Source: Sulfolobales archaeon HS-7 (GTDB lineage: Archaea; Thermoproteota; Thermoprotei_A; Sulfolobales; Sulfolobaceae). From it: 64,000 nt of DNA. Shown here in pieces: positions 1-64,000 of the stretch. The DNA is taken from NCBI GenBank assembly GCA_019704295.1, contig AP024596.1:960001-1024000 (forward strand), in the 5' to 3' direction. Within the stretch, counting starts at the first letter, position 1, and every line of letters begins with the position of its first letter. The position numbers and the translations under genes are program-made. Below the pieces are notes generated by a model. It saw only the letters and a program-made list of their open reading frames with translations, had not been told where the DNA came from and did no database searches.

Positions 1-77
1 TTCTTGAGATAGAAGGGCATAAATTTCAAAAAATAGTTAGTAGAACGGGAAGAACTAGATACGTTTTGCTTGAATGA
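1..77 (+). CDS. 3' end of an unidentified CDS entering the window
   Basis: Open frame from position 3 (LEIEGHKFQKIVSRTGRTRYVLLE) ending TGA at 75-77, convergent with the TauE gene; no function recognisable. Confidence 0.3.
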   Translation, partial: LEIEGHKFQKIVSRTGRTRYVLLE

Positions 78-98
78 CATTTGAAAGGAATAGATGTC

Positions 99-938
99 TT
101 ATAATAATACAAATACATTCTCATATATCAAATACACTGCAACTATGATGATGATGACGGAAAAAATTCTTCTCAGAGTTATTCTTGGAAGCGAAGTAGC
201 CACTCTAGTACCTGCATAACCCCCAAGAACTCCACCAATAAAATACAGCAAAGCTACAATTACGTTTATATCTCCTGCAATAGCATATCTCAGCGCGCTG
301 ACCACGCCGAAAGTTCCTACAGAGATTAGCGAGGTACCTACTGCTTGAATCATATTTAATCCTGCACTGTATATGAGACCAGGAACTATCAAGAATCCTC
401 CGCCAATACCAAAAAATCCAGAGAGCAGTCCTACTACAAATCCCGTTGGAATTATACGTCCATATTTTATTTTACGTATGGTTGTTCCATTACTACTTAT
501 ACTTGAATTTATTTGCTCTTTGCCTCTTAGCATGTTGACCCCTATTCCGATCATAAGGAAACCAAATAGGATGAGCAAATAAGGTCCGCCAACTGAGAGT
601 CCAATCGATGCCCCCAGTAGAGATCCGACAACTCCTGGTAATGCAAATGTAATACCCTCTTTCGTTCTTACGTTTCCCTTTCTATAATGGAGATAAGAAT
701 TAGCATAGGCGTTTATTCCAACGGCAAGGGCGGTGGTTCCTATTACTAGGTGATCAATATAACTTGCTGTTTGTGTTCCAGGCGGTGCAATAAAACCAAG
801 ACCCACGAAATAGAGTAAAAGAGGAACTGCAAGAATTGAACCTCCGCCTCCAATTAAACCCAAACTAAATCCTACTATCGAACCGGCGATTATTGATAAG
901 ATATATTGGTAAGTTGTTAATTCGATCATATAGATCAT
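99..938 (-). CDS. Sulfite exporter TauE/SafE family membrane protein
   Basis: Duplicated GLIGGGGSILAVP / GFFGIGGGFLIVP motifs, AVGTSL, about 8 TM helices; start may be the second ATG at 929. Confidence 0.9.
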   Translation of the reverse strand: MIYMIELTTYQYILSIIAGSIVGFSLGLIGGGGSILAVPLLLYFVGLGFIAPPGTQTASYIDHLVIGTTALAVGINAYANSYLHYRKGNVRTKEGITFALPGVVGSLLGASIGLSVGGPYLLILFGFLMIGIGVNMLRGKEQINSSISSNGTTIRKIKYGRIIPTGFVVGLLSGFFGIGGGFLIVPGLIYSAGLNMIQAVGTSLISVGTFGVVSALRYAIAGDINVIVALLYFIGGVLGGYAGTRVATSLPRITLRRIFSVIIIIVAVYLIYENVFVLL

Positions 939-1225
939 ATGTAGGAATATTTAGTAAATAGTAATAAAACTTTCTTATATAAAAACGACTATAACAGGTT
1001 TTAAATGCTGAAGTGAAAATGATTATGAGGACCGTGTTATTTCGCTAATAATCAACAGCGGGAAAGGTTTAGTCAATATCCCTAATATTATTTAGGTAAA
1101 TACCGTGAAACATGGTAGGTCCTGAACTTCTTTCACGAGTTAACAGTGATAAACACAATCTAAAATTTTCTTAAAGTTGTTATAGTAAGTGATATTTTCA
1201 ATATTCTATAGGGCTTCGGAGTTAT

Positions 1226-1453
1226 TTACTCATGAGAAGAAGTTTTGTCTAATTCCTTATTCTGACGCTTCTTCTCATTAATAACAGTCTTCACCCTGGC
1301 TATGTCTCTCTTTGTAGTTCTAATGAGATGATGATTCTTAAGTTGTCCGTTAGCCCATTTCATTCTGTACTGAAATAGTTCCCCTCGCAACTCTTCTAAT
1401 TTCTTTTGTAACTCCGCTAAACTCATTTCCCTTAGTTCCTTAGTCTCAGGCAT
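1226..1453 (-). CDS. rpl29: 50S ribosomal protein uL29
   Basis: [11 protein letters not shown]...[19 protein letters not shown]; ATG at 1453 has a GGTGA SD and overlaps the rps3 stop. Confidence 0.95.
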
Positions 1454-2135
1454 TTCCTGTTTCACCCTCATCAAATTTAACATTAGTTACAACAACTTCT
1501 GAAGCAGAAGGACCGGTTTCTTCACTCGTCCTCATTTCCTCCTCAGTCTTAAACCTTAATCCAAGTTCCTTAGATGGAGGTTTCGCAATTACTATTTCTA
1601 CTCCAAAAATTCCTGGAGTCAACTTGGCTTTCGCTATAGCCCTATCCACGATAACATCTAGTTGTTGACCTGTTTTATAGACTTGACCCTCCTTTAGTTT
1701 CTCATAGCGAGCCCTCTCACTTGTTAGCTTTCCACTAACTATTACCTCAGCTCCAAGGGCACCTGCGTTTATTATTTTTCTAATTATGAAGAAAGCCGCT
1801 CTTCTGAAATGAATGCCTTTTTCTAAAGCTGTAGCTAAAGAAAATGCCATCACGCGTGCACTTAACTCAGGTTTTTCAACTGGTATTACCGTTATCTGTG
1901 GATTCTCCAGACCATAATCTTTCTCCAGGATTTCCTTAAGTTGTTTAATTGTTTTTCCACCCCTTCCTATTATCATTGCAGGTTTCTCGGCTCTTATAAT
2001 AACCCTTACACCTAGTGGCGTCTTCTGAATATCAACACCTTCATAACCCGCCCTGTAAAATTGAGTCGCCAGATACTCATCAACTTTTACTCTTGTAAAT
2101 GATTTTTGTAAAAAGTGTTCTTTTATTTTGACCAT
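1446..2135 (-). CDS. rps3: 30S ribosomal protein uS3
   Basis: KH domain [23 protein letters not shown]; operon position. Confidence 0.97.
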
Positions 2136-2136
2136 T

Positions 2137-2604
2137 TCATCCCCTCACTATAACCTCGATATGAGATCTTGCTTTATTCTTTTCCGTTGCTCTTCCGAAG
2201 GCCCTTGGTGTAAACCTCTTAATGTAGAATCCCTTATGTGCTGACATATGAACTATTTTGAGACTGTCTGACTCCATTCCCTTATTTATTGCATTATTTT
2301 CTGCGGCTTCAATAGCTTTTAAAACGTATTTCACTGCTTTCTTGGGATACCTCCCCTGTTTAATCTTCCATTTCTTGGAGATATCTCCCCTATGACCTGT
2401 CCCCTTTGTGTATCTATAAAACGGTATGCTCTCTTTCCCTTCGAGAACCCGATTCAAATACTCCTTTGCCTTGCTTACTTTCATTCCTCTTACTGCTCTG
2501 CAGACATTATACAAATCCCTTACGGAAACATCTACGTTCTTCAATACTGCCTTACCTAACGAAATCTCGTCGATTCCTAATAAAGGATATTTCCACTTAC
2601 TCAT
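2137..2604 (-). CDS. rpl22: 50S ribosomal protein uL22
   Basis: GRYPKKA, PRAFGRA, HIEVIV; operon position. Confidence 0.97.
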
Positions 2605-2607
2605 AGT

Positions 2608-3027
2608 TTATCCCTTCATTGCCATAAATAGACTAGATTTAGTGGCTTTTAGTCCAGGTTCTCCATGTTCTACCTTCTTCGTAGTTACGGAGAACTCACC
2701 AAGGTAATGACCAAGCATCTCTGGCTGCACTGTAAACTCGACGAACTCCTTTCCGTTATAAACTGACATCTTCAATCCTATCATTTCAGGAAGTATTATC
2801 ATATCCCTTACATGTGTTCTAATCGGCTTAGTTGTATTTGCTCTCCGAATTTTCCTTATTCTAGTTAACAACCTTCTTTGTTGCTCAGTGAAACCCCTTT
2901 TAAGAGTTCGCCTTTGTCGTGCTGGAAGCATCTTTATAAACTCATCCAGTGGCATGTTTACAATCTCGTCTAGTATTTTCCCCCTATATCTAAACTTCTT
3001 CCATTCTGGTGGTATTTCACTGGACAT
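2608..3027 (-). CDS. rps19: 30S ribosomal protein uS19
   Basis: [26 protein letters not shown]. Confidence 0.97.
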
Positions 3028-3037
3028 AATTACTCAC

Positions 3038-3754
3038 CTACTCCTTCCTCCTCCCTGTTCTTCTAGAAGCTATATGTCCTACTTTCCTCCCTGGAGGGGC
3101 ATTCCTCGACACTGTACTGGATCTACTAACGGACCTATGATGTCCGCCACCGTGAGGATGATCGACCACATTCATTTTAACCCCATTAACCCGCGGCCAC
3201 TTTCTTGCCTTTACTCTATACTTATGGTAATTGTTTCCAGCCTTTAACAATGGTTTTTCCTTTACTCCTCCACCGCTCACCTTTCCAACTGTAGCCCTAC
3301 ATTCTTCAGGAAAATCCCTAACCTTGTCTGACGAGAGTTTAAGCGAGACTTTCCCGCCCCCACGTCCCAATATTATTGCATATGTTCCGGCGCTTCTAGC
3401 TATCTTACCTCCGTCACCTTTTGCAACTTCAATGTTACATACCATTGAACCGTCAGGAATGCTTTGTAATGGTAAAATATTACCGGCCTTTACTTCAGCT
3501 TTTTCACCAATAAGTATCTCTTGGCCCACTCTTAAACCTTCTACTGCCACGTTATAAAATTCGTTACCGTCATCTAACTTAATCTTAGCTATTGGCGCCT
3601 GTGAGCCTGGATTATGTACGATTTTCACAACTTGTCCACGGGATGTTACATTTGAGATAGAAGGGTACCTTACTTTACCCTTTCTAGTCCACCCAGGATT
3701 TCTGAAATTTATGTTACCTCTTCCTGCTCGTTGCTGTAATAGGCTTTTCCCCAT
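3038..3754 (-). CDS. rpl2: 50S ribosomal protein uL2
   Basis: [28 protein letters not shown]. Confidence 0.98.
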
Positions 3755-3764
3755 CAGATCACCA

Positions 3765-4016
3765 TCATACTAAACCCATTTTACTTAAGATATCATCTAC
3801 TTTAAATTCTTTTGCGAATGTTACATATGCCTTTTTCTCGCCTTTCGGTGTTATCAATGTATTTACCCTTACCACCTTTACATTGAATACATTTTCAACT
3901 TCCTTTTTAATATCTGCTTTGGTAGCCCTTCTTTCAACTCCCACTATTAAAACGTTCTTTTGAACTCTTAGATTTGTAGCCTTTTCTCCACCAATAACCC
4001 TTTTTATGACGCTCAT
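3765..4016 (-). CDS. rpl23: 50S ribosomal protein uL23
   Basis: [11 protein letters not shown]...[15 protein letters not shown]. Confidence 0.96.
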
Positions 4017-4795
4017 ACCTCTAGCCTCTCCTTTATCTTATCTATCGAACTGACTGAATAAATTGTTAACCTACCGGGTTCGCCACCTGGTGCTAGATGA
4101 ATTACACTTAATGCATCTGCATATATTACTGATACGCCTAATAAGTTCCTCGCTGCTTTAATTAACTCGCTCGTACTTTTAGACACTACCACTAAGGGTC
4201 CTACAGGGACTTTATACCTCCTGCCCCTCATCTTCCCTTTTCCAGGCCTTATCTTCTTGCCCTTTTCCACCCTTATTAGATCTTGATAAACTCCTATCTT
4301 TTTCAATGTCTCGACAAACTCTGCCGTTTTATTGACTTTCTCAATTTCATCCTCCATAACGATTGGAAGACTTTTAACTTCGAATAAGTGACCTCGTCTT
4401 GTCACATATTCCCTGATTCCTGTTGCACTTATCGCAGACGTAATCGCCTTTCTCATTTCCTTCCTGTTAATCCTTTCCTCAATTTTTCTATCCACTGATG
4501 GTGGAAAAGCCAATCTACCTCCTACTACCATGGGAGCTAATCTCGCTTCTCCACTCTCTATTCTAGGAACTCTAGCTCTTCCTAATCCTATCCCGAAACT
4601 TTTAGCTGGAGTTCTTTTCCCTGCTAGTGAGTCCCTTCCTTTAGGCTGTATAGATTTTGAGAATGAGGAGAAAAAAGCCCTTCTGATCAAATCCCTTCTC
4701 ACCGGATAAGAGAAGAGCAAGGGTAATTCTATATCCCCTCGTTCCTCCCCGTTCTTCGATAAAATAACAGTTTTCCTTTTTTCAAGCTCTAACAT
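4013..4795 (-). CDS. rpl4: 50S ribosomal protein uL4
   Basis: VRRDLIRRAF, GKGKMRGRRY, HLAPGGEPGRLTIY. Confidence 0.97.
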   Translation of the reverse strand: MLELEKRKTVILSKNGEERGDIELPLLFSYPVRRDLIRRAFFSSFSKSIQPKGRDSLAGKRTPAKSFGIGLGRARVPRIESGEARLAPMVVGGRLAFPPSVDRKIEERINRKEMRKAITSAISATGIREYVTRRGHLFEVKSLPIVMEDEIEKVNKTAEFVETLKKIGVYQDLIRVEKGKKIRPGKGKMRGRRYKVPVGPLVVVSKSTSELIKAARNLLGVSVIYADALSVIHLAPGGEPGRLTIYSVSSIDKIKERLEV

Positions 4796-4799
4796 TTTA

Positions 4800-5804
4800 T
4801 CACCCTTGTTTACTAGAAAGATCTATTGATATTACTTTAGGCTGTTTAATTTCATCCGTAGTTTTTCTTATAGGATATCTTAGGAAGAGTGGTCTTTTAA
4901 CAGAACCGGGTACGCTACCTTCTACTACAATATACTGAGATCTGACTACTCCGTATCCAACAAAGCCCCCGGCCACATTAATCTTTGTAGGATCATTTCC
5001 TATTAGCATAATTTTTTTATTATAATCTGTTCTCCTATGGAATCCCATTTGTCCAGGCTGCGGTGTGTAACTTTGAGAAAAAGGTCCTCTCGTCCCTACC
5101 TTTCTACTTCCCTTTCTATGTTTATGCCACCTTGGGAGTTCTTGCACATGAAATCTTTTTACCGCACCTTGGAATCCCTTGCCCTTTGTAACCGAAATTA
5201 TGTCAATTTCTTGGCCCTCTTTGAAAACTTGGTCAATTGTTATTTCTTTACCTATCATGGGTTTAATAAACTCAAACGCGTCTTTTGAATTCCCACTTAT
5301 TTGGATTTCTACGGCTTCAGGTTTCTTTTTACCAAGAGATTTCGCTAACCGCGGCTGCGTTACAGTAATTGCCCTTAAATACATAATTTTGTCCAAATTC
5401 TCTGTTATTTTGCTTAACTTTTTCTCCTCATTCTCCTTGTCAACAATCAGTTTGTTTAGTAATCTATTAAGCTGAAGCTCCTTGGGTGGTTCAACGATAT
5501 ATGAAGTAAAAGACATTGGTTCATCATCCTTAATTATATACGCCTTAATGCCTAGAATAAATACAGGTGGGGTCTCAATAACAGTTACTGGTGTAAAGAC
5601 TTCCTTTCCGAATGTTGGAGAACCCGGAGTTTGATCAATGGCGAAAGCGTGAGTCATGCCCACTTTATAACCCACGAAACCTAAGAGCGTAGGCTTCTCT
5701 ACATGAGGCCACGTTCTAGGTCTAGGTAAGAATTTCACTGATCTTTTTCTAGGGCGCATTCCACTAGATCCTTTACGAGGCGATGCAAGCTTACGATGTC
5801 CCAT
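4800..5804 (-). CDS. rpl3: 50S ribosomal protein uL3
   Basis: MGHRKLASPRKGS, GYKVGMTH, TKGKGFQGAVKR, GQMGFHRRT. Confidence 0.98.
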   Translation of the reverse strand: MGHRKLASPRKGSSGMRPRKRSVKFLPRPRTWPHVEKPTLLGFVGYKVGMTHAFAIDQTPGSPTFGKEVFTPVTVIETPPVFILGIKAYIIKDDEPMSFTSYIVEPPKELQLNRLLNKLIVDKENEEKKLSKITENLDKIMYLRAITVTQPRLAKSLGKKKPEAVEIQISGNSKDAFEFIKPMIGKEITIDQVFKEGQEIDIISVTKGKGFQGAVKRFHVQELPRWHKHRKGSRKVGTRGPFSQSYTPQPGQMGFHRRTDYNKKIMLIGNDPTKINVAGGFVGYGVVRSQYIVVEGSVPGSVKRPLFLRYPIRKTTDEIKQPKVISIDLSSKQG

Positions 5805-5896
5805 TCCTTTACCCTAGATGTTTAGAAACAGGTGGAATAAAAGAGTTATTGGTTGCCCTTATTTACACGAAGTAACTCGAAACCAGTAAAAAACGG

Positions 5897-8542
5897 TTAA
5901 TGTGGTTTGAGCCATTTGGAGATGAAAGTTATGGTTAATACGAAAAGCATTAGGATAGAGAGTGTTAGAATCAATTCGTAGTTTATGGTCGGAACGAGTC
6001 TTTCGAAAATTGGCGATGTAACAATTATTGTAATATTATTGCCGTTATATGTACCCTCAAAATAGTAGTCATATAAAATACTCCCTCGGCGATATAGTAT
6101 TAGGTGTTGACCATATGTATGCCAGGATTTCGTTACATTATTCCCGTACACTATTGTTACTAAATATTGATATGAGGGATGAATCGTAATTAACAAAGGT
6201 TCTCTAACCTCGAATGTCTGACTTGTATTAATTATTTGCCTTACTGAAGAGTTTACTGCAAGTAACGAGGGAATGGTTATATTAGAAGAAATATTATAAT
6301 AACCTGTAGTAATTAGCTGCTCCTTTCCGTTTACATAACCATGTATAGGATACGAAACGTTTACTAGAAATTGGCGATAATATTGTATTGAGATATTTAA
6401 CGGATACGTTAGTATGACTTCCGTAGGTGAGTATATTACAAACCTAGAGTCATTGACATATACTAATTGAGAAGGTATATATATTGTAGACATGTTGTAA
6501 TACCCCGATGTAATATTAGCGGGTTTCCCATTGACGAATCCCTTTACGGGTAAGGGAGTATTAATGTAATATTGAACATAATACGAGGGGGTTATCGTTA
6601 GCGGAGCTGCTACCAAAATTGACTCCTCGCTTATTACGTACCTGAATCCATTTTCCGATATATTTTGTGCAGGAATTATGAACACTGAAGCAGGGACCCA
6701 AAATGAGGTACTATTATACGTTTTTCCATTAACTATAGTGGAAATGTTGTAGGGAAAATTCAGACTGAACCTATATAAGATATTGTATTGTATAGTTATA
6801 TTTATAGGCGAGGTTATGATGAAATGTTGAGGAATTACCTCATATAACTCGTCATTTGTGGTTATGTTTTGCGGCATGATACTTATTTTAGTCCCGTTTC
6901 TGTAATAGCCAGAATGAAGACTAGTTATTTTATTGTTAATATATACTTTTATAGAATAATTGAATATAAAATTAACATAATAGTATTTAACTATCCCATG
7001 GGTATAGTTGATTGGCTTCCTTAAAGCGAAACTAGTTTGCTGTACTGCGTTTAATGTAAGATTGTCACTAATATTTTGAGAAGGGACTAATACGAGACTA
7101 CCTGACGGATAAAACCCTCCTCTTCCGTAATATTTAGTCCCATCAACGTAATAAGTGAGGTTGAAAGGAAAGGATAGTCGATAGTATGCCCTGTAAATAG
7201 CGGTTACGTTTATTCGCCCTGTAGAATTTAATAATATTGAAAAATTATGGGTTGGTTTTCCATTTACCAGAAGAGTGGTTAGTAAGTATTCTGCATTAGA
7301 AGTATTGTAAGAAATTGGGAAAATTAGAATTCCTGGGATGGACAAGTTATAGATTCCTGGGCGCAGGGTAACGTTATCAACACTAAATGGAGTAACTGAG
7401 CTTATATTAACGGTTGTAAACTTAGTTGAGTACGTTGAATTAAAAGTCTTCTGATAAACTATTACGTTACCTATTTTAAGAAATATCCGTATCATGTAGT
7501 TTCCTACTGGTAAACCCGTCATGTTAATGTAGTTGGGATCGCTAACGGTTTTGTAGAACGAAATACCGTCAGGCCCTGAAACATTTACATACCACTGCGC
7601 ACCGATTGGTTGCACTTTAGGGATGTAACTATTATTAACAAATGTTAGGGTGGCATTTATATTCCACAGAAATTGCTGACTATCAATTCCAGATTCCTCC
7701 ACTACTAATCCGACTGTATTATTCCAGTACTCACGTATTCCTTGCGTTGGATTTACGCTCTCCGCAGTATCGTAGGAGTAAGTCACAGCAGAGGGAAACG
7801 TGTAATACCTCCCTTTAAACATGTATTTGCTAACCGCAAAAGCCTTCCAACTATATATTGTGGCCTGTGCTCCATCTCCCATTCCGCCAACTACCCATTC
7901 AGCGTCGCTGAATAATCCAGAAGGGGTACTGCCTCCTACTACTAAAGAGAAGTTACGCTGATTTGGTATAATGATTTTATCATATGTGACGTTTTCTGAG
8001 TAAGTGTAGTTGGAAAAGTAAAAGCTGATTAGGAATTTTACCTGATTGTTGTAATTTGCAACAGTCGCATTAGCAAATATTACAAAGGGGGATTTAGTGA
8101 TTACGCTATGAGGGTAAACGTAAACGTAAAAGCGTGTATCGCCGTATTCACATATCTTTCCGTTTCCTATTACACGGCCTATCTGAGAGCCTATTGACGT
8201 TAAGTTCCATAAATTGTCGAGAAAAGTTATGTTGTACCTATTGACTCCAATATTACAGATCACCGCTACGTCCTGAATCCAATAAAAATAGTATCCATTT
8301 GATGCAACAACGTTTAGTTGAATTGAAACACCCGGCACTTCATTGCCGTCTATATCTGACGAAAAGTTTCCATAAAAGAACTTCAAATAGCCCACTATTG
8401 AATTAGTCCTAAGGATATATGGAGTTACTTGATTTCCTATTAGTACTTCTCCATTGTTTACTACTCCTATTGCACTACTGCCTACTACTATCGACATAAT
8501 AATAGATACTAAGACTAATGTCCCCACTATCTTTCTAATCAT
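5897..8542 (-). CDS. Thermopsin-family (peptidase A5) membrane-anchored surface protein
   Basis: Signal peptide; SIQLNVV, YWIQDV, DNLWN, DAEWVVGG, DTAES thermopsin motifs; repeated beta modules; C-terminal TM helix. Confidence 0.85.
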   Translation of the reverse strand: MIRKIVGTLVLVSIIMSIVVGSSAIGVVNNGEVLIGNQVTPYILRTNSIVGYLKFFYGNFSSDIDGNEVPGVSIQLNVVASNGYYFYWIQDVAVICNIGVNRYNITFLDNLWNLTSIGSQIGRVIGNGKICEYGDTRFYVYVYPHSVITKSPFVIFANATVANYNNQVKFLISFYFSNYTYSENVTYDKIIIPNQRNFSLVVGGSTPSGLFSDAEWVVGGMGDGAQATIYSWKAFAVSKYMFKGRYYTFPSAVTYSYDTAESVNPTQGIREYWNNTVGLVVEESGIDSQQFLWNINATLTFVNNSYIPKVQPIGAQWYVNVSGPDGISFYKTVSDPNYINMTGLPVGNYMIRIFLKIGNVIVYQKTFNSTYSTKFTTVNISSVTPFSVDNVTLRPGIYNLSIPGILIFPISYNTSNAEYLLTTLLVNGKPTHNFSILLNSTGRINVTAIYRAYYRLSFPFNLTYYVDGTKYYGRGGFYPSGSLVLVPSQNISDNLTLNAVQQTSFALRKPINYTHGIVKYYYVNFIFNYSIKVYINNKITSLHSGYYRNGTKISIMPQNITTNDELYEVIPQHFIITSPINITIQYNILYRFSLNFPYNISTIVNGKTYNSTSFWVPASVFIIPAQNISENGFRYVISEESILVAAPLTITPSYYVQYYINTPLPVKGFVNGKPANITSGYYNMSTIYIPSQLVYVNDSRFVIYSPTEVILTYPLNISIQYYRQFLVNVSYPIHGYVNGKEQLITTGYYNISSNITIPSLLAVNSSVRQIINTSQTFEVREPLLITIHPSYQYLVTIVYGNNVTKSWHTYGQHLILYRRGSILYDYYFEGTYNGNNITIIVTSPIFERLVPTINYELILTLSILMLFVLTITFISKWLKPH

Positions 8543-8590
8543 TCACATCTAAGTCTATTGATTTACTACCTGATATGTTTTGCTATTTGT

Positions 8591-8910
8591 CTTGATAAGG
8601 TTTTGAAAGGCGGAAGATCCATCCGGAAGGCATGAATAGCCCACTTTTAGTTAATCTCAAATACGAAATAAGGACTTATTTCCATTAATGACACTCATTG
8701 ATGGGGTAAACGTTAAAAAGATGCCTAAGCAAGGGTCTGTGTGATACACCTCTCCTTCAACTAATAGTCTGCAGGTACCATAATGTTAAATTCGAGGCAG
8801 GTGTGACCTTCAGAACATGTGGAACTTTCATGACAAGGCGAAGCTGTGAGGTAAGAAATCCCTACCATTAGGTGGGGAGAATCGTGTTTATTAGAGCAGG
8901 GTGAGTTCAC
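8591..8910 (+). mobile_element. Non-autonomous IS200/IS605-type MITE (SMN1-like), 320 bp
   Basis: Degenerate left end TTTGT|CTTGATAAGG...GCGGAAGATCC...GAATAGCCC; right end CCCTACCATTAGGTGGGG...GGGTGAGTTCAC matches the tnpB element end at 61060; no ORF. Confidence 0.75.
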
Positions 8911-9001
8911 TACATTCGTAATATTCCTATTAATTGTCAAACCGGATATACGAACTCTATTAGTTTAAAGGATATGGTATCTTCGTAAATAGGAAGTGAA
9001 G

Positions 9002-9466
9002 TTATGCACTTCCTCTACAGAAGCTATTCCATAATTCATCTGAGATGTGATGGATATTTTCGGCAAACTTGCCCTTCTTGTTTGTTCTAACTTCAGGTGC
9101 ATTAGGCACTACCCGTAATATCGATAGTGGACGATCGTTGTATTTTGCCAAAATAATCTCCCCAGGTAAGCATTTACATTGATAATCTCTTATTCCTGGT
9201 GCGAATAGATCAGCTCCTCGTATCAGGGCTTTAGCTGCTCCTTCATCGACAGTTACGTAGCCAATACTTAGTGGGTATTTCATTGCTGTACATACTAGCG
9301 GGATCATTTCCTCTGAGAAAAAAAGAACGGAACCGTCAAAAATATAAAAAGTCTGCTTTTTCTCCTTTCCAATCTCTAGTTTCCCTTCTAAGTTTAAACC
9401 ATATTTCTCCTTAATACTCTGTTGAATTTTTCGCTTATCTTTTTCAGACGCCATGTACTTCTGCAA
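9002..9466 (-). CDS. PUA-domain RNA-binding protein (DUF1947/MCT-1-like)
   Basis: VTVDEGAAKALIRGADLFAPGI, KGKFAENIHHISDELW. Confidence 0.85.
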   Translation of the reverse strand: MQKYMASEKDKRKIQQSIKEKYGLNLEGKLEIGKEKKQTFYIFDGSVLFFSEEMIPLVCTAMKYPLSIGYVTVDEGAAKALIRGADLFAPGIRDYQCKCLPGEIILAKYNDRPLSILRVVPNAPEVRTNKKGKFAENIHHISDELWNSFCRGSA

Positions 9467-9564
9467 TCTTCCTTCGCCCTAACGATACTTTTCTACATCA
9501 TTTAAAAACGTTGCTTCCTCCTTTAAAAAAAATGAGATAAAATTTATTCCTGAAAAATAAGTAA

Positions 9565-10059
9565 GTGGTAATGTCAGTAAAGTTAGACGTAATAAGGGTA
9601 GACATACCGGAAGGATGTAACATAATATTGGGTCAATCGCATTTCATAAAGACTGTAGAGGACCTTTACGAAGCAATGGTTACCTCCTCCCCTCATTTAA
9701 AATTCGGGATTGCCTTTGTTGAGGCCAGCGGTAAGCGTCTAATAAGGAAAGATGGAAACGACGAATCTCTGATCAACAAAGCTGTTGAAGAATTAAAGAA
9801 AATAGCGGCAGGACATACGTTCATAATATTCCTGAAAGAGGGGTATCCTATAAACGTCCTTAACAGAATAAAAGAAGTTCAGGAGGTAGTTCGAGTATTT
9901 GCAGCAACGGCAAACCCGCTTCAAGTAATAGTGGCCGAGACTGATCAAGGGAGAGGTATTCTAGGAGTTGTCGATGGATATACACCTCTCGGGGTAGAGA
10001 GTGCTCAAGACGTTGAGGAGAGAAAGGGAATCCTCAGGAAGTTCGGATACAAGAGATAA
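9565..10059 (+). CDS. Adenosine-specific kinase family protein (DUF355)
   Basis: [41 protein letters not shown]; start probably ATG 9571. Confidence 0.9.
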
Positions 10060-10455
10060 GGTTGACGATATGAGTTTATCCGCGATAATCTCATTACCTT
10101 TAGTGTATTTTATCATGGAGGCGGCTAGCAATATCAAGGCTTGTTCAATCTTTTTCCTCTCCTCATCTTTTTCGGTTCTCCATATACTTTCCACTTTTTC
10201 ATGTACCTCCCAAAATCGCATATCGTTAAAAAGTTCCCAAACTGTTTCTGAATTCTTCCCAACGGAAACGTAACTTATCACATTAGAATACTTTCCAATA
10301 TAATCTAAAAAGGGTGTATCGTTAGACGCTATCAGGTCAATTTCAATTAACTTGCCCTTTCTAATGTCTATCACGTTTAGACCTTCGGACCTCAGTAAGT
10401 TTTTTAGTTTATCCAAGGATAACTCACATTTTACAAAAACCAAGTACCTGTTCAT
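9961..10455 (-). CDS. DUF309 domain protein
   Basis: [18 protein letters not shown] matches the F-x-x-H-E-x-x-E-x-x-W motif; overlaps the convergent gene by 99 bp. Confidence 0.75.
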
Positions 10456-10565
10456 TACACTATTTAGTATTTGTTAAGTAATTACTGTTATTCTCCGAAG
10501 ACTCACATACTCTAAGGACTAAATTCACATTAACGGTTTTAAGTTGATTCGACGTAAAAAAATTC

Positions 10566-11288
10566 GTGACTAGTAAAGAAGAGATAAGACAAAAGATTTG
10601 GGAGATTATGGAACGGAATAATATTGCGGCGTTCCCTCGACCTGTATACGGTAGAATACCCAACTTTAAGGGTGCCAAACAAGCAGCTACTAACTTGATG
10701 GGACAGAAAGAGTTAATTAATGCGTCAGTCATTAAGGTGAATCCAGATTCCCCTCAAAGACCTTTAAGAGAGATGATATTAAGGAAAGGGAAGACTCTCG
10801 TGGTTCCAACTCCCCGCTTAAAGGGGGAATTTTATTTAATAGAACCGGGAAAAATCAACGATCCTAAACTTGGCTCTACCATTTCATCACTTGAAACAGT
10901 TGGCGAAAGGATAACCCTTGAATTACTTCCGAAAATAGACGTAATTGTTATGGGTTCGGTTGCAGTGACGACAAGCGGAGATAGAATTGGAAAGGGTGAG
11001 GGATATAGTGAGTTAGAATACGCAATTTTACTCGAGACAGGGATAATAAAGAAAGATGTACCGATATTTACCACAGTACATGAAATCCAGATTGTAGATT
11101 ATATTCCAGTGGAACCATTTGATGTAACAGTTGATGGGATATCAACGCCCTTAAGAACGATACGAGTTAACGGAAATAAAGCAAGACCGAACGGTTTACT
11201 TTTAAATTACTTAACTCCCGAGAAGATAGAGAGAACTCCATTTCTTAGGGATTATTTAGAAAAAACTAGACATCTCTCTCGACTATAG
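10566..11288 (+). CDS. 5-formyltetrahydrofolate cyclo-ligase-like protein (MTHFSD type)
   Basis: FPRPVYGRIPNFKGA, KVNPDSPQ, RIGKGEGYSELEY. Confidence 0.9.
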   Translation: MTSKEEIRQKIWEIMERNNIAAFPRPVYGRIPNFKGAKQAATNLMGQKELINASVIKVNPDSPQRPLREMILRKGKTLVVPTPRLKGEFYLIEPGKINDPKLGSTISSLETVGERITLELLPKIDVIVMGSVAVTTSGDRIGKGEGYSELEYAILLETGIIKKDVPIFTTVHEIQIVDYIPVEPFDVTVDGISTPLRTIRVNGNKARPNGLLLNYLTPEKIERTPFLRDYLEKTRHLSRL

Positions 11289-11289
11289 T

Positions 11290-12798
11290 TCATTCCTTGA
11301 GCTTAGACTCAAGCAAGGCCTCAACTTTCTTCATTCTGCTCTTAGCGTTTCTCAGGAACAGCTTTAGCGCCGTCCTTACTGGAAAATAAAGCGGCCCCTT
11401 TAAATAATAACGACTTAATATATCCTCCGCCCAGTATACGTCGTGCCAAAATGCTTTTTTATATAACTCAATGTGAGAATCTGAGAGCTTTATTTTGGTA
11501 AACCAATCTTTGTTCTTAAAATAGCCCATCGGGACAAAGAACATTGGGACCAAAATACTTCTATATTCCCTTAAACTGTCAACTAACTCTATTGTTCTAA
11601 TTACATCGTCTTCATTTTCCTCAGGCAGACCCACTATCATAGTACCGGCTGGAACTATGTTATGTTCATGCATTATCTTGAAGGCTTCCTCTACGGTTTC
11701 TGGATACTGTTCAGGCTTGTAAGGAGATGATTTGGCAGGCATTATTTCTTTTGCTAATCGTGGTGAACCAGTTTCAACTCCTACTTCAACACCCAATAGC
11801 CTTTGTTCCTCATTTGAGAAAATTATCTCAGACAACTTGGATATTAACCCGTACTTCTCTTCCGCATATCTGATTGCGGCAAGACTTGCATGACTCCACG
11901 CTATAGTTCTATAGTATTTCTTTGCTAACTGGTGAAGTTTTATTAATGGCTCTGGTTTAGGAAAAATTCCTAACGCACCATAAAATAGTACGTCATCACT
12001 ATGAAGAATTCCGTCTTTAATGCCAGCTTTAACATTTACTTGAATCTCCCTTTCGATTTTTTCTAATGGGTAGTATCTTGTAGGTCTTAGCGTTACGGAG
12101 CAAAATCTGCACCCTCTCGCACACCCCCTCATAATCTCTACCATTCCATTAACGCTGCCTCCTCTTATTTCAGGTATTTCATCGAGATCCGGAGTATCTG
12201 CACCACCTACATACATATACTTCGGAAGCGGTTCACCATCAACTATTGCTTGTGCAATTTTTGGGAGGGCATGTTCAGCTTCCCCATCAAACATTAAATC
12301 TACTCCTACTTGTTCTAACATATCCTCTCTCCATAACCACTGCCACGTTGAAGGACCCCCAACTACTATTTTCATTCCCCTTTGTTTATTTTCCTTAATT
12401 TCTGGCTTATTTATTAACTCCTGGAAACTTTTGTAATTAATTGGTTCCTGTTTAGTTATGCCCCACCACGTGGATGAAGGAGGTCCGAATGCAAAGTAAT
12501 CGTGATGGGAGAGAAAAAGAGCTTTAGCACTTTTTAAGTGCTTTTCAAGATGATCTGGATCAATAATGGCAGCATTAAATCCCGAATCTAAAAGTTTCGC
12601 CTCAACCTTCCTAAGTCCATAGGGGGCTTGCCATGGTTTTCCCTCATTATCGACCTTCATCTTTGGGCAAGCTAGCCATTTCCAGACAGATTCTGGAATT
12701 CCAATACTGGGGCCTGTTCCTAAAAAACCTAAGAACTCTCTCCCATGATGATTTGTCATCAAACACCTGTCAGTTGTTAGTACGAAGTCATAAGGCAA
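11290..12798 (-). CDS. Radical SAM protein with B12-binding-like N-terminal domain
   Basis: CxxxCxxC (GCARGCRFC), [16 protein letters not shown]; TTG start with GGTGG SD. Confidence 0.85.
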
Positions 12799-12833
12799 CT
12801 TAAACCACCACTATATTACACAGTTGACACTAT

Positions 12834-13070
12834 CTATTTTAACTTCATCTTCCTTAAGGCTCTTCTTATATCGTTAGGAAGTTCCTTATATTGTACCTTC
12901 TTTAGTTTATCTGGGTCTGGTTCCCAATATTCGCTATCATTTACCTTGAAATTATTTATTCTATAGTAGCTAATTAGCTTTTCTCCTTTCTCATTTACCA
13001 TTTCTTCTATAACTATACGTCCACTCCTATTTTCTATGAGGTAAGTATTATCGACGCTCTTAATACGCAT
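12834..13070 (-). CDS. Small hypothetical protein
   Basis: 78-aa ORF immediately upstream of the radical SAM gene, TATA-like CTTATAT upstream. Confidence 0.65.
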   Translation of the reverse strand: MRIKSVDNTYLIENRSGRIVIEEMVNEKGEKLISYYRINNFKVNDSEYWEPDPDKLKKVQYKELPNDIRRALRKMKLK

Positions 13071-13149
13071 AGTTTTTTTCTACCTTTTTCTCATATAAGT
13101 TTTTCTGTGAAACACTGTATACAAATAATTGGGAGAGTCTTAATTTGAC

Positions 13150-13300
13150 TAATTCACGTCTCCCTTGTTAATTCAGTTTATTTAAATAATTGTAACAAAC
13201 TTAATTCAATACTACAGTGTTAATTGGGGTTTAAACTTAAGAATTTCCTGTATTCTATTGCCTTTTTCCATAAATTACAATCCGCAAAAGAACATTGAAT
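13150..13300 (+). repeat. Dispersed repeat family B, copy 1
   Basis: AATTCACGT...GTTTATTT...AACAAACTTAATTCAATACTAC...CATAAATTACAAT, shared with 14310-14465 (inverted), 19195-19345 and 43645-43800. Confidence 0.7.
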
Positions 13301-13423
13301 GGGCCTTAGTGTTTAGTGGACGATCTCTTATGAGGTGTATACTGATTTAAGCGTCAATCAATACCTAAAACTACGCCCTTAAATCTATATCGGAATATAA
13401 GTATTTCTACCAGGTTTTTAGAA

Positions 13424-14185
13424 TTACACTTCCCTTACCGCATCTTTTGAATTATTTACGCTCTTATCGGAATGAAGTATGGAGTTCTTTATCTCTGAAA
13501 CGATTGACATGTGTAGCTGATTTGCTTTTAGCTCATCAATATATCTTGCAGAAAAATAATATTTCCCGAAGATTGCGGTATTATTAAGTAAGTTAACGAA
13601 CCTCTTGAAGTCTGTATTAAGGAAATCATAAACGTCAGCTTCTACGTCACATCTAATTCCCGAGATTAGCGTTTCATAACACTGAGTGATAACCATTGGA
13701 TTCTGTTCGGGAAACTTCAGTTCGTATAATTTCTCAGCATAGATTTTCACTTGTTTCTCTAAATTATTTTCCCCAAAATTTACTGTTGCTGAAATCTCCA
13801 TAGTTTTACTTATGTAAGAGTAGTATTCAATGTAATGCTCGTTTCCCATTCTCCACTCAATTGCCATGCCTATGGGAACTTTATTCGTTATTAGATAAAT
13901 GCCATCAATATCTTTTTCATATTCGCTTAACGGTATATTTGGACCTATCTTATGGAAAGTGGAGCATAATAACCTTAACGCGAAGGAAAGAATAGAATAC
14001 GCTTTCTTTCTATCATTACTGCTATTAGCTATTTCCTGTAATTCGTTACAGGTTGCTATGGATAACTCGAATACTAAATCTTTAGGTGTATTACCAATAG
14101 TCGCTGTTATCCAGACTCTCCTTCTAAAGTTAACATTTATCAGTTTCAATGATGTTATTGCTATTGACATTGCAATTCTCTTCAC
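13424..14185 (-). CDS. Hypothetical protein with no recognisable family
   Basis: 253-aa ORF with no recognisable motif, flanked by inverted family-B repeats. Confidence 0.6.
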   Translation of the reverse strand: MKRIAMSIAITSLKLINVNFRRRVWITATIGNTPKDLVFELSIATCNELQEIANSSNDRKKAYSILSFALRLLCSTFHKIGPNIPLSEYEKDIDGIYLITNKVPIGMAIEWRMGNEHYIEYYSYISKTMEISATVNFGENNLEKQVKIYAEKLYELKFPEQNPMVITQCYETLISGIRCDVEADVYDFLNTDFKRFVNLLNNTAIFGKYYFSARYIDELKANQLHMSIVSEIKNSILHSDKSVNNSKDAVREV

Positions 14186-14309
14186 TCTTAACCTTTAATC
14201 CTTTATTCTATTTGTTTTTACACCGCCTTAGAAATTAGCTAAAAGGAAATGTCCTGTTTTAACCAGTGAAAAGACCTGCCTTATTTCTCCTACGTAATTG
14301 GCGCCGTTT

Positions 14310-14465
14310 GTGCGTTCATTGTGAATTGTAATTTATGAGAAAGCATAATAAAATACAGTAAATTGCTGAGTTTAAATCTCCTTTCAGTGAGTACGGTAGT
14401 ATTGAATTAAGTTTGTTATAGTGACTGAAATAAACCGAATTCGTAAAGGATACGTGAATTGCTGC
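14310..14465 (-). repeat. Dispersed repeat family B, copy 2 (inverted)
   Basis: GTAGTATTGAATTAAGTTTGTT (14396-14417) is the exact reverse complement of 13194-13215; flanks align over about 150 bp. Confidence 0.75.
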
Positions 14466-14531
14466 TCCGGCTATGTTGAATAACGTTTTTAGATACAAAC
14501 GAAGGTATAATATTGAATGCTCAGAGGAACA

Positions 14532-15457
14532 ATGAAATTAGAAGAGGTGACGGAAAGGACGATATACTCTAGGTCACTAATTACGGATATTCCTAAAATG
14601 AAAAGAAAAGAACGGAGGGATTCAAAACGAGTCTTGAGTACGTTGAGTGCAAACCCATTTCCTTAGCAAGTTTACAACAATTATACGATGGAGTTGAATA
14701 CCTTAAAGCCTACGTGGATACTGTAAAGAAATTAGGGGGAAATATACCGACGCGTCCTGATTCGATACCCCAACAACTTTACAATGAAATAGTTAAAGGG
14801 GGAAGACCCAGATTAGGTCCTATACCTATTAAAGGGGCAGATCCATATACTTTGGAAGGTATCGGCGCAAAAGTAATATGTAATAAGAGAGGTGTAGCCA
14901 TTCATGCAATAGTAGATTTCTCTAGTGGCATAAAGATCTTCCTTGCATATCAAAGGGACAAAACTATAGTCGGGGTAGACATAGGTATGAGACATGTTGC
15001 AACAGTTGTCGCGATTAAGGGGACAGATATATACGTCTCGAAATCATTCGGTAATAAGGAAATAATGGGAAAATTAATGAGGTATACAGGCGAACCGCAA
15101 GGTTTGGGATCTAGCGATGAAATAAGAAGGATATTAAAGCCTATTATTAACGATATAGTTAACTATATCGTGGAATTGAATCCTAAAGTGGTCGTTATGG
15201 AAGATTTGCGGAAAGTGAATGGTAGAATAGGGTATGCTCTCAGAACGGTGCAAGATATGCTAATTAAGTCTCTATATGAAAGGGGCGTAAAATACGAGAG
15301 GAGAAGTGCCTATAGTACAAGTAGGATATGTTCAAAATGTGGATATAAGGGTGGAGAACTAATAGGGTCGTTATTTGTTTGCCCAGCATGTGGTTTCACC
15401 GCTGATAGGGACTTTAATGCTGCGTTAAACCTGGCAACAAAAGGGTATTATTCCTAA
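14532..15457 (+). CDS. Compact TnpB-like RuvC + Zn-ribbon protein; 5' part in a different frame (-1 shift near 14595-14610)
   Basis: VGVDIG (RuvC-I), VVMEDL (RuvC-II), TSRICSKCG...CPACG, DRDFNAALN (RuvC-III). The main frame is open from 14597; ATG 14532 lies in another frame. The ORF track start is GTG 14714. Confidence 0.75.
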
Positions 15458-15476
15458 AAAAGGGTATTATTCCTAA
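15439..15476 (+). repeat. Perfect 19-bp tandem duplication
   Basis: AAAAGGGTATTATTCCTAA at 15439-15457 and 15458-15476; includes the stop codon of the TnpB-like gene. Confidence 0.95.
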
Positions 15477-15652
15477 AGTGAAGTAGATTAATAGTAATTT
15501 TAATTCTTCGTAAATTCTCGTCTATTGACATAACCAAACCGTTTTCGAAAAAGCGTTTACCCATAATAGTCATTTATTTTGTGTTTATACCTAGTTACTA
15601 ATAATACAACAGTACAACCGACTTCATTAACTATAGTGTTATCAAACATCAG

Positions 15653-15938
15653 AGGAGCTAATTATTCTGTCCTACTATAAAGCTTCCCACTTCTCAGTTG
15701 CGCCCTAGGGGTTCTATAAAGTTACTAAAGGTACCAACTCTATATTGAACTTCGTATTCATGGTATATCATACGTAACTGCCAGGAGGAGCAAAAGCTTG
15801 TTACATTAACTCTAGCTTAAGCGTTTCGAGGACACTCATTCCGTTTACAACTATCATCAATACGTCCATAAGAAATTTACTTTAAAGTAGGGAGGACGTT
15901 TATCCTCGCGTGCCATCGTCCCCTTAACCCCAGTTAAG
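15653..15938 (-). mobile_element. Degenerate IS200/IS605-type MITE (SMN1-like)
   Basis: Minus strand reads TTTAT|CTTAACTGGGGTTAAGGGGACG...GAGGATAAAC (left end) and GAGAAGTGGGAAGC...TAGCTCCTC (decayed right end). Confidence 0.55.
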
Positions 15939-16037
15939 ATAAAGGACATATCAGTATATACCCAAAGGACTAGCTACATTCACTCAACGAAAAGATGATT
16001 TTTTAGACTTCTAGTTTATTATAGATACTGAAAGATT

Positions 16038-16766
16038 ATGGCGTTTGGACCAGCTGCTATGGGATATGATAGAGCAATTACTATATTCTCCCCTGATGGC
16101 TCTCTTTATCAGGTTGACTATGCTTTTGAAGCGGTAAAAAAAGGGTGGACATCTATTGGAGTTAAAAGTAAATCTGGCGTTGCAATAATAGTTGAGAAGC
16201 GTAAAGTCACTCCATTACTTGATATAGAGGGAGTAGAGAAGATTTTTATAATCGACGATCACGTTGGATGTAGTTTTGCTGGATTGGCATCAGACGGAAG
16301 AGTTCTAATAGAGTATGGAAGGAACTCGGCCCTCCAGCACAGGCTAATATACGACGAACCTATAAATATAGATTACTTAACAAGGGAAATTTCCGATGTA
16401 AAACAGGCCTACACTCAACACGGGGGAGTTAGGCCATTCGGCGTTGCCATGATTATAGCAGGAGTTGATAAAAAGGTACCAAAACTTCTGATGACAGAAC
16501 CTAGTGGTCAGTTCATGCCCTACTACGCTATTGCCATAGGTTCGGGGGGATATGCTGCGACGGATTATCTAGAGAAAAACTATAAAGAGGATATAAGCCT
16601 ACAAGATACGATTCTGCTTGGACTTAAGGGGTTACAGGCTACATTCAAACAAAATGAAAAAATATTACCTTCCTCAGTGGAAATTGGATACGCGTCAACA
16701 GACGAGGGCAAGTTCATTAAGATGAGCGTCGAGGAAAAGGCAAAATACATTTCAATGTTAGGTTAG
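16038..16766 (+). CDS. psmA: Proteasome alpha subunit
   Basis: GYDRAITIFSPDGSLYQVDYAFEAV, GVRPFG. Confidence 0.98.
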   Translation: MAFGPAAMGYDRAITIFSPDGSLYQVDYAFEAVKKGWTSIGVKSKSGVAIIVEKRKVTPLLDIEGVEKIFIIDDHVGCSFAGLASDGRVLIEYGRNSALQHRLIYDEPINIDYLTREISDVKQAYTQHGGVRPFGVAMIIAGVDKKVPKLLMTEPSGQFMPYYAIAIGSGGYAATDYLEKNYKEDISLQDTILLGLKGLQATFKQNEKILPSSVEIGYASTDEGKFIKMSVEEKAKYISMLG

Positions 16767-16871
16767 TAATGCTCGTAAGCTAATGCTATTCAGCTTAAAT
16801 ATGTTTTTTACGTGAGTAGGGCAAAGTATATAGTACACAAGCGTTAAACTTTACTAATACGTAAGTAGACT

Positions 16872-17780
16872 ATGCTGTATAGATTACTAGTTTTCGGTTA
16901 TGGTAAAGTAGGTCGTGCTTTTGTTAACGAACTGTCCTCCAGGAAAAATTTACTAGAAGATGATTACCTCATCAGTGGAATCGTAACCACTAAAGGGGTG
17001 ATGAAAGAAGTAAGAGAGCAATTCTCTGTAGACTATCATGCCGATCCTTTCACTGCATTGAATAAGGAGAGTCCCGATATAATTGTCGACGCCATGCCAG
17101 GGAATTACAGCGACGGCGAACCTTCTAAAAGCTTATACATAGAGGCTCTTAAGAATGGAATTCACGTAATTACATGCAATAAGGCTCCTTTGGCTTTATT
17201 TTATTGGGATATAGTAAGATATGTCGGAAAAGGTAAATTAGGTTTTCAGGCTACGGTAATGAGTGGAACTCCTTCGGTGAACCTTTATCGTATAGTCGGA
17301 CCATTAAAGGTTCATAGTATAAGAGGAATCCTCAATAGTACTACCAATTTCATTTTGACTAAGATGAGTGAGGGTTTATCATACGATGAGGTACTGAGAA
17401 TGGCGGTAGAGTTAGGTTTAGCTGAACCTGAACCCTCCTTAGATATCTCGGGTATAGATGCGGCCGCTAAACTTGCTATCCTCTCTAACTTTATTTTAAG
17501 GAAAAAAATAACAATAAATGATATTCATGTAGAGGGCGTACCCAAGAATCCCCGTGGTAAGATGAAGTTAATAGCATATGCTGACAGAGATACCGCCTAT
17601 GTAAAGCCCGAGGAAATAGAATCGCATGACATATTTTTTAATGTAAATGATAGTATGAATGCTCTTACATTGAAAGGAGATATTCAGGATATAACGATTA
17701 TTGGAGTCGGTGGAGGGCCTAGAAGCGCTGCTTTGGGAATGTTATCTGATCTAACATTAATTACACGGTATAGAACCTAA
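16872..17780 (+). CDS. hom: Homoserine dehydrogenase
   Basis: GYGKVG, HVITCNKAPLA, GILNSTTNFIL, AEPEPSLDISGIDAAAKLAIL. Confidence 0.9.
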   Translation: MLYRLLVFGYGKVGRAFVNELSSRKNLLEDDYLISGIVTTKGVMKEVREQFSVDYHADPFTALNKESPDIIVDAMPGNYSDGEPSKSLYIEALKNGIHVITCNKAPLALFYWDIVRYVGKGKLGFQATVMSGTPSVNLYRIVGPLKVHSIRGILNSTTNFILTKMSEGLSYDEVLRMAVELGLAEPEPSLDISGIDAAAKLAILSNFILRKKITINDIHVEGVPKNPRGKMKLIAYADRDTAYVKPEEIESHDIFFNVNDSMNALTLKGDIQDITIIGVGGGPRSAALGMLSDLTLITRYRT

Positions 17781-17846
17781 AGTGAAATGTCCTGCCCTAC
17801 CGATAAAGCTCTCTATTCCCATATTTTAAAAGTAGAATTTTATGGG

Positions 17847-17920
17847 ACAGTGCGCAATGTGTAATTAATATGAATATCTGAATGAACTAAAAGTTATAAA
17901 ACATGTCTCTGTAGATAAGC
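17847..17920 (-). repeat. TIR-MITE family A, right-end fragment
   Basis: GACAGTGCGCAATGTGTAATTAAT...AACTAAAAGTTATAAAAC matches 31420-31480. Confidence 0.55.
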
Positions 17921-17964
17921 TACGAGTACTACTTTTTATATTAGTGAGGAATTCGCTCCTTCGT

Positions 17965-18290
17965 CACACTATCTAATGTACAAAATCTTATGTTATTTAT
18001 TTTAAAAACTAGATTTTGAGGATGTAGGAATAACCCACCTTATGTTACTCAATTATGAGATAGTACAGGGGAATTAGGAGAGATTAAACTCCTTTGCTGG
18101 CTTCCTAAGCTTAAGAAATATCTAGCTTTACTCTCTACAAACTTCGAACTTGTTACGCTGAAAACCTCTCTTTACCCAAGATTCTAGAAAAATACGTGAT
18201 TACTTGTCACTATACTAAATAAACTTACTTTATATTATCCCCCTCCTCGTAATTAAGCGAATTTAATTCTGGAATGTAAATCACATTAGC
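17965..18290 (+). mobile_element. TIR-MITE family A, near-complete copy
   Basis: TTAAAAACTAGATTTTGAGGATGTAGGAATAACCC identical to the 27184 copy; also GAGATTAAA and TAATTAAGCGAATTTAATTCT blocks. Confidence 0.75.
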
Positions 18291-18293
18291 CTA

Positions 18294-18614
18294 CTATTTT
18301 AGATACTTAATCCCCCATTTTTGTATCTCTTCAAACGCTCCCTTCAGCTCTTTACCTTTCTCCGTAAGCTCGTACCTTACCTTAAATGGTCTGTCTGAGA
18401 TTATTATCCTTTTTATAACGTCATATCTCTCCAGTTCTTTCAGTGTAGAAGACAAAGTCTTAGAACTTAGTTTCGTCAATCTCTCCAGTTCATTAAATCC
18501 TTTTCCTCCATCTAATAAGTACCTTAAAACAAGTAACTTACGTTCACTACCTATTATTCTAATGGTCTCGACAATTGGGCAAAATGTTTCCTCAACTTTC
18601 TTCAAGGTAACCAA
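18294..18614 (-). CDS. HxlR/DUF24 winged-helix regulator with N-terminal CP cysteine
   Basis: FCPIVETIRIIG, GFNELER, SKTLSSTLKELE, VRYELTEKG. Confidence 0.9.
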   Translation of the reverse strand: MVTLKKVEETFCPIVETIRIIGSERKLLVLRYLLDGGKGFNELERLTKLSSKTLSSTLKELERYDVIKRIIISDRPFKVRYELTEKGKELKGAFEEIQKWGIKYLK

Positions 18615-18630
18615 ATTTAGTTATATTCAC

Positions 18631-18650
18631 GTAGTGTATATATACTTTAC
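18631..18650. promoter_or_regulatory. Palindromic TATA/operator shared by divergent genes
   Basis: GTAgtGTATATATACttTAC centred about 26 nt from the HxlR start and about 29 nt from the CDGSH start. Confidence 0.55.
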
Positions 18651-18669
18651 TTTCCACACTTACTTTGCA

Positions 18670-18876
18670 ATGGTTAGGTTAGTAAGACACGACCGGAATA
18701 AACCATATGAAATAAAGGCAGATAACGGACAAGTTTTTTACGTATGTGCATGTGGGCTATCTAAACATAAACCATTCTGTGATGGCTCCCACAAAAGAAC
18801 TCTAGATGAGGAAGAGGGAAATGTATATATATACGACGATGAGGGAAAAATAAAGTTAAATAACTTTTATCCGTAA
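18670..18876 (+). CDS. CDGSH iron-sulfur domain protein
   Basis: CACGLSKHKPFCDGSH; start at ATG 18670, because the longer ORF overlaps the HxlR gene. Confidence 0.9.
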   Translation: MVRLVRHDRNKPYEIKADNGQVFYVCACGLSKHKPFCDGSHKRTLDEEEGNVYIYDDEGKIKLNNFYP

Positions 18877-18909
18877 AACTCTTTTTTACTAGGAGACAGC
18901 CGAAGGTCC

Positions 18910-19028
18910 TTGATCTCTGGTAATCCGCATTAAGTATTATCCCCTTAATTGAGCTTGCGTGTTATGGCTATATTCCAAGAATTTAATTTTTAAAGTAAAT
19001 AACATTTATTGCGCATTGTATACTGTTA
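18910..19028 (-). repeat. TIR-MITE family A, left-end fragment
   Basis: GAATTTAATTTTTAAAGTAAATAACATTTATTGCGCATTG is the reverse complement of the family A left end. Confidence 0.55.
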
Positions 19029-19094
19029 CATGAAAAACTAACAAGTTTACGCACTTTTTCTAGAGACAAAGGTTGATCCTTACCCACTTAACGG

Positions 19095-19345
19095 AAATTT
19101 TGTAAATTTTTACTCTCATCCACTAGATTTTTCTCATATTTTCGAAACTCTCTCATTTTAGTAAAAAAATTGGCGTGAAAGCACCTATTAAGGGAACAGT
19201 TCACGTCTCCATTTGGAATCCCGTTTATTTAAAGTATTGTAGCAAATTTTATTGAATATTATCGCAATGCGTACGGAGATATTTACGCTTAAAAGTTTAC
19301 TTCATTTCATTTATTTTTCTCGTAAACTACAATTTGCAACTGACG
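19095..19345 (+). repeat. Dispersed repeat family B, extended copy
   Basis: TTCACGTCTCC...GTTTATTTAAAGTATTGTAGCAAA matches 13153-13200; 19095-19185 resembles 24350-24445. Confidence 0.6.
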
Positions 19346-19508
19346 CCTTAATCACTCGGTTAGGGAGTCAGATTCTTCTATAGAATGGAAAGCTCGCAAG
19401 CCGTATTACAATAGAGACCTTAACCTTATAGTAAAACCGATTTTTTCCACAGCACAATCTAGATAGGAAAAAATATAATGAGACGAGATAGAATATTATC
19501 TAATTGCT

Positions 19509-19592
19509 GCCGGGGTGCCCGAGCGGTCCAAGGGGCCGGCCTTGAGAGCCGGTAGGGACAACCCTGCGCGGGTTCGAATCCCGCCCCCGGCG
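19509..19592 (+). tRNA. tRNA-Ser(TGA), intronless
   Basis: GCCGGGG/CCCCGGC acceptor stem, CCGGC-cttgaga-GCCGG anticodon arm, long variable arm, GGTTCGAATCC, G discriminator. Confidence 0.97.
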
Positions 19593-19649
19593 TTTCCACC
19601 TTTCTAGTAAATTTTTACATTAAACTTCGAGTTCAGAAAGTCGAGTTGA

Positions 19650-20719
19650 GGAGCCCCACAGGCTTTGCCTCTACCACTCCTGGGGGAACTGCGAATTCGT
19701 GAGAGTCAAACAATTGCTACGTCACTCTTATAACTGTAATACCGTTCTTTCTTGTACTTATTAATTACCTATAGCACCTAGAGTAATTTCTTCACAACCT
19801 CGTGGGTATTGCCCATTTGTTATATCGACCTAAGGGCGTTATAGCCTCTTGAATAGTGTTTTATCCCCTCGTTATACCTGGGCTTAATATTGTTTATCCC
19901 TTCACTTACTTGTTTGTTACCTTCTTGCAATACTTGGTTTTCCCCTAGTTTTGCGTAAATTCCTTCCTAGGAGTTCGCAAGTTAGTCTCGCAGATAGGAA
20001 ATTGAGGGGATTACTCCAAGGCGCTACATGCTTCGCCTCTAACATAGCTATGGGAACAGCGAGTCCAGAACGTTGCCTACATCAACATCGCAATGGATCG
20101 CTATCTTCATCCATAGTATTACGTTTTCTCCCCGTGCAAGGTATTTTATAACTGAATGGCAAGTAAAACTTGTCCTTTTTGTTCACGGGTTTTCCGAGTT
20201 CTAGTTCTCTAACCCTTTTCGAGAACCAGGTACGGCACCTGGAAAAGGTAATCTACTCCGTGATGTTTAACAGTTACCCTCACCCTTTCTCGCTCAACTT
20301 TTCTCAACGTCGATTTCACCTCTTACGTACACTATGTTAAGTACCGGTTTCCTAGATGAAGCTTATCCTCCTCTCGATCCTCCTCTTCCACCACTTTAGT
20401 ATCGATAACGCGACGCATACAGCGCTGTCAGCGTAGTGGAAAGTAAACTCGTTTAACTTCTTCAGTTCATCCCTCAACCCCTTATACACTTCCTTTATCC
20501 TTGGTAACGTTTTCTTGACCCTTGTAAAGACCTTCCCCTTTTTAACTTCCTTCCCCTCGACTTTACTCCTTTCCACAACCAGTCTAACGCGTTCCGTAGT
20601 AATCTCTTGTTCTCTAATAACACCTCGCTTTCCTCCTTCTTTTCGTTATTCACGGAGTAAGTTAGGTAAACGTACTCCCCTTCAGGTGTGAAAGTCTTAA
20701 GCCTTAAGCTCTTCTGCAT
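19650..20719 (-). pseudogene. tnpB: IS607 tnpB pseudogene
   Basis: Fragments MQKSLRLKTFTPEGEYVYLTYSVNNEKKEES and EVYKGLRDELKK...HYADSA, with frameshifts and stops. Confidence 0.75.
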
Positions 20720-21256
20720 ATTTCTTTACCTTTTCATACTATGACTTATACTATATAGCTCACTGAATGACACTAGGATCGAGATGAGGTCTTAGATTAG
20801 CTCTTATTCTTGCGTCTTGTCATCTTTGTTTACCACAACTATTTCTCGGTTATGTGCTTTGCATATTTCTTCTACTATTTCCAGACCGAACCTTATTAGT
20901 CCCTCTGGACGCGCTATAACAATTTTTGATACTTCGTTTTTAGTATCATCCTGAACAGTTTGAGTAGTCCTTTTCACGTTCAATCCCTAACTCACATACG
21001 TTATCGCTTGGTCGTAACCATTAATCTGTTCCTCAGAGTGTTTTACTTGTTTTATCAATTCGTCCTCTTGCGTGTTGAGACGTAACGTATTACACTACTT
21101 TCCTCTTCCTAACAATATCCATCAAACTCTCCAACTTTTCCTTTCCGAACCTCCACTTTTCCCAACTACCGTTAGTTTAATGTAGCCCTTCTTTACTTAT
21201 TCCCTAAGCGTGGCATACGAGTTCCCTAGACACTGTTATATTTACTCAGACCTCAA
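20697..21256 (-). pseudogene. tnpA: IS607 tnpA serine recombinase pseudogene
   Basis: Fragments KWRFGKEKLESLMDIVRKRKV and YEKVKKYAEELKA*; multiple stops and indels. Confidence 0.8.
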
Positions 21257-21433
21257 GGGAAAATCTCTCATTAGGCAGTGTATAACACACCTAACTCTGT
21301 AGAACACTAGAAATCATAGCTTCGGAAGATGTTATTGTATATGAGATAATCACTTGCTTTTTAAGGTCTGACCAAGTATAACTCCTTTAGGTCTTAGAAT
21401 CGTATAAGATTATACGATCAAGTAATGTAAACT

Positions 21434-21925
21434 TTACGGTCTATCGGAAACTGTCAGTAACGGCTTTTTCCTGACGTGACCTCCGCATACTTTACATCTT
21501 TTAATGGGTTCGCTAAACCTTTTTTTACAGCTATTACACACATATTCAAACCTTCTTGCATCTTTTATTCCAAACATCCTCACCGGATTAAATCTTATTT
21601 TAAAAATCTTGAGAATGTTCTGTAGTGAATAATCATCAGTAAACACTAACGAGTTATTAAAATCTAGAGCGAGCGCAGCAATAGAAATATCTGCATCTGA
21701 CAGGCTGAATTCCCCTATTCTTTTACACGTATCTTGGATTTTTGCTACTCCCTCTTTGCTGGGAGTTAATATTACTATTTTATTAGCGCTCAGACCTAGT
21801 TCTAAATTTGTCGAAGATCTGATGTCTTTAATCTCCTCAATAACTAGTTGCGTGGTAAATACTAGGCTGAAAAAGTTTTCCAGCCCCGCTATAAATGCGC
21901 CTGTGTCAAATATTACTTCGTCCAC
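21434..21925 (-). CDS. nob1: Nob1 PIN-domain rRNA-processing endonuclease
   Basis: DTGAFI, LSDADISIAALA, TDDYSLQN, C-terminal CxxC...CxxC zinc ribbon. Confidence 0.9.
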   Translation of the reverse strand: MDEVIFDTGAFIAGLENFFSLVFTTQLVIEEIKDIRSSTNLELGLSANKIVILTPSKEGVAKIQDTCKRIGEFSLSDADISIAALALDFNNSLVFTDDYSLQNILKIFKIRFNPVRMFGIKDARRFEYVCNSCKKRFSEPIKRCKVCGGHVRKKPLLTVSDRP

Positions 21926-22638
21926 GTTAACTTTCTCCTCTCATTATAAAACCTAAGGATTTTAGCCCTTTTATTACTTCTGTTTATTAATATTTCAGTA
22001 TCTTCATCTACAGTCCCAATAATGTTACCGTCAACGAAAGTTCTGGCTTGCCCCGTATGAAATATTGGCTTAACTCTTGCCACAATAGGATAGTTATTTA
22101 CAACATAAGATCTTACTGGAGCCAGGATCGGATTCAGTAAAGTTATTACGGTAGCATCAACGCCCCTTCCTAAATAAGGACCTAACGCCGATAAGGACCA
22201 TCCAGTACTGCCTTGCTGAGTCGATATGACCACACCGTCTCCCTCAAATTCCACTTCTATCTCGCCCGAACTTATGTTAATAGTTATGGTTTTTCCGTTA
22301 TTCGCCATAATCGCAAAGTCATTAAAAAAGTCATATCCATTCACATTCAGCATAGAATAGTCTTCTATCAAGTATTCAGAATTTTTAAGCCTGTCTAGAC
22401 AATCTTCAACTTTATCGGGCTCCACGTCAGCTAAAAAGGATCTCCTCCCTGCCTTGAAAGCCACTATAGGCTTTCCAAATCTTACTGCTCTTAAAAGCGT
22501 TCCGTCTCCTCCTATCGAGAAGACGACTTCGGGTTCATTCTGATCCTCGATAAATCCCCTTTTTTTGGCTTCAGTTCTTATTTTAGCCACAAGTTCAGAT
22601 ACGGATGAAGAGGGCTTATTCACTATGGCAAACTTCAT
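21913..22638 (-). CDS. nadK: NAD(+) kinase
   Basis: GGDGTLL, FND, GDGVVISTQQGSTGWSLSA. Confidence 0.92.
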   Translation of the reverse strand: MKFAIVNKPSSSVSELVAKIRTEAKKRGFIEDQNEPEVVFSIGGDGTLLRAVRFGKPIVAFKAGRRSFLADVEPDKVEDCLDRLKNSEYLIEDYSMLNVNGYDFFNDFAIMANNGKTITINISSGEIEVEFEGDGVVISTQQGSTGWSLSALGPYLGRGVDATVITLLNPILAPVRSYVVNNYPIVARVKPIFHTGQARTFVDGNIIGTVDEDTEILINRSNKRAKILRFYNERRKLTWTK

Positions 22639-22966
22639 TACGATCTACCTCTTATGGGATTAAGGTTTTATCATTATTGGGACTTGCTGTAAGGATGAGA
22701 CAGAACATTATACCTCTTTAGACTCTAATCGTCAATACGTCTTCCTTTAAGTACTCTAGCTTTAACGCTATTTAAGGAATCTCTAACTGGAAAACGCAAG
22801 TCATGTTATTTAGAATAAATTTATTTCAACTAATAAGATAATTCGATCTGTTGGGAACATAGCGAAAAAATCCTAAAAAATACGTTATTTTAAAGACATA
22901 TCATGAAAAGATTAAATATGAGTTGATATGTTTCGTAAGAGTTAGTAAAATGAAAGGTGATAGAAA

Positions 22967-23815
22967 ATTAACTGCGAAAAAAACAAGGTTTATGCAATGG
23001 ACTGTTTAGAAGGTATGCGTAAGTGTCTTGAAGATAAGTCTGTGGATGTCGTCGTAACTTCTCCCCCTTATAATATAGGTATTAAATATAACAAATATAA
23101 TGATACAATTCCTAGGAATCATTACCTAAATTGGATTGAAGATGTAGGGTTAGAGATTAGGCGTGTTTTAAAGGATGAAGGTTCTTTCTTCCTTAATATG
23201 GGTCACAAGCCATCAGATCCGTGGGTTCCATGGGAAGTGGCGTTTAGACTAAAGAAGTATTTTGTATTGCAAAACGTGATTATTTGGGTTAAAAGTATTG
23301 CAATACAAAAAAACGATACAGGGAATTATCCCAGTATTAGCGGAGACATTGCAGTAGGTCACTTTAAACCAATCAATGGTAAGCGATTCCTAAATAGTAA
23401 TTATGAATATATCTTTCATTTTACAAAAAGTGGAAAAGTAGAGCTTGACAGATTGGGGATCGGTGTCCCTTACCAGGATAAAACAAACATTGGACGATGG
23501 AATTCCGCAACTAAAGATTTAAGGTGTAGAGGAGATACGTGGTTTATTCCATATGAAACAATCCGAAGTAGGGAAAAAGAGAGGCCGCACCCTTCTACTT
23601 TTCCCCCTAAACTCCCAGAAATGTGTATACGACTTCACGGTTTGAATAAAGTGAACCTTGTCTTGGATCCCTTTATCGGAATAGGGAATACAGCACTTGC
23701 GTGTATTAGACTTGGATTAGATTGGATTGGTTTTGAAATAGATGAGTATTATGCGGATATTACAGAAAAAAGAGTTAAGGAGTACTTGTTACGGTCTGTT
23801 GAAAATGATCGATAA
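22967..23815 (+). CDS. Beta-class N4-cytosine DNA methyltransferase, M.MjaV-like, no adjacent endonuclease
   Basis: VVVTSPPY (motif IV) precedes HPSTFP and [10 protein letters not shown] (motif I). In-frame NKVYA lies upstream of MDCLEG; start proposed at ATT 22967 (ORF track: ATG 22997). Confidence 0.85.
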
Positions 23816-23934
23816 AGTATATATGTTTGTTTTTATTTATAATAATAATTAGTTTTACTATAAATGATACAGTTTCAAGTAGAGGTGTAGATTTTCCGTC
23901 TTACGCGAAAATTATACACTTTCTTCGACTCTAG

Positions 23935-24300
23935 ATAGCATGTAATGTGTAATACTATTTAGTTAATTTATTAACTAAATTTTTATAGTAAGAGTAAGCA
24001 ATACGTAGCTCAGTTAGAGAGGTAACATTCTTGATCAGGATCACGAGAGATTAAACTCCTTTATCAACCTCTTATGTTTATAATATCTTGTGGTACCCTT
24101 GGTAAACAATGATCACAATGGACTAAAAAGGTCTTACTTAGCCTTGATTCTCGAAAAATACGTGATTACTCACTAATACTTAATAACTGACTTTATATAA
24201 TTTCTCATTTTATAATTAAATCTATTTCATTCTTAATATATCTATTCTATAATTTATTATTTTATTTAGCTATTTATCTTTATTATATACTAATGTATTA
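23935..24300 (+). mobile_element. TIR-MITE family A, degenerate copy
   Basis: TTTATTAACTAAATTTTTAT, GAGAGATTAAACTCCTTT and TAGCCTTGATTCTCGAAAAAT blocks shared with the IS at 25910-27179. Confidence 0.7.
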
Positions 24301-24439
24301 TTACTTAATTAATCTCCTAAAATAGAAGTCAATGTTTCCCTACTTTAATCGAAATTTGGTTAATTTCTAACTCTCTTGAGCGAGATTTTTCCATATTTTA
24401 GAAATTGTCCCATTTTTAGTAAAATTGATTAAGCACGAA

Positions 24440-24566
24440 AGCAAGGGAGTTTAATCTCTTGTAATTTTCTTACATTACTGTTTTAATTATATGTAATAAG
24501 ATGAATTATTCCTATATACCAAAGTTTAGTTAATAAAGTAAATAACATTTACTCTACATTAACACC
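24440..24566 (-). repeat. TIR-MITE family A, left portion
   Basis: GGGAGTTTAATCTCTTGTAATT and TTATTCCTA...AAAGTAAATAACATT are reverse complements of family A blocks. Confidence 0.6.
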
Positions 24567-24719
24567 GCCACTGTTTCCTAAATTGTCCTATCTTTAAAAA
24601 TAACGTAATACCATCAATTACATCTACAGCAAGGGGCTTAAAGCAATCCTACTCATGTGCTGATAACTGTAATAGCTTTTATAGAGGTTAACCTTCCTTA
24701 TATTTGTAGAATATTTGGC

Positions 24720-25475
24720 CTACTTATGTCCGCGATTTTCAGAACCAAACATGCTAACTATCTTATTTAAGGCGTTTCTCATATTCTCTATACCACTTAG
24801 TTTAGTTGCGAACTCATCGGCCTCACTTTCCATTGTTAGATTTACCTCTTTGAATATTGCATACGAGAATGGGTTTACTGAATAAAGGGGGAGGAATATA
24901 TACAGCATCATTTTCTTCCTGGTATGATGAAGTCTTATATGGGCATATTCGTGAAGTATGACTGCCCTTACTTCCTCTTTTTCCATTGACTCCAGTAAAC
25001 CTACCGAGAGAATAATAATTGCTCTCCCTAGTAACGAAAACGAGTAGGCCAACGGCTTTCCACTATTTATTACTCTTATACTTACTTTGTCGAGATCTTG
25101 ATTAATCACGTCCTTAACATAAGCCGAAGTTGAAGGGTCTCTAATCATAACATTAAGTAGGGTAACTCTAAATATTATCAACCTTGTTATGAGAGATATC
25201 CCAACAACTACCGCTAGTATAAAGGCTGGATCGTGCAAATATACTCGCCTTATAAAAATCTGTGCCCAAAGGTATTCGTTTATTTTTCTCCCTATTATGT
25301 TGAGTATAAGGAAAATAGGTTTAAACTCCTCGGTTAGGAGAGGTAACGAGGATACTATAAACGAAAAAATTGTGAAAATATGCCTCTTAATAAAATAAAA
25401 ACCTAAAAAAATCGAGACTACATATGCAATGATAAATTGGGGTGGGAATATGTGTAGGAAAAAACTAGGGTGCAA
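24720..25475 (-). CDS. Membrane zinc metallopeptidase, M56/M48 (BlaR1-like N-terminal module)
   Basis: N-terminal TM helices, PLAYS, IILSVGLL, RAVILHEYAH, ESEADEFA; no C-terminal sensor domain. Confidence 0.85.
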   Translation of the reverse strand: MHPSFFLHIFPPQFIIAYVVSIFLGFYFIKRHIFTIFSFIVSSLPLLTEEFKPIFLILNIIGRKINEYLWAQIFIRRVYLHDPAFILAVVVGISLITRLIIFRVTLLNVMIRDPSTSAYVKDVINQDLDKVSIRVINSGKPLAYSFSLLGRAIIILSVGLLESMEKEEVRAVILHEYAHIRLHHTRKKMMLYIFLPLYSVNPFSYAIFKEVNLTMESEADEFATKLSGIENMRNALNKIVSMFGSENRGHK

Positions 25476-25824
25476 TTTTTTCTAACCTCCTTCTCAATTC
25501 CTCAATATCCTTACTACCTAAGATAGAAGCGATCAATGGATCTTCTAATTTTTCAATAACCCCCTGGACAGCCTTTCTTAGTAACTCTTTAGCAAATTCT
25601 TCCTTACTGATTCTGGGATAATACACGTATCTCAATCCACCGTCCTTAGTCAGGTACCTCCCTACTAAGCCCTTGTGATAAAGTCTATCAAGTATCGTTG
25701 ACACAGTTGTGGGAGCTATATCCCTCTCTTTCTTCAACTCATCATAAACGTCCTTAACGTATACCTTGTTTTTTTGCCAAACTACATCCATTATCTTTTT
25801 CTCTAAATCCCCTAGTTCACTCAT
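25465..25824 (-). CDS. BlaI/MecI/CopY family transcriptional repressor
   Basis: LGDLEKKIMDVVW, IAPTTVSTILDRLYHKGLV, YVYYP; overlaps the peptidase start. Confidence 0.92.
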   Translation of the reverse strand: MSELGDLEKKIMDVVWQKNKVYVKDVYDELKKERDIAPTTVSTILDRLYHKGLVGRYLTKDGGLRYVYYPRISKEEFAKELLRKAVQGVIEKLEDPLIASILGSKDIEELRRRLEKIAP

Positions 25825-25909
25825 GTTTTGATGTACTCCAGTCTCTTTCCACAGTATTATATCTTACCTTTGAGAATATACTAAGTTCGATTTGATCGTT
25901 TCATCTCGT

Positions 25910-27179
25910 GACAGTGTCTAATGCACAATAAATGTAATCTACTTTATTAACTAAATTTTTATGAGAAAGACAAATTCAAAGAACTTACATGGAAGGGTAA
26001 TACTTAAGGGGGATTACACCTAGATTATACCGTGGTTCAGATTTATTCCGACGTAATCCCCCAAGAGTTGGGTTGGAAGAGTAAATATCTTTTGGAGTGC
26101 GAGGAAATCCTGAGTGAGTTAGAGGACGTAATTGAAAGGGAGTTCAAGGATCACGAGTTCTCCAAGTACTAACGTGGTCTACTTGAAGATGATGATCGTG
26201 AGAGTGCTTTTCAAAGAGTCGTATAGGGGAGTAATTGTGCTAGCGGTTACCAATGAAGTGGTCAAGGTTTTCCTCGGCGTTAAAGAGGTTCCCTCGAGGT
26301 CCTCTTGAACTGGTTTGCGTACGAATACGAAGATAGAATAAGGGATCTGCTCCTCAAGGTCTTCAGGCGATTAGAGTCGCGAGTTAACGAGGAGCAACTT
26401 CCACCACTTCCCAGCGAAGGAGAAGTTCGGAAGGCAAAGGTTGATAGCTTTCCCGTGGAGCCTCCTCACGGGGAAAAGAGCGTGGAAACGCACAGAAACT
26501 TGTACTGGATCTCAGGGAAATTGATCCAAGGAGGAAACCTCATGAAGTACTTGCGACGCTCGATGAGAGGAAAAGGGATCAACTCTTTTCTCTCATTTCC
26601 GAGAAATTACACCCTTGGGGACATGAGGGAAGCTGGGGAAAGAAGTGAGGCAGAACTTGGTTCGGAGGGAAGTGCTTCGCCGGGTTCTCCTTAAGACCCT
26701 CATGGTTTGCAAGGTTAAGATAGTTCCAGCCAAAGTTTCAACTTTAAGTCTCCCGTCTGCAACGTGATCACGCTTGTAGACAGAGGGTTTGTAGAGAAAG
26801 GCAAGGTGATCAGAGTCAAGAGGGGCTTGGAAATACTGAGAGGTGGTGTAGAGTTCTTTGACACTTTCCTCAGAACATGAGGCCTTACGCGAGGAGCATA
26901 AGGGATTGAACGTCTTTGCCAACCTCTTGGGCCTAGCCTACAATATTCAGCGATTTAGGTCCATTAACAAACGTTAAAATCTCCACTTAAAACCCGGCTA
27001 GAGAAGCTCGTCCCTAGCCTTGATTCTCGAAAAATCGAGATTACTTGCAAGTGTACTTAATAAACTAGTTTTATATTGTTTCTTCACTAGTAATTAAGCG
27101 AATTTAATTCTAGATCTACGTGTTTTATAACTTTTTACTTTATTTAGTTATTCACTTTAATTATATATTGGACACTGTC
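25910..27179 (+). mobile_element. Decayed IS5/IS4-like DDE insertion sequence, 1270 bp
   Basis: TIRs GACAGTGTCTAAT / ATTGGACACTGTC; TCGT direct repeat at 25906-25909 and 27180-27183; higher-GC interior. Confidence 0.8.
26032..26977 (+). pseudogene. DDE transposase pseudogene
   Basis: Fragments ESYRGV...FLGVKEVPSRS, KVDSFPVE, VDRGF and NVFANLLGLAYNI lie in several frames with stops. Confidence 0.75.
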
Positions 27180-27183
27180 TCGT

Positions 27184-27546
27184 GACACTATTTAGTATGT
27201 AATTAATGTTATTTACTTTAAAAACTAGATTTTGAGGATGTAGGAATAACCCCCTTACACTACTCAATTATGAGATAGAAGAGAATTACAAGAGATTAAA
27301 TTTCTCTGCCAACTCCCTAAGCTTGAAATATCCAGTGTTACACTCTGTAAACTTTGAACTCATCGTAGAGGAAATTTAGATGTTAGTTTTGATTCTTGAA
27401 AGATATACAATTACTTTTGATTATATCCAATGTAATAATTTTATATTATTTCCTTCATTTAGTGAAGCGAATTCAAACCTAGATAGACGTGCTTTAAAAC
27501 GTTTAACTTTATCTAGTTATTTATATTAATTACGCATTAGACATTT
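27184..27546 (+). mobile_element. TIR-MITE family A, complete copy directly tandem to the IS
   Basis: Ends GACACTATTTAGTATGTAATTAAT and ATTAATTACGCATTAGACATTT; followed by TCGT. Confidence 0.8.
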
Positions 27547-27550
27547 TCGT

Positions 27551-27721
27551 GAGACTGTAATTGGAGCAGGAGCATATCATATCTACCTTCGCTTAGGAGC
27601 CTCGGTAATGCTTACTATCTCAGTGAGTCTCATCTACATATTTAGCTGCGGGTCAACTTAGACTTAGGCAAAGAGGGAAATCATCCTCGCGGATCTTCCG
27701 CTTACTTAATCACCTATTAAG
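27551..27721 (-). mobile_element. SMN1-like MITE, left half (interrupted)
   Basis: Minus strand: TTTAT|CTTAATAGG...GCGGAAGATCC...CCTAAGCGAAGG...CCTGCTCCAAT, aligning with the 8591 and 55801 copies. Confidence 0.65.
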
Positions 27722-27755
27722 ATAAACTATTATTTACTTTCATAGCAAGAAAAAT

Positions 27756-28019
27756 TCATTGTATTAAACGGAGGATCTCCTCTAAAACTGATTGCGGAAA
27801 GTTTTGGACTCTCTTTACGATCTCTACAACCGAATCAAAGGATGTAAATGTATAAACTTCCTTTCTCCCGCCGTCCTCAATTACCTCCAAAACTACCTCC
27901 TTCATTGAGTTTTCAGTTAAAATTCTATACCCTATCAAATATCCATCCTTTATAGGATATTCCTTCTTTACACCAGACTGGTCAAAATACTCCTTCTTAA
28001 ATCCCTCAACCGATATCAT
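27756..28019 (-). CDS. Hypothetical protein
   Basis: 87-aa ORF with normal composition and TATA-like CTTATA about 25 nt upstream. Confidence 0.7.
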   Translation of the reverse strand: MISVEGFKKEYFDQSGVKKEYPIKDGYLIGYRILTENSMKEVVLEVIEDGGRKEVYTFTSFDSVVEIVKRVQNFPQSVLEEILRLIQ

Positions 28020-28547
28020 AGTATAGTATATGTCTGTACTCCGGTATAAGCTTGTTTATTAATGTATTTGACTACAATTAAAATAACTTAAACTTCTAGC
28101 CGAACTGATTTGATAAATACCTTTTTCCACAGCTTAAATTATTCAAGAGTAGTAAAGGTCATCATTCAAACTAAATTACTTGCATTCAAAGAACATTCCT
28201 CCCCGGTTCATGATTATATATGTTCCAATAAGAAGGAGGCAAAGCTCTATTAACATTAAGGAGGGCTCTATTGCTATCTATTTTAGAATGCCTAATGCCG
28301 TTCTAGAGTGTAAGGAATTAAGTAAATACAAGCACATCCCAAAGTCGACGCATAATCTTAAGGTATGTACCATTAATTCTAAATTAAATCAAAGCGTTTT
28401 AAGATACAGTTTATCTTTATATGATTTCATTAATAAAAACTTTATGGATACAGGGTTATTTTTTATTAACATTTTACAAGTCTAAACCATAAAATACTTT
28501 CGCACATGCCTCATTTTATTTTAGGAAAGTCTCAGTATCGAAGAAAC

Positions 28548-29018
28548 ATGATTAAGAAATGTAGAAAAAGTAAAAATAGGTTCGGTATATCCTCTATCCT
28601 TGGAACGATTATAGTGATAGCGATTACTGTAGCTTTAGGAGGTCTTCTATATACATATAGTAAGGGATTATTTCAATCAATGTCTCAGAATTCTCTATAC
28701 GAGGCGTCGGCGCAAATAGTAGTAAATCCAGACTCAAATGTAGCTTTGCTAGAATATAGTATTCAAAATACTGGAAATACTCAGTTTTACTTACAGAAGA
28801 TAGTGATATTAAGCACCTCGTCTGGTTCACAATCATCCTCTAACGTTTCCGTTAAGATCACTCCTCAGGTTATTCAACCAGGTCAGACTACGGAAAACGT
28901 TACAACGATAGTCGGGAACGTAACGGCGGGTAATTATTATACTGTCATATTTTATATAACGATGCCTAATGGAAAAACCCTAACCTCCACTGAGAACGTA
29001 TTAGCTACAATAAGCTAA
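28548..29018 (+). CDS. Archaeal type IV pilin-like protein
   Basis: Class III signal peptide KNRFG|ISSILGTIIVIAITVAL; start probably ATG 28548. Confidence 0.85.
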   Translation: MIKKCRKSKNRFGISSILGTIIVIAITVALGGLLYTYSKGLFQSMSQNSLYEASAQIVVNPDSNVALLEYSIQNTGNTQFYLQKIVILSTSSGSQSSSNVSVKITPQVIQPGQTTENVTTIVGNVTAGNYYTVIFYITMPNGKTLTSTENVLATIS

Positions 29019-29037
29019 CTAACGGGAGGAGTAATTA

Positions 29038-29421
29038 GTGAAAGGGGTTTCTGAAGTTCTAGGAAGCATCATAACACTAGCCGTACTATTAGCACTACTC
29101 TCACCATTATTATATTATTTTTTCTCATATACAAATATTACTAGTGTTGCAATAAACAATGATATAAGTATTGATAGATCGGCAATATTAACATGTCTCT
29201 CCATAATAGTTTTGGGAAATACCTCTAGCGAAGTGTTTCTGTATAACTATGGAAATATAGAAATACATATAACTAGAGTCGTACTAAATGATCGCCTCCT
29301 TACTACCGATTACACTATCCAACCACATAATATCGTCAGGTTATCATCAATGATAGGAGATATGAAAATATCGACCCCAATAATAATATATGCAAACAAT
29401 ATAATTATTTCCTCTAATTGA
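29038..29421 (+). CDS. Second archaeal type IV pilin-like protein
   Basis: MKG|VSEVLGSIITLAVLLAL, LYNYG. Confidence 0.8.
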   Translation: MKGVSEVLGSIITLAVLLALLSPLLYYFFSYTNITSVAINNDISIDRSAILTCLSIIVLGNTSSEVFLYNYGNIEIHITRVVLNDRLLTTDYTIQPHNIVRLSSMIGDMKISTPIIIYANNIIISSN

Positions 29422-29433
29422 ATTTTTTAATTA

Positions 29434-30237
29434 CTAAGTTATTAGCTGAAAAGTTATCCTTTCTGCTCTGTCTAAGTTAATCTCCATCATGTTTTCCCTT
29501 TCGTATAATCTACCCTTAATGAAAATCCTTGTACCTTCCTTTAATTCTGAATACCTAATTCTATAAGACGTGAGTAAATAATCTCCAGCTTTATAAATAA
29601 GGGGCATAGAAAAAGGGCGTAAACTCTCATCGATATTAACGATCCCCTCAAATTGATAACTCCTTAATACGGGTTTAAAATGCACGCATTGCACTATTTT
29701 GAAAGTATAAGGTGTTTCTTGATATACTCCTTCCAAATATCGTTTTCTCTTGAGAAATAACATGTCATCTTTACCCATTCCCTCTATTTCATCATATCTA
29801 ACATAAGATAGGGGTGACGTGATTCCCATTTCCCTCAATCTCACTAGTTTGTTATAATTTTCAGGATTAAATGATATTAAATCAATATCATTTCCTTCTC
29901 CCTTGTATAACAGACTTCCGGTTATTCCCACGTCTTTAAAATACATTGTAAACTCCGTCCTTGAAGTGATTTCGAACGGATCGAGAACTTCAGCATCTGC
30001 TGTAGGTACAGCGGGTACGTATTCTCCTATATCATCGAAATACGTTACCAACTTAGGATACTTTATCCTCACGATTTTCATTCCATCTGCTAAGGTCTTA
30101 ATTTTCTCTCCAGTAGCAATATTGTACCTTGGCATACCTATTATGTAGTCATCCGGTTGAAAGCATCCCTTTACCGCCCATATATATTTGTCATATTTTA
30201 TCATGTAACCTTCTACAGGCTTATCATTTGGATACAC
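29434..30237 (-). CDS. Putative pol-beta-like nucleotidyltransferase domain protein
   Basis: VGITGSLL...NDIDL motif; GTG 30237 directly follows the amrS stop (the longer ORF overlaps amrS). Confidence 0.65.
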   Translation of the reverse strand: MYPNDKPVEGYMIKYDKYIWAVKGCFQPDDYIIGMPRYNIATGEKIKTLADGMKIVRIKYPKLVTYFDDIGEYVPAVPTADAEVLDPFEITSRTEFTMYFKDVGITGSLLYKGEGNDIDLISFNPENYNKLVRLREMGITSPLSYVRYDEIEGMGKDDMLFLKRKRYLEGVYQETPYTFKIVQCVHFKPVLRSYQFEGIVNIDESLRPFSMPLIYKAGDYLLTSYRIRYSELKEGTRIFIKGRLYERENMMEINLDRAERITFQLIT

Positions 30238-30238
30238 C

Positions 30239-31297
30239 CTATAACCACACCTGCTCAAATCTGTCTTCAAACGCGTGTTTAGAAAGCTTTCCCTCAATTG
30301 GTATCTTGTTATCACAGAACTTACACCGCATGTCCTCGGTTAAGTTCCATGATAAGATTCTAAACCCGTTCCTTCTAATTACTTCTCTTCCGCAGTTATG
30401 ACAATAGGTGTTCTCGAACGGGTGGCCGGGAACATTTCCAAGGTATACGTAATTAAGACCTTCCTCCTTAGCAACTTTATAATGTGCTTCCAATAAAGGT
30501 ATGGGAGTATGGGGGATTCCCATCAACTTATAATCTGAATGAAACCTCAAGAAATGTAATGGTGTATCAGGACCTAATTTATCTACTATAAACCTTGCAA
30601 GTCTTCTGGCGTTTTCTAAACTGGCTCCTATCTCAGGTATAACAAGATCGGTTATTTCAACGTGAATTCCAGCTTTCTTTAAACCCTCAGCCGTTTCGAA
30701 TATAGGCTCCGGCCCAGAAGCACCGACATATCTTTTCAAGAATTTTTCATCTCCATTACCCTTAAAATCGATTGTTGCCGCAGATAGGAATTCCCTTAAA
30801 TAGCCTACTAACTCTGGAGTTCCGTATCCATTAGTTACGTATATTGTAAAAATATTATATTTCCTCGCAATTTTCGAAACATCCTGTGCAAATTCCGAAA
30901 ATATTATTGGTTCATTATAGGTGAATGCTATACCATCACTTTCATACGCTCGTGCCATGTCAACTATTTCACTAGGATCAAGCTCTACACCTTCTACTTT
31001 TCGTCGCTGACTTATTTCATAGTTTTGACAGTATGCACACATCCAGGAACAGCCTGTTGTAGAAAAGGAAAATATACGACTACCAGGATTAAAATGAACA
31101 ACTGGTTTTTTTTCAATAGGGTCTATGGCTACAGAAGCTACTCGGCCGTAAACGTCCAAGTATAGACTGCCGTTAATGTTGGTCCTAACTCCGCAGAATC
31201 CTGTTTGCCCTTCCCTGAGAAGACATCGCCTAGCACAGGCAACACACCTCAAAGCGTTTCCTTCACCTCTAATATAAAGTGATGCCTCCTTCCCCAT
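30239..31297 (-). CDS. amrS: AmmeMemoRadiSam system radical SAM enzyme
   Basis: CVACARRC...[44 protein letters not shown]-terminal Zn ribbon. Confidence 0.92.
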
Positions 31298-31419
31298 ATC
31301 TACTCTAATATTGTATCTTGATAATTAAGTACCTTACGTATTACAATTCAAAGTAAAGTGTGTCTTAAGTGGTTAAAAAGCTCAACAGCACTGTTTAGAT
31401 GAAGACATATAAGACTTGA

Positions 31420-31787
31420 GATAGTGCCCAACGCGTAATTAATGTGGATAACTAGATAAACTAAAAAGTTATAAAACTCATTAGTCTAGAATTAAATTCG
31501 CTTAATTATGTCGAGAGGGAAAATGTAAAATAAGTTTATTAAGTCCAGTCATAAGTAATCACATATTTCTCGAAAAATGAGGTTAAAGAGAGCTTTTCAG
31601 TGTAATGGGTCAGAGATTAACTGAAGGTACCACCTGATGTCTCAAGGTAGGAAAGCTAACAAAGTGGTATAATTACTCCTTGATTGCTCTCTATTATCGT
31701 CATAAATGACTACTATTAAGTGGGTTATTCCTACATCTTAAAATTTAGTTTTTAAAGTAAATTACATTATTACACATTGAAGACTCA
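31420..31787 (-). mobile_element. TIR-MITE family A, complete reverse copy
   Basis: CTAGAATTAAATTCGCTTAATTA and GGGTTATTCCTACATCTTAAAATTTAGTTTTTAAAGTAAAT are reverse complements of family A blocks. Confidence 0.75.
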
Positions 31788-32123
31788 CTTGAAACCACAT
31801 ACCCCTTCAACGTTTTCCGAAGTTTTAAAGAAACTAGTATTAATAGACGTTGAAATGGGCTTGCTTGAATTAAGAGCCCTATATTACCTTCCGATAAATG
31901 GCAAAGAATTCCCTAAATTTCAGGGTATTCTTTATCCTGGTTTGGAACTTGATGTCGGCTTTCTAGAAAAGTCTGTTAAATGTACTTTGTTTAGCGAAAG
32001 TATAGACCGCCGACACTCTGACATCAGTAAATTATCAGAAAATTACTATTAAATATTTAAATTACTATAAGGTGTTCGCAACTAACTTAATATAACGATC
32101 TTACTTTATCACATTTTAAGGAA

Positions 32124-33200
32124 TCATTCAACAATTCTCCTAAAAAGGAGGTAGAACACTATATTTGATATTAAGTATAGTAAACCTGTTATTAGAAACG
32201 GAAGATATAAATTATCGATGGAAAAGAAAAATCCTCCTATTGTAGGTCCCATACTTCGCGGTATTGAATCAAATAAGCTGACCAAGGACATTCCTCTCCC
32301 CCTTTCATTCTCGGGAATAACTTTCATGAACATGGATGTCCATAAGGGTTGAGTCATGTTCATAAAGACGTTTCGAAACACGTACACTGTGCCAGCAACT
32401 AATGCTGTCGCGGAAAAAGGCATGTAAAAGAGGAGGGCAATTGCAATAAAATGAAATGTAACAATTGTTTTCAAATTCCCCAGATACTTGCCAATGTATG
32501 GCGATATATACGTGCCAACCGCAAGTGTCAAATTAGATACTGCAAAGAAAGGGCTTATCTCATCGATAGGCGCGTGAAATTTCAAACTAAACCATAAAGA
32601 GAGTAAAGGCAATAACATACCAGCCCCTAATCCTGTCAGGGCCTCAACTGAGAACTTCGATACCGTGCCTATAGAACCTATTTTAGGGGTTATCTTTCTG
32701 GTGCCTTTATATGATTCCCTGACCGGGATCAATGAGATTATACTAACAAGTATAGCAATCTCCTCGATAGCGAACACGTTACTAAATTTTAGAAAGGAAG
32801 GAATTAATGCACCAACAAAAGATGCAACTATGGATAGCGAATTCATAAGTCCGAACGTTTTCTCCAGGTTCCCACCTTTCTCCACTAAGAGCACTGAGTT
32901 CATATTACTCCTTGAGAACAGAAGATATCCTAATGGGATTCTCTCTATTAATAATAAGATTCCGAATGCATAAAGTATTCTAGAAATTATTTGAATTTTC
33001 TTTCTACCAAAAGCGTCACCGAAAATTGAAAATAGATACCCTAGGAAAGCCCCTGAAAGAGTCCCTACAGTTAGAATTATTCCTATTAGGAGAACTGGAA
33101 GGCCTAGTTCATGAAAGTATAATGAGACTATAAGAGAATTAGCTCCCCATGTTATTCCAGTAATGGCCGATGAGAAAATAAGTAAGGACTTTTCATTCAT
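32124..33200 (-). CDS. MFS transporter
   Basis: GDAFGRKK motif A, ERGRG, multiple TM helices. Confidence 0.9.
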   Translation of the reverse strand: MNEKSLLIFSSAITGITWGANSLIVSLYFHELGLPVLLIGIILTVGTLSGAFLGYLFSIFGDAFGRKKIQIISRILYAFGILLLIERIPLGYLLFSRSNMNSVLLVEKGGNLEKTFGLMNSLSIVASFVGALIPSFLKFSNVFAIEEIAILVSIISLIPVRESYKGTRKITPKIGSIGTVSKFSVEALTGLGAGMLLPLLSLWFSLKFHAPIDEISPFFAVSNLTLAVGTYISPYIGKYLGNLKTIVTFHFIAIALLFYMPFSATALVAGTVYVFRNVFMNMTQPLWTSMFMKVIPENERGRGMSLVSLFDSIPRSMGPTIGGFFFSIDNLYLPFLITGLLYLISNIVFYLLFRRIVE

Positions 33201-33249
33201 TAATCTTTACAAAAAGGCTGAGCTGATTAAAAACTTATGAAGCTAACTT

Positions 33250-33480
33250 CTAGTTGATAATAAACCAATCCTTTCTTTGCATACGTTTCATTGCCTGATA
33301 TTCATAGGGATACTCATTTCGCAAGTAGTCCTCAGGAAGTTCAACATCTCCAATATCATTATTCTGAATCCTCTTCTTTCCTCTTATTCCTAATAACATA
33401 AACAACACCGCTAATATATAAATTATCTTAGAAATATTTAAACCTTTCCCCCAAATGTACGATATTATGCTAGAAGTCAC
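33250..33480 (-). CDS. Small membrane-anchored hypothetical protein
   Basis: One TM helix followed by a charged tail; start uncertain. Confidence 0.45.
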   Translation of the reverse strand: MTSSIISYIWGKGLNISKIIYILAVLFMLLGIRGKKRIQNNDIGDVELPEDYLRNEYPYEYQAMKRMQRKDWFIIN

Positions 33481-33676
33481 CGAACATAGTGTTATGCTGT
33501 ATTTAAGAGGTAAAAGTCAAATTAAGATCATATCACTAAATGCCCTGATAATATTAGTAGAATTATACTTTATCTTAATAATATTGTTTTAATGAAATCA
33601 AACCCTTAAGAAGATAGTGTGATTCCCTACATTCCATCGTAAATTGGTTTGATCTTTTGCTTATATCATGATAATA

Positions 33677-34294
33677 GTTAACGCTCAAAATAAAACGAGA
33701 ATGACCCTACTAGCTGGGGCGGACTTACAACTTTCTATAAAGGCTATCATCCTGATTGTCCTCTATCAAATCGCATTTCATATTAGGATTGCTGATTGGA
33801 GGGAAGGCCTACCACTCGCTCACTGGACGTCTCGGAAACAGTTGTTAATATGTAATTAATTTTAATAATTAGATAAAAAATTATAAAACATTCCTAGTAA
33901 AGATTAATTCTTTTGATTGCTAAAATTATGAAATCGGCTTATTAATCTCAGTAAGTAGGGAAATTACTTAACCTTTAAGGTTTAGGTCTGACTAACTGAC
34001 GTCTGTGGCTTAATGAGTTCAAAGTTTACTATTCGGTCTAAACCGTGGACATCGTAGGGCTAAGAGGTCAGCGAAGTTACAAGAACTCTTGTAATCACAT
34101 TAAAGTATTATCCCTGGATTGAGCTTATTCCTAATAAGAATTTAGTTTTTAAATTGACGCTTGTTGCGTAATATACAATGTGTTAATAAAGCTCGCTCTT
34201 TCGAGTCCAGTTATTAAAATAACCTGGAAACTCATACTAAGTAGGTTCCGTATTCCCTTGGGCGGGATCATTCAGTTTTCTTAAGCTCATTAAG
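33677..34294 (-). mobile_element. SMN1-like MITE interrupted by a family A MITE
   Basis: Minus strand: left end CTAT|CTTAATGAG...GATCCC at 34294; CCGAGACG...CTCCAATCAGCA and GTAAGTCCGCCCC...GTAGGG align with 55935-56090. Confidence 0.6.
33838..34185 (-). repeat. Family A MITE ends nested in the SMN1-like element
   Basis: AATATGTAATTAATTTTAATAATTAGATAAAAAATTATAAAAC and TTATTCCTAATAAGAATTTAGTTTTTAAA match family A ends; interior highly decayed. Confidence 0.55.
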
Positions 34295-34375
34295 ATAGAC
34301 GGAAAAGTTTCGGTGTGGAGGAAATCCCAACTAATAGCAAGTTAATCTTGATTAAGGGTGATTGTAATATAGATT

Positions 34376-34651
34376 ATGGGATTAAAGATAACTTACGACG
34401 TGATTGGATATAAACTCAGAGTAGTCTATCATACTGATCCTACGTTAGTAAATCGTGAGGGTGAAGTAATCCTAGAAACAGAGAAATTCTTCTTCCTAGC
34501 GGATCAAGGTAAGAATGTTTTCATGATAAGTAAAAATCAGGGGCTATTTGAAATAACCTCTAATAGTTTTAAATTCTCACTTGATGGTAATAGGATGATG
34601 TCTAAACCGAAGAACAGGATAACGAGGAGGAAAACAGTTGAGCTTGAGTAA
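34376..34651 (+). CDS. rnp1: RNase P protein component 1 (Rpp29/POP4)
   Basis: DVIGYKLRVV.HTDPTL..EGEVILETEK; directly upstream of rps17. Confidence 0.85.
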   Translation: MGLKITYDVIGYKLRVVYHTDPTLVNREGEVILETEKFFFLADQGKNVFMISKNQGLFEITSNSFKFSLDGNRMMSKPKNRITRRKTVELE

Positions 34652-34970
34652 AAACGTTGGTATCATCGGGGTAAAACCTCCTGAGAAAGAATGCAAAGAT
34701 GAAAAATGCCCATATCATGGACATCTGAAAGTAAGGGGTATGGTACTTGAGGGGACAGTTTACCGCTATAGGGCAAATAAAGTTGCAACAATTGTTAAGG
34801 AGTATTTAAAGTATAACCCGAAATATAAGAGGTATGAAAGAAGGACAAGTAAAATACATGCGTATGTACCTCAATGTATTGAAATTAAAGAAGGCGATAG
34901 AGTTATAATAGGAGAAAGTAGACCATTAGCGAAATCAGTAGCATTTGTAGTGGTAGGGAGGGTGAGTTAA
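34638..34970 (+). CDS. rps17: 30S ribosomal protein uS17
   Basis: [26 protein letters not shown]. Confidence 0.97.
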
Positions 34971-34971
34971 A

Positions 34972-35388
34972 ACGTCAGAAAAAATGAACATGACAGGTCC
35001 CAGGTATAGCTATACGCCTGGGATACAACATATGACGAAAGTGAAAGTAGCAGATAACAGCGGAGCAAGGGAGGGAGTAGTAATTGGAGTTTACGGATAT
35101 AGGGGGCACTTGAGAAGAGTTCCCTTCGCCAACATAGCAGATTTAGTACTCATTTCCATCAGAAAAGGCAGTCCAGAAGTCAGAAAGCAGAAATTCAAGG
35201 CAGTGATAGTGAGGCAAAAAATGCCTTTGAGAAGGAGGGATGGGACTTGGATTTCATTTGAGGACAATGCGGTTGTAGTTGTAAATCCTGACGGTACTCC
35301 TAAAGGAACGGAAATAAGAGGACCGGTAGCGAGAGAATCTATAGAGAGATGGCCAAAACTTGCAGGGCTTGCCACAGTAATTATTTAA
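34972..35388 (+). CDS. rpl14: 50S ribosomal protein uL14 (proposed ACG start)
   Basis: [34 protein letters not shown] lies 6 nt after GGGTGA; the first ATG is at 34984. Confidence 0.95.
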
Positions 35389-35401
35389 GAGGTGATAGAG
35401 A

Positions 35402-35791
35402 ATAACCTCTCTAAAACCTGCTAAACAGAGGCTAGCTTTATACAATGTACCTTTACATAGGGCAAATAGATTTCTAACTGCTAAGTTGTCAAGTGAGCTC
35501 GCCGAAAAATATGGAATTAACCGACTTCCAGTAAGGAAAGGAGATACGGTGATGATCTTAAGAGGCGACTTTAGGGGCTCCGAGGGAAAAGTAACTGAAG
35601 TTTTTCCGAAAAAAGGAAGGATTTACATAGAGAACGTAACGATAAAGAAAGTAGATGGTACACCAAAATATGTACCTATACATGCATCGAAGGTAAATAT
35701 AACTAAATTAGATGTAACTGACGATTGGAGAACTAAAGTAATAGAAAGGAAAAAATCTGGAGGTAGGAGGGAAGTAGAAAATGCCAGGTAA
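35402..35791 (+). CDS. rpl24: 50S ribosomal protein uL24 (proposed ATA start)
   Basis: In-frame TSLKPAKQRLALYNVPLH upstream of the track TTG; PVRKGDTV, PIHASKV; in-frame TAG at 35396. Confidence 0.95.
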   Translation: MTSLKPAKQRLALYNVPLHRANRFLTAKLSSELAEKYGINRLPVRKGDTVMILRGDFRGSEGKVTEVFPKKGRIYIENVTIKKVDGTPKYVPIHASKVNITKLDVTDDWRTKVIERKKSGGRREVENAR

Positions 35792-36506
35792 AAAACACGC
35801 GACTAGGTTTGATTCTCCCTGGTTTATAAACTATTCGAAGAAGGAATTCAAGTGGGCAGTAAGATCTTCTCCAGGAACACACAAGAAGACGAAATCTATA
35901 CCGCTAGCCTTTTTCCTTAGAGATTATTTAAAGCTAGCCACAAATCTACGCGAAGCTAAGAAAATTATAGGCAGTCGTTCTATATTAGTTGACGGTAGAG
36001 CTATTGCCAATTATAAGTTTCCATTAGGATTATTCGATAATATATCGTTTCCTAAACAAGACTTACATTATAGAATATACCCAGATAAAATAAGATTTTT
36101 AAGAGTTGAACAGATAAATGCGGAGGAATCTGTAATAAAGTACCTTAAACTGATCAACAAAACTGTTACTGTAGGGGGGAATGTGCAGCTTAACTTCGAT
36201 AATGGATACAACTTACAAGTAAAAAGAGAGGACGAGTTGAGTAAGATTAAGACATTAAGCACAATTAAATATGATTTATCCTCTAAAAAAATAATAGACT
36301 ACTATCCTTTAGAAGAGAATGTACAGGCAATAATTACAGGAGGAAAGAACGTAGGGTTTCAGGGAACTATTGAATCGATAAAAAGGGCCCAATATAAAAC
36401 AAAGAAATATTCAATTGTAACACTGAAAAATAAGGAAGGGACTGCTCAAACTAATATAAACAACATAATGGTATTAGGAGGAAAAGTAAAGGAGGAGGAA
36501 ACATGA
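35781..36506 (+). CDS. rps4e: 30S ribosomal protein eS4
   Basis: SPGTH...SIPL, LREAKKI, VDGR...[15 protein letters not shown]. Confidence 0.96.
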
Positions 36507-37048
36507 CAGAAGAACAGACCTTTGCTCAGCGGAAAAAAAACCCAATGAGAAGAGTACTCTTGGATAAGGTGACAGTAAATATAGGGGTGGGTGAAACTAG
36601 CGAAAAATTACAAAAAGCTTACATGTTGTTACAGGAAATTACGGGTTCAAAGCCGGTTTATACTAAAGCAAAGAAAACTATACGGGACTTCGGTGTGAGA
36701 AAAGGTACCAATATCGGAGTAAAGGTAACTCTTAGGGGAGAAAAAGCGGTCGAATTCTTGAGAAAGGCGTTAGAAGCAATAGGATACCGTCTTAAGGAAA
36801 ATAGCTTCGATAATTATGGTAACGTAGGATTCGGGATAATTGAACATGTTTCAATTCCAGGTACCAGGTACGATCCGGAGGTAGGAATGTTCGGAATGGA
36901 TGTAATTATCACACTTGCCAGACCAGGTTATAGGGTAAGTAGTAGAAGAAGAAATAGGTCTCGAGTTCCAAGGAGACATAAGGTTTCCAAAGAAGAGGCA
37001 ATAGAATTTTTAAGAGAGGAATTCGGTGTAACGATAGTTTCTGGGTGA
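36503..37048 (+). CDS. rpl5: 50S ribosomal protein uL5
   Basis: [31 protein letters not shown]. Confidence 0.97.
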
Positions 37049-37055
37049 ATACGAT

Positions 37056-37220
37056 TTGGGAAAATATCGACCACCAAAAGAGAGAAAACATGGAAGAGGA
37101 GTACAAACGTGTCAGAGATGTGGAAGTTCCGATGGAGTTATTCAGAAATACGGCTTATATCTATGCAGGCAATGTTTTAGAGAAATCGCATATCCACTTG
37201 GGTTTAAAAGGCAGAGGTGA
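37056..37220 (+). CDS. rps14: 30S ribosomal protein uS14 (Zn-binding); absent from the ORF track
   Basis: Manual translation from TTG: [54 protein letters not shown]. Confidence 0.96.
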
Positions 37221-37228
37221 AAGCCAGC

Positions 37229-37630
37229 ATGGTAGTAATTAATCCTGTGGCTAATCTCTTCGCTTCATTATACAATAACGAGATAAGAAGGAATAAATCT
37301 TCACTTGTTGCCCCGTCATCTAAATTACTTATAAATATCCTTAGGACTCTCCAGAAGGAAGGTTATGTAGGGGAATTTGAAGTAATAGATGATGGGCGAT
37401 TTGGAAAATTAAATGTTCAACTTCTGGGTAGAATAAATAAATGTGGGCCGATAACGCCGAGATTCCCTCTGAAATATAGGGAAATGATTGATTTACCCCC
37501 TCACATAAAGAAATTCCTTCCTTCAAAGGAACTTGGAATAATAATAGTCTCAACCCCAAAGGGCGTCATGTCCCACAAGGACGCTGCAAAGGAGAGAATC
37601 GGTGGCATAGCTTTAGGATATGTATACTAG
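37229..37630 (+). CDS. rps8: 30S ribosomal protein uS8
   Basis: [29 protein letters not shown]; ATG 37229 follows a GAGGTGA SD. Confidence 0.97.
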
Positions 37631-38188
37631 GTGATGGTAGTGTTTAGGGCAATTTACATTAAAGAAGAAATTGTAATTCCAACAGACGTAAGTGTAGATG
37701 TGAGTAATAATAAGGTTATAGTCAAAGGAAAGAAGGGAATGATCGATAGGGATTTTTCTCATATGAAAGGAATAATTATTAATAAAGACAACAATAAGAT
37801 TACTATTGAAAGTACTTTTCTAGATAAGGAGAAGAAGGCCAAACTCTATTCCATTATACGTCATATAGAGAATATGTTTACTGGTGTTACCAAGGGGTAT
37901 AAATATTCGCTAAAGGTAGTGTACTCACATTTCCCTATATCTATAAAGCTAGTGGGAGATACCTTACAAGTAACTAATCTAATAGGAGAAAAAAACATAA
38001 GAAAACTGAAGATTCCTAAAGATATTAAAGTTAGTATAAAGGGAGAAGATATAGTAGTTGAGGGTATAGACAAGGAAAAAGTTGGTCAAGTAGCGACGAA
38101 TATAGAGAGGATGACAAGAATTAGGGACTTCGATAGGAGAGTCTTTATGGATGGGATTTTTATATACGGTAAAGAGGTGGGAGATTGA
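37631..38188 (+). CDS. rpl6: 50S ribosomal protein uL6
   Basis: HIENMFTGVTKG, YSHFPI, DRRVFMDGIFI; the true start may be GTG 37640. Confidence 0.96.
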   Translation: MMVVFRAIYIKEEIVIPTDVSVDVSNNKVIVKGKKGMIDRDFSHMKGIIINKDNNKITIESTFLDKEKKAKLYSIIRHIENMFTGVTKGYKYSLKVVYSHFPISIKLVGDTLQVTNLIGEKNIRKLKIPKDIKVSIKGEDIVVEGIDKEKVGQVATNIERMTRIRDFDRRVFMDGIFIYGKEVGD

Positions 38189-38556
38189 ATAATAAAATAA
38201 AAAAAATGAGAAAAAGAATGAGTTTAAAAAGAAAGTTCCTGAGATATAAGTGGCAACGATACTTTAAACTAGAAAGGCAAGGAACCTGGAGAAGAGCAAG
38301 AGGAATAGACAACAAAATAAGGATGAAGAAGAAGGGATGGCCTATGCGACCTACTACAGGTCTTCGTACGATGGTGATGATAAGGGGATATCATCCTTCA
38401 GGCGTTAAATATATTGTCGTAAATAATGAAAAGCAGCTAAAAAAAGCCAAGGAGTTGGGACTTGCAGTATACATTTCATCAAGGATAGGGCTTAACAAAA
38501 AATTAAAGTTAACAAAACTAAGCAATGACCTTGGTATTGAAGTTCTAAACGGGTGA
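38185..38556 (+). CDS. rpl32e: 50S ribosomal protein eL32
   Basis: FLRY, WRRARGIDNKIR, RGYHPSG. Confidence 0.95.
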   Translation: MNNKIKKMRKRMSLKRKFLRYKWQRYFKLERQGTWRRARGIDNKIRMKKKGWPMRPTTGLRTMVMIRGYHPSGVKYIVVNNEKQLKKAKELGLAVYISSRIGLNKKLKLTKLSNDLGIEVLNG

Positions 38557-38560
38557 GAAT

Positions 38561-39019
38561 GTGACAACAGTAAATATCAGAAAAAGGCTTGCTGCGGAAA
38601 TAAAAGGTGTGGGTATAAAGAGAGTAAGGATACCCCCTCAAAATATAGATGAAATAGAGGAGGCATTGACTAGAGAGGACGTAAGAAAGCTCATAGAGGA
38701 CGGAAAAATTATCATTCTTCAAAAGCGAGGACCGAGCAGGAAGAGACACATAGAAAGGGCAAGGAAAAGGAGAGTAAAGAGCGAAAGGCGAGGGCCAGGT
38801 AGTAGAAAAGGAAATAAAAAGACCAGGAGGGAATTAGAGAAAGTTTGGGTTATGAGAGTTAGAAAAATGAGAAAATATCTAAGATATCTGAGGGATAACA
38901 ATCTAATAGAAAGGCGTATATATAGAATATATTACAGAAAGGTAAAGGGCGGTAATTTCAAAAGTCTGACAGAACTGAGAAATTCTCTAATTCAATCTAA
39001 TTATCTAAAAGGTGAGTAG
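38561..39019 (+). CDS. rpl19e: 50S ribosomal protein eL19
   Basis: KRLAAEI, TREDVRKLI, RRGPGSRKG, YRKVKGGNF. Confidence 0.96.
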   Translation: MTTVNIRKRLAAEIKGVGIKRVRIPPQNIDEIEEALTREDVRKLIEDGKIIILQKRGPSRKRHIERARKRRVKSERRGPGSRKGNKKTRRELEKVWVMRVRKMRKYLRYLRDNNLIERRIYRIYYRKVKGGNFKSLTELRNSLIQSNYLKGE

Positions 39020-39020
39020 G

Positions 39021-39605
39021 TTGGTTCAAGGAGCCAGATATAAAGTAAGGTTTAGAAGGAGACGTGAAGGAAAGACGGATTATCATAGGAGGTATACTTA
39101 TGTATTGTCTAAGGTGACAAGGATTGTAATAAGAAGAACAAACAAATATATTTACGCACGAGTAATGACGTTTAATCCTAAAGGGGACGAGGTTGTAGTT
39201 AGCTCGTCTTCAATAGAACTTAAGAAGAAATATCAATGGAAGGGGGATGGAAAGAACTTATCTGCATGTTATCTTACAGGCTACTTACTTGGAAAAAAAG
39301 CTGAGAAGTTAAACATTGAAAAACTAGTCGTCGATTTGGGACCGTTTAAGGTGAGAGAAGGAGGTCGTATTTACGCAGTTATAAAGGGGATTCAGGACGC
39401 AGGTTTGAAGTTTGCTTTTGGGGATGTGGAGATTGACATGAATAGAATAAGAGGAGAACATATAGCGCAATATGCGAAGACTCTAAAGGAGACGCAGCCT
39501 GAAAAGTACCAACAGTTATTCTCAAAATACTTGAAGGAAGGATTAAATCCAGAGGAACTCACTGAACATTTTGACCAAATCTTCAGTAAAATAAGAGGGG
39601 AGTGA
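39021..39605 (+). CDS. rpl18: 50S ribosomal protein uL18
   Basis: RRRREGKTDYHRR, NLSACYLTGYLLG, RIRGEHI; TTG 39021 follows a GGTGA SD (track start 39012). Confidence 0.96.
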   Translation: MVQGARYKVRFRRRREGKTDYHRRYTYVLSKVTRIVIRRTNKYIYARVMTFNPKGDEVVVSSSSIELKKKYQWKGDGKNLSACYLTGYLLGKKAEKLNIEKLVVDLGPFKVREGGRIYAVIKGIQDAGLKFAFGDVEIDMNRIRGEHIAQYAKTLKETQPEKYQQLFSKYLKEGLNPEELTEHFDQIFSKIRGE

Positions 39606-39609
39606 AATA

Positions 39610-40251
39610 ATGGAGGAAGTAAAACCTGTCAATCTGGAGGAATGGAAACCAAGAACTAGATTAGGAAATCTAGTTAAGGAGGGAAAAATAACCTCAATTA
39701 AGGAGATATTTGAGAGAAATGAACCTATACTCGAACCTGAAATAGTGGATGCCCTTCTTCCTAAATTAAAGTACGAAATAATTGATATTAAAATAGTGCA
39801 AAAGCAAACTGACGCAGGGGAGATATCCAAGTATAAAGTAATGTTGATAATGGGGAATAATGATGGCTACGTCGGAATAGGACTGGGTAAAGCTAGACAG
39901 CTTAGAGTCGCAATTCAAAAAGCGATAACTGACGGAAAATTACATATAATCCCTATAAGGAGAGGATGTGGAAGTTGGGAGTGCAGTTGCGGAGAGCCAC
40001 ATAGTATTCCGTTTAGGGTAACGGGAAAAGCGGGTAGTGTTGAGGTGGACTTGCTTCCAGCACCGAAGGGGACGGGAAATGCGGTAGGTTCTGTATTGAA
40101 GACACTAATGCAGTATGCGGGAATAAAAGATGTATGGTCTACAAGTAAAGGAGAGACGAGAACGACAGAGAACTTCGTAAAGGCTGGATTCAATGCTTTA
40201 TATAACACCACGAAGTTTCTTACAACCACAGATTGGGCGAGGAAGAGGTAA
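39610..40251 (+). CDS. rps5: 30S ribosomal protein uS5
   Basis: WKPRTRLG, QKQTDAG, RRGCGSWEC, PAPKGTG. Confidence 0.97.
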   Translation: MEEVKPVNLEEWKPRTRLGNLVKEGKITSIKEIFERNEPILEPEIVDALLPKLKYEIIDIKIVQKQTDAGEISKYKVMLIMGNNDGYVGIGLGKARQLRVAIQKAITDGKLHIIPIRRGCGSWECSCGEPHSIPFRVTGKAGSVEVDLLPAPKGTGNAVGSVLKTLMQYAGIKDVWSTSKGETRTTENFVKAGFNALYNTTKFLTTTDWARKR

Positions 40252-40257
40252 GGGTTA

Positions 40258-40725
40258 ATGGTATTAATTGCCACGATTAGGGTTAGGGGCACAGTTGGAA
40301 TACCTCACGATATCGAAAATACGTTAATTAGACTCCGATTACTAAGGAAGTATTCGGCCATGGTATATCCGGATAAGAAGGAAATAATGGGTATGATAAA
40401 ATACGTATCTGGATACATTACGTGGGGTGAGGTCAATGAGGAAGCTCTATCGAAGTTACTTTTGAGAGCGAGAATGAAAGACAATAGCAGATTCAATGCA
40501 GAGTCGTTACAAAAAGTATTAGGAATGTCTCATGAAGAGCTTATTGATAACTTAATTCAAGGAAAGGTATACCTTCATAAACTAAATAACGCATTTCGTC
40601 TACCAATAGGACTTAGGCCGCCAAAATACGGTTTCAGCGGTAAAATTAACATTCCGTTTAATGCTGGAGGAGAGACAGGATATCGCGGTAATGCAATAAA
40701 TGATTTAATCCTATCAATGACATAA
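40258..40725 (+). CDS. rpl30: 50S ribosomal protein uL30
   Basis: IRVRG, YITWGE, LRPPKYGF, GETGYRG. Confidence 0.95.
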   Translation: MVLIATIRVRGTVGIPHDIENTLIRLRLLRKYSAMVYPDKKEIMGMIKYVSGYITWGEVNEEALSKLLLRARMKDNSRFNAESLQKVLGMSHEELIDNLIQGKVYLHKLNNAFRLPIGLRPPKYGFSGKINIPFNAGGETGYRGNAINDLILSMT

Positions 40726-40740
40726 TGGAGGGGGGAAATT

Positions 40741-41166
40741 ATGGTAGTCAGACACGAGAAGAGGAGTAGGAAGTTAAGGGGAAGTAGAAGGATGGGCTGG
40801 GGATTGCAGAAACAACACAGGAACAGAGGAAAAAGAGGCGGAAGACAGATAGGTATGGACAAAGAGAAATTTTCGTGGACGGTTAAATATGCTATGAACT
40901 GGTATGGAAAAAGAGGATTTGTAAATCCAACAACTAAGGTGGAAAACGCAGTATCATTAAGAAATGTAATTCAAATGATTCTTAGCGGAAAACTCTCTCC
41001 GGAGACTGAGAAAAACGAGAAAGTATATGATCTAATAAAGTCTGGATATGACAAATTACTCGGAGGGGGAAGTCCTCCTTTTCCCATAGTTGTGAAAACG
41101 AAGAAAATAACGGAAAAAGCAAAGAGGGCAATTGAAGAGAAAGGTGGAAAAGTTATTTTATCCTAA
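40741..41166 (+). CDS. rpl15: 50S ribosomal protein uL15
   Basis: SRKLRGSRRMGWG, GKRGG, YGKRGF, KLLGGG. Confidence 0.96.
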   Translation: MVVRHEKRSRKLRGSRRMGWGLQKQHRNRGKRGGRQIGMDKEKFSWTVKYAMNWYGKRGFVNPTTKVENAVSLRNVIQMILSGKLSPETEKNEKVYDLIKSGYDKLLGGGSPPFPIVVKTKKITEKAKRAIEEKGGKVILS

Positions 41167-41192
41167 TTAACTGCTTTTTATGTAGGATATAA

Positions 41193-42578
41193 ATGGCGTC
41201 GTTTGTAGACATCTTGTCAGAATTGGGAACTTATTTGCCAGCTGTGACTAAACCTAAGCAGAAGCCTACTTTAGGGAACAAACTGTTATGGACAGCTATT
41301 GCATTAGCTATATACCTTGTAATGGCCTCAGTCCCGTTGTATGGAGTAACCTCTAGTTCTCTGTTTAGTCAGTTTTTAGCGGAGGAGATAATTTTTGCAT
41401 CTACTGCTGGAACTCTGGCACAACTGGGAATAGGTCCTATAATTACCGCCGGATTAATAATGCAAATCTTAGTTGGCTCTAAGTTACTGGATATGGATCT
41501 CAACTCAGATGAGGATAAAGCGAAGTTCACCACATCACAGAAAGGTTTAGCTTTCATCTTTATATTAGTAGAGTCGTTCTTATTTGGCTACGTACTTACT
41601 CGTAATAGTTCACTAACTATAGGACTAATCGTTGCTGGTCAGCTTATAGTTGCAACGTTTCTTATACTGCTCCTAGATGAGTTGATACAAAAGGGATGGG
41701 GTCTTGGTTCTGGAGTAAGCCTTTTCATACTCGCAGGTGTAGTGAAACTAATATTTTGGGACATGTTCGGAATAACGGCTCAGGCTTCCCAAGATTTACC
41801 CATAGGTTTTTTCCCAACGCTAGTTTCTACCCTCGCTAGTGGCAAAGGAATACTAAACGTGTTCGTAGACTTTACTAAACCTTTCCAGCCTGATTTAGTG
41901 GGACTCGTATCGACAATAGGACTAATTGTTTTACTAGTTTACCTTACAGCGATGAAAATAGAGATTCCTGTAACCACCCAAAGACTAAGAGGGATTAGAA
42001 CTACAATACCGCTTAGTTTTCTTTATGTTAGCAGTATACCAGTGATATTTGTTAGTGTTCTTGCCTCAGATATTGGTCTATTCGGTTCAATAGCGTCTTA
42101 CTTTAATCCTTCTATATCAAGCGTTTTTACCACAATAGAAAACATATTCATTTATCCACCTAACAATATTCCCCATAGTGTTTACGCATTGGTTTTGGAT
42201 CCCCTAGGTGCTCTTGAATATGGTGCAGTATTTATACTGCTGTCTCTTGTGTTCGGCATACTTTGGGTGGATGTAGCAGGATTAGATCCTTCCACGCAAG
42301 CAAGAAATCTGATAGACTCCGGAGTAGAAATTCCTGGAATGCGGGCTAATCCAAAAGTTTTAGAAAACATTTTGGGAAAGTACATATATCCCCTTGCATT
42401 CTTCAGTTCACTTATAGTGGCAGTAATAGCGATATTTGCGACTTACTTAGGAGCTTATGGAACTGGTGTCGGGATATTACTTGCGGTAACAATAGCGCAA
42501 CAATATTACAGTATACTTGCTTATGAGAGATCACTCGAGATGTATCCATTATTAAAACGGTTAATTGGTGAAGAGTAA
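41193..42578 (+). CDS. secY: Protein translocase SecY/Sec61-alpha
   Basis: [48 protein letters not shown]. Confidence 0.98.
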
Positions 42579-43168
42579 TGAACTTGGGAATAGTAACTGG
42601 TATTCCAGGCGTAGGAAAGACAACCGTACTAGGTGAGGTTGAAAAATTGAGCAAAGAAAAGAACATTGAAGTTCTCATTATGAACTACGGTAACTACATG
42701 TTGAATACTGCAATAAATATGGGGTTTGTTAAAGATAGGGATGAAATTAGAAAACTCCCTCTGACCTCACAAAAGAAATTACAATATGAGGCAGCTACCA
42801 ATATAATACACGATGCGTCAAAATTGGAGGACAAAGGAATAGCACTCTTAGATACACATGCAATAATTAAAACACCATCTGGATATTGGCCAGGCTTACC
42901 AAAACATGTTATTGAAATACTAAACCCTAAGGTTATTTTTCTAATAGAATCTGAACCTGAGGTTATTCTAAACAGACAGAAAGGTGATTCAACCCGTAAA
43001 AGAGCTGATTACAATGATATCGAAGTAATTAAAGAATCAATTTCTTTTGCTAGATACGCTGCAATGGCGTCAGCGGTATTGGTAGGTGCCTCAGTAAAAA
43101 TAATAAAGAACGAGGAGGGAACTCCATCAAAAGCTGCAGAGGAAATACTTAACGTTATGATAGGGTAG
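42578..43168 (+). CDS. adkA: Archaeal adenylate kinase
   Basis: [33 protein letters not shown]. Confidence 0.96.
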
Positions 43169-43175
43169 CCTCCTA

Positions 43176-43613
43176 ATGATATTACCAGTTATTATTGCAA
43201 TTCTTCTTGCATTCTTATCTAATTTCATAGTATATTTGCTAGGAAAACTCTATATTGATAAAAAAATTAACACTACTCTTAATAACATTTATTCTATTGA
43301 TACAAACGTAGAGAGAATAGTTTCTCCCAAAAGAAAAGATAGAAAAATACGAATAATGTCTAGGAGAATATCCCGATATAGAAACACCCTCTTTAAATAT
43401 AACATGTATAAGACGATATCACTAGTCCTACTATATTTTACGATTCTCACAATCATATCGGATTACATAAAAGGAGCGGTTATAATACCAATACCTAATC
43501 AGGTAATAGATGGTAAGCCTGGATTTCTTACAATTCCAAATGGTGCATATCTCATATTCTTAATAGCTTTTTTGAGCTTCCTATGGTTATCGATAAGACC
43601 TATAGGTAAGTGA
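43176..43613 (+). CDS. Membrane protein, probable DUF106/EMC3-TMCO1-like
   Basis: TM / basic coil / TM / TM layout; conserved position after adk. Confidence 0.6.
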   Translation: MILPVIIAILLAFLSNFIVYLLGKLYIDKKINTTLNNIYSIDTNVERIVSPKRKDRKIRIMSRRISRYRNTLFKYNMYKTISLVLLYFTILTIISDYIKGAVIIPIPNQVIDGKPGFLTIPNGAYLIFLIAFLSFLWLSIRPIGK

Positions 43614-43644
43614 ATTACCGCACTACACTTCAAAAAACATCACT

Positions 43645-43800
43645 GATAATTCACGTATTTTCAACGAATTGAGTGTATTTATATAAATAGAATGAATTTA
43701 ATTAGATGCAATCATATAGACTAGGTAGAGATTCACACTTAACAATTTCCCTTATTTAATATATTTTTACCATAAATGCAATTCACAATGGATACCTGAA
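43645..43800 (+). repeat. Dispersed repeat family B copy
   Basis: AATTCACGTATTTTCAACGAATT and CATAAATGCAATTCACAATG match the reverse complement of 14310-14465. Confidence 0.6.
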
Positions 43801-44065
43801 TCCTCCGACACATACCTTTGGCATGCTTTATATTATTTTCCTTGTAATCAATCCAAATGAGGCGGAAATTTTAGTCAAGTTCTCAAGATCATGTTTGTTT
43901 TATAATAGAAAATTGTTTTTAGTATTATACACACACCATTTTAAAATACATAAACTACTTTTGATTTACTGTCAATAGAGGGTATTTCGGAAAATTCTAT
44001 CCAGTAATAATTTACATGCGGTTTAACCTAGAAAGAAATTTAAGTCGAAATACAGCTTAACCCTC

Positions 44066-46150
44066 ATGTATAGGTGGATTTATATTACTTTATTACTGTT
44101 ATTTACGCTAAACAGTTTAATTATTGTATCTAATGGTCGACAAGCTAATCTTTCCCAGGCAAGTTCACTGGGTCCACGTAACTCGTCAATTTTAGTTGAT
44201 ATTTCTCAGACAGTTCCCCCAGACTCATTGGATCCATCGACAGGTTTCTGTATTTCTGATTCTCCTCTTTACAATGCCATTTATCAAGAAATAGTTGAGT
44301 TTAATGGCTCTAACTACTCAGATATAGTTCCTGTAATAGCCGCAAACTGGACTACACAGAATTATCAGAACTACACGTTCTTCATAAGACATGGCGTATA
44401 CTTTAGTGATGGTGTTCGAGTAAATGCCACTACTGTTTGGTTTTCCTTATATAGAATGATATTAATGGGACAGTCACCCGGAATAGTTAATTACGCTGGT
44501 CTTCTCTTTAACGTTACTGAATACAGCGATACCGGTTACGCCATTCCCTGGGGTGTAGCCAATGCGATACATAATGTTACGGGCCTCCCAACAAACGTAA
44601 ATACGACGCTTGCGGCTTGCATACTATCTAAAATCCTATCTGATTTTAATACATCTAATGTGACAATTCAGAAAATTATGGAATATCCTTGCCAAGCAGT
44701 TGTGGTCAAAGGACCTTATGAAGTAGAGATCAATTCAATAGTACCGTATAAGGATCTATTAGAAATATTAGCAGCATGGGCTACTATACAAGATCCCGCA
44801 TTTGTGGATTTACATGGCGGTGTCCAACCAAATCAACCCAACACTTACATTAATCTCCACGGGATGCCTGGAACGGGACCTTACGTAATAAGCTATATAG
44901 GTCAGGGATTTTCAACTATAGTTCTAAAGGAAAATCCAAATTACTGGGGTAAATATCAAGAAGTTCCCTCGATTGCTCAACCAGCTCATATACCAGTTAT
45001 CGAGATCGAGTATAGTGTTTCCCATGTTGATCGTATTGAGGAATTTAAGAACAACCAAGTTCAGATATCCTACGTGGGTTTTTCTTCCTTATCTCAGTTT
45101 CCAACGTATGATGTAAAGCAATTCGGAGCCCCTGTTGGTAGCTATTACATATCCATGAACACTCAAGAATATCCCACTAATATTACTGCTCTCCGACTAG
45201 CAATTGTTCACGCCATAAACTACTCAGCACTACTCCAAGTATTTAAATTCGGAAACTCTACTTTCGCCTCGGAGTACTTAGGACCGATTTCCCCCCAATT
45301 TGCAATATATGATTATGTTATTAATCATGATCACTTATCTTTGTATTCCTATAACCTCTCTCTTGCTATTTCCTATTTAAATGAGGCTGGTTATGAGGGC
45401 CATTTTTACGTAACTTTACCTAATGGAACAACTGTCGGGAATGTCTCAGGGACTGAATTGACCCCTCTATCAATTTACGTCTTAGCACCAGTAACAAATT
45501 ACGAAGAAGAGGAATTACAAATAATACAGAAGGATCTCGAAGAAATAGGTATAGCAATAAGTATAACCCCTGTTACCTCTTCGGTTGCGGACGGATGGGA
45601 TACCCCTTCTACCACACCAGATATGGTATACTTACCATGGCTTCCAGACTGGCCAGATCCAATATTTCAGGAGTTAATAGCTAATACATATGTTTTAGAC
45701 GGGGGTTTTTCAGGAAATATGGCATGGGTAAACGAGAGTCAGCTTAATCAGATCTATCAGAACCTAGCGTTTCTAACAAACCAAACTCAACAGTGGGAAG
45801 AAGTAGCATATGCTTATAAAATAGTTTACAATCTTGCTCCGTACATATGGTTGCCAATGCCGTATACTTACTTCCTTGTTCAACCTTACGTAGGCGGTTT
45901 CGAATACAACCAATTCGTTGGATACTTCTATAACACGATGTATTACAAAACTAACATAACAAATGCTACGATAACGAATACTAATAATAGTAGAAGTGCT
46001 GTATTAACTACCTCATCACTTACCTCCCCCTCGACAATATCCGCGTCTAACACTAGTCAAGTAATTGGTTACAACGACTTATATTACGTCGTAGTTATAG
46101 TGCTTTTAGTCGGAGTATCCTATTATCTGTATAGGAGGAGAAGATTGTAA
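44066..46150 (+). CDS. ABC transporter substrate-binding protein, family 5 (peptide-type), C-terminally anchored
   Basis: PDSLDP, YTFFIRHGVYFSDG, GTGPY, WLPDWPDP, S/T linker and C-terminal TM helix. Confidence 0.92.
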   Translation: MYRWIYITLLLLFTLNSLIIVSNGRQANLSQASSLGPRNSSILVDISQTVPPDSLDPSTGFCISDSPLYNAIYQEIVEFNGSNYSDIVPVIAANWTTQNYQNYTFFIRHGVYFSDGVRVNATTVWFSLYRMILMGQSPGIVNYAGLLFNVTEYSDTGYAIPWGVANAIHNVTGLPTNVNTTLAACILSKILSDFNTSNVTIQKIMEYPCQAVVVKGPYEVEINSIVPYKDLLEILAAWATIQDPAFVDLHGGVQPNQPNTYINLHGMPGTGPYVISYIGQGFSTIVLKENPNYWGKYQEVPSIAQPAHIPVIEIEYSVSHVDRIEEFKNNQVQISYVGFSSLSQFPTYDVKQFGAPVGSYYISMNTQEYPTNITALRLAIVHAINYSALLQVFKFGNSTFASEYLGPISPQFAIYDYVINHDHLSLYSYNLSLAISYLNEAGYEGHFYVTLPNGTTVGNVSGTELTPLSIYVLAPVTNYEEEELQIIQKDLEEIGIAISITPVTSSVADGWDTPSTTPDMVYLPWLPDWPDPIFQELIANTYVLDGGFSGNMAWVNESQLNQIYQNLAFLTNQTQQWEEVAYAYKIVYNLAPYIWLPMPYTYFLVQPYVGGFEYNQFVGYFYNTMYYKTNITNATITNTNNSRSAVLTTSSLTSPSTISASNTSQVIGYNDLYYVVVIVLLVGVSYYLYRRRRL

Positions 46151-46218
46151 AGGACTTTGATGATTTTTGTTTGCATTATTAGGAAAAGACTTTATATTCC
46201 CTTCATATAGAAACCCTT

Positions 46219-46419
46219 ATGCGGGAACGAGAAGTTGAAGTGAAGCGATTGAGAGGGAAGAAAAGAGTCAAGACGAAAGAATACGAGTATGAGTATTATA
46301 CCCTGCCTTTGTACATTTACATTCCAAAATCCATGATAGAAAGGTTCGGCTTCAAATATAGGCTCTATATAGACGAGGAAAACGGTGTAATAACTGTAAA
46401 GCCTAAAACCTCTCCATGA
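46219..46419 (+). CDS. Small basic hypothetical protein, possibly AbrB-like
   Basis: YIYIPKSMIERFG...IDEENGVITVKP; ATGA overlap with the HD gene; CTTTATA box upstream. Confidence 0.7.
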   Translation: MREREVEVKRLRGKKRVKTKEYEYEYYTLPLYIYIPKSMIERFGFKYRLYIDEENGVITVKPKTSP

Positions 46420-47645
46420 GGTTAGCTCATTTGAAGAATATAAGAGATCCGATTCATGGATTCATTGATGTAGAAGGAATATATCTCGAATTAATATCAG
46501 GTCCCTTTTTTCAAAGACTTAGAAATGTACATCAGACCGGTATCGCCTACCTTGTCTATCCTGGAATGCATCACACTAGATTCGAGCACAGCTTGGGTGT
46601 AATGTATTTAGCAGGGGAGTTTCTTACAAACATTGCTAAGAATTCGGAGAAAAATGATCTAATGCCCGACTTAACAAAACTGGCAATGATTTCTGGTCTT
46701 CTCCATGACATAGGTCACTTAGCGTTTTCACATACGTTTGAGTATGGACTAAGGTTCGCAACACGGATGGGAGCGAAAGTCCCTTGGTATGGAAATAAAA
46801 CTCACGTTTATTTAGGTCTGAGCCTCATTAATTCAGTTCTATCGACATATATGGAAAAATTAGGCAAAGAAGTTACATTACAACCGCTAGAAGTGGTCAA
46901 TCATGTACTTAAGGATGATCCTCATACGAAAGAGGAGAGGATAGTGCATCAGATGTTATCTAACGTTATTGATGCTGACAGGGCAGATTATTTACTTAGG
47001 GATTCGTATTATGCAGGAGTTGAATATGGGAAGCTGGATATATCTAGACTAATGAAGGTAATGAAATTACAAGAAGACAGTGTAGTTTTCTTGAGCAAGG
47101 GAATACCCGTTGTTGAACAGTTTATTTTAGGGAGGTTTTACATGTATAGGACGATATACTTTCACGACGTAGTTGCGATGTATAGTTCCGTCTTAGCATT
47201 TGCAATAGGCTCAATGGTTGCTAAGGGGATAGTTAGTGATATAATTGAACCTGAGAACATTTTAAAGATAACTGATAATTACATTTTTTCATTGCTGTAT
47301 TCCTTTGATGACAGGTTCAGAGACGCGATATTCTTCAGAAGGGGTTACAGAAGGATCAGAAAGATACCAGAGGAGTGTATTCCTATTTTAAAGAAAAGAG
47401 ATGTCGACATTACGTTGGAGTATAACGGTGACGTAATAGTTCATACGTTGGAGGATTCCCCATACTATGAGAAGGAGAATGAGACGGTATATGTGGAGGA
47501 TGAGGAGGGTAGACGAACTCTCTCTCAATTATCAGAGGTTGTCAATCCATTGAAAAAACAGATCTCTAAAGTAGTTGTTTCTTACAGTTCGAAACTCCCT
47601 TCAACTGAAGCAGAAAGTATGATAAATAAAATATGTAAAGGTTAA
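46416..47645 (+). CDS. HD-domain phosphohydrolase (SAMHD1/dNTPase-like)
   Basis: IRDPIHG, FQRLR..HQTG, HTRFEHSLG, LLHDIGH..FSH, DADRADYLLRD. Confidence 0.92.
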   Translation: MRLAHLKNIRDPIHGFIDVEGIYLELISGPFFQRLRNVHQTGIAYLVYPGMHHTRFEHSLGVMYLAGEFLTNIAKNSEKNDLMPDLTKLAMISGLLHDIGHLAFSHTFEYGLRFATRMGAKVPWYGNKTHVYLGLSLINSVLSTYMEKLGKEVTLQPLEVVNHVLKDDPHTKEERIVHQMLSNVIDADRADYLLRDSYYAGVEYGKLDISRLMKVMKLQEDSVVFLSKGIPVVEQFILGRFYMYRTIYFHDVVAMYSSVLAFAIGSMVAKGIVSDIIEPENILKITDNYIFSLLYSFDDRFRDAIFFRRGYRRIRKIPEECIPILKKRDVDITLEYNGDVIVHTLEDSPYYEKENETVYVEDEEGRRTLSQLSEVVNPLKKQISKVVVSYSSKLPSTEAESMINKICKG

Positions 47646-47725
47646 GTCGGAAATAGGTGAAGTCTAATTATTTACTTTTGGTTCCCTAAGGTTAAGAGTT
47701 ATTTTATATTTCCATACAATGCCAA

Positions 47726-48424
47726 TTGAATATGAAAATAAGGTTTTTAGGGACAGGATCTGGAGCTAGCGTAGGTTCTAGAAGATTCAAATCTGGAGTT
47801 CTTATAGATAATACTATATTGCTTGACTGCGGAACAGGGGTAAACTTTAGGCTTGATGATCTATCTCTATCAACTAAAGTTGAAGTCGTTATGGTTTCGC
47901 ACCTACATATAGACCACATTAACGGAATACCGGAAGTATTAGTTCAGAGGGCGGTAAATAAAGCTCCACCCCTCAAGATACGCTCTCCTCCAGGTTTCAC
48001 GAGTTACTTCAGATCCCTGAAGGGAATAGGAAATGTGATTAATGCCGAGATTATTGAAGACTATCTTCCAACCTTTAAAAATGATCAATTAGCAATATGG
48101 TCAGTAAAGGCTGATCACGCGATATATGGAGTTGCATATGTGATAGACTCTTACGATAAGAGGATTATTTACAGTGGGGACACGGCTGAACCCGTTGACG
48201 AGATTTTAGAAGTGGCAAAGGATGCAGACTTAATAATACATGAGAGTAGCTGCATTGACGACTGTAAGCAGTTTGGACATACCTCAATAAAGGAAGTTTT
48301 AACGCTCTTCTCAGGGAAAAAGGTAATTCTAACTCATATTCCTGCACAACTGGATCACGTAATGAGGACATACGTGAGGGAAAACATTATCCTTGCAGAG
48401 GATATGTCTGAGTACGAAATATAA
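47726..48424 (+). CDS. Metallo-beta-lactamase fold hydrolase (RNase Z-like)
   Basis: FLGTG, LLDCG, SHLHIDH, YSGDT, IHES, LTHI. Confidence 0.85.
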   Translation: MNMKIRFLGTGSGASVGSRRFKSGVLIDNTILLDCGTGVNFRLDDLSLSTKVEVVMVSHLHIDHINGIPEVLVQRAVNKAPPLKIRSPPGFTSYFRSLKGIGNVINAEIIEDYLPTFKNDQLAIWSVKADHAIYGVAYVIDSYDKRIIYSGDTAEPVDEILEVAKDADLIIHESSCIDDCKQFGHTSIKEVLTLFSGKKVILTHIPAQLDHVMRTYVRENIILAEDMSEYEI

Positions 48425-48515
48425 CCACTCTACACTATTGTCTAAGACTTTCAGTAGATGTGTCCTACCTGCTCTCCACAATAAGTTTTATATCTGAAGC
48501 CAGTCAATCTTTGCA

Positions 48516-49646
48516 ATGGTCTCGATCGTTGACGGTAACGCGATAAAATTCGGAAAATACGATAACAGGGTTGAGGAACTGGGTGCACGTGCAGCTCTCC
48601 CGTTAATCGAAAAACATAACGATATCGACTTTGTAATTGTGTCTAACTCGTACTCAGGTGAGTTTAACGCAGTATCTGGTATAAATAACCTGATTACTAC
48701 TCTTATCTCAATTGATAGGATCCCTTCAGTAAGGGTTGATAATACAAGCGGTAGTGGGGGAAGTGCATTACTCCTAGCCAAGGGGGTATTAGCTATGGGC
48801 TTTAGAAAGGTCTTGGTCATAGGAGTAGAAAAAATGAGGGAGAGACAAACCAGAGATGTCACTAAAACAATTTCCACGCTTCTCACGGAAGAGGAAAGCA
48901 AAGTGGGATTTTCCCTTCCATCAATTGCCGGATTCGTTGCAATGGAATACATGAGAAGGTATTCAGCTCCGCGGGAGAGCCTAGCGAAAGTTGCGGTTAA
49001 GAACCACTATAATGCAACTTTTAACGACAAGGCCTTCTCTGGCAAAGTCCTAACAATAGATGAGGTTCTATCATCTAAGCCGGTTATTGAACCACTACGT
49101 TCATACGAGATATCCCCTATTGCCGATGGCGCTGTCGCTTTAGTGATGGTTAACGATCAGGAGTCACGCAGTTATGATAAAGTAATCTATGTAAATTCTA
49201 TGATTTCGTATTCGAGTTCTAGTGCGTTAGGAGATAGGGGTGATTTAACTTGGATGGAATCAGTTGAGTTGGCTTCGAAAAGGGCTTTCTTAGAAAGTAA
49301 GACACATCCTAGAGATATAGGAGTTGTCGAGGTTCATGACATGGCTAGCATATTGGAGATAATGGAGTTAGAGGCAGCAGGGTTTTTTAAAAAAGGACAG
49401 GGATGGATAGCGACTATGGAAGATCTTACATCATTAACAGGAGTCCTTCCAGTGAATACCAGTGGCGGATTAATAGGAAAGGGACATCCTATAGGTGCTA
49501 CTGGTGTTGCACAGGCTTATGAGATATGGCTACAGCTAACTAGACAGGCAGCAAATAGACAGGTAGAGGCAACTAAGGGAATGACAATAAATATAGCTGG
49601 ATTTGGTAATAATGCGATAGTTGGAGTTTACGGTGTGGAGCCTTGA
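48516..49646 (+). CDS. SCP-x/thiolase-fold protein lacking any cysteine
   Basis: GVEKM, AVKNH, DGAVA, EVHD, VNTSGGL, GHPIGATG; RVDNTSGSG in place of the usual V-x-N-A-C-A-S-G. Confidence 0.88.
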   Translation: MVSIVDGNAIKFGKYDNRVEELGARAALPLIEKHNDIDFVIVSNSYSGEFNAVSGINNLITTLISIDRIPSVRVDNTSGSGGSALLLAKGVLAMGFRKVLVIGVEKMRERQTRDVTKTISTLLTEEESKVGFSLPSIAGFVAMEYMRRYSAPRESLAKVAVKNHYNATFNDKAFSGKVLTIDEVLSSKPVIEPLRSYEISPIADGAVALVMVNDQESRSYDKVIYVNSMISYSSSSALGDRGDLTWMESVELASKRAFLESKTHPRDIGVVEVHDMASILEIMELEAAGFFKKGQGWIATMEDLTSLTGVLPVNTSGGLIGKGHPIGATGVAQAYEIWLQLTRQAANRQVEATKGMTINIAGFGNNAIVGVYGVEP

Positions 49647-49918
49647 GTTTCCGATGTAAAAAGTGTAATAAAAAATATAGTGTAAGGAGAGTAAGATGTA
49701 GTTGTGGAGGAACAGAGTTCCTCTATGAGAACGCCAGTTTCAATCCAATTTTCTCCTTAAAGCTCTCGGTAACTCCTGCTGGTTTTCCTGAAGAAGTCTA
49801 TATAACACTAGGTAAGTCGGGCGATATTATGACATTTTGTAGGAGTTTAGAGAAAATTACCGATGAGTTCTATGTTAACGAAAACGGAGAATGTGTGACC
49901 TCCGAAAGAATCAAATAA
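49643..49918 (+). CDS. Small Zn-ribbon/OB (DUF35-like) thiolase partner
   Basis: CKKC...CSCG; TTGA overlap with the thiolase stop. Confidence 0.7.
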   Translation: MSFRCKKCNKKYSVRRVRCSCGGTEFLYENASFNPIFSLKLSVTPAGFPEEVYITLGKSGDIMTFCRSLEKITDEFYVNENGECVTSERIK

Positions 49919-50019
49919 TTCAAAAATTTCCCACTGATATTACAAATTTTTCTCGACATCAATTCAATCATAATTAAGAATTTGTCACGCAAGCCACGTG
50001 AAATTATAGAAAGCAAATT

Positions 50020-50110
50020 CCAGTGTCTAATGCGCATTAAATGTGATACAATTTATTAACTAAACTTTTCGTAAGAAAAACAAGTATCAAGAACCTGACT
50101 AGTAGGAAGT
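50020..50110 (+). repeat. Family A / IS left-end fragment
   Basis: CAGTGTCTAATGCGCATTAAATGTGAT...TTTATTAACTAAA matches 25912-25965. Confidence 0.65.
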
Positions 50111-50938
50111 TGGACTTTTCCTCTACAATTTGATAATCTATAGTTCAATGTTTAAAGAAATCGCGTAATTTCCTTTTCGCCCAGATCTGATCCCAAAGAA
50201 GGGATAGAAGATAAGCGATAAACGTAACTTCTCGCATATATTCAGGAAATGAAACCTATCCGTGCATTGTGAACTGTAATATTCTTCGTTAAATTAGTAT
50301 AGTTCGGTTTAATAATCCAGATACATATAAAACAGTGTGAGAAATAAGGATAGCTGTAACATCATTATAAACATGCGAAAGCAGGTTAAGAGGTTATATG
50401 TAATAGCAATGACGCGTGTTATTAGTAAAGTCCTTAAAAGGAGTCAAGCAGACCGAAAGCTAACAATGATCCCCTTCCCAAATTGTTTTTATCAACTCTT
50501 TGAACTTTTTCTCATGTCGGTAAACGGTAACTTGTTATCGGTGTGAAAGTTGATAAAAGTTAACATTAAAAAGCTGGGAATATCCAAAAAACTCAGTAAC
50601 ATTTTCCAAAATTTTCATGCGATAGTAGTAGTACTTATTGTACTTAGTCAGAAACTATAGGGCAAATATTCATTCTACAGCCTGGAAATGTGTTAGTTTT
50701 ACACCAATGATATTCTCGCCCTTCATTAACCAACAGAGTATGGAATGACCTTGCTGGGATTGGATGCTTTCGGCTGTCTCATGGTAAACACTGAGAGTTT
50801 GCTTAAACTCGATAAAGTTCTGTAATTAATATGTATTATAGTATTCGAATCCTTCATGCTAGAAAATACTAGGTGAATTAAGTTAACCTTAAATTTTAAC
50901 GACAATTCTTTAATAGGAAAAACCGAAATAGTTTTGTT

Positions 50939-51013
50939 GGACCCGTAGCTCAGCCAGGATAGAGCGCTGGCCTTCTAAGCCAGTGGTCGGGGGTTCAAAT
51001 CCCCCCGGGTCCG
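50939..51013 (+). tRNA. tRNA-Arg(TCT), intronless
   Basis: GGACCCG/CGGGTCC acceptor stem, CTGGC-cttctaa-GCCAG anticodon arm, GGTTCAAATCC. Confidence 0.97.
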
Positions 51014-51223
51014 TTCTGGTAGAACCCCCAATTCTCTTCACTTGCATACAGGAATCAGCCTCGCAAACTAAAGGTTCGACATGCGTTTAGTTTCCATCAT
51101 CTAGGTTGGAAACGTAATACCACCCTCTTCTTTCACGTATAATGTAATCACCACATTTATATCGCATGTTCATGATAATTACAATTACTGTTTTACGATA
51201 AAACCTTTGTTTTACATTAATTT

Positions 51224-51406
51224 TTACGTAAAAGTAACAAAGACGGTAAATTCAAAACCCTTTAAGATCGACTCATGGATAAGTACATCTTTACCGTCGT
51301 ACTTAATAGTGGACACTAGGCGGTAATTTTTATCATAATACTTCTTCACAAGGTGATTTAAGCTGCTTAAAAATTCAGCTTCCCATAGCGGTGTAGTTGA
51401 AATCAT
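51224..51406 (-). CDS. Small hypothetical protein
   Basis: 60-aa ORF downstream of the Nudix gene; no motif. Confidence 0.35.
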   Translation of the reverse strand: MISTTPLWEAEFLSSLNHLVKKYYDKNYRLVSTIKYDGKDVLIHESILKGFEFTVFVTFT

Positions 51407-51454
51407 GTGTAGATCTTTGACCTTATTAGACCCTTAACTCAATTATTCTACAAT

Positions 51455-51922
51455 CTACACAACTTCTTGGCTAGTTTTCTGCTCTTTTTGCAATAACTTT
51501 CTTAGATTCTCTCTGTTATTTATGACGTCCTTGAGAATTCTGTAAGTCATACCCCATATTCTGTACTCATGATAGTAAAACGCATCGTCTTTTTCTACCA
51601 TATTATTGAGTTCTGCCCAGAATGCCTTTTGTATTTCATTACTATCCGCTCTAGGCTCTCCGGTTTTAGGAGACAGGAAAACTGCTACCTTTATATTCCT
51701 ATTGTTTGGTGAGTAAATCCCAAGTTTTTCAACAATCCTTGGAGTAAGGCTAACTTCTTCTTGAGCCTCTCTTATTGCTGCCTCTCTTGGTGTTTCTCCT
51801 TGTTTGATGAATCCTCCTGGCAATGCGATATGACCAGACCACGGATCTCCATCTCTTTGCACTCTCTTAATTAGAAGTACTGCTTCTCCATCAAAAAATA
51901 CTGTGACAGCAGCGTCAACCAT
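51455..51922 (-). CDS. Nudix hydrolase (CoA pyrophosphatase-like)
   Basis: DPWSGHIALPGG...GETPREAAIREAQEEV, IWGMT. Confidence 0.9.
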   Translation of the reverse strand: MVDAAVTVFFDGEAVLLIKRVQRDGDPWSGHIALPGGFIKQGETPREAAIREAQEEVSLTPRIVEKLGIYSPNNRNIKVAVFLSPKTGEPRADSNEIQKAFWAELNNMVEKDDAFYYHEYRIWGMTYRILKDVINNRENLRKLLQKEQKTSQEVV

Positions 51923-52029
51923 TTGTCATAAAACTATTCTTTATCTTAAAAATTCTCTCATCTAAAACTATCGTATAAGTCCCCCTACTCTCCATTAAGA
52001 ATTTTGCCTTCCTACTTTATAGGGATATT

Positions 52030-52941
52030 ATGGAATGTCGTGCAGAAAGGATTCTCTCTAGTTCACTTAGAGAGGAAAGGGAAATAAGAATATGTAATAA
52101 GGGAAAGAATTTAGTTTTAGTTTTACATCCTTATGGATATGGGAAAGTACCGTTTTTAGTTGGTAATCCGAAGTACCCATCTTTTAAGAAGATGGAGTCA
52201 ATAGACGCCGTGTTTGTAGAACCTGACGCAAGCCTTCCAATTAGGTCCGGAATTACTAATCCCCCATTTGAGGATATGTACATGGGTTCATGGTATCATG
52301 ATTCAGAGTATGTTGGTAAATACGCTTCTTTTATAGTCGAAGTGGCAAGACTATTCAAAGAAAGATATGAAATAAAGGGTAGAACAGCAGTAATTGGGGG
52401 ATCTATGGGAGGATGGGGGGCAATAAATCTCACTTTGAAATATCCAGATATTTTCAGCATTGGGGCGTCAGCAGACGGTCCAATGATCTATGGGAAGTCC
52501 CTGTTATTCTTAAAGGAGGGAACCCAGGAACTTGCGAGAATTATGGGTACTACGGTTGAGCAAGTGGGTGAGGTTTACTTAGATATGGCAAGATCTCTGG
52601 ACATAGTTTATACAGGTGGGAAACTCCTAAAAAGCGTATCCTACATAAATGGTAAGGTATTATACGATGAAAGTCTTTTCGAGAAGATAAAACTTAATTT
52701 CCCATTACAAGTAGTCGAGACCTATAGGGCGAATATTGTGGAAAACGAGCTGATTTTAATTACTAACTATTATGATACGGGGATTGCTATCTCTAATTCC
52801 CTTATGCATAACAAGATGTTACAATTACATATTCCTCATCATTACCAGTGCTACGTTGGTCCTAAAGTAGCGTCCCACATAATTGGAGTAGCTAATAGTA
52901 TGTCTAAAATTCTTGAATTATTAGGGGTAAGGTTTAGATAA
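52030..52941 (+). CDS. Alpha/beta-hydrolase (esterase-like)
   Basis: LVLHPYG, GGSMGG nucleophile elbow, YPDIF, C-terminal His. Confidence 0.8.
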   Translation: MECRAERILSSSLREEREIRICNKGKNLVLVLHPYGYGKVPFLVGNPKYPSFKKMESIDAVFVEPDASLPIRSGITNPPFEDMYMGSWYHDSEYVGKYASFIVEVARLFKERYEIKGRTAVIGGSMGGWGAINLTLKYPDIFSIGASADGPMIYGKSLLFLKEGTQELARIMGTTVEQVGEVYLDMARSLDIVYTGGKLLKSVSYINGKVLYDESLFEKIKLNFPLQVVETYRANIVENELILITNYYDTGIAISNSLMHNKMLQLHIPHHYQCYVGPKVASHIIGVANSMSKILELLGVRFR

Positions 52942-52993
52942 TATCTACTCTAATAATGATAACTTTTTATTTTTTAATTCAAAGATAGTTGTT

Positions 52994-54052
52994 ATGGAAA
53001 AGTACTGTCCTAGATGCGGTAATTCATTACAGGATAGTGTGCAAGTTTGTCAATATTGCGGTTATACATTCCCATCTTCACAGCCTAACACACAACCTCA
53101 AACTCCGCCTCCCACATATCAACCATTACCAACACAGCCCCCAAGCAACGTTGGCAAAACTCAATATGGTACATCTCAACCGAATCAACCAACGGGAATT
53201 CCACAACCGTCATATAGTTATAGACAACAACCGGTTCTACCTGCTAACTATATTCAAAATGTCCCTAAACAGTTTTTATCAGTGTTACAAACATCGTATC
53301 AAGCTATTTTATCAACATATAACTACGCAAAACTAATTGTTGGAATAAGCGTAATACTGTTTGCTGTTGGGGAATTATTTCCACAAATAGAGTTAATTAT
53401 ATCCTCCATCAGATTTCATGCATATGCTTCAATAGCACCAGCTACATTGCTTATTGCATCATTTCTTATTTATTTAGTAGTAGGAATATTATTCCTAATA
53501 AGTAAAAATTTCTCACTTAATCGATTAATATATCCTCTATCACTACTATACTTCCTTATACTAGGTATAACAGAGATGGTGGCTACTGCGATAGCTACAG
53601 GCACTGGCTATTTCCCTGGTGTAATCTTAGTTACTGGTTCAATCTTGGGATTCTTTGCAATAATGAAAAGTAACGATAAGATTACCGCTTATGTAATTGG
53701 TTTCGTATCTGTGCTTCTCATATATATTTATAGTAATTCATTCCTTAACTCAAACCTATGGGGTCCTGCAGTGTTAACGGTATTATCCTTCTTAATAGTT
53801 ATGACTTTCGTCGATATGAGAGTAATTAGAGGAGTCGGTTGGTCTATAAGTGCGCTGATACTGTCAATAGGATTTATTACGTTTGGCTCTAGCTTGCTCT
53901 CTGTATCAAACCCAGGAGGATACTTGGGTACAGCATATTTTGGAATAACAGTTGCTAGTGGAATATTATCTGTGATAGGTGGAGTATTCGGTATAGTATG
54001 CGGAATATTTATGATAATATTTTCATTAATTACTCGAGAAACATTATTTTAA
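52994..54052 (+). CDS. Zinc-ribbon + P/Q-rich linker + polytopic membrane protein
   Basis: CPRCG...CQYCG, PQ-rich stretch of about 65 aa, about 8 TM helices. Confidence 0.8.
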   Translation: MEKYCPRCGNSLQDSVQVCQYCGYTFPSSQPNTQPQTPPPTYQPLPTQPPSNVGKTQYGTSQPNQPTGIPQPSYSYRQQPVLPANYIQNVPKQFLSVLQTSYQAILSTYNYAKLIVGISVILFAVGELFPQIELIISSIRFHAYASIAPATLLIASFLIYLVVGILFLISKNFSLNRLIYPLSLLYFLILGITEMVATAIATGTGYFPGVILVTGSILGFFAIMKSNDKITAYVIGFVSVLLIYIYSNSFLNSNLWGPAVLTVLSFLIVMTFVDMRVIRGVGWSISALILSIGFITFGSSLLSVSNPGGYLGTAYFGITVASGILSVIGGVFGIVCGIFMIIFSLITRETLF

Positions 54053-54310
54053 CTTCAGTGTGAGTTAAGTGGTGAGAGTTTTCCTCTACGACAGTAGACT
54101 CGGATTATTTAGAATGTGAAATTATATGAGTATTTTCTCAGTTCTCTTAGGTAACGGTTCTCCTATTCGAACGTCTTATTCCTTAACGTAATTTATCATG
54201 ACTGAAATCGAGTAAGAATGGGGAAGGCCTCTCTCATTTTCACGCTTAACAATAATTATTTCAATATTATTTTGAGTCTACTAATGAGGAAGGACCATTC
54301 GCATTCCGTT

Positions 54311-55231
54311 CTATGATTTTTTTCTTCTCTGAATAGCACGTTCATATTCTTTTTTCTCCTCATCAGTTTCTGGGGAATATTGCTTTACTGGAATAGGTTT
54401 ACCATTTTCATCTATGTGAACAAAGGTAAAGTATGTTGTGGTTACATGTTCCGTTATCCCGCTTTGAGGTTCGTATTTGATTACATTTAACGTTACTTCC
54501 ATTGATGTCCTACCGACGTATGATATACACCCCCTAATAAGTATGTAATCTCCTAACATAACGGGAGAATAAAATGACGTCCTACTAACGGCAGCAGTTA
54601 CAACGTGTCCGTTTGAATAAGGATATCCGATGTAATTTAGACAAAGTATTCCCCCTGTGTCGTCCATAATTTTAAGAATTCTACCTGCAGAAGCTGTCAC
54701 TCCGTTATATGTCAAATCTGGGGTCACGTTAAGGCTATTAGTTATTATATACCTAAAACCGATTGTCGGGTTAGTAACATCAAATCTCCTCTCATTTCTA
54801 TCCTTAATTTTCTGAAGACGTTCTTCCCTCCTTCTCATCGCAACATTCCATATTTCCTGGTCATCCGGTTCTATGATCTCCTCTATCTTCAGAGGTCGTA
54901 AATTCCTGTCCACTTTAACGTAAGAACCGTAGGCATTTGCTATTAACTCATTCCCTCTTAGAGCCTTCATCTCTACTTCTACTGAAGTTCGCCCGACAAA
55001 TTGTATTTCCGCGTATATAGATATGATATCTCCAAGTTTCACTCCTTTGTGAAAAACTACGTCATCCAAAGTTGCTAGCACTGCCTGCCCTTTCACAGCC
55101 TTTACTACACATAAAAGACCGGCGTCCGCTAGCCACCTTAGCATATCCCCTCCGTGTAATCTTCCTAGAAAGTTCGTCTCAGTGTAATGGACTATTTTAT
55201 GTTGGACTATGCGGGTTTCAGACGTTTTCAA
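54311..55231 (-). CDS. Tandem hotdog-fold acyl-CoA thioesterase
   Basis: NFLGRLHGGDML, VGRTSVEV / VGRTSMEV duplication. Confidence 0.9.
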   Translation of the reverse strand: MKTSETRIVQHKIVHYTETNFLGRLHGGDMLRWLADAGLLCVVKAVKGQAVLATLDDVVFHKGVKLGDIISIYAEIQFVGRTSVEVEMKALRGNELIANAYGSYVKVDRNLRPLKIEEIIEPDDQEIWNVAMRRREERLQKIKDRNERRFDVTNPTIGFRYIITNSLNVTPDLTYNGVTASAGRILKIMDDTGGILCLNYIGYPYSNGHVVTAAVSRTSFYSPVMLGDYILIRGCISYVGRTSMEVTLNVIKYEPQSGITEHVTTTYFTFVHIDENGKPIPVKQYSPETDEEKKEYERAIQRRKKS

Positions 55232-55619
55232 CTATTACACCTAATATTTCGTCAGAAAGTTTAAGGTATTCTCCGCTTCCAGTCTTCCTCCATTCGAGGA
55301 TCGCATCCCTTAATCCATCAAGGATCTCCTTTAAATTCGTGGGTATATCCCTAAGAATTCTTTCGGGGAAATCAGTAACTGAAACTCGTTTCGGTCGGGC
55401 TGAGAAAAACGGAAGGTATTCATCCTGAGTAGCACTAATTATAAGGCCACCATGACGATCTACCATATACTCGTATCCTCCTACACGACCAACAGTTACC
55501 GCAAAGTCCTCACCTGGTGGAACTACTTGACTTAGTGAGTTGAGGAACGCAATGGAGCTCTTCAGATCCTTATTTCTCTTTACTCGCGTTAAGGAATTCT
55601 TAAAATCTTCTACGCTCAT
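55218..55619 (-). CDS. Hypothetical protein
   Basis: 133-aa ORF overlapping the thioesterase start. Confidence 0.7.
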   Translation of the reverse strand: MSVEDFKNSLTRVKRNKDLKSSIAFLNSLSQVVPPGEDFAVTVGRVGGYEYMVDRHGGLIISATQDEYLPFFSARPKRVSVTDFPERILRDIPTNLKEILDGLRDAILEWRKTGSGEYLKLSDEILGVIVENV

Positions 55620-55800
55620 AGTAACAAGATTTGGGATTCCCAGTTATAAAAATGGAGGTTATAAGAAAGGGGAAATTGAGTGAGATATGAAGACATTCTA
55701 TACGACACCTCCCTAAGTTCCAGTTATTATTAAAAAGAACTATTAGAAGACTTTCAATTTCAGTAAAACCTTTCTGATAACTATTCCAAGAAGGTATTAT

Positions 55801-56115
55801 CTTAATGGGAAGATTCAGGGAAGGCATAAGGCCCTATCTACAGGGATTGGATTTATACCCCTTTTAGTTAATCTAAAATAAGAGAAAGGGACTCATTTAT
55901 GTTAATTACACTTATTTACGCAGTATGTGTTACTGAGACGCCTTAGCGAGGCTGTGTGGTACGCCCCTGCTCCAATCAGCAGCCATCAGGACACCACCAT
56001 GTCCACTTCGAGGTGCAATCCTTAGACACTATGGTGCCCTACAGGCAAGGTGGAGATAAGAAGCAGGAAGTCCCTACCGTGAGGTAGGGTATAGTATCCA
56101 TCAGGGTAAGTTCAC
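55801..56115 (+). mobile_element. SMN1-like IS200/IS605 MITE, 315 bp
   Basis: TTAT|CTTAATGGG left end as in the tnpB element; GGCAAGGTGG...GAAGCAGGAAG, hairpin CCCTACC-GTG-AGGTAGGG, terminal GTTCAC. Confidence 0.8.
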
Positions 56116-56165
56116 TTATGTAGCTTAACCTGAAGGCATTATTTGTCAAGGTTAAGTTCCTTCCC

Positions 56166-57338
56166 CTAGGTTGGGGTTGGCGTCTTAAAAATATCGCTTC
56201 TTCTTAGGGTCCTTTCCCACGTTCTGTCAAATCTAAAGATTTCCATGAATATTGCAGTGATGTGGAGTATGACGACCAGTTGGATGTATACATAAGAGAC
56301 AAAAGCGTAAGGTATTCCTATCATATGTTTTTTTGAAATAATCACTGCCACTATAAACGTGAAAAGTGAAGACAGAGTAATGAAGGAACCGAATACTAAA
56401 AGCATTTCACGAGGAACTACAATGACCAAAGAGTAGTCTAATAAACTGATTGCCATGAACATAGGGGTAAATACTACTGTTATTGCGTCTATTATCTTTA
56501 GTGTGGGTTTGCCTAATTCCTTCATGGATATTTCGAGATGTCCCCGATACCACCTTAGTCTTTGCTTTATTAGGGCTCTTAAACTAGGGGCAACCTCCCT
56601 CCAGGAGAGAACAGACGGGACGTAAATCACCTTATAATTCTTTGCAGTTAGCCTCAAACTTAGGTCTAGGTCCTCGGTTAGAGTATTCTCATTCCATAGC
56701 CCAACTTCTCTTAATACGGAGCTTCTAATAAACATGCACGTTCCGTTAAGAGGAACGAATCCACCTAATCTAGCCCTTCCCGCTATACTGTACTCGTATA
56801 AAAGTTCCTCAAGGGCTGCAAACCTTGAAGCCAGACTATCGTTTACGTTTATCGGGAGAAGTTTCCCCTGGACTGCTGCGACATCCCTTTTTTCGAATTG
56901 TCCCGCTGCAGATTTTAATGCATCAAGTTTCGGGATTGTGTCTGCATCGAACACCGCTACTATTTCCCCCTTTGCTACGTCCATCGCTGCGTTCAGGGCT
57001 GCTGCCTTTCCCTTTTTGTTTATAGACAAACATTTAATCAGGCGGTAGTTCTCTGCATACTTCATGCAAACGTCTAGGGTATTATCTGTGGAACCGCTTT
57101 CCGCAACAATAATCTCCATTTTCTCCCTGTCGTATTCCTGCTGAATTAGCCTATCTATTATTCTTGGAAGTTGCTTCTCTTCGTTCTTCGCAGGAATGAT
57201 AATACTTACTGTAGGATAATTATTTATTGTAGAGTAAGCAGAAAATTTCCATGTTATACCTAAGCTGGATAGAGAAGTATTATAGAGGTTCCATATAGTC
57301 ACTAATGTTACGGAAAACAGCACCAAATATGTGAGCAT
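56166..57338 (-). CDS. Processive GT2 glycosyltransferase (cellulose-synthase-like)
   Basis: IPAKNEE, GKAAALN, FDAD, LTED, QRLRW. Confidence 0.92.
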   Translation of the reverse strand: MLTYLVLFSVTLVTIWNLYNTSLSSLGITWKFSAYSTINNYPTVSIIIPAKNEEKQLPRIIDRLIQQEYDREKMEIIVAESGSTDNTLDVCMKYAENYRLIKCLSINKKGKAAALNAAMDVAKGEIVAVFDADTIPKLDALKSAAGQFEKRDVAAVQGKLLPINVNDSLASRFAALEELLYEYSIAGRARLGGFVPLNGTCMFIRSSVLREVGLWNENTLTEDLDLSLRLTAKNYKVIYVPSVLSWREVAPSLRALIKQRLRWYRGHLEISMKELGKPTLKIIDAITVVFTPMFMAISLLDYSLVIVVPREMLLVFGSFITLSSLFTFIVAVIISKKHMIGIPYAFVSYVYIQLVVILHITAIFMEIFRFDRTWERTLRRSDIFKTPTPT

Positions 57339-57456
57339 CAGGTTAGATACGCTTTAATCATATATATTCTTAATATTACCTCAATTATGTATAACGATCG
57401 AAGCATTGACAATATAGTCCTATTGCTCTTTAAATCATCTTCACCAAATATTAATT

Positions 57457-57723
57457 ATGATAACCAAATCTGATATCAGAGATATAATGGGGGAGTACTC
57501 TCCTCGTGGTGAAACTTTAGCTAATGTAGGTAAGTTCATAGCGATTGGCTTGGACGATCCTTTCCACGTAACAACCATTACCGGGGGGGCTCTTATTATA
57601 GCGGGGGAGATCATGAGAAGGAGAACCCCTCTAGGTGTCAGAATGGCCACTCTAATGATACGGCAAGGGATACAGGAATTCCATAAAATTTCATTGGAGA
57701 TAAGTACACTTGGGTTAAAGTAA
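57457..57723 (+). CDS. Hypothetical protein
   Basis: 88-aa ORF whose stop overlaps the next start (TAATG). Confidence 0.65.
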
Positions 57724-58634
57724 TGAAAATAACGCCGATAGCCTTTGAGAGTCTAGGGGTGAGATCTCAATGTACATTAGTGGAAACTAAAGATATTAGG
57801 ATACTAATCGACCCTGCTGTGTCATTGGCTCCTAGGAGATACGGTCTCCCCCCTCATCAGAATGAAGTTGATAAATTAAATGAACTAAAAAGGAAGATAG
57901 AGTCGACGGACGCCGAACTCATAATCGTAACACATTACCATTACGACCATCACGATCCTGGGTACGTTGTAAGTAACGAGATCTATAGGAATAAGACGGT
58001 GTTAATTAAGGACCCATTAAACTTCATAAATGTAAGTCAAAAGGTCTTTAGGGCTCCTAAATTTCTTAAGAGTATTGAAAAGAAAGCATCCGAGGTGCAG
58101 ATAGGGGACGGGAAGAAATTTGAGATAGGTTCTACGAAAATAAATATCTCTAACCCCGTACCCCATGGTGCGGACGAAAGGTTAGGTTACGTTATCCAAG
58201 TTGCTATAAGTGATAAGGACGATACAGTTCTTTTCACATCAGATATAGAGGGGGCGCCCAGAGGCGAACATCTTGCCTTTACTAATGAGATCAGACCTGG
58301 TATTATAGTCATTGATGGTCCTCTCTCATATCTTTTAGGGAGGGCTTGGAATGAAGAGACACTTAATAATGCAATGAAAAACATGGAGTACTTTATGAGG
58401 CTCGGTCTGCATACCGCGATAATAGACCATCACGTTCTGAGAGATCTGGAGTATCAGAGAGTTTTGGCACCTGTAATCGATGTAGCAAAGTCAGCGGGCG
58501 TTAAAGTAGTTACAGCCGCGGAATATTTAGGAATGGAGAACCTACAACTCGAAGCGAGGAGAAGGGAACTCTACACGTATGAGAATAAACCAGGAAAACT
58601 GACAAGAAACATGCTAAACCTAATGGACTCATAG
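57723..58634 (+). CDS. UPF0282 metallo-beta-lactamase fold protein
   Basis: [34 protein letters not shown]. Confidence 0.9.
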
Positions 58635-58645
58635 CACGGGAACTC

Positions 58646-59656
58646 TTATAACCATGGATCAGCTACTATTCTTCCTAACGCATTACCCTTCTTATATTCT
58701 TCGAGTGCCTCACCTACTTTGTCAAGGCTTACTACCTTGTCAATAAGTATTTTCATTTTTCCCTCAGCTACTAGTCTTAATCCTTCCCTTAACTCATCCA
58801 ATGTATTCCCTACTGATGCTGTAACAGTTATTTCCCTAACTATGTTATACAAGGGATTCATTTCTATTTTTTCCCTCTCATATCCAATCAGGACGACTCT
58901 CCCCTTTCTCCCTACTGCTCTAATGTACGAATTATACGATTCCTTTGTTCCCACAAGGTCGTAAACCACATCGGCCATATTACCCTTTGTTATTTCGTGT
59001 ACTTTCTTAGTTAAGCTATCCTTTAGCGGATTGACGACTTCTGTGGCTCCTAATTCTTTTGCTAGCTCTAATTTCTTTTGATTACGAGAGACTGCAATAA
59101 CTTTAGCCCCCTTCAGCCTATTATATTGAATTAGCTGGAAACCTACACCTCCTACACCGTAAACAACTACAGTATCTCCCTCTTTTATAGAGGCCTTACT
59201 TGTGGCATGAATGGCAGTAGTAACGCTACATCCTATCGGCGCAGCTTCCTCAAATGAAATCTGATCAGGTATTCTTATTGCATTCCTGATGGGGGCTTTA
59301 ACATATTGTGCAAACCCCCCGTTATTCATGAAACCTAATTCTAGTTTCGGTCTAGGGCATAGGTTTTCTTCACCTGTTTTGCAGAAATTACATTGTCCGC
59401 AACCCTGATAATAGTATAGAACTACTCTATCCCCCTTCTTCAAATCACTATCTCCCTTGATCTCCTCAACCTCACCTGCAATTTCATGCCCTAAAATTAT
59501 TCCGTTGGGCGCTGGTATTATGGAATCTAGGAAATGGAGTTCTGTATGACAAATTCCTGCAGAATGAACTTTGATCAGGACTTCACCGTTCTCTATCTTA
59601 GGTAGTTCAACCTCATCCTTTACAAGCCCTCCGTCTCTAAGGAGTAATGCCCGCAT
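58646..59656 (-). CDS. Zinc-dependent alcohol dehydrogenase (MDR family)
   Basis: GICHTE, GHEIAG, CGQCNFC...C, GVGGVG. Confidence 0.93.
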   Translation of the reverse strand: MRALLLRDGGLVKDEVELPKIENGEVLIKVHSAGICHTELHFLDSIIPAPNGIILGHEIAGEVEEIKGDSDLKKGDRVVLYYYQGCGQCNFCKTGEENLCPRPKLELGFMNNGGFAQYVKAPIRNAIRIPDQISFEEAAPIGCSVTTAIHATSKASIKEGDTVVVYGVGGVGFQLIQYNRLKGAKVIAVSRNQKKLELAKELGATEVVNPLKDSLTKKVHEITKGNMADVVYDLVGTKESYNSYIRAVGRKGRVVLIGYEREKIEMNPLYNIVREITVTASVGNTLDELREGLRLVAEGKMKILIDKVVSLDKVGEALEEYKKGNALGRIVADPWL

Positions 59657-59726
59657 GATTAATACATGCTTAAGCGCTTTTTTAATTTTTAGTTAAGATA
59701 CTAAAATAGATGTTGTTATTTTTTAT

Positions 59727-61060
59727 CTTAATGGGGGTTCAAAGGGGGCGAAAGACCCCTTCCGTAAGGGGATGGATAGCCCCCTTTGTATAAGGTTAAA
59801 TATCCGTTCTTCTGCATTCTCCTAATGCCCGACGTAGTGTTCAGGTTCAGAGCCTACACTAATGACAAAACGTTGAGGGCGTTAAAGGCCCAGTTGAAGT
59901 CGGCGTCTGAATTGTACAACACCCTGCGTTGGGCAGACTCCTATTTCTATGCAAGAGACGGAAAAGGTCTGAACCAAACCCAGTTGAGGCAACTAGCGCT
60001 AGACCTGAGGAAGCAGGACGTGGAGTATCAACAACTGCACTCTCAAGTTGCTCAGAACGTTGCGGATCGCTTCTACGAGGCCAGGGAGAGGTTCTTCAAG
60101 GGATTAGCAAGGTTTCCCAAGGAGAAGAAGGCCTACAGATGGTACTCCCTGGTCTATCCGCAGAGCGGGTGGAAGGTATTGAGAGTGAGGGAGATAAGGA
60201 AGAAGAGCAGGGAGGGTAGCCCAAAGAAGTTGATGACGCTGAGTCTCTCCCATCTAGGTGTATTCGAGGTTCTTGTGCATAGGGACTTTCCCCTGGACAA
60301 GGTAAAGAGGGTTGTAGTAAAGCTAATGCCCTCAGAGAGGATTTACGTCTCCTTCGTGGTCGAGGGTTACGAGTTCCCCAAGCTAGCTAAGGTCAATAAA
60401 GTAACGGCACTGGACGTGGGCATCAAGACACTCATCATGACGTCAGAGGGAGAGTATTTCCCAAACGTAAAGCCTTACGAGAAGGCGTTGCGGAAGGTGA
60501 GGCACTTACATAGGATCCTGTCCAGGAAGAAGTTCCTCTCCAAGAACTGGTTTAAGGCAAAGGTGAAGTTAGCCAAGGCATACGAGCATCTCAAGAACTT
60601 CAGGAGAGACCTCTACATGAAACTAGGTAAGCACTTCGCGAGGAACTATGACGCGGTGGTGATGGAGGACATAAACGTCAAGAGGCTAGTGGGCAGATCG
60701 CTCAGGAAGACGAGGATGAGGCTCCATGACGTAGCCTTCAACGAGTTCAAGACGGTCTTGAAGTATCAGATGGAGAAGCACGGTAAATCCATCGCCCTAG
60801 TGGATCCGGGGTACACGTCTAAAACCTGTGCCAATTGTGGTTACGTGAAGGAAGACCTAACTCTCTCCGATAGGATCTTTTCCTGTCCCAAATGCGGATG
60901 GGTCACTGACCGTGATTACAACGCCTCCCTGAACATCCTACGTAGATCGGGGTCGGTGCGACCCTTAGTGCCTGTGGAGTTCCGCCCTCTACCAGTACTT
61001 CGGTACTGGCAAGGTGGGACCAGGAAGCAGGAAGCCCCGTTTAGGGCGGGGTGAGTTCAC
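59727..61060 (+). mobile_element. IS200/IS605-family tnpB-only element (IS1341/ISC1316-like), 1334 bp
   Basis: TTTAT|CTTAATGGGGG left end with AAGA-CCCCTT/AAGGGG hairpin; right end GAAG-CCCCG...CGGGG-TGAGTTCAC; higher GC than the flanks. Confidence 0.9.
59825..61054 (+). CDS. tnpB: RNA-guided endonuclease TnpB, apparently intact
   Basis: FRFRAY N-terminus, [18 protein letters not shown]...[14 protein letters not shown]; ATG 59825 preferred to TTG 59786. Confidence 0.95.
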
Positions 61061-61076
61061 ACCCTCTAATACTTTA
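60945..61076 (+). ncRNA. Predicted omegaRNA/reRNA (scaffold plus flanking guide)
   Basis: Hairpins GGGTCG-GTG-CGACCC and CCAGTAC-TTCG-GTACTGG, GCCTG/CAGG pseudoknot-like pair, RE hairpin; the guide would start at 61061; 5' end unknown. Confidence 0.65.
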
Positions 61077-61173
61077 AAGAGTGAGGATGAAATTTCACCT
61101 TTTCAAAGTTCATTCGTTTAATATCGTCAATAGTAAATGAGGAACCGTCGAACTTCGATGTCCGAAGAGGTGT

Positions 61174-61220
61174 TACATGCTTCGCCTCTAACACAGCTAT
61201 GGGAACAGCGTGTCCAGAAC
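61174..61220 (+). repeat. 47-nt block shared with 20025-20071 (45/47 identical)
   Basis: TACATGCTTCGCCTCTAACAyAGCTATGGGAACAGCGwGTCCAGAAC. Confidence 0.85.
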
Positions 61221-61639
61221 TATACATAGATCAACGTTATGTTCCTTGATGTTCTTGCTATTGGCAAACTTGCACCTTTTAAGACTAAATCACTGTAAGG
61301 ACTTGGTAATCTCTTCTCTAGTTCTACGTGTTTTTCCCCGTGGAAGGTAAGCTTTAAGTCTTGTGTTTTTAAGTTCTTGTTGGAAAAAAGAATATTTAAT
61401 TACTCTATTTATAAAGATGAGATAGTTAGCTGGGATTAGGAAAATGTTACTTTAAAACCTCAATAAAAGACGTCTTTTAGCATCAGTTTTAGATCCTTCG
61501 ACGTTCTATATTAAATCTACGTACTGCCATTAACTAACAAGTTAAGCTTCGTTGGTAAAACTAGAATACAAAATTCGGATGAACCGATAGGAAGACTCAC
61601 GATCATTTACAATTAGGACAATCTTTTTATTCAATCAAA

Positions 61640-62431
61640 TTGATGCTACTTATGAACGTCAAACTCATCGTGGTTTCAGTAGTGATAATAGGCGTGTTAG
61701 TTGGAGGACTCTCATATTATCAGCTATCCCATGTTACTCCGTCCCTAATAGTTCTCTCTCAGCAAGATATTTCCACCGTAATGCCGGGGTGGAAAGTGGC
61801 AGGAGTTTTAGTGGCAAATTACACGCCATTTTTCTCAAGTCTGTACCCTAATGCTACTCAGGTTGCACAAGAGGAGTTTATTAAAGGTAATGCTACACTA
61901 TACCTATACGTTATAGAGTATAATGCTACCCCTACTAATAAGCCGGGATACTCTGAATACGGTCACTTTCTGATCCACGCTAACGTAACTGGAAACACCA
62001 GTTATGTAAACCTCAATAATGTAATTTCAGAGGAGATAAACGCGATAAAGACAGGGAGCGGACTTAAACCCGAAATCTCTAACTTCATGCTCTCTTCAAA
62101 CGATAACGTAAACGTTCTCGAATATGGCAATTTAACTTCAAAAGATATTAATTTATACATAGAAGTAGTTAAAGATAATCAGAGTATTACATACATATCT
62201 ATAGAGAATGCCTCAAACTACTCTGAGATATACTCATCAATATACTCATCTGTAAAGCAATATGCCGTTAACGGAACGCTCAATGGTTATAATTACTTTA
62301 ACCTAACTATAACGTCCCTACAGGGACAAAGCTTCTATATTGTTGGTGAAAAACCAACATGGGTCGTAATACTTGAATTTTACGGTCCACCCCAGTTTCA
62401 ACTATTTAGCACCATTATGGAGAGAATTTAG
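61640..62431 (+). CDS. N-terminally anchored extracellular hypothetical protein
   Basis: N-terminal TM helix, many N-x-S/T sequons; start probably ATG 61652. Confidence 0.75.
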   Translation: MMLLMNVKLIVVSVVIIGVLVGGLSYYQLSHVTPSLIVLSQQDISTVMPGWKVAGVLVANYTPFFSSLYPNATQVAQEEFIKGNATLYLYVIEYNATPTNKPGYSEYGHFLIHANVTGNTSYVNLNNVISEEINAIKTGSGLKPEISNFMLSSNDNVNVLEYGNLTSKDINLYIEVVKDNQSITYISIENASNYSEIYSSIYSSVKQYAVNGTLNGYNYFNLTITSLQGQSFYIVGEKPTWVVILEFYGPPQFQLFSTIMERI

Positions 62432-62466
62432 AAAGAGTTATAAGGGACTTTTACGTTAATCTTCCG

Positions 62467-62778
62467 ATGATAAGCATAAGCTTACCTTCAGGCATACAAT
62501 TATCTGGTATAGTAACGATAGTCGTTACTTTCTTACTAGGACTACTTATAGGAGTTTTAGTGAAAGAGTTGATCAAAGTTGGTATAGTTCTTCTAATAAT
62601 AGTTGTTCTACTTTATGCACTAGGATATATTCATCCCTCTTTCATTCAATACGCGCTTCATCAGGCTGGAGTAGTTGCACAACAAGCCTACAGCTATGCC
62701 CAGGAATATAAAAATATTATTCCTTACACTTCTATAGCTTTCATTATAGGGTTTGTAATAGGTTTGTGGAAAGGTTAG
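62467..62778 (+). CDS. Small membrane protein (FUN14-like)
   Basis: FLLGLLIGVLVKELIK, LGYI, FIIGFVIGLWKG. Confidence 0.65.
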   Translation: MISISLPSGIQLSGIVTIVVTFLLGLLIGVLVKELIKVGIVLLIIVVLLYALGYIHPSFIQYALHQAGVVAQQAYSYAQEYKNIIPYTSIAFIIGFVIGLWKG

Positions 62779-63056
62779 GACGATTTCCCTCCTTCACCTG
62801 TCGTTTTCTTCTCCTCAACTGGTTTCTCCTTGCTTTTTTCTTTCTTCTCCTTACTCTCTTTCTTGAATCTCTTTATTTCAACTTCTACCGTTACGCCTTC
62901 ATCACAGGTATAGGCGATATTTCCATTTTCCTCCCTCTCCTCACAGGTTATCCCTCTATTCCTTATGAATTCCCTCAAGTTCTTCTTATGTCTGAAGGTT
63001 AATTTCTCCTCTTTATTCTCCTTCTTTACGGTTACGTAGTATTTAATTACTTTCAT
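62775..63056 (-). CDS. Hypothetical protein with K/E-rich tail
   Basis: 93-aa ORF divergent from acnA. Confidence 0.6.
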   Translation of the reverse strand: MKVIKYYVTVKKENKEEKLTFRHKKNLREFIRNRGITCEEREENGNIAYTCDEGVTVEVEIKRFKKESKEKKEKSKEKPVEEKKTTGEGGKSS

Positions 63057-63097
63057 AAGGTCATAACTGGTGATGAAAATTTAAGGTTGTGGTGAGA

Positions 63098-64000
63098 TTG
63101 AATAGCATGTCGTCTATTAATGGATTTAGGTATTTTTCTCTAGATGAAGTAAAGAAAAGGGGATACGACATAGATAATTTACCATACTCAATCAAAGTTC
63201 TGATCGAGAATGTGTTGAGGAATATGAACGGAAATACCGTAACTGAGGAGGATCTCGACGCCATATCCTCCTGGAAAGTGGGAAAAGAAATACCCTTCTT
63301 TCCATCAAGGATATTACTTCAAGATTACACAGGTATCCCGCTTCTTGTAGACCTAGCTGGCATGAGATCAGCGATAAAACGATTAAGAGGAAAACCTGAG
63401 GCAGTAAACCCGCTTATACAATCTGACTTGGTCATTGATCACTCAGTACAAGTTGATTACTTCGGAACTACGAACTCCCTAATGCTGAATATGAAAAAAG
63501 AATTTGAAAGGAATATGGAGAGGTATAAGTTTTTAAAATGGGCTCAGGGGAGCTTCTCAAATCTAAGGATAGTGACGCCAGGTCACGGTATTGTTCATCA
63601 GGTAAATATTGAATTCTTATCTCAGGTAGCGTATGTCAAGGATGGTGTTATTTATCCCGATTCCCTGATAGGTACGGATTCTCACACTACAATGGTTAAC
63701 GGAATAGGGGTTTTAGGTTGGGGTGTCGGCGGCCTTGAGGCAGAGGTATCCATGTTGGGAGAGCCTTATCCTTTACTCGTTCCTGAGGTAATAGGTGTTA
63801 AACTGACGGGAGAACTTAATCCTGGAGTTACTCCAACCGACGTCGTCTTATATGTAACTGAGACCTTAAGAAAAATTAACGTGGTAGGTAAATTTGTGGA
63901 GTTCTTTGGACCCTCATTATCAAAATTATCTGCCCAGGATAGATCCACTGTGTCCAATATGGCGCCGGAGTACGGTGCGACTGTAGGCTATTTCCCAGTG
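63098..64000 (+). CDS. acnA: Aconitate hydratase AcnA (5' part, runs off the window; absent from the ORF track)
   Basis: Manual translation: [71 protein letters not shown]; start TTG 63098 or ATG 63107. Confidence 0.95.

Follow-up and report, generated by a model that had tools for sequence, protein, structure and literature searches.

Candidate Near-Cognate Starts, Led by Shine-Dalgarno Sequences, in the Adjacent Ribosomal Protein Genes rpl14 and rpl24 of a Sulfolobaceae Genome

Introduction

Shine-Dalgarno (SD)-directed initiation at near-cognate codons has been described for several bacterial genes, including infC of E. coli (AUU) and infC (AUA), ccpN (AUA), cvfC1 (AUU), and citZ (AUA) of S. 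aureus (PMC4705826; PMC13009471). The near-cognate starts of S. aureus give about 10-30% of the output of AUG (PMC13009471). In eukaryotes, initiation at CUG, ACG, and AUU is policed by eIF1, the homologue of archaeal aIF1 (PMC4705826). For archaea, the same source, which cites Hasenohrl 2009, states that AUU was rejected by S. solfataricus aIF1 in vitro (PMC4705826).

An earlier note on the DNA analysed here proposed that two adjacent ribosomal protein genes, rpl14 and rpl24, start at ACG and ATA, respectively, with the codons positioned by SD sequences, and that these starts possibly tune the stoichiometry of the proteins or sense aIF1. Sulfolobus is the main in vitro model of archaeal translation initiation. 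In the literature searched, we came across no account of Sulfolobales genes, from this model clade for archaeal initiation, that naturally start at ATA or ACG. We give here the evidence for each start, compare both junctions with those of relatives, and set them beside other near-cognate starts of the family.

Results

The Operon and Its Initiation Signals

The window, i.e., the whole stretch of 64,000 nucleotides analysed, is G000:C1:960001-1024000 of the Sulfolobaceae genome G000, a closed single contig of 2.15 Mb with 39.6% G+C. Its genus is represented by one species only within the genome set. The marker-gene completeness of this genome is 91.3% despite the closed contig, and one possible reason is that gene calls are cut short where starts are non-canonical. 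The usual ribosomal-protein operon of archaea occupies positions 34376-43600 of the window (rnp1, rps17, rpl14, rpl24, rps4e, rpl5, rps14, rps8, rpl6 and onward to secY), and the S10-type operon with rps19 and its neighbours is separate, on the minus strand near position 3000. The roughly 0.9 kb 5' of the operon (33480-34376) contain a single ORF of at least 60 aa, with a length of 63 aa. No Rfam family, including the ribosomal-protein leaders, was found at 33000-35600.

The 3' end of the 16S rRNA is GGATCACCTCA. At the canonical starts of the genome, the SD spacing peaks at 4-7 nt and clusters within 4-9 nt, and 6 nt after GGTGA is the modal spacing of SD-led genes in both the operon and the genome. 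As shown in Table 1, ACG 34972 follows GGGTGA and ATA 35402 follows GAGGTGA at this same distance of 6 nt, and every base was as the earlier note had described it. The note had also compared this layout with that of rps19 and pointed to TTG and GTG starts in neighbouring genes. Both points were confirmed, since the start of rps19, near 3027 on the minus strand, is an ATG 6 nt past GGTGA, and TTG and GTG starts were seen in the operon.

Two other frames of the window were recorded. A DNA methylase frame (PF01555, 22967-23812, plus strand) opens with ATT, 6 nt past AAGGTGA; an ATG lies 10 codons downstream of this ATT, and the Pfam domain runs from residue 26. A TnpB/Cas12f-like ORF (14597-15454, plus strand) carries a C-terminal PF07282 domain, and the alignment with its orthologue in a second family genome, G012, reaches 24 residues 5' of the first canonical codon. 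In this ORF, ACG 14603 is preceded by GGAGGGA.

Table 1. Features of the rpl14 and rpl24 start regions (window positions) and other candidate near-cognate starts of the genome (contig positions).
Feature	Position	Strand	Basis or remark
rps17 (uS17) gene, TTG start	34638..34970	+	ORF list, operon order
Shine-Dalgarno GGGTGA	34960..34965	+	6 nt 5' of ACG 34972, 18 nt 5' of ATG 34984; 16S tail GGATCACCTCA
ACG, ancestral uL14 start-codon position, candidate near-cognate start	34972..34974	+	Alignment with relatives
ATG, alternative uL14 start as in public annotation, 134 aa	34984..34986	+	Met5 codon, present in several relatives too
Coding region of rpl14 (uL14) counted from ACG, 138 codons and the TAA stop	34972..35388	+	Pfam PF00238
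Extended Shine-Dalgarno GAGGTGAT	35389..35396	+	8 nt complementary to 16S 3' end; strongest SD of the operon
In-frame TAG closing the rpl24 frame, two codons 5' of ATA	35396..35398	+	Sequence
ATA, ancestral uL24 start-codon position, most likely start codon	35402..35404	+	Alignment with relatives, colinearity with 8hku
Coding region of rpl24 (uL24) counted from ATA, 129 codons and the stop	35402..35791	+	Pfam PF16906 and KOW
TTG, first canonical codon in the rpl24 frame, public start (101 aa)	35486..35488	+	No SD; removes 28 conserved residues
DUF2250, SD-led ATT	G000:C1 68127	+	Pfam domain start
L30e, SD-led ATT	G000:C1 765199	-	Canonical in relatives
Rpo8, SD-led ACG	G000:C1 839633	+	Canonical in relatives
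ABC ATPase, SD-led ACG	G000:C1 1562405	-	Pfam domain start
PDCD5-like, SD-led ACG	G000:C1 1800987	+	Borderline Pfam
TruD, SD-led ATT	G000:C1 2001721	-	Borderline Pfam

The Start of rpl24

The rpl24 frame reads TAG, AGA, ATA (35402), and then 27 codons (TSLKPAKQRLALYNVPLHRANRFLTAKL) before TTG 35486. All 27 codons were checked and, as the earlier note had stated, there is no ATG, GTG, or TTG among them. GAGGTGA occupies 35389-95, and the 6 nt are counted from GGTGA to ATA. Counted from ATA, residues 3-117 of the protein match positions 1-82 of the 82-position PF16906 profile (E 8e-27), and residues 46-77 match the KOW domain (E 5e-10). Moreover, the same count makes the protein colinear with S. 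acidocaldarius uL24 in the solved 50S ribosome (8hku), with residues 3-119 falling on 3-119 (E 8e-35). TTG 35486 corresponds to residue 29 and is the first canonical codon past the PF16906 domain start at residue 3. None of the canonical codons in this frame is able to yield the conserved N-terminus, and ATA is the sole route to the full protein.

The conservation of this segment was then compared with that of the remainder of the protein. The identity to relatives was 0.52 for residues 2-28 and 0.58 for residues 29-118, and the consensus residue was retained in 11 of 14 and 46 of 58 strongly conserved columns, respectively. Residues 2-28 are thus as conserved as the remainder, which indicates that the segment stayed under selection, although this conservation is weak evidence if the start mutations are very recent. 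Taken together, the alignments and the domain matches suggest that ATA 35402 is very probably the uL24 start codon.

The public gene calls give truncated forms of uL24. If these calls were right, the protein would be made from TTG 35486 (101 aa) or ATG 35552 (79 aa), and the upstream 84 nt would be a recently orphaned remnant; ATA 35402 is unique to one lineage, so the change could indeed be recent. However, TTG 35486 has no SD, while the strongest SD of the operon stands 6 nt 5' of ATA 35402. A truncated protein would also lack roughly the first 20 positions of the PF16906 profile, among them the KPxKQR...PLH segment, which does not vary between relatives, and the N-terminal segment shows no excess divergence, stop, or frameshift. 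We consider such a truncation very unlikely.

Translation running on from rpl14 into rpl24 by frameshift or readthrough was also considered and rejected, because TAA 35386 and TAG 35396, the latter in frame, block the way.

The Start of rpl14

The stop codon TAA of rps17 lies at 34968-70, and a single nucleotide separates it from ACG 34972. In the rpl14 frame, TGA 34963-65, which is inside the SD GGGTGA, is followed by GTT AAA ACG(34972) TCA GAA AAA ATG(34984). The earlier note had given the N-terminus of Sulfolobus uL14, and the relatives agree with it: they read M(S/P)EK...G.RK..TPG.QH, codon for codon with ACG-SEK.... The PF00238 domain covers residues 18-137 of uL14 (profile positions 2-121 of 122, E 6e-38), which is a full-length family match. 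Only four residues (T/M-S-E-K) precede ATG 34984, and they are outside this domain. A start at ATG 34984 would thus cost uL14 four residues of a lineage-specific extension. On the sequence, the choice between ACG 34972 and ATG 34984 as the uL14 start is roughly even.

It is quite possible, at somewhat less than even chance, that uL14 is made only from ATG 34984 as a protein of 134 aa. The ancestral start would then be lost and ACG silent, and the ribosomes ending at the rps17 stop 14 nt upstream would reinitiate at ATG 34984. This codon is in frame, is the publicly annotated start, and encodes Met in several relatives as well; with the Pfam L14 domain running only from residue 18, a start there would lose nothing essential. 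On the other hand, its distance of 18 nt from the SD is beyond the 4-9 nt cluster of canonical starts, and the SEK codons after ACG 34972 are unaltered. ACG at the SD+6 position is moreover the start of SucD in all 30 family genomes described below, and the uL14 of one relative has no canonical start until residue 60.

Orthologous Junctions in Relatives

The rpl14 and rpl24 junctions were compared in G000 and 43 further genomes of the family (44 in all), in 24 loci from metagenomes, and in more distantly related genomes. At the uL14 start position, the 43 other family genomes had ATG in 33, GTG in 8, TTG in 1, and ATT in 1, i.e., a canonical codon in 42 of 43. At the uL24 start position, the 38 other family genomes counted (five Metallosphaera genomes, with N-termini not settled by extrapolation, are left out) had ATG in 34, TTG in 3, and in one case ACG with an in-frame ATG two codons upstream. 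The metagenome loci were canonical at both sites in 24 of 24 cases, with ATG or GTG for uL14 and ATG throughout for uL24. The nearest relative (L318, 84% uL14 identity) had ATG at both sites: its uL14 junction is GGTGAGCTGA ATG CCT GAG AAG ATG AAC ATG..., and its uL24 junction is GAGGTGATGCCTA ATG GTT TCA GGG AAA CCT.

This family-wide alignment, which the earlier note had asked for, placed both codons at the Met1 position of about 70 loci, so the pattern is not due to chance. The codons themselves are not conserved in evolution, ACG in uL14 and ATA in uL24 being unique to the G000 lineage among the approximately 70 loci per gene. These results indicate that an ancestral ATG changed to ACG in rpl14 and to ATA in rpl24, by one transition each and privately in this lineage.

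The single ATT among the uL14 starts belongs to the MAG ZMQL_201912_bins_5 of another genus (L012, the same locus as L041). Its ancestral start position is ATT, 6 nt past AGGAGGTGG, and the first ATG, GTG, or TTG of this uL14 is found at residue 60.

In another relative (L099 of G008), the ancestral uL24 start position is ACG, and an in-frame GTG ATG stands two codons upstream, within the SD. It seems that the start of this uL24 has moved.

Public Records and Accuracy of the Bases

In the NCBI records, uL24 is called with 101 aa from TTG 35486 and uL14 with 134 aa from ATG 34984. The gene calls on a 2658-b contig that Logan assembled independently from a public run are 79 aa for uL24 and 118 aa for uL14. 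A full-length ATG version of the G000 uL24 was absent from a collection of 15 billion proteins, and metagenome contigs scanned for the exact pattern of the ATA site gave no match.

ACG and ATA are each a single transition away from ATG, and the marker-gene completeness of only 91% in one closed contig could be read as a sign of sequencing errors. A base-call or assembly error that hides a true ATG at one or both positions is nevertheless highly improbable. The independent Logan assembly likewise gave only truncated calls for uL24 and uL14. Near-cognate starts at conserved positions recur in 30 independently sequenced genomes (FEN1 and SucD), and such cases are no commoner in G000 than in a 99%-complete relative (18 vs. 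17). Furthermore, errors are not expected to target start codons specifically.

Near-Cognate Starts in the Family and in the Genome

Two essential genes with near-cognate starts across the family were found. The start codon of FEN1 in 30 Sulfolobaceae genomes is ATA in 28, ATT in 1, and ATC in 1, and lies 6 nt past AGGTGA (G000:C1:1776233-1777276, minus strand; family loci L103-L132). This ATA aligns to Met1 of the FEN1 of P. horikoshii (Pyrococcus), and the S. solfataricus FEN1 crystal construct 2izo begins 5 residues later, inside the conserved N-terminus. The start of SucD, the alpha subunit of succinyl-CoA ligase, is ACG in 30 of 30 family genomes, 6 nt past (A)GGTGA (G000:C1:887679-888521, minus strand; family loci L133-L162). 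The first canonical codon of SucD is 25 codons in, and a start there would delete the CoA-binding glycine loop. The conservation of these two starts, together with the ATT-start uL14 of the MAG, indicates that SD-led ATA and ACG starts work in Sulfolobaceae, uL14 included.

A genome-wide test covered open frames of 80 codons or more; for every codon 5' of the first canonical one, it asked whether an SD of 5 nt or longer stood at a distance of 5-7 nt. Such an SD stood before 29 of 2392 ATA, ATT, ATC, or ACG codons in G000, compared with 121 of 20652 other codons (OR 2.1, p 0.001), and the excess at near-cognate codons corresponds to approximately 15 genes. In raw counts of GGTGA-N(d)-codon, no preferred spacing emerged, not even for ATG, since GGTGA falls mostly inside genes.

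Pfam domains that begin 5' of any canonical start were found in G000 for SucD, an ABC ATPase, and Rpo8 (all ACG), FEN1 (ATA), and L30e and DUF2250 (both ATT), while PDCD5, TruD, and transketolase were borderline by this measure (Table 1). L30e and Rpo8 have canonical starts in relatives, so several cases are private to the G000 lineage. A 7-of-7 SD match was seen at 3 of 11 validated near-cognate starts and at 8 of 151 canonical starts, which is suggestive only of a tendency of near-cognate starts toward longer SDs.

Two further ORFs with conserved sequence ahead of a canonical codon were noted. In FtsY (G000:C1:1803138-1804106, plus strand), the conserved CFDKIKKAF... starts 68 residues ahead of any in-frame canonical codon. 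A wHTH-type regulator-like ORF (G000:C1:1970418-1971071, plus strand) has GTT where G012 has ATG, with 80 conserved residues 5' of the first canonical codon and no SD; its sequence is compatible with a leaderless non-canonical start, which it may represent.

Comparison With a Second Family Genome

To place these counts, G000 was compared with G012, a relative of 1,840,348 b rebuilt from 93 stretches, on the basis of 1283 shadow-filtered reciprocal best open frames. Orthologues were scored when at least 8 residues of conserved sequence lay 5' of the first canonical codon while the partner was canonical. There were 18 such orthologues in G000 and 17 in G012. About 6 and 7 of these, respectively, had both an SD and, at the corresponding position, a near-cognate codon. 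In 22 cases, some of which are artefacts (rRNA, conserved promoters), the extension 5' of the canonical codon was found in both genomes. The SD-led near-cognate cases shared by the two genomes are FEN1, SucD, and about four probable others. The rate of near-cognate starts is approximately 1% of genes in both G000 and G012.

The idea that G000 is unusually rich in such starts was ruled out by this reciprocal comparison (18 vs. 17).

Discussion

The best explanation of the locus, which we hold to be likely on the sequence evidence, is that full-length uL24 is made from an SD-led ATA, that uL14 is probably made from ACG in whole or in part, and that the codon changes are tolerated drift. In the G000 lineage, the ancestral ATG of each gene would have been mutated by one transition. 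The 30S subunit would be held by the 8-nt SD duplex 6 nt 5' of AUA, and Met-tRNAi would presumably pair with AUA at the cost of one mismatch and give full-length uL24. ACG would probably yield all or part of uL14 likewise, and ATG 34984 may act as a second start. All the near-cognate codons involved differ from AUG at a single position. The distance from the upstream stop codon is 1 nt for ACG 34972 and 13 nt for ATA 35402, and a strong SD and termination-reinitiation coupling may offset the weak codons. The proposal of SD-anchored non-canonical initiation holds unequally for the two genes as far as the present evidence goes: the ATA of rpl24 is well supported by the N-terminus, the spacing, and the FEN1 and SucD starts, and the ACG of rpl14 is plausible only, with ATG 34984 four codons on and the Pfam L14 domain whole.

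Two candidate causes within the initiation apparatus were rejected. There is a single normal initiator tRNA (A1:U72, CAU), with no initiator-like tRNA having another anticodon, which excludes a special initiator. An altered or oddly started aIF1 is likewise excluded, as its gene is intact and begins with ATG.

The earlier note had suggested a possible purpose of these starts, and the weak codons could be adaptive if they set the output of uL14 and uL24 or made it respond to the level of aIF1, as AUU does for infC and IF3. The two cases are adjacent in one operon, and ATA is preceded by an extended SD, a feature shared with the regulated cases of S. aureus (PMC13009471). But ACG in uL14 and ATA in uL24 each occur just once among the approximately 70 loci compared for each gene. 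The nearest relative has ATG at both sites, and the aIF1 and initiator tRNA of G000 look ordinary. Moreover, chance alone can produce two neighbouring cases when about 1% of genes, and a larger share of SD-led genes in operons, start in this way. We found no support for stoichiometry tuning or aIF1 sensing and regard an adaptive role as unlikely. Since the codons are private to the lineage and absent in the nearest relative, a conserved regulatory role is unsupported and tolerated drift is the simpler reading. An argument against initiation at ACG and ATA is that an output of about 10-30% of AUG, by analogy with S. aureus, would fit awkwardly with stoichiometric ribosomal proteins.

On balance, we think that Sulfolobaceae ribosomes routinely accept AUA, AUU, AUC, ACG, and CUG when an SD, often adjacent to the preceding stop codon, positions them, in about 1% of genes. 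If this is true, it is in tension with the in vitro rejection of AUU by aIF1 cited above. There are also consequences for annotation. The public record strips 28 conserved residues from the uL24 of G000, and gene finders limited to ATG, GTG, and TTG will likewise shorten approximately 1% of Sulfolobaceae genes, FEN1 included. In addition, natural SD-led ATA and ACG starts are ready substrates for studying the limits of aIF1 discrimination and its override by SD strength or coupling.

Among the known systems, the bacterial infC-type starts share with this locus a single-mismatch codon at the SD-defined P-site position and, in uL24, an intact conserved ORF that has no canonical start. They often have a long SD, and the ATA of uL24 has one of 8 nt. 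They differ in several respects: the apparatus here is archaeal (aIF1, aIF1A, and aIF2) instead of IF3, and ACG is absent from the start codons of NCBI table 11. The genes here encode stoichiometric ribosomal proteins, whereas those of the bacterial systems encode regulators, and the codons here are unconserved, with no autoregulatory link known. Eukaryotic near-cognate initiation is similar in that Met-tRNAi is used on a single-mismatch codon under a homologous fidelity factor, but it depends on scanning and Kozak context, while SD pairing and the upstream stop position the codon here. The closest systems are the FEN1 (ATA) and SucD (ACG) starts of Sulfolobaceae, which share their codons, their layout of AGGTGA plus 6 nt, and their translation machinery with the present ones. 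The FEN1 and SucD starts are conserved in every genus, unlike the codons of rpl14 and rpl24, which are confined to a single lineage. The rpl14 and rpl24 starts are therefore lineage-specific examples of a family-wide habit and not a new mechanism.
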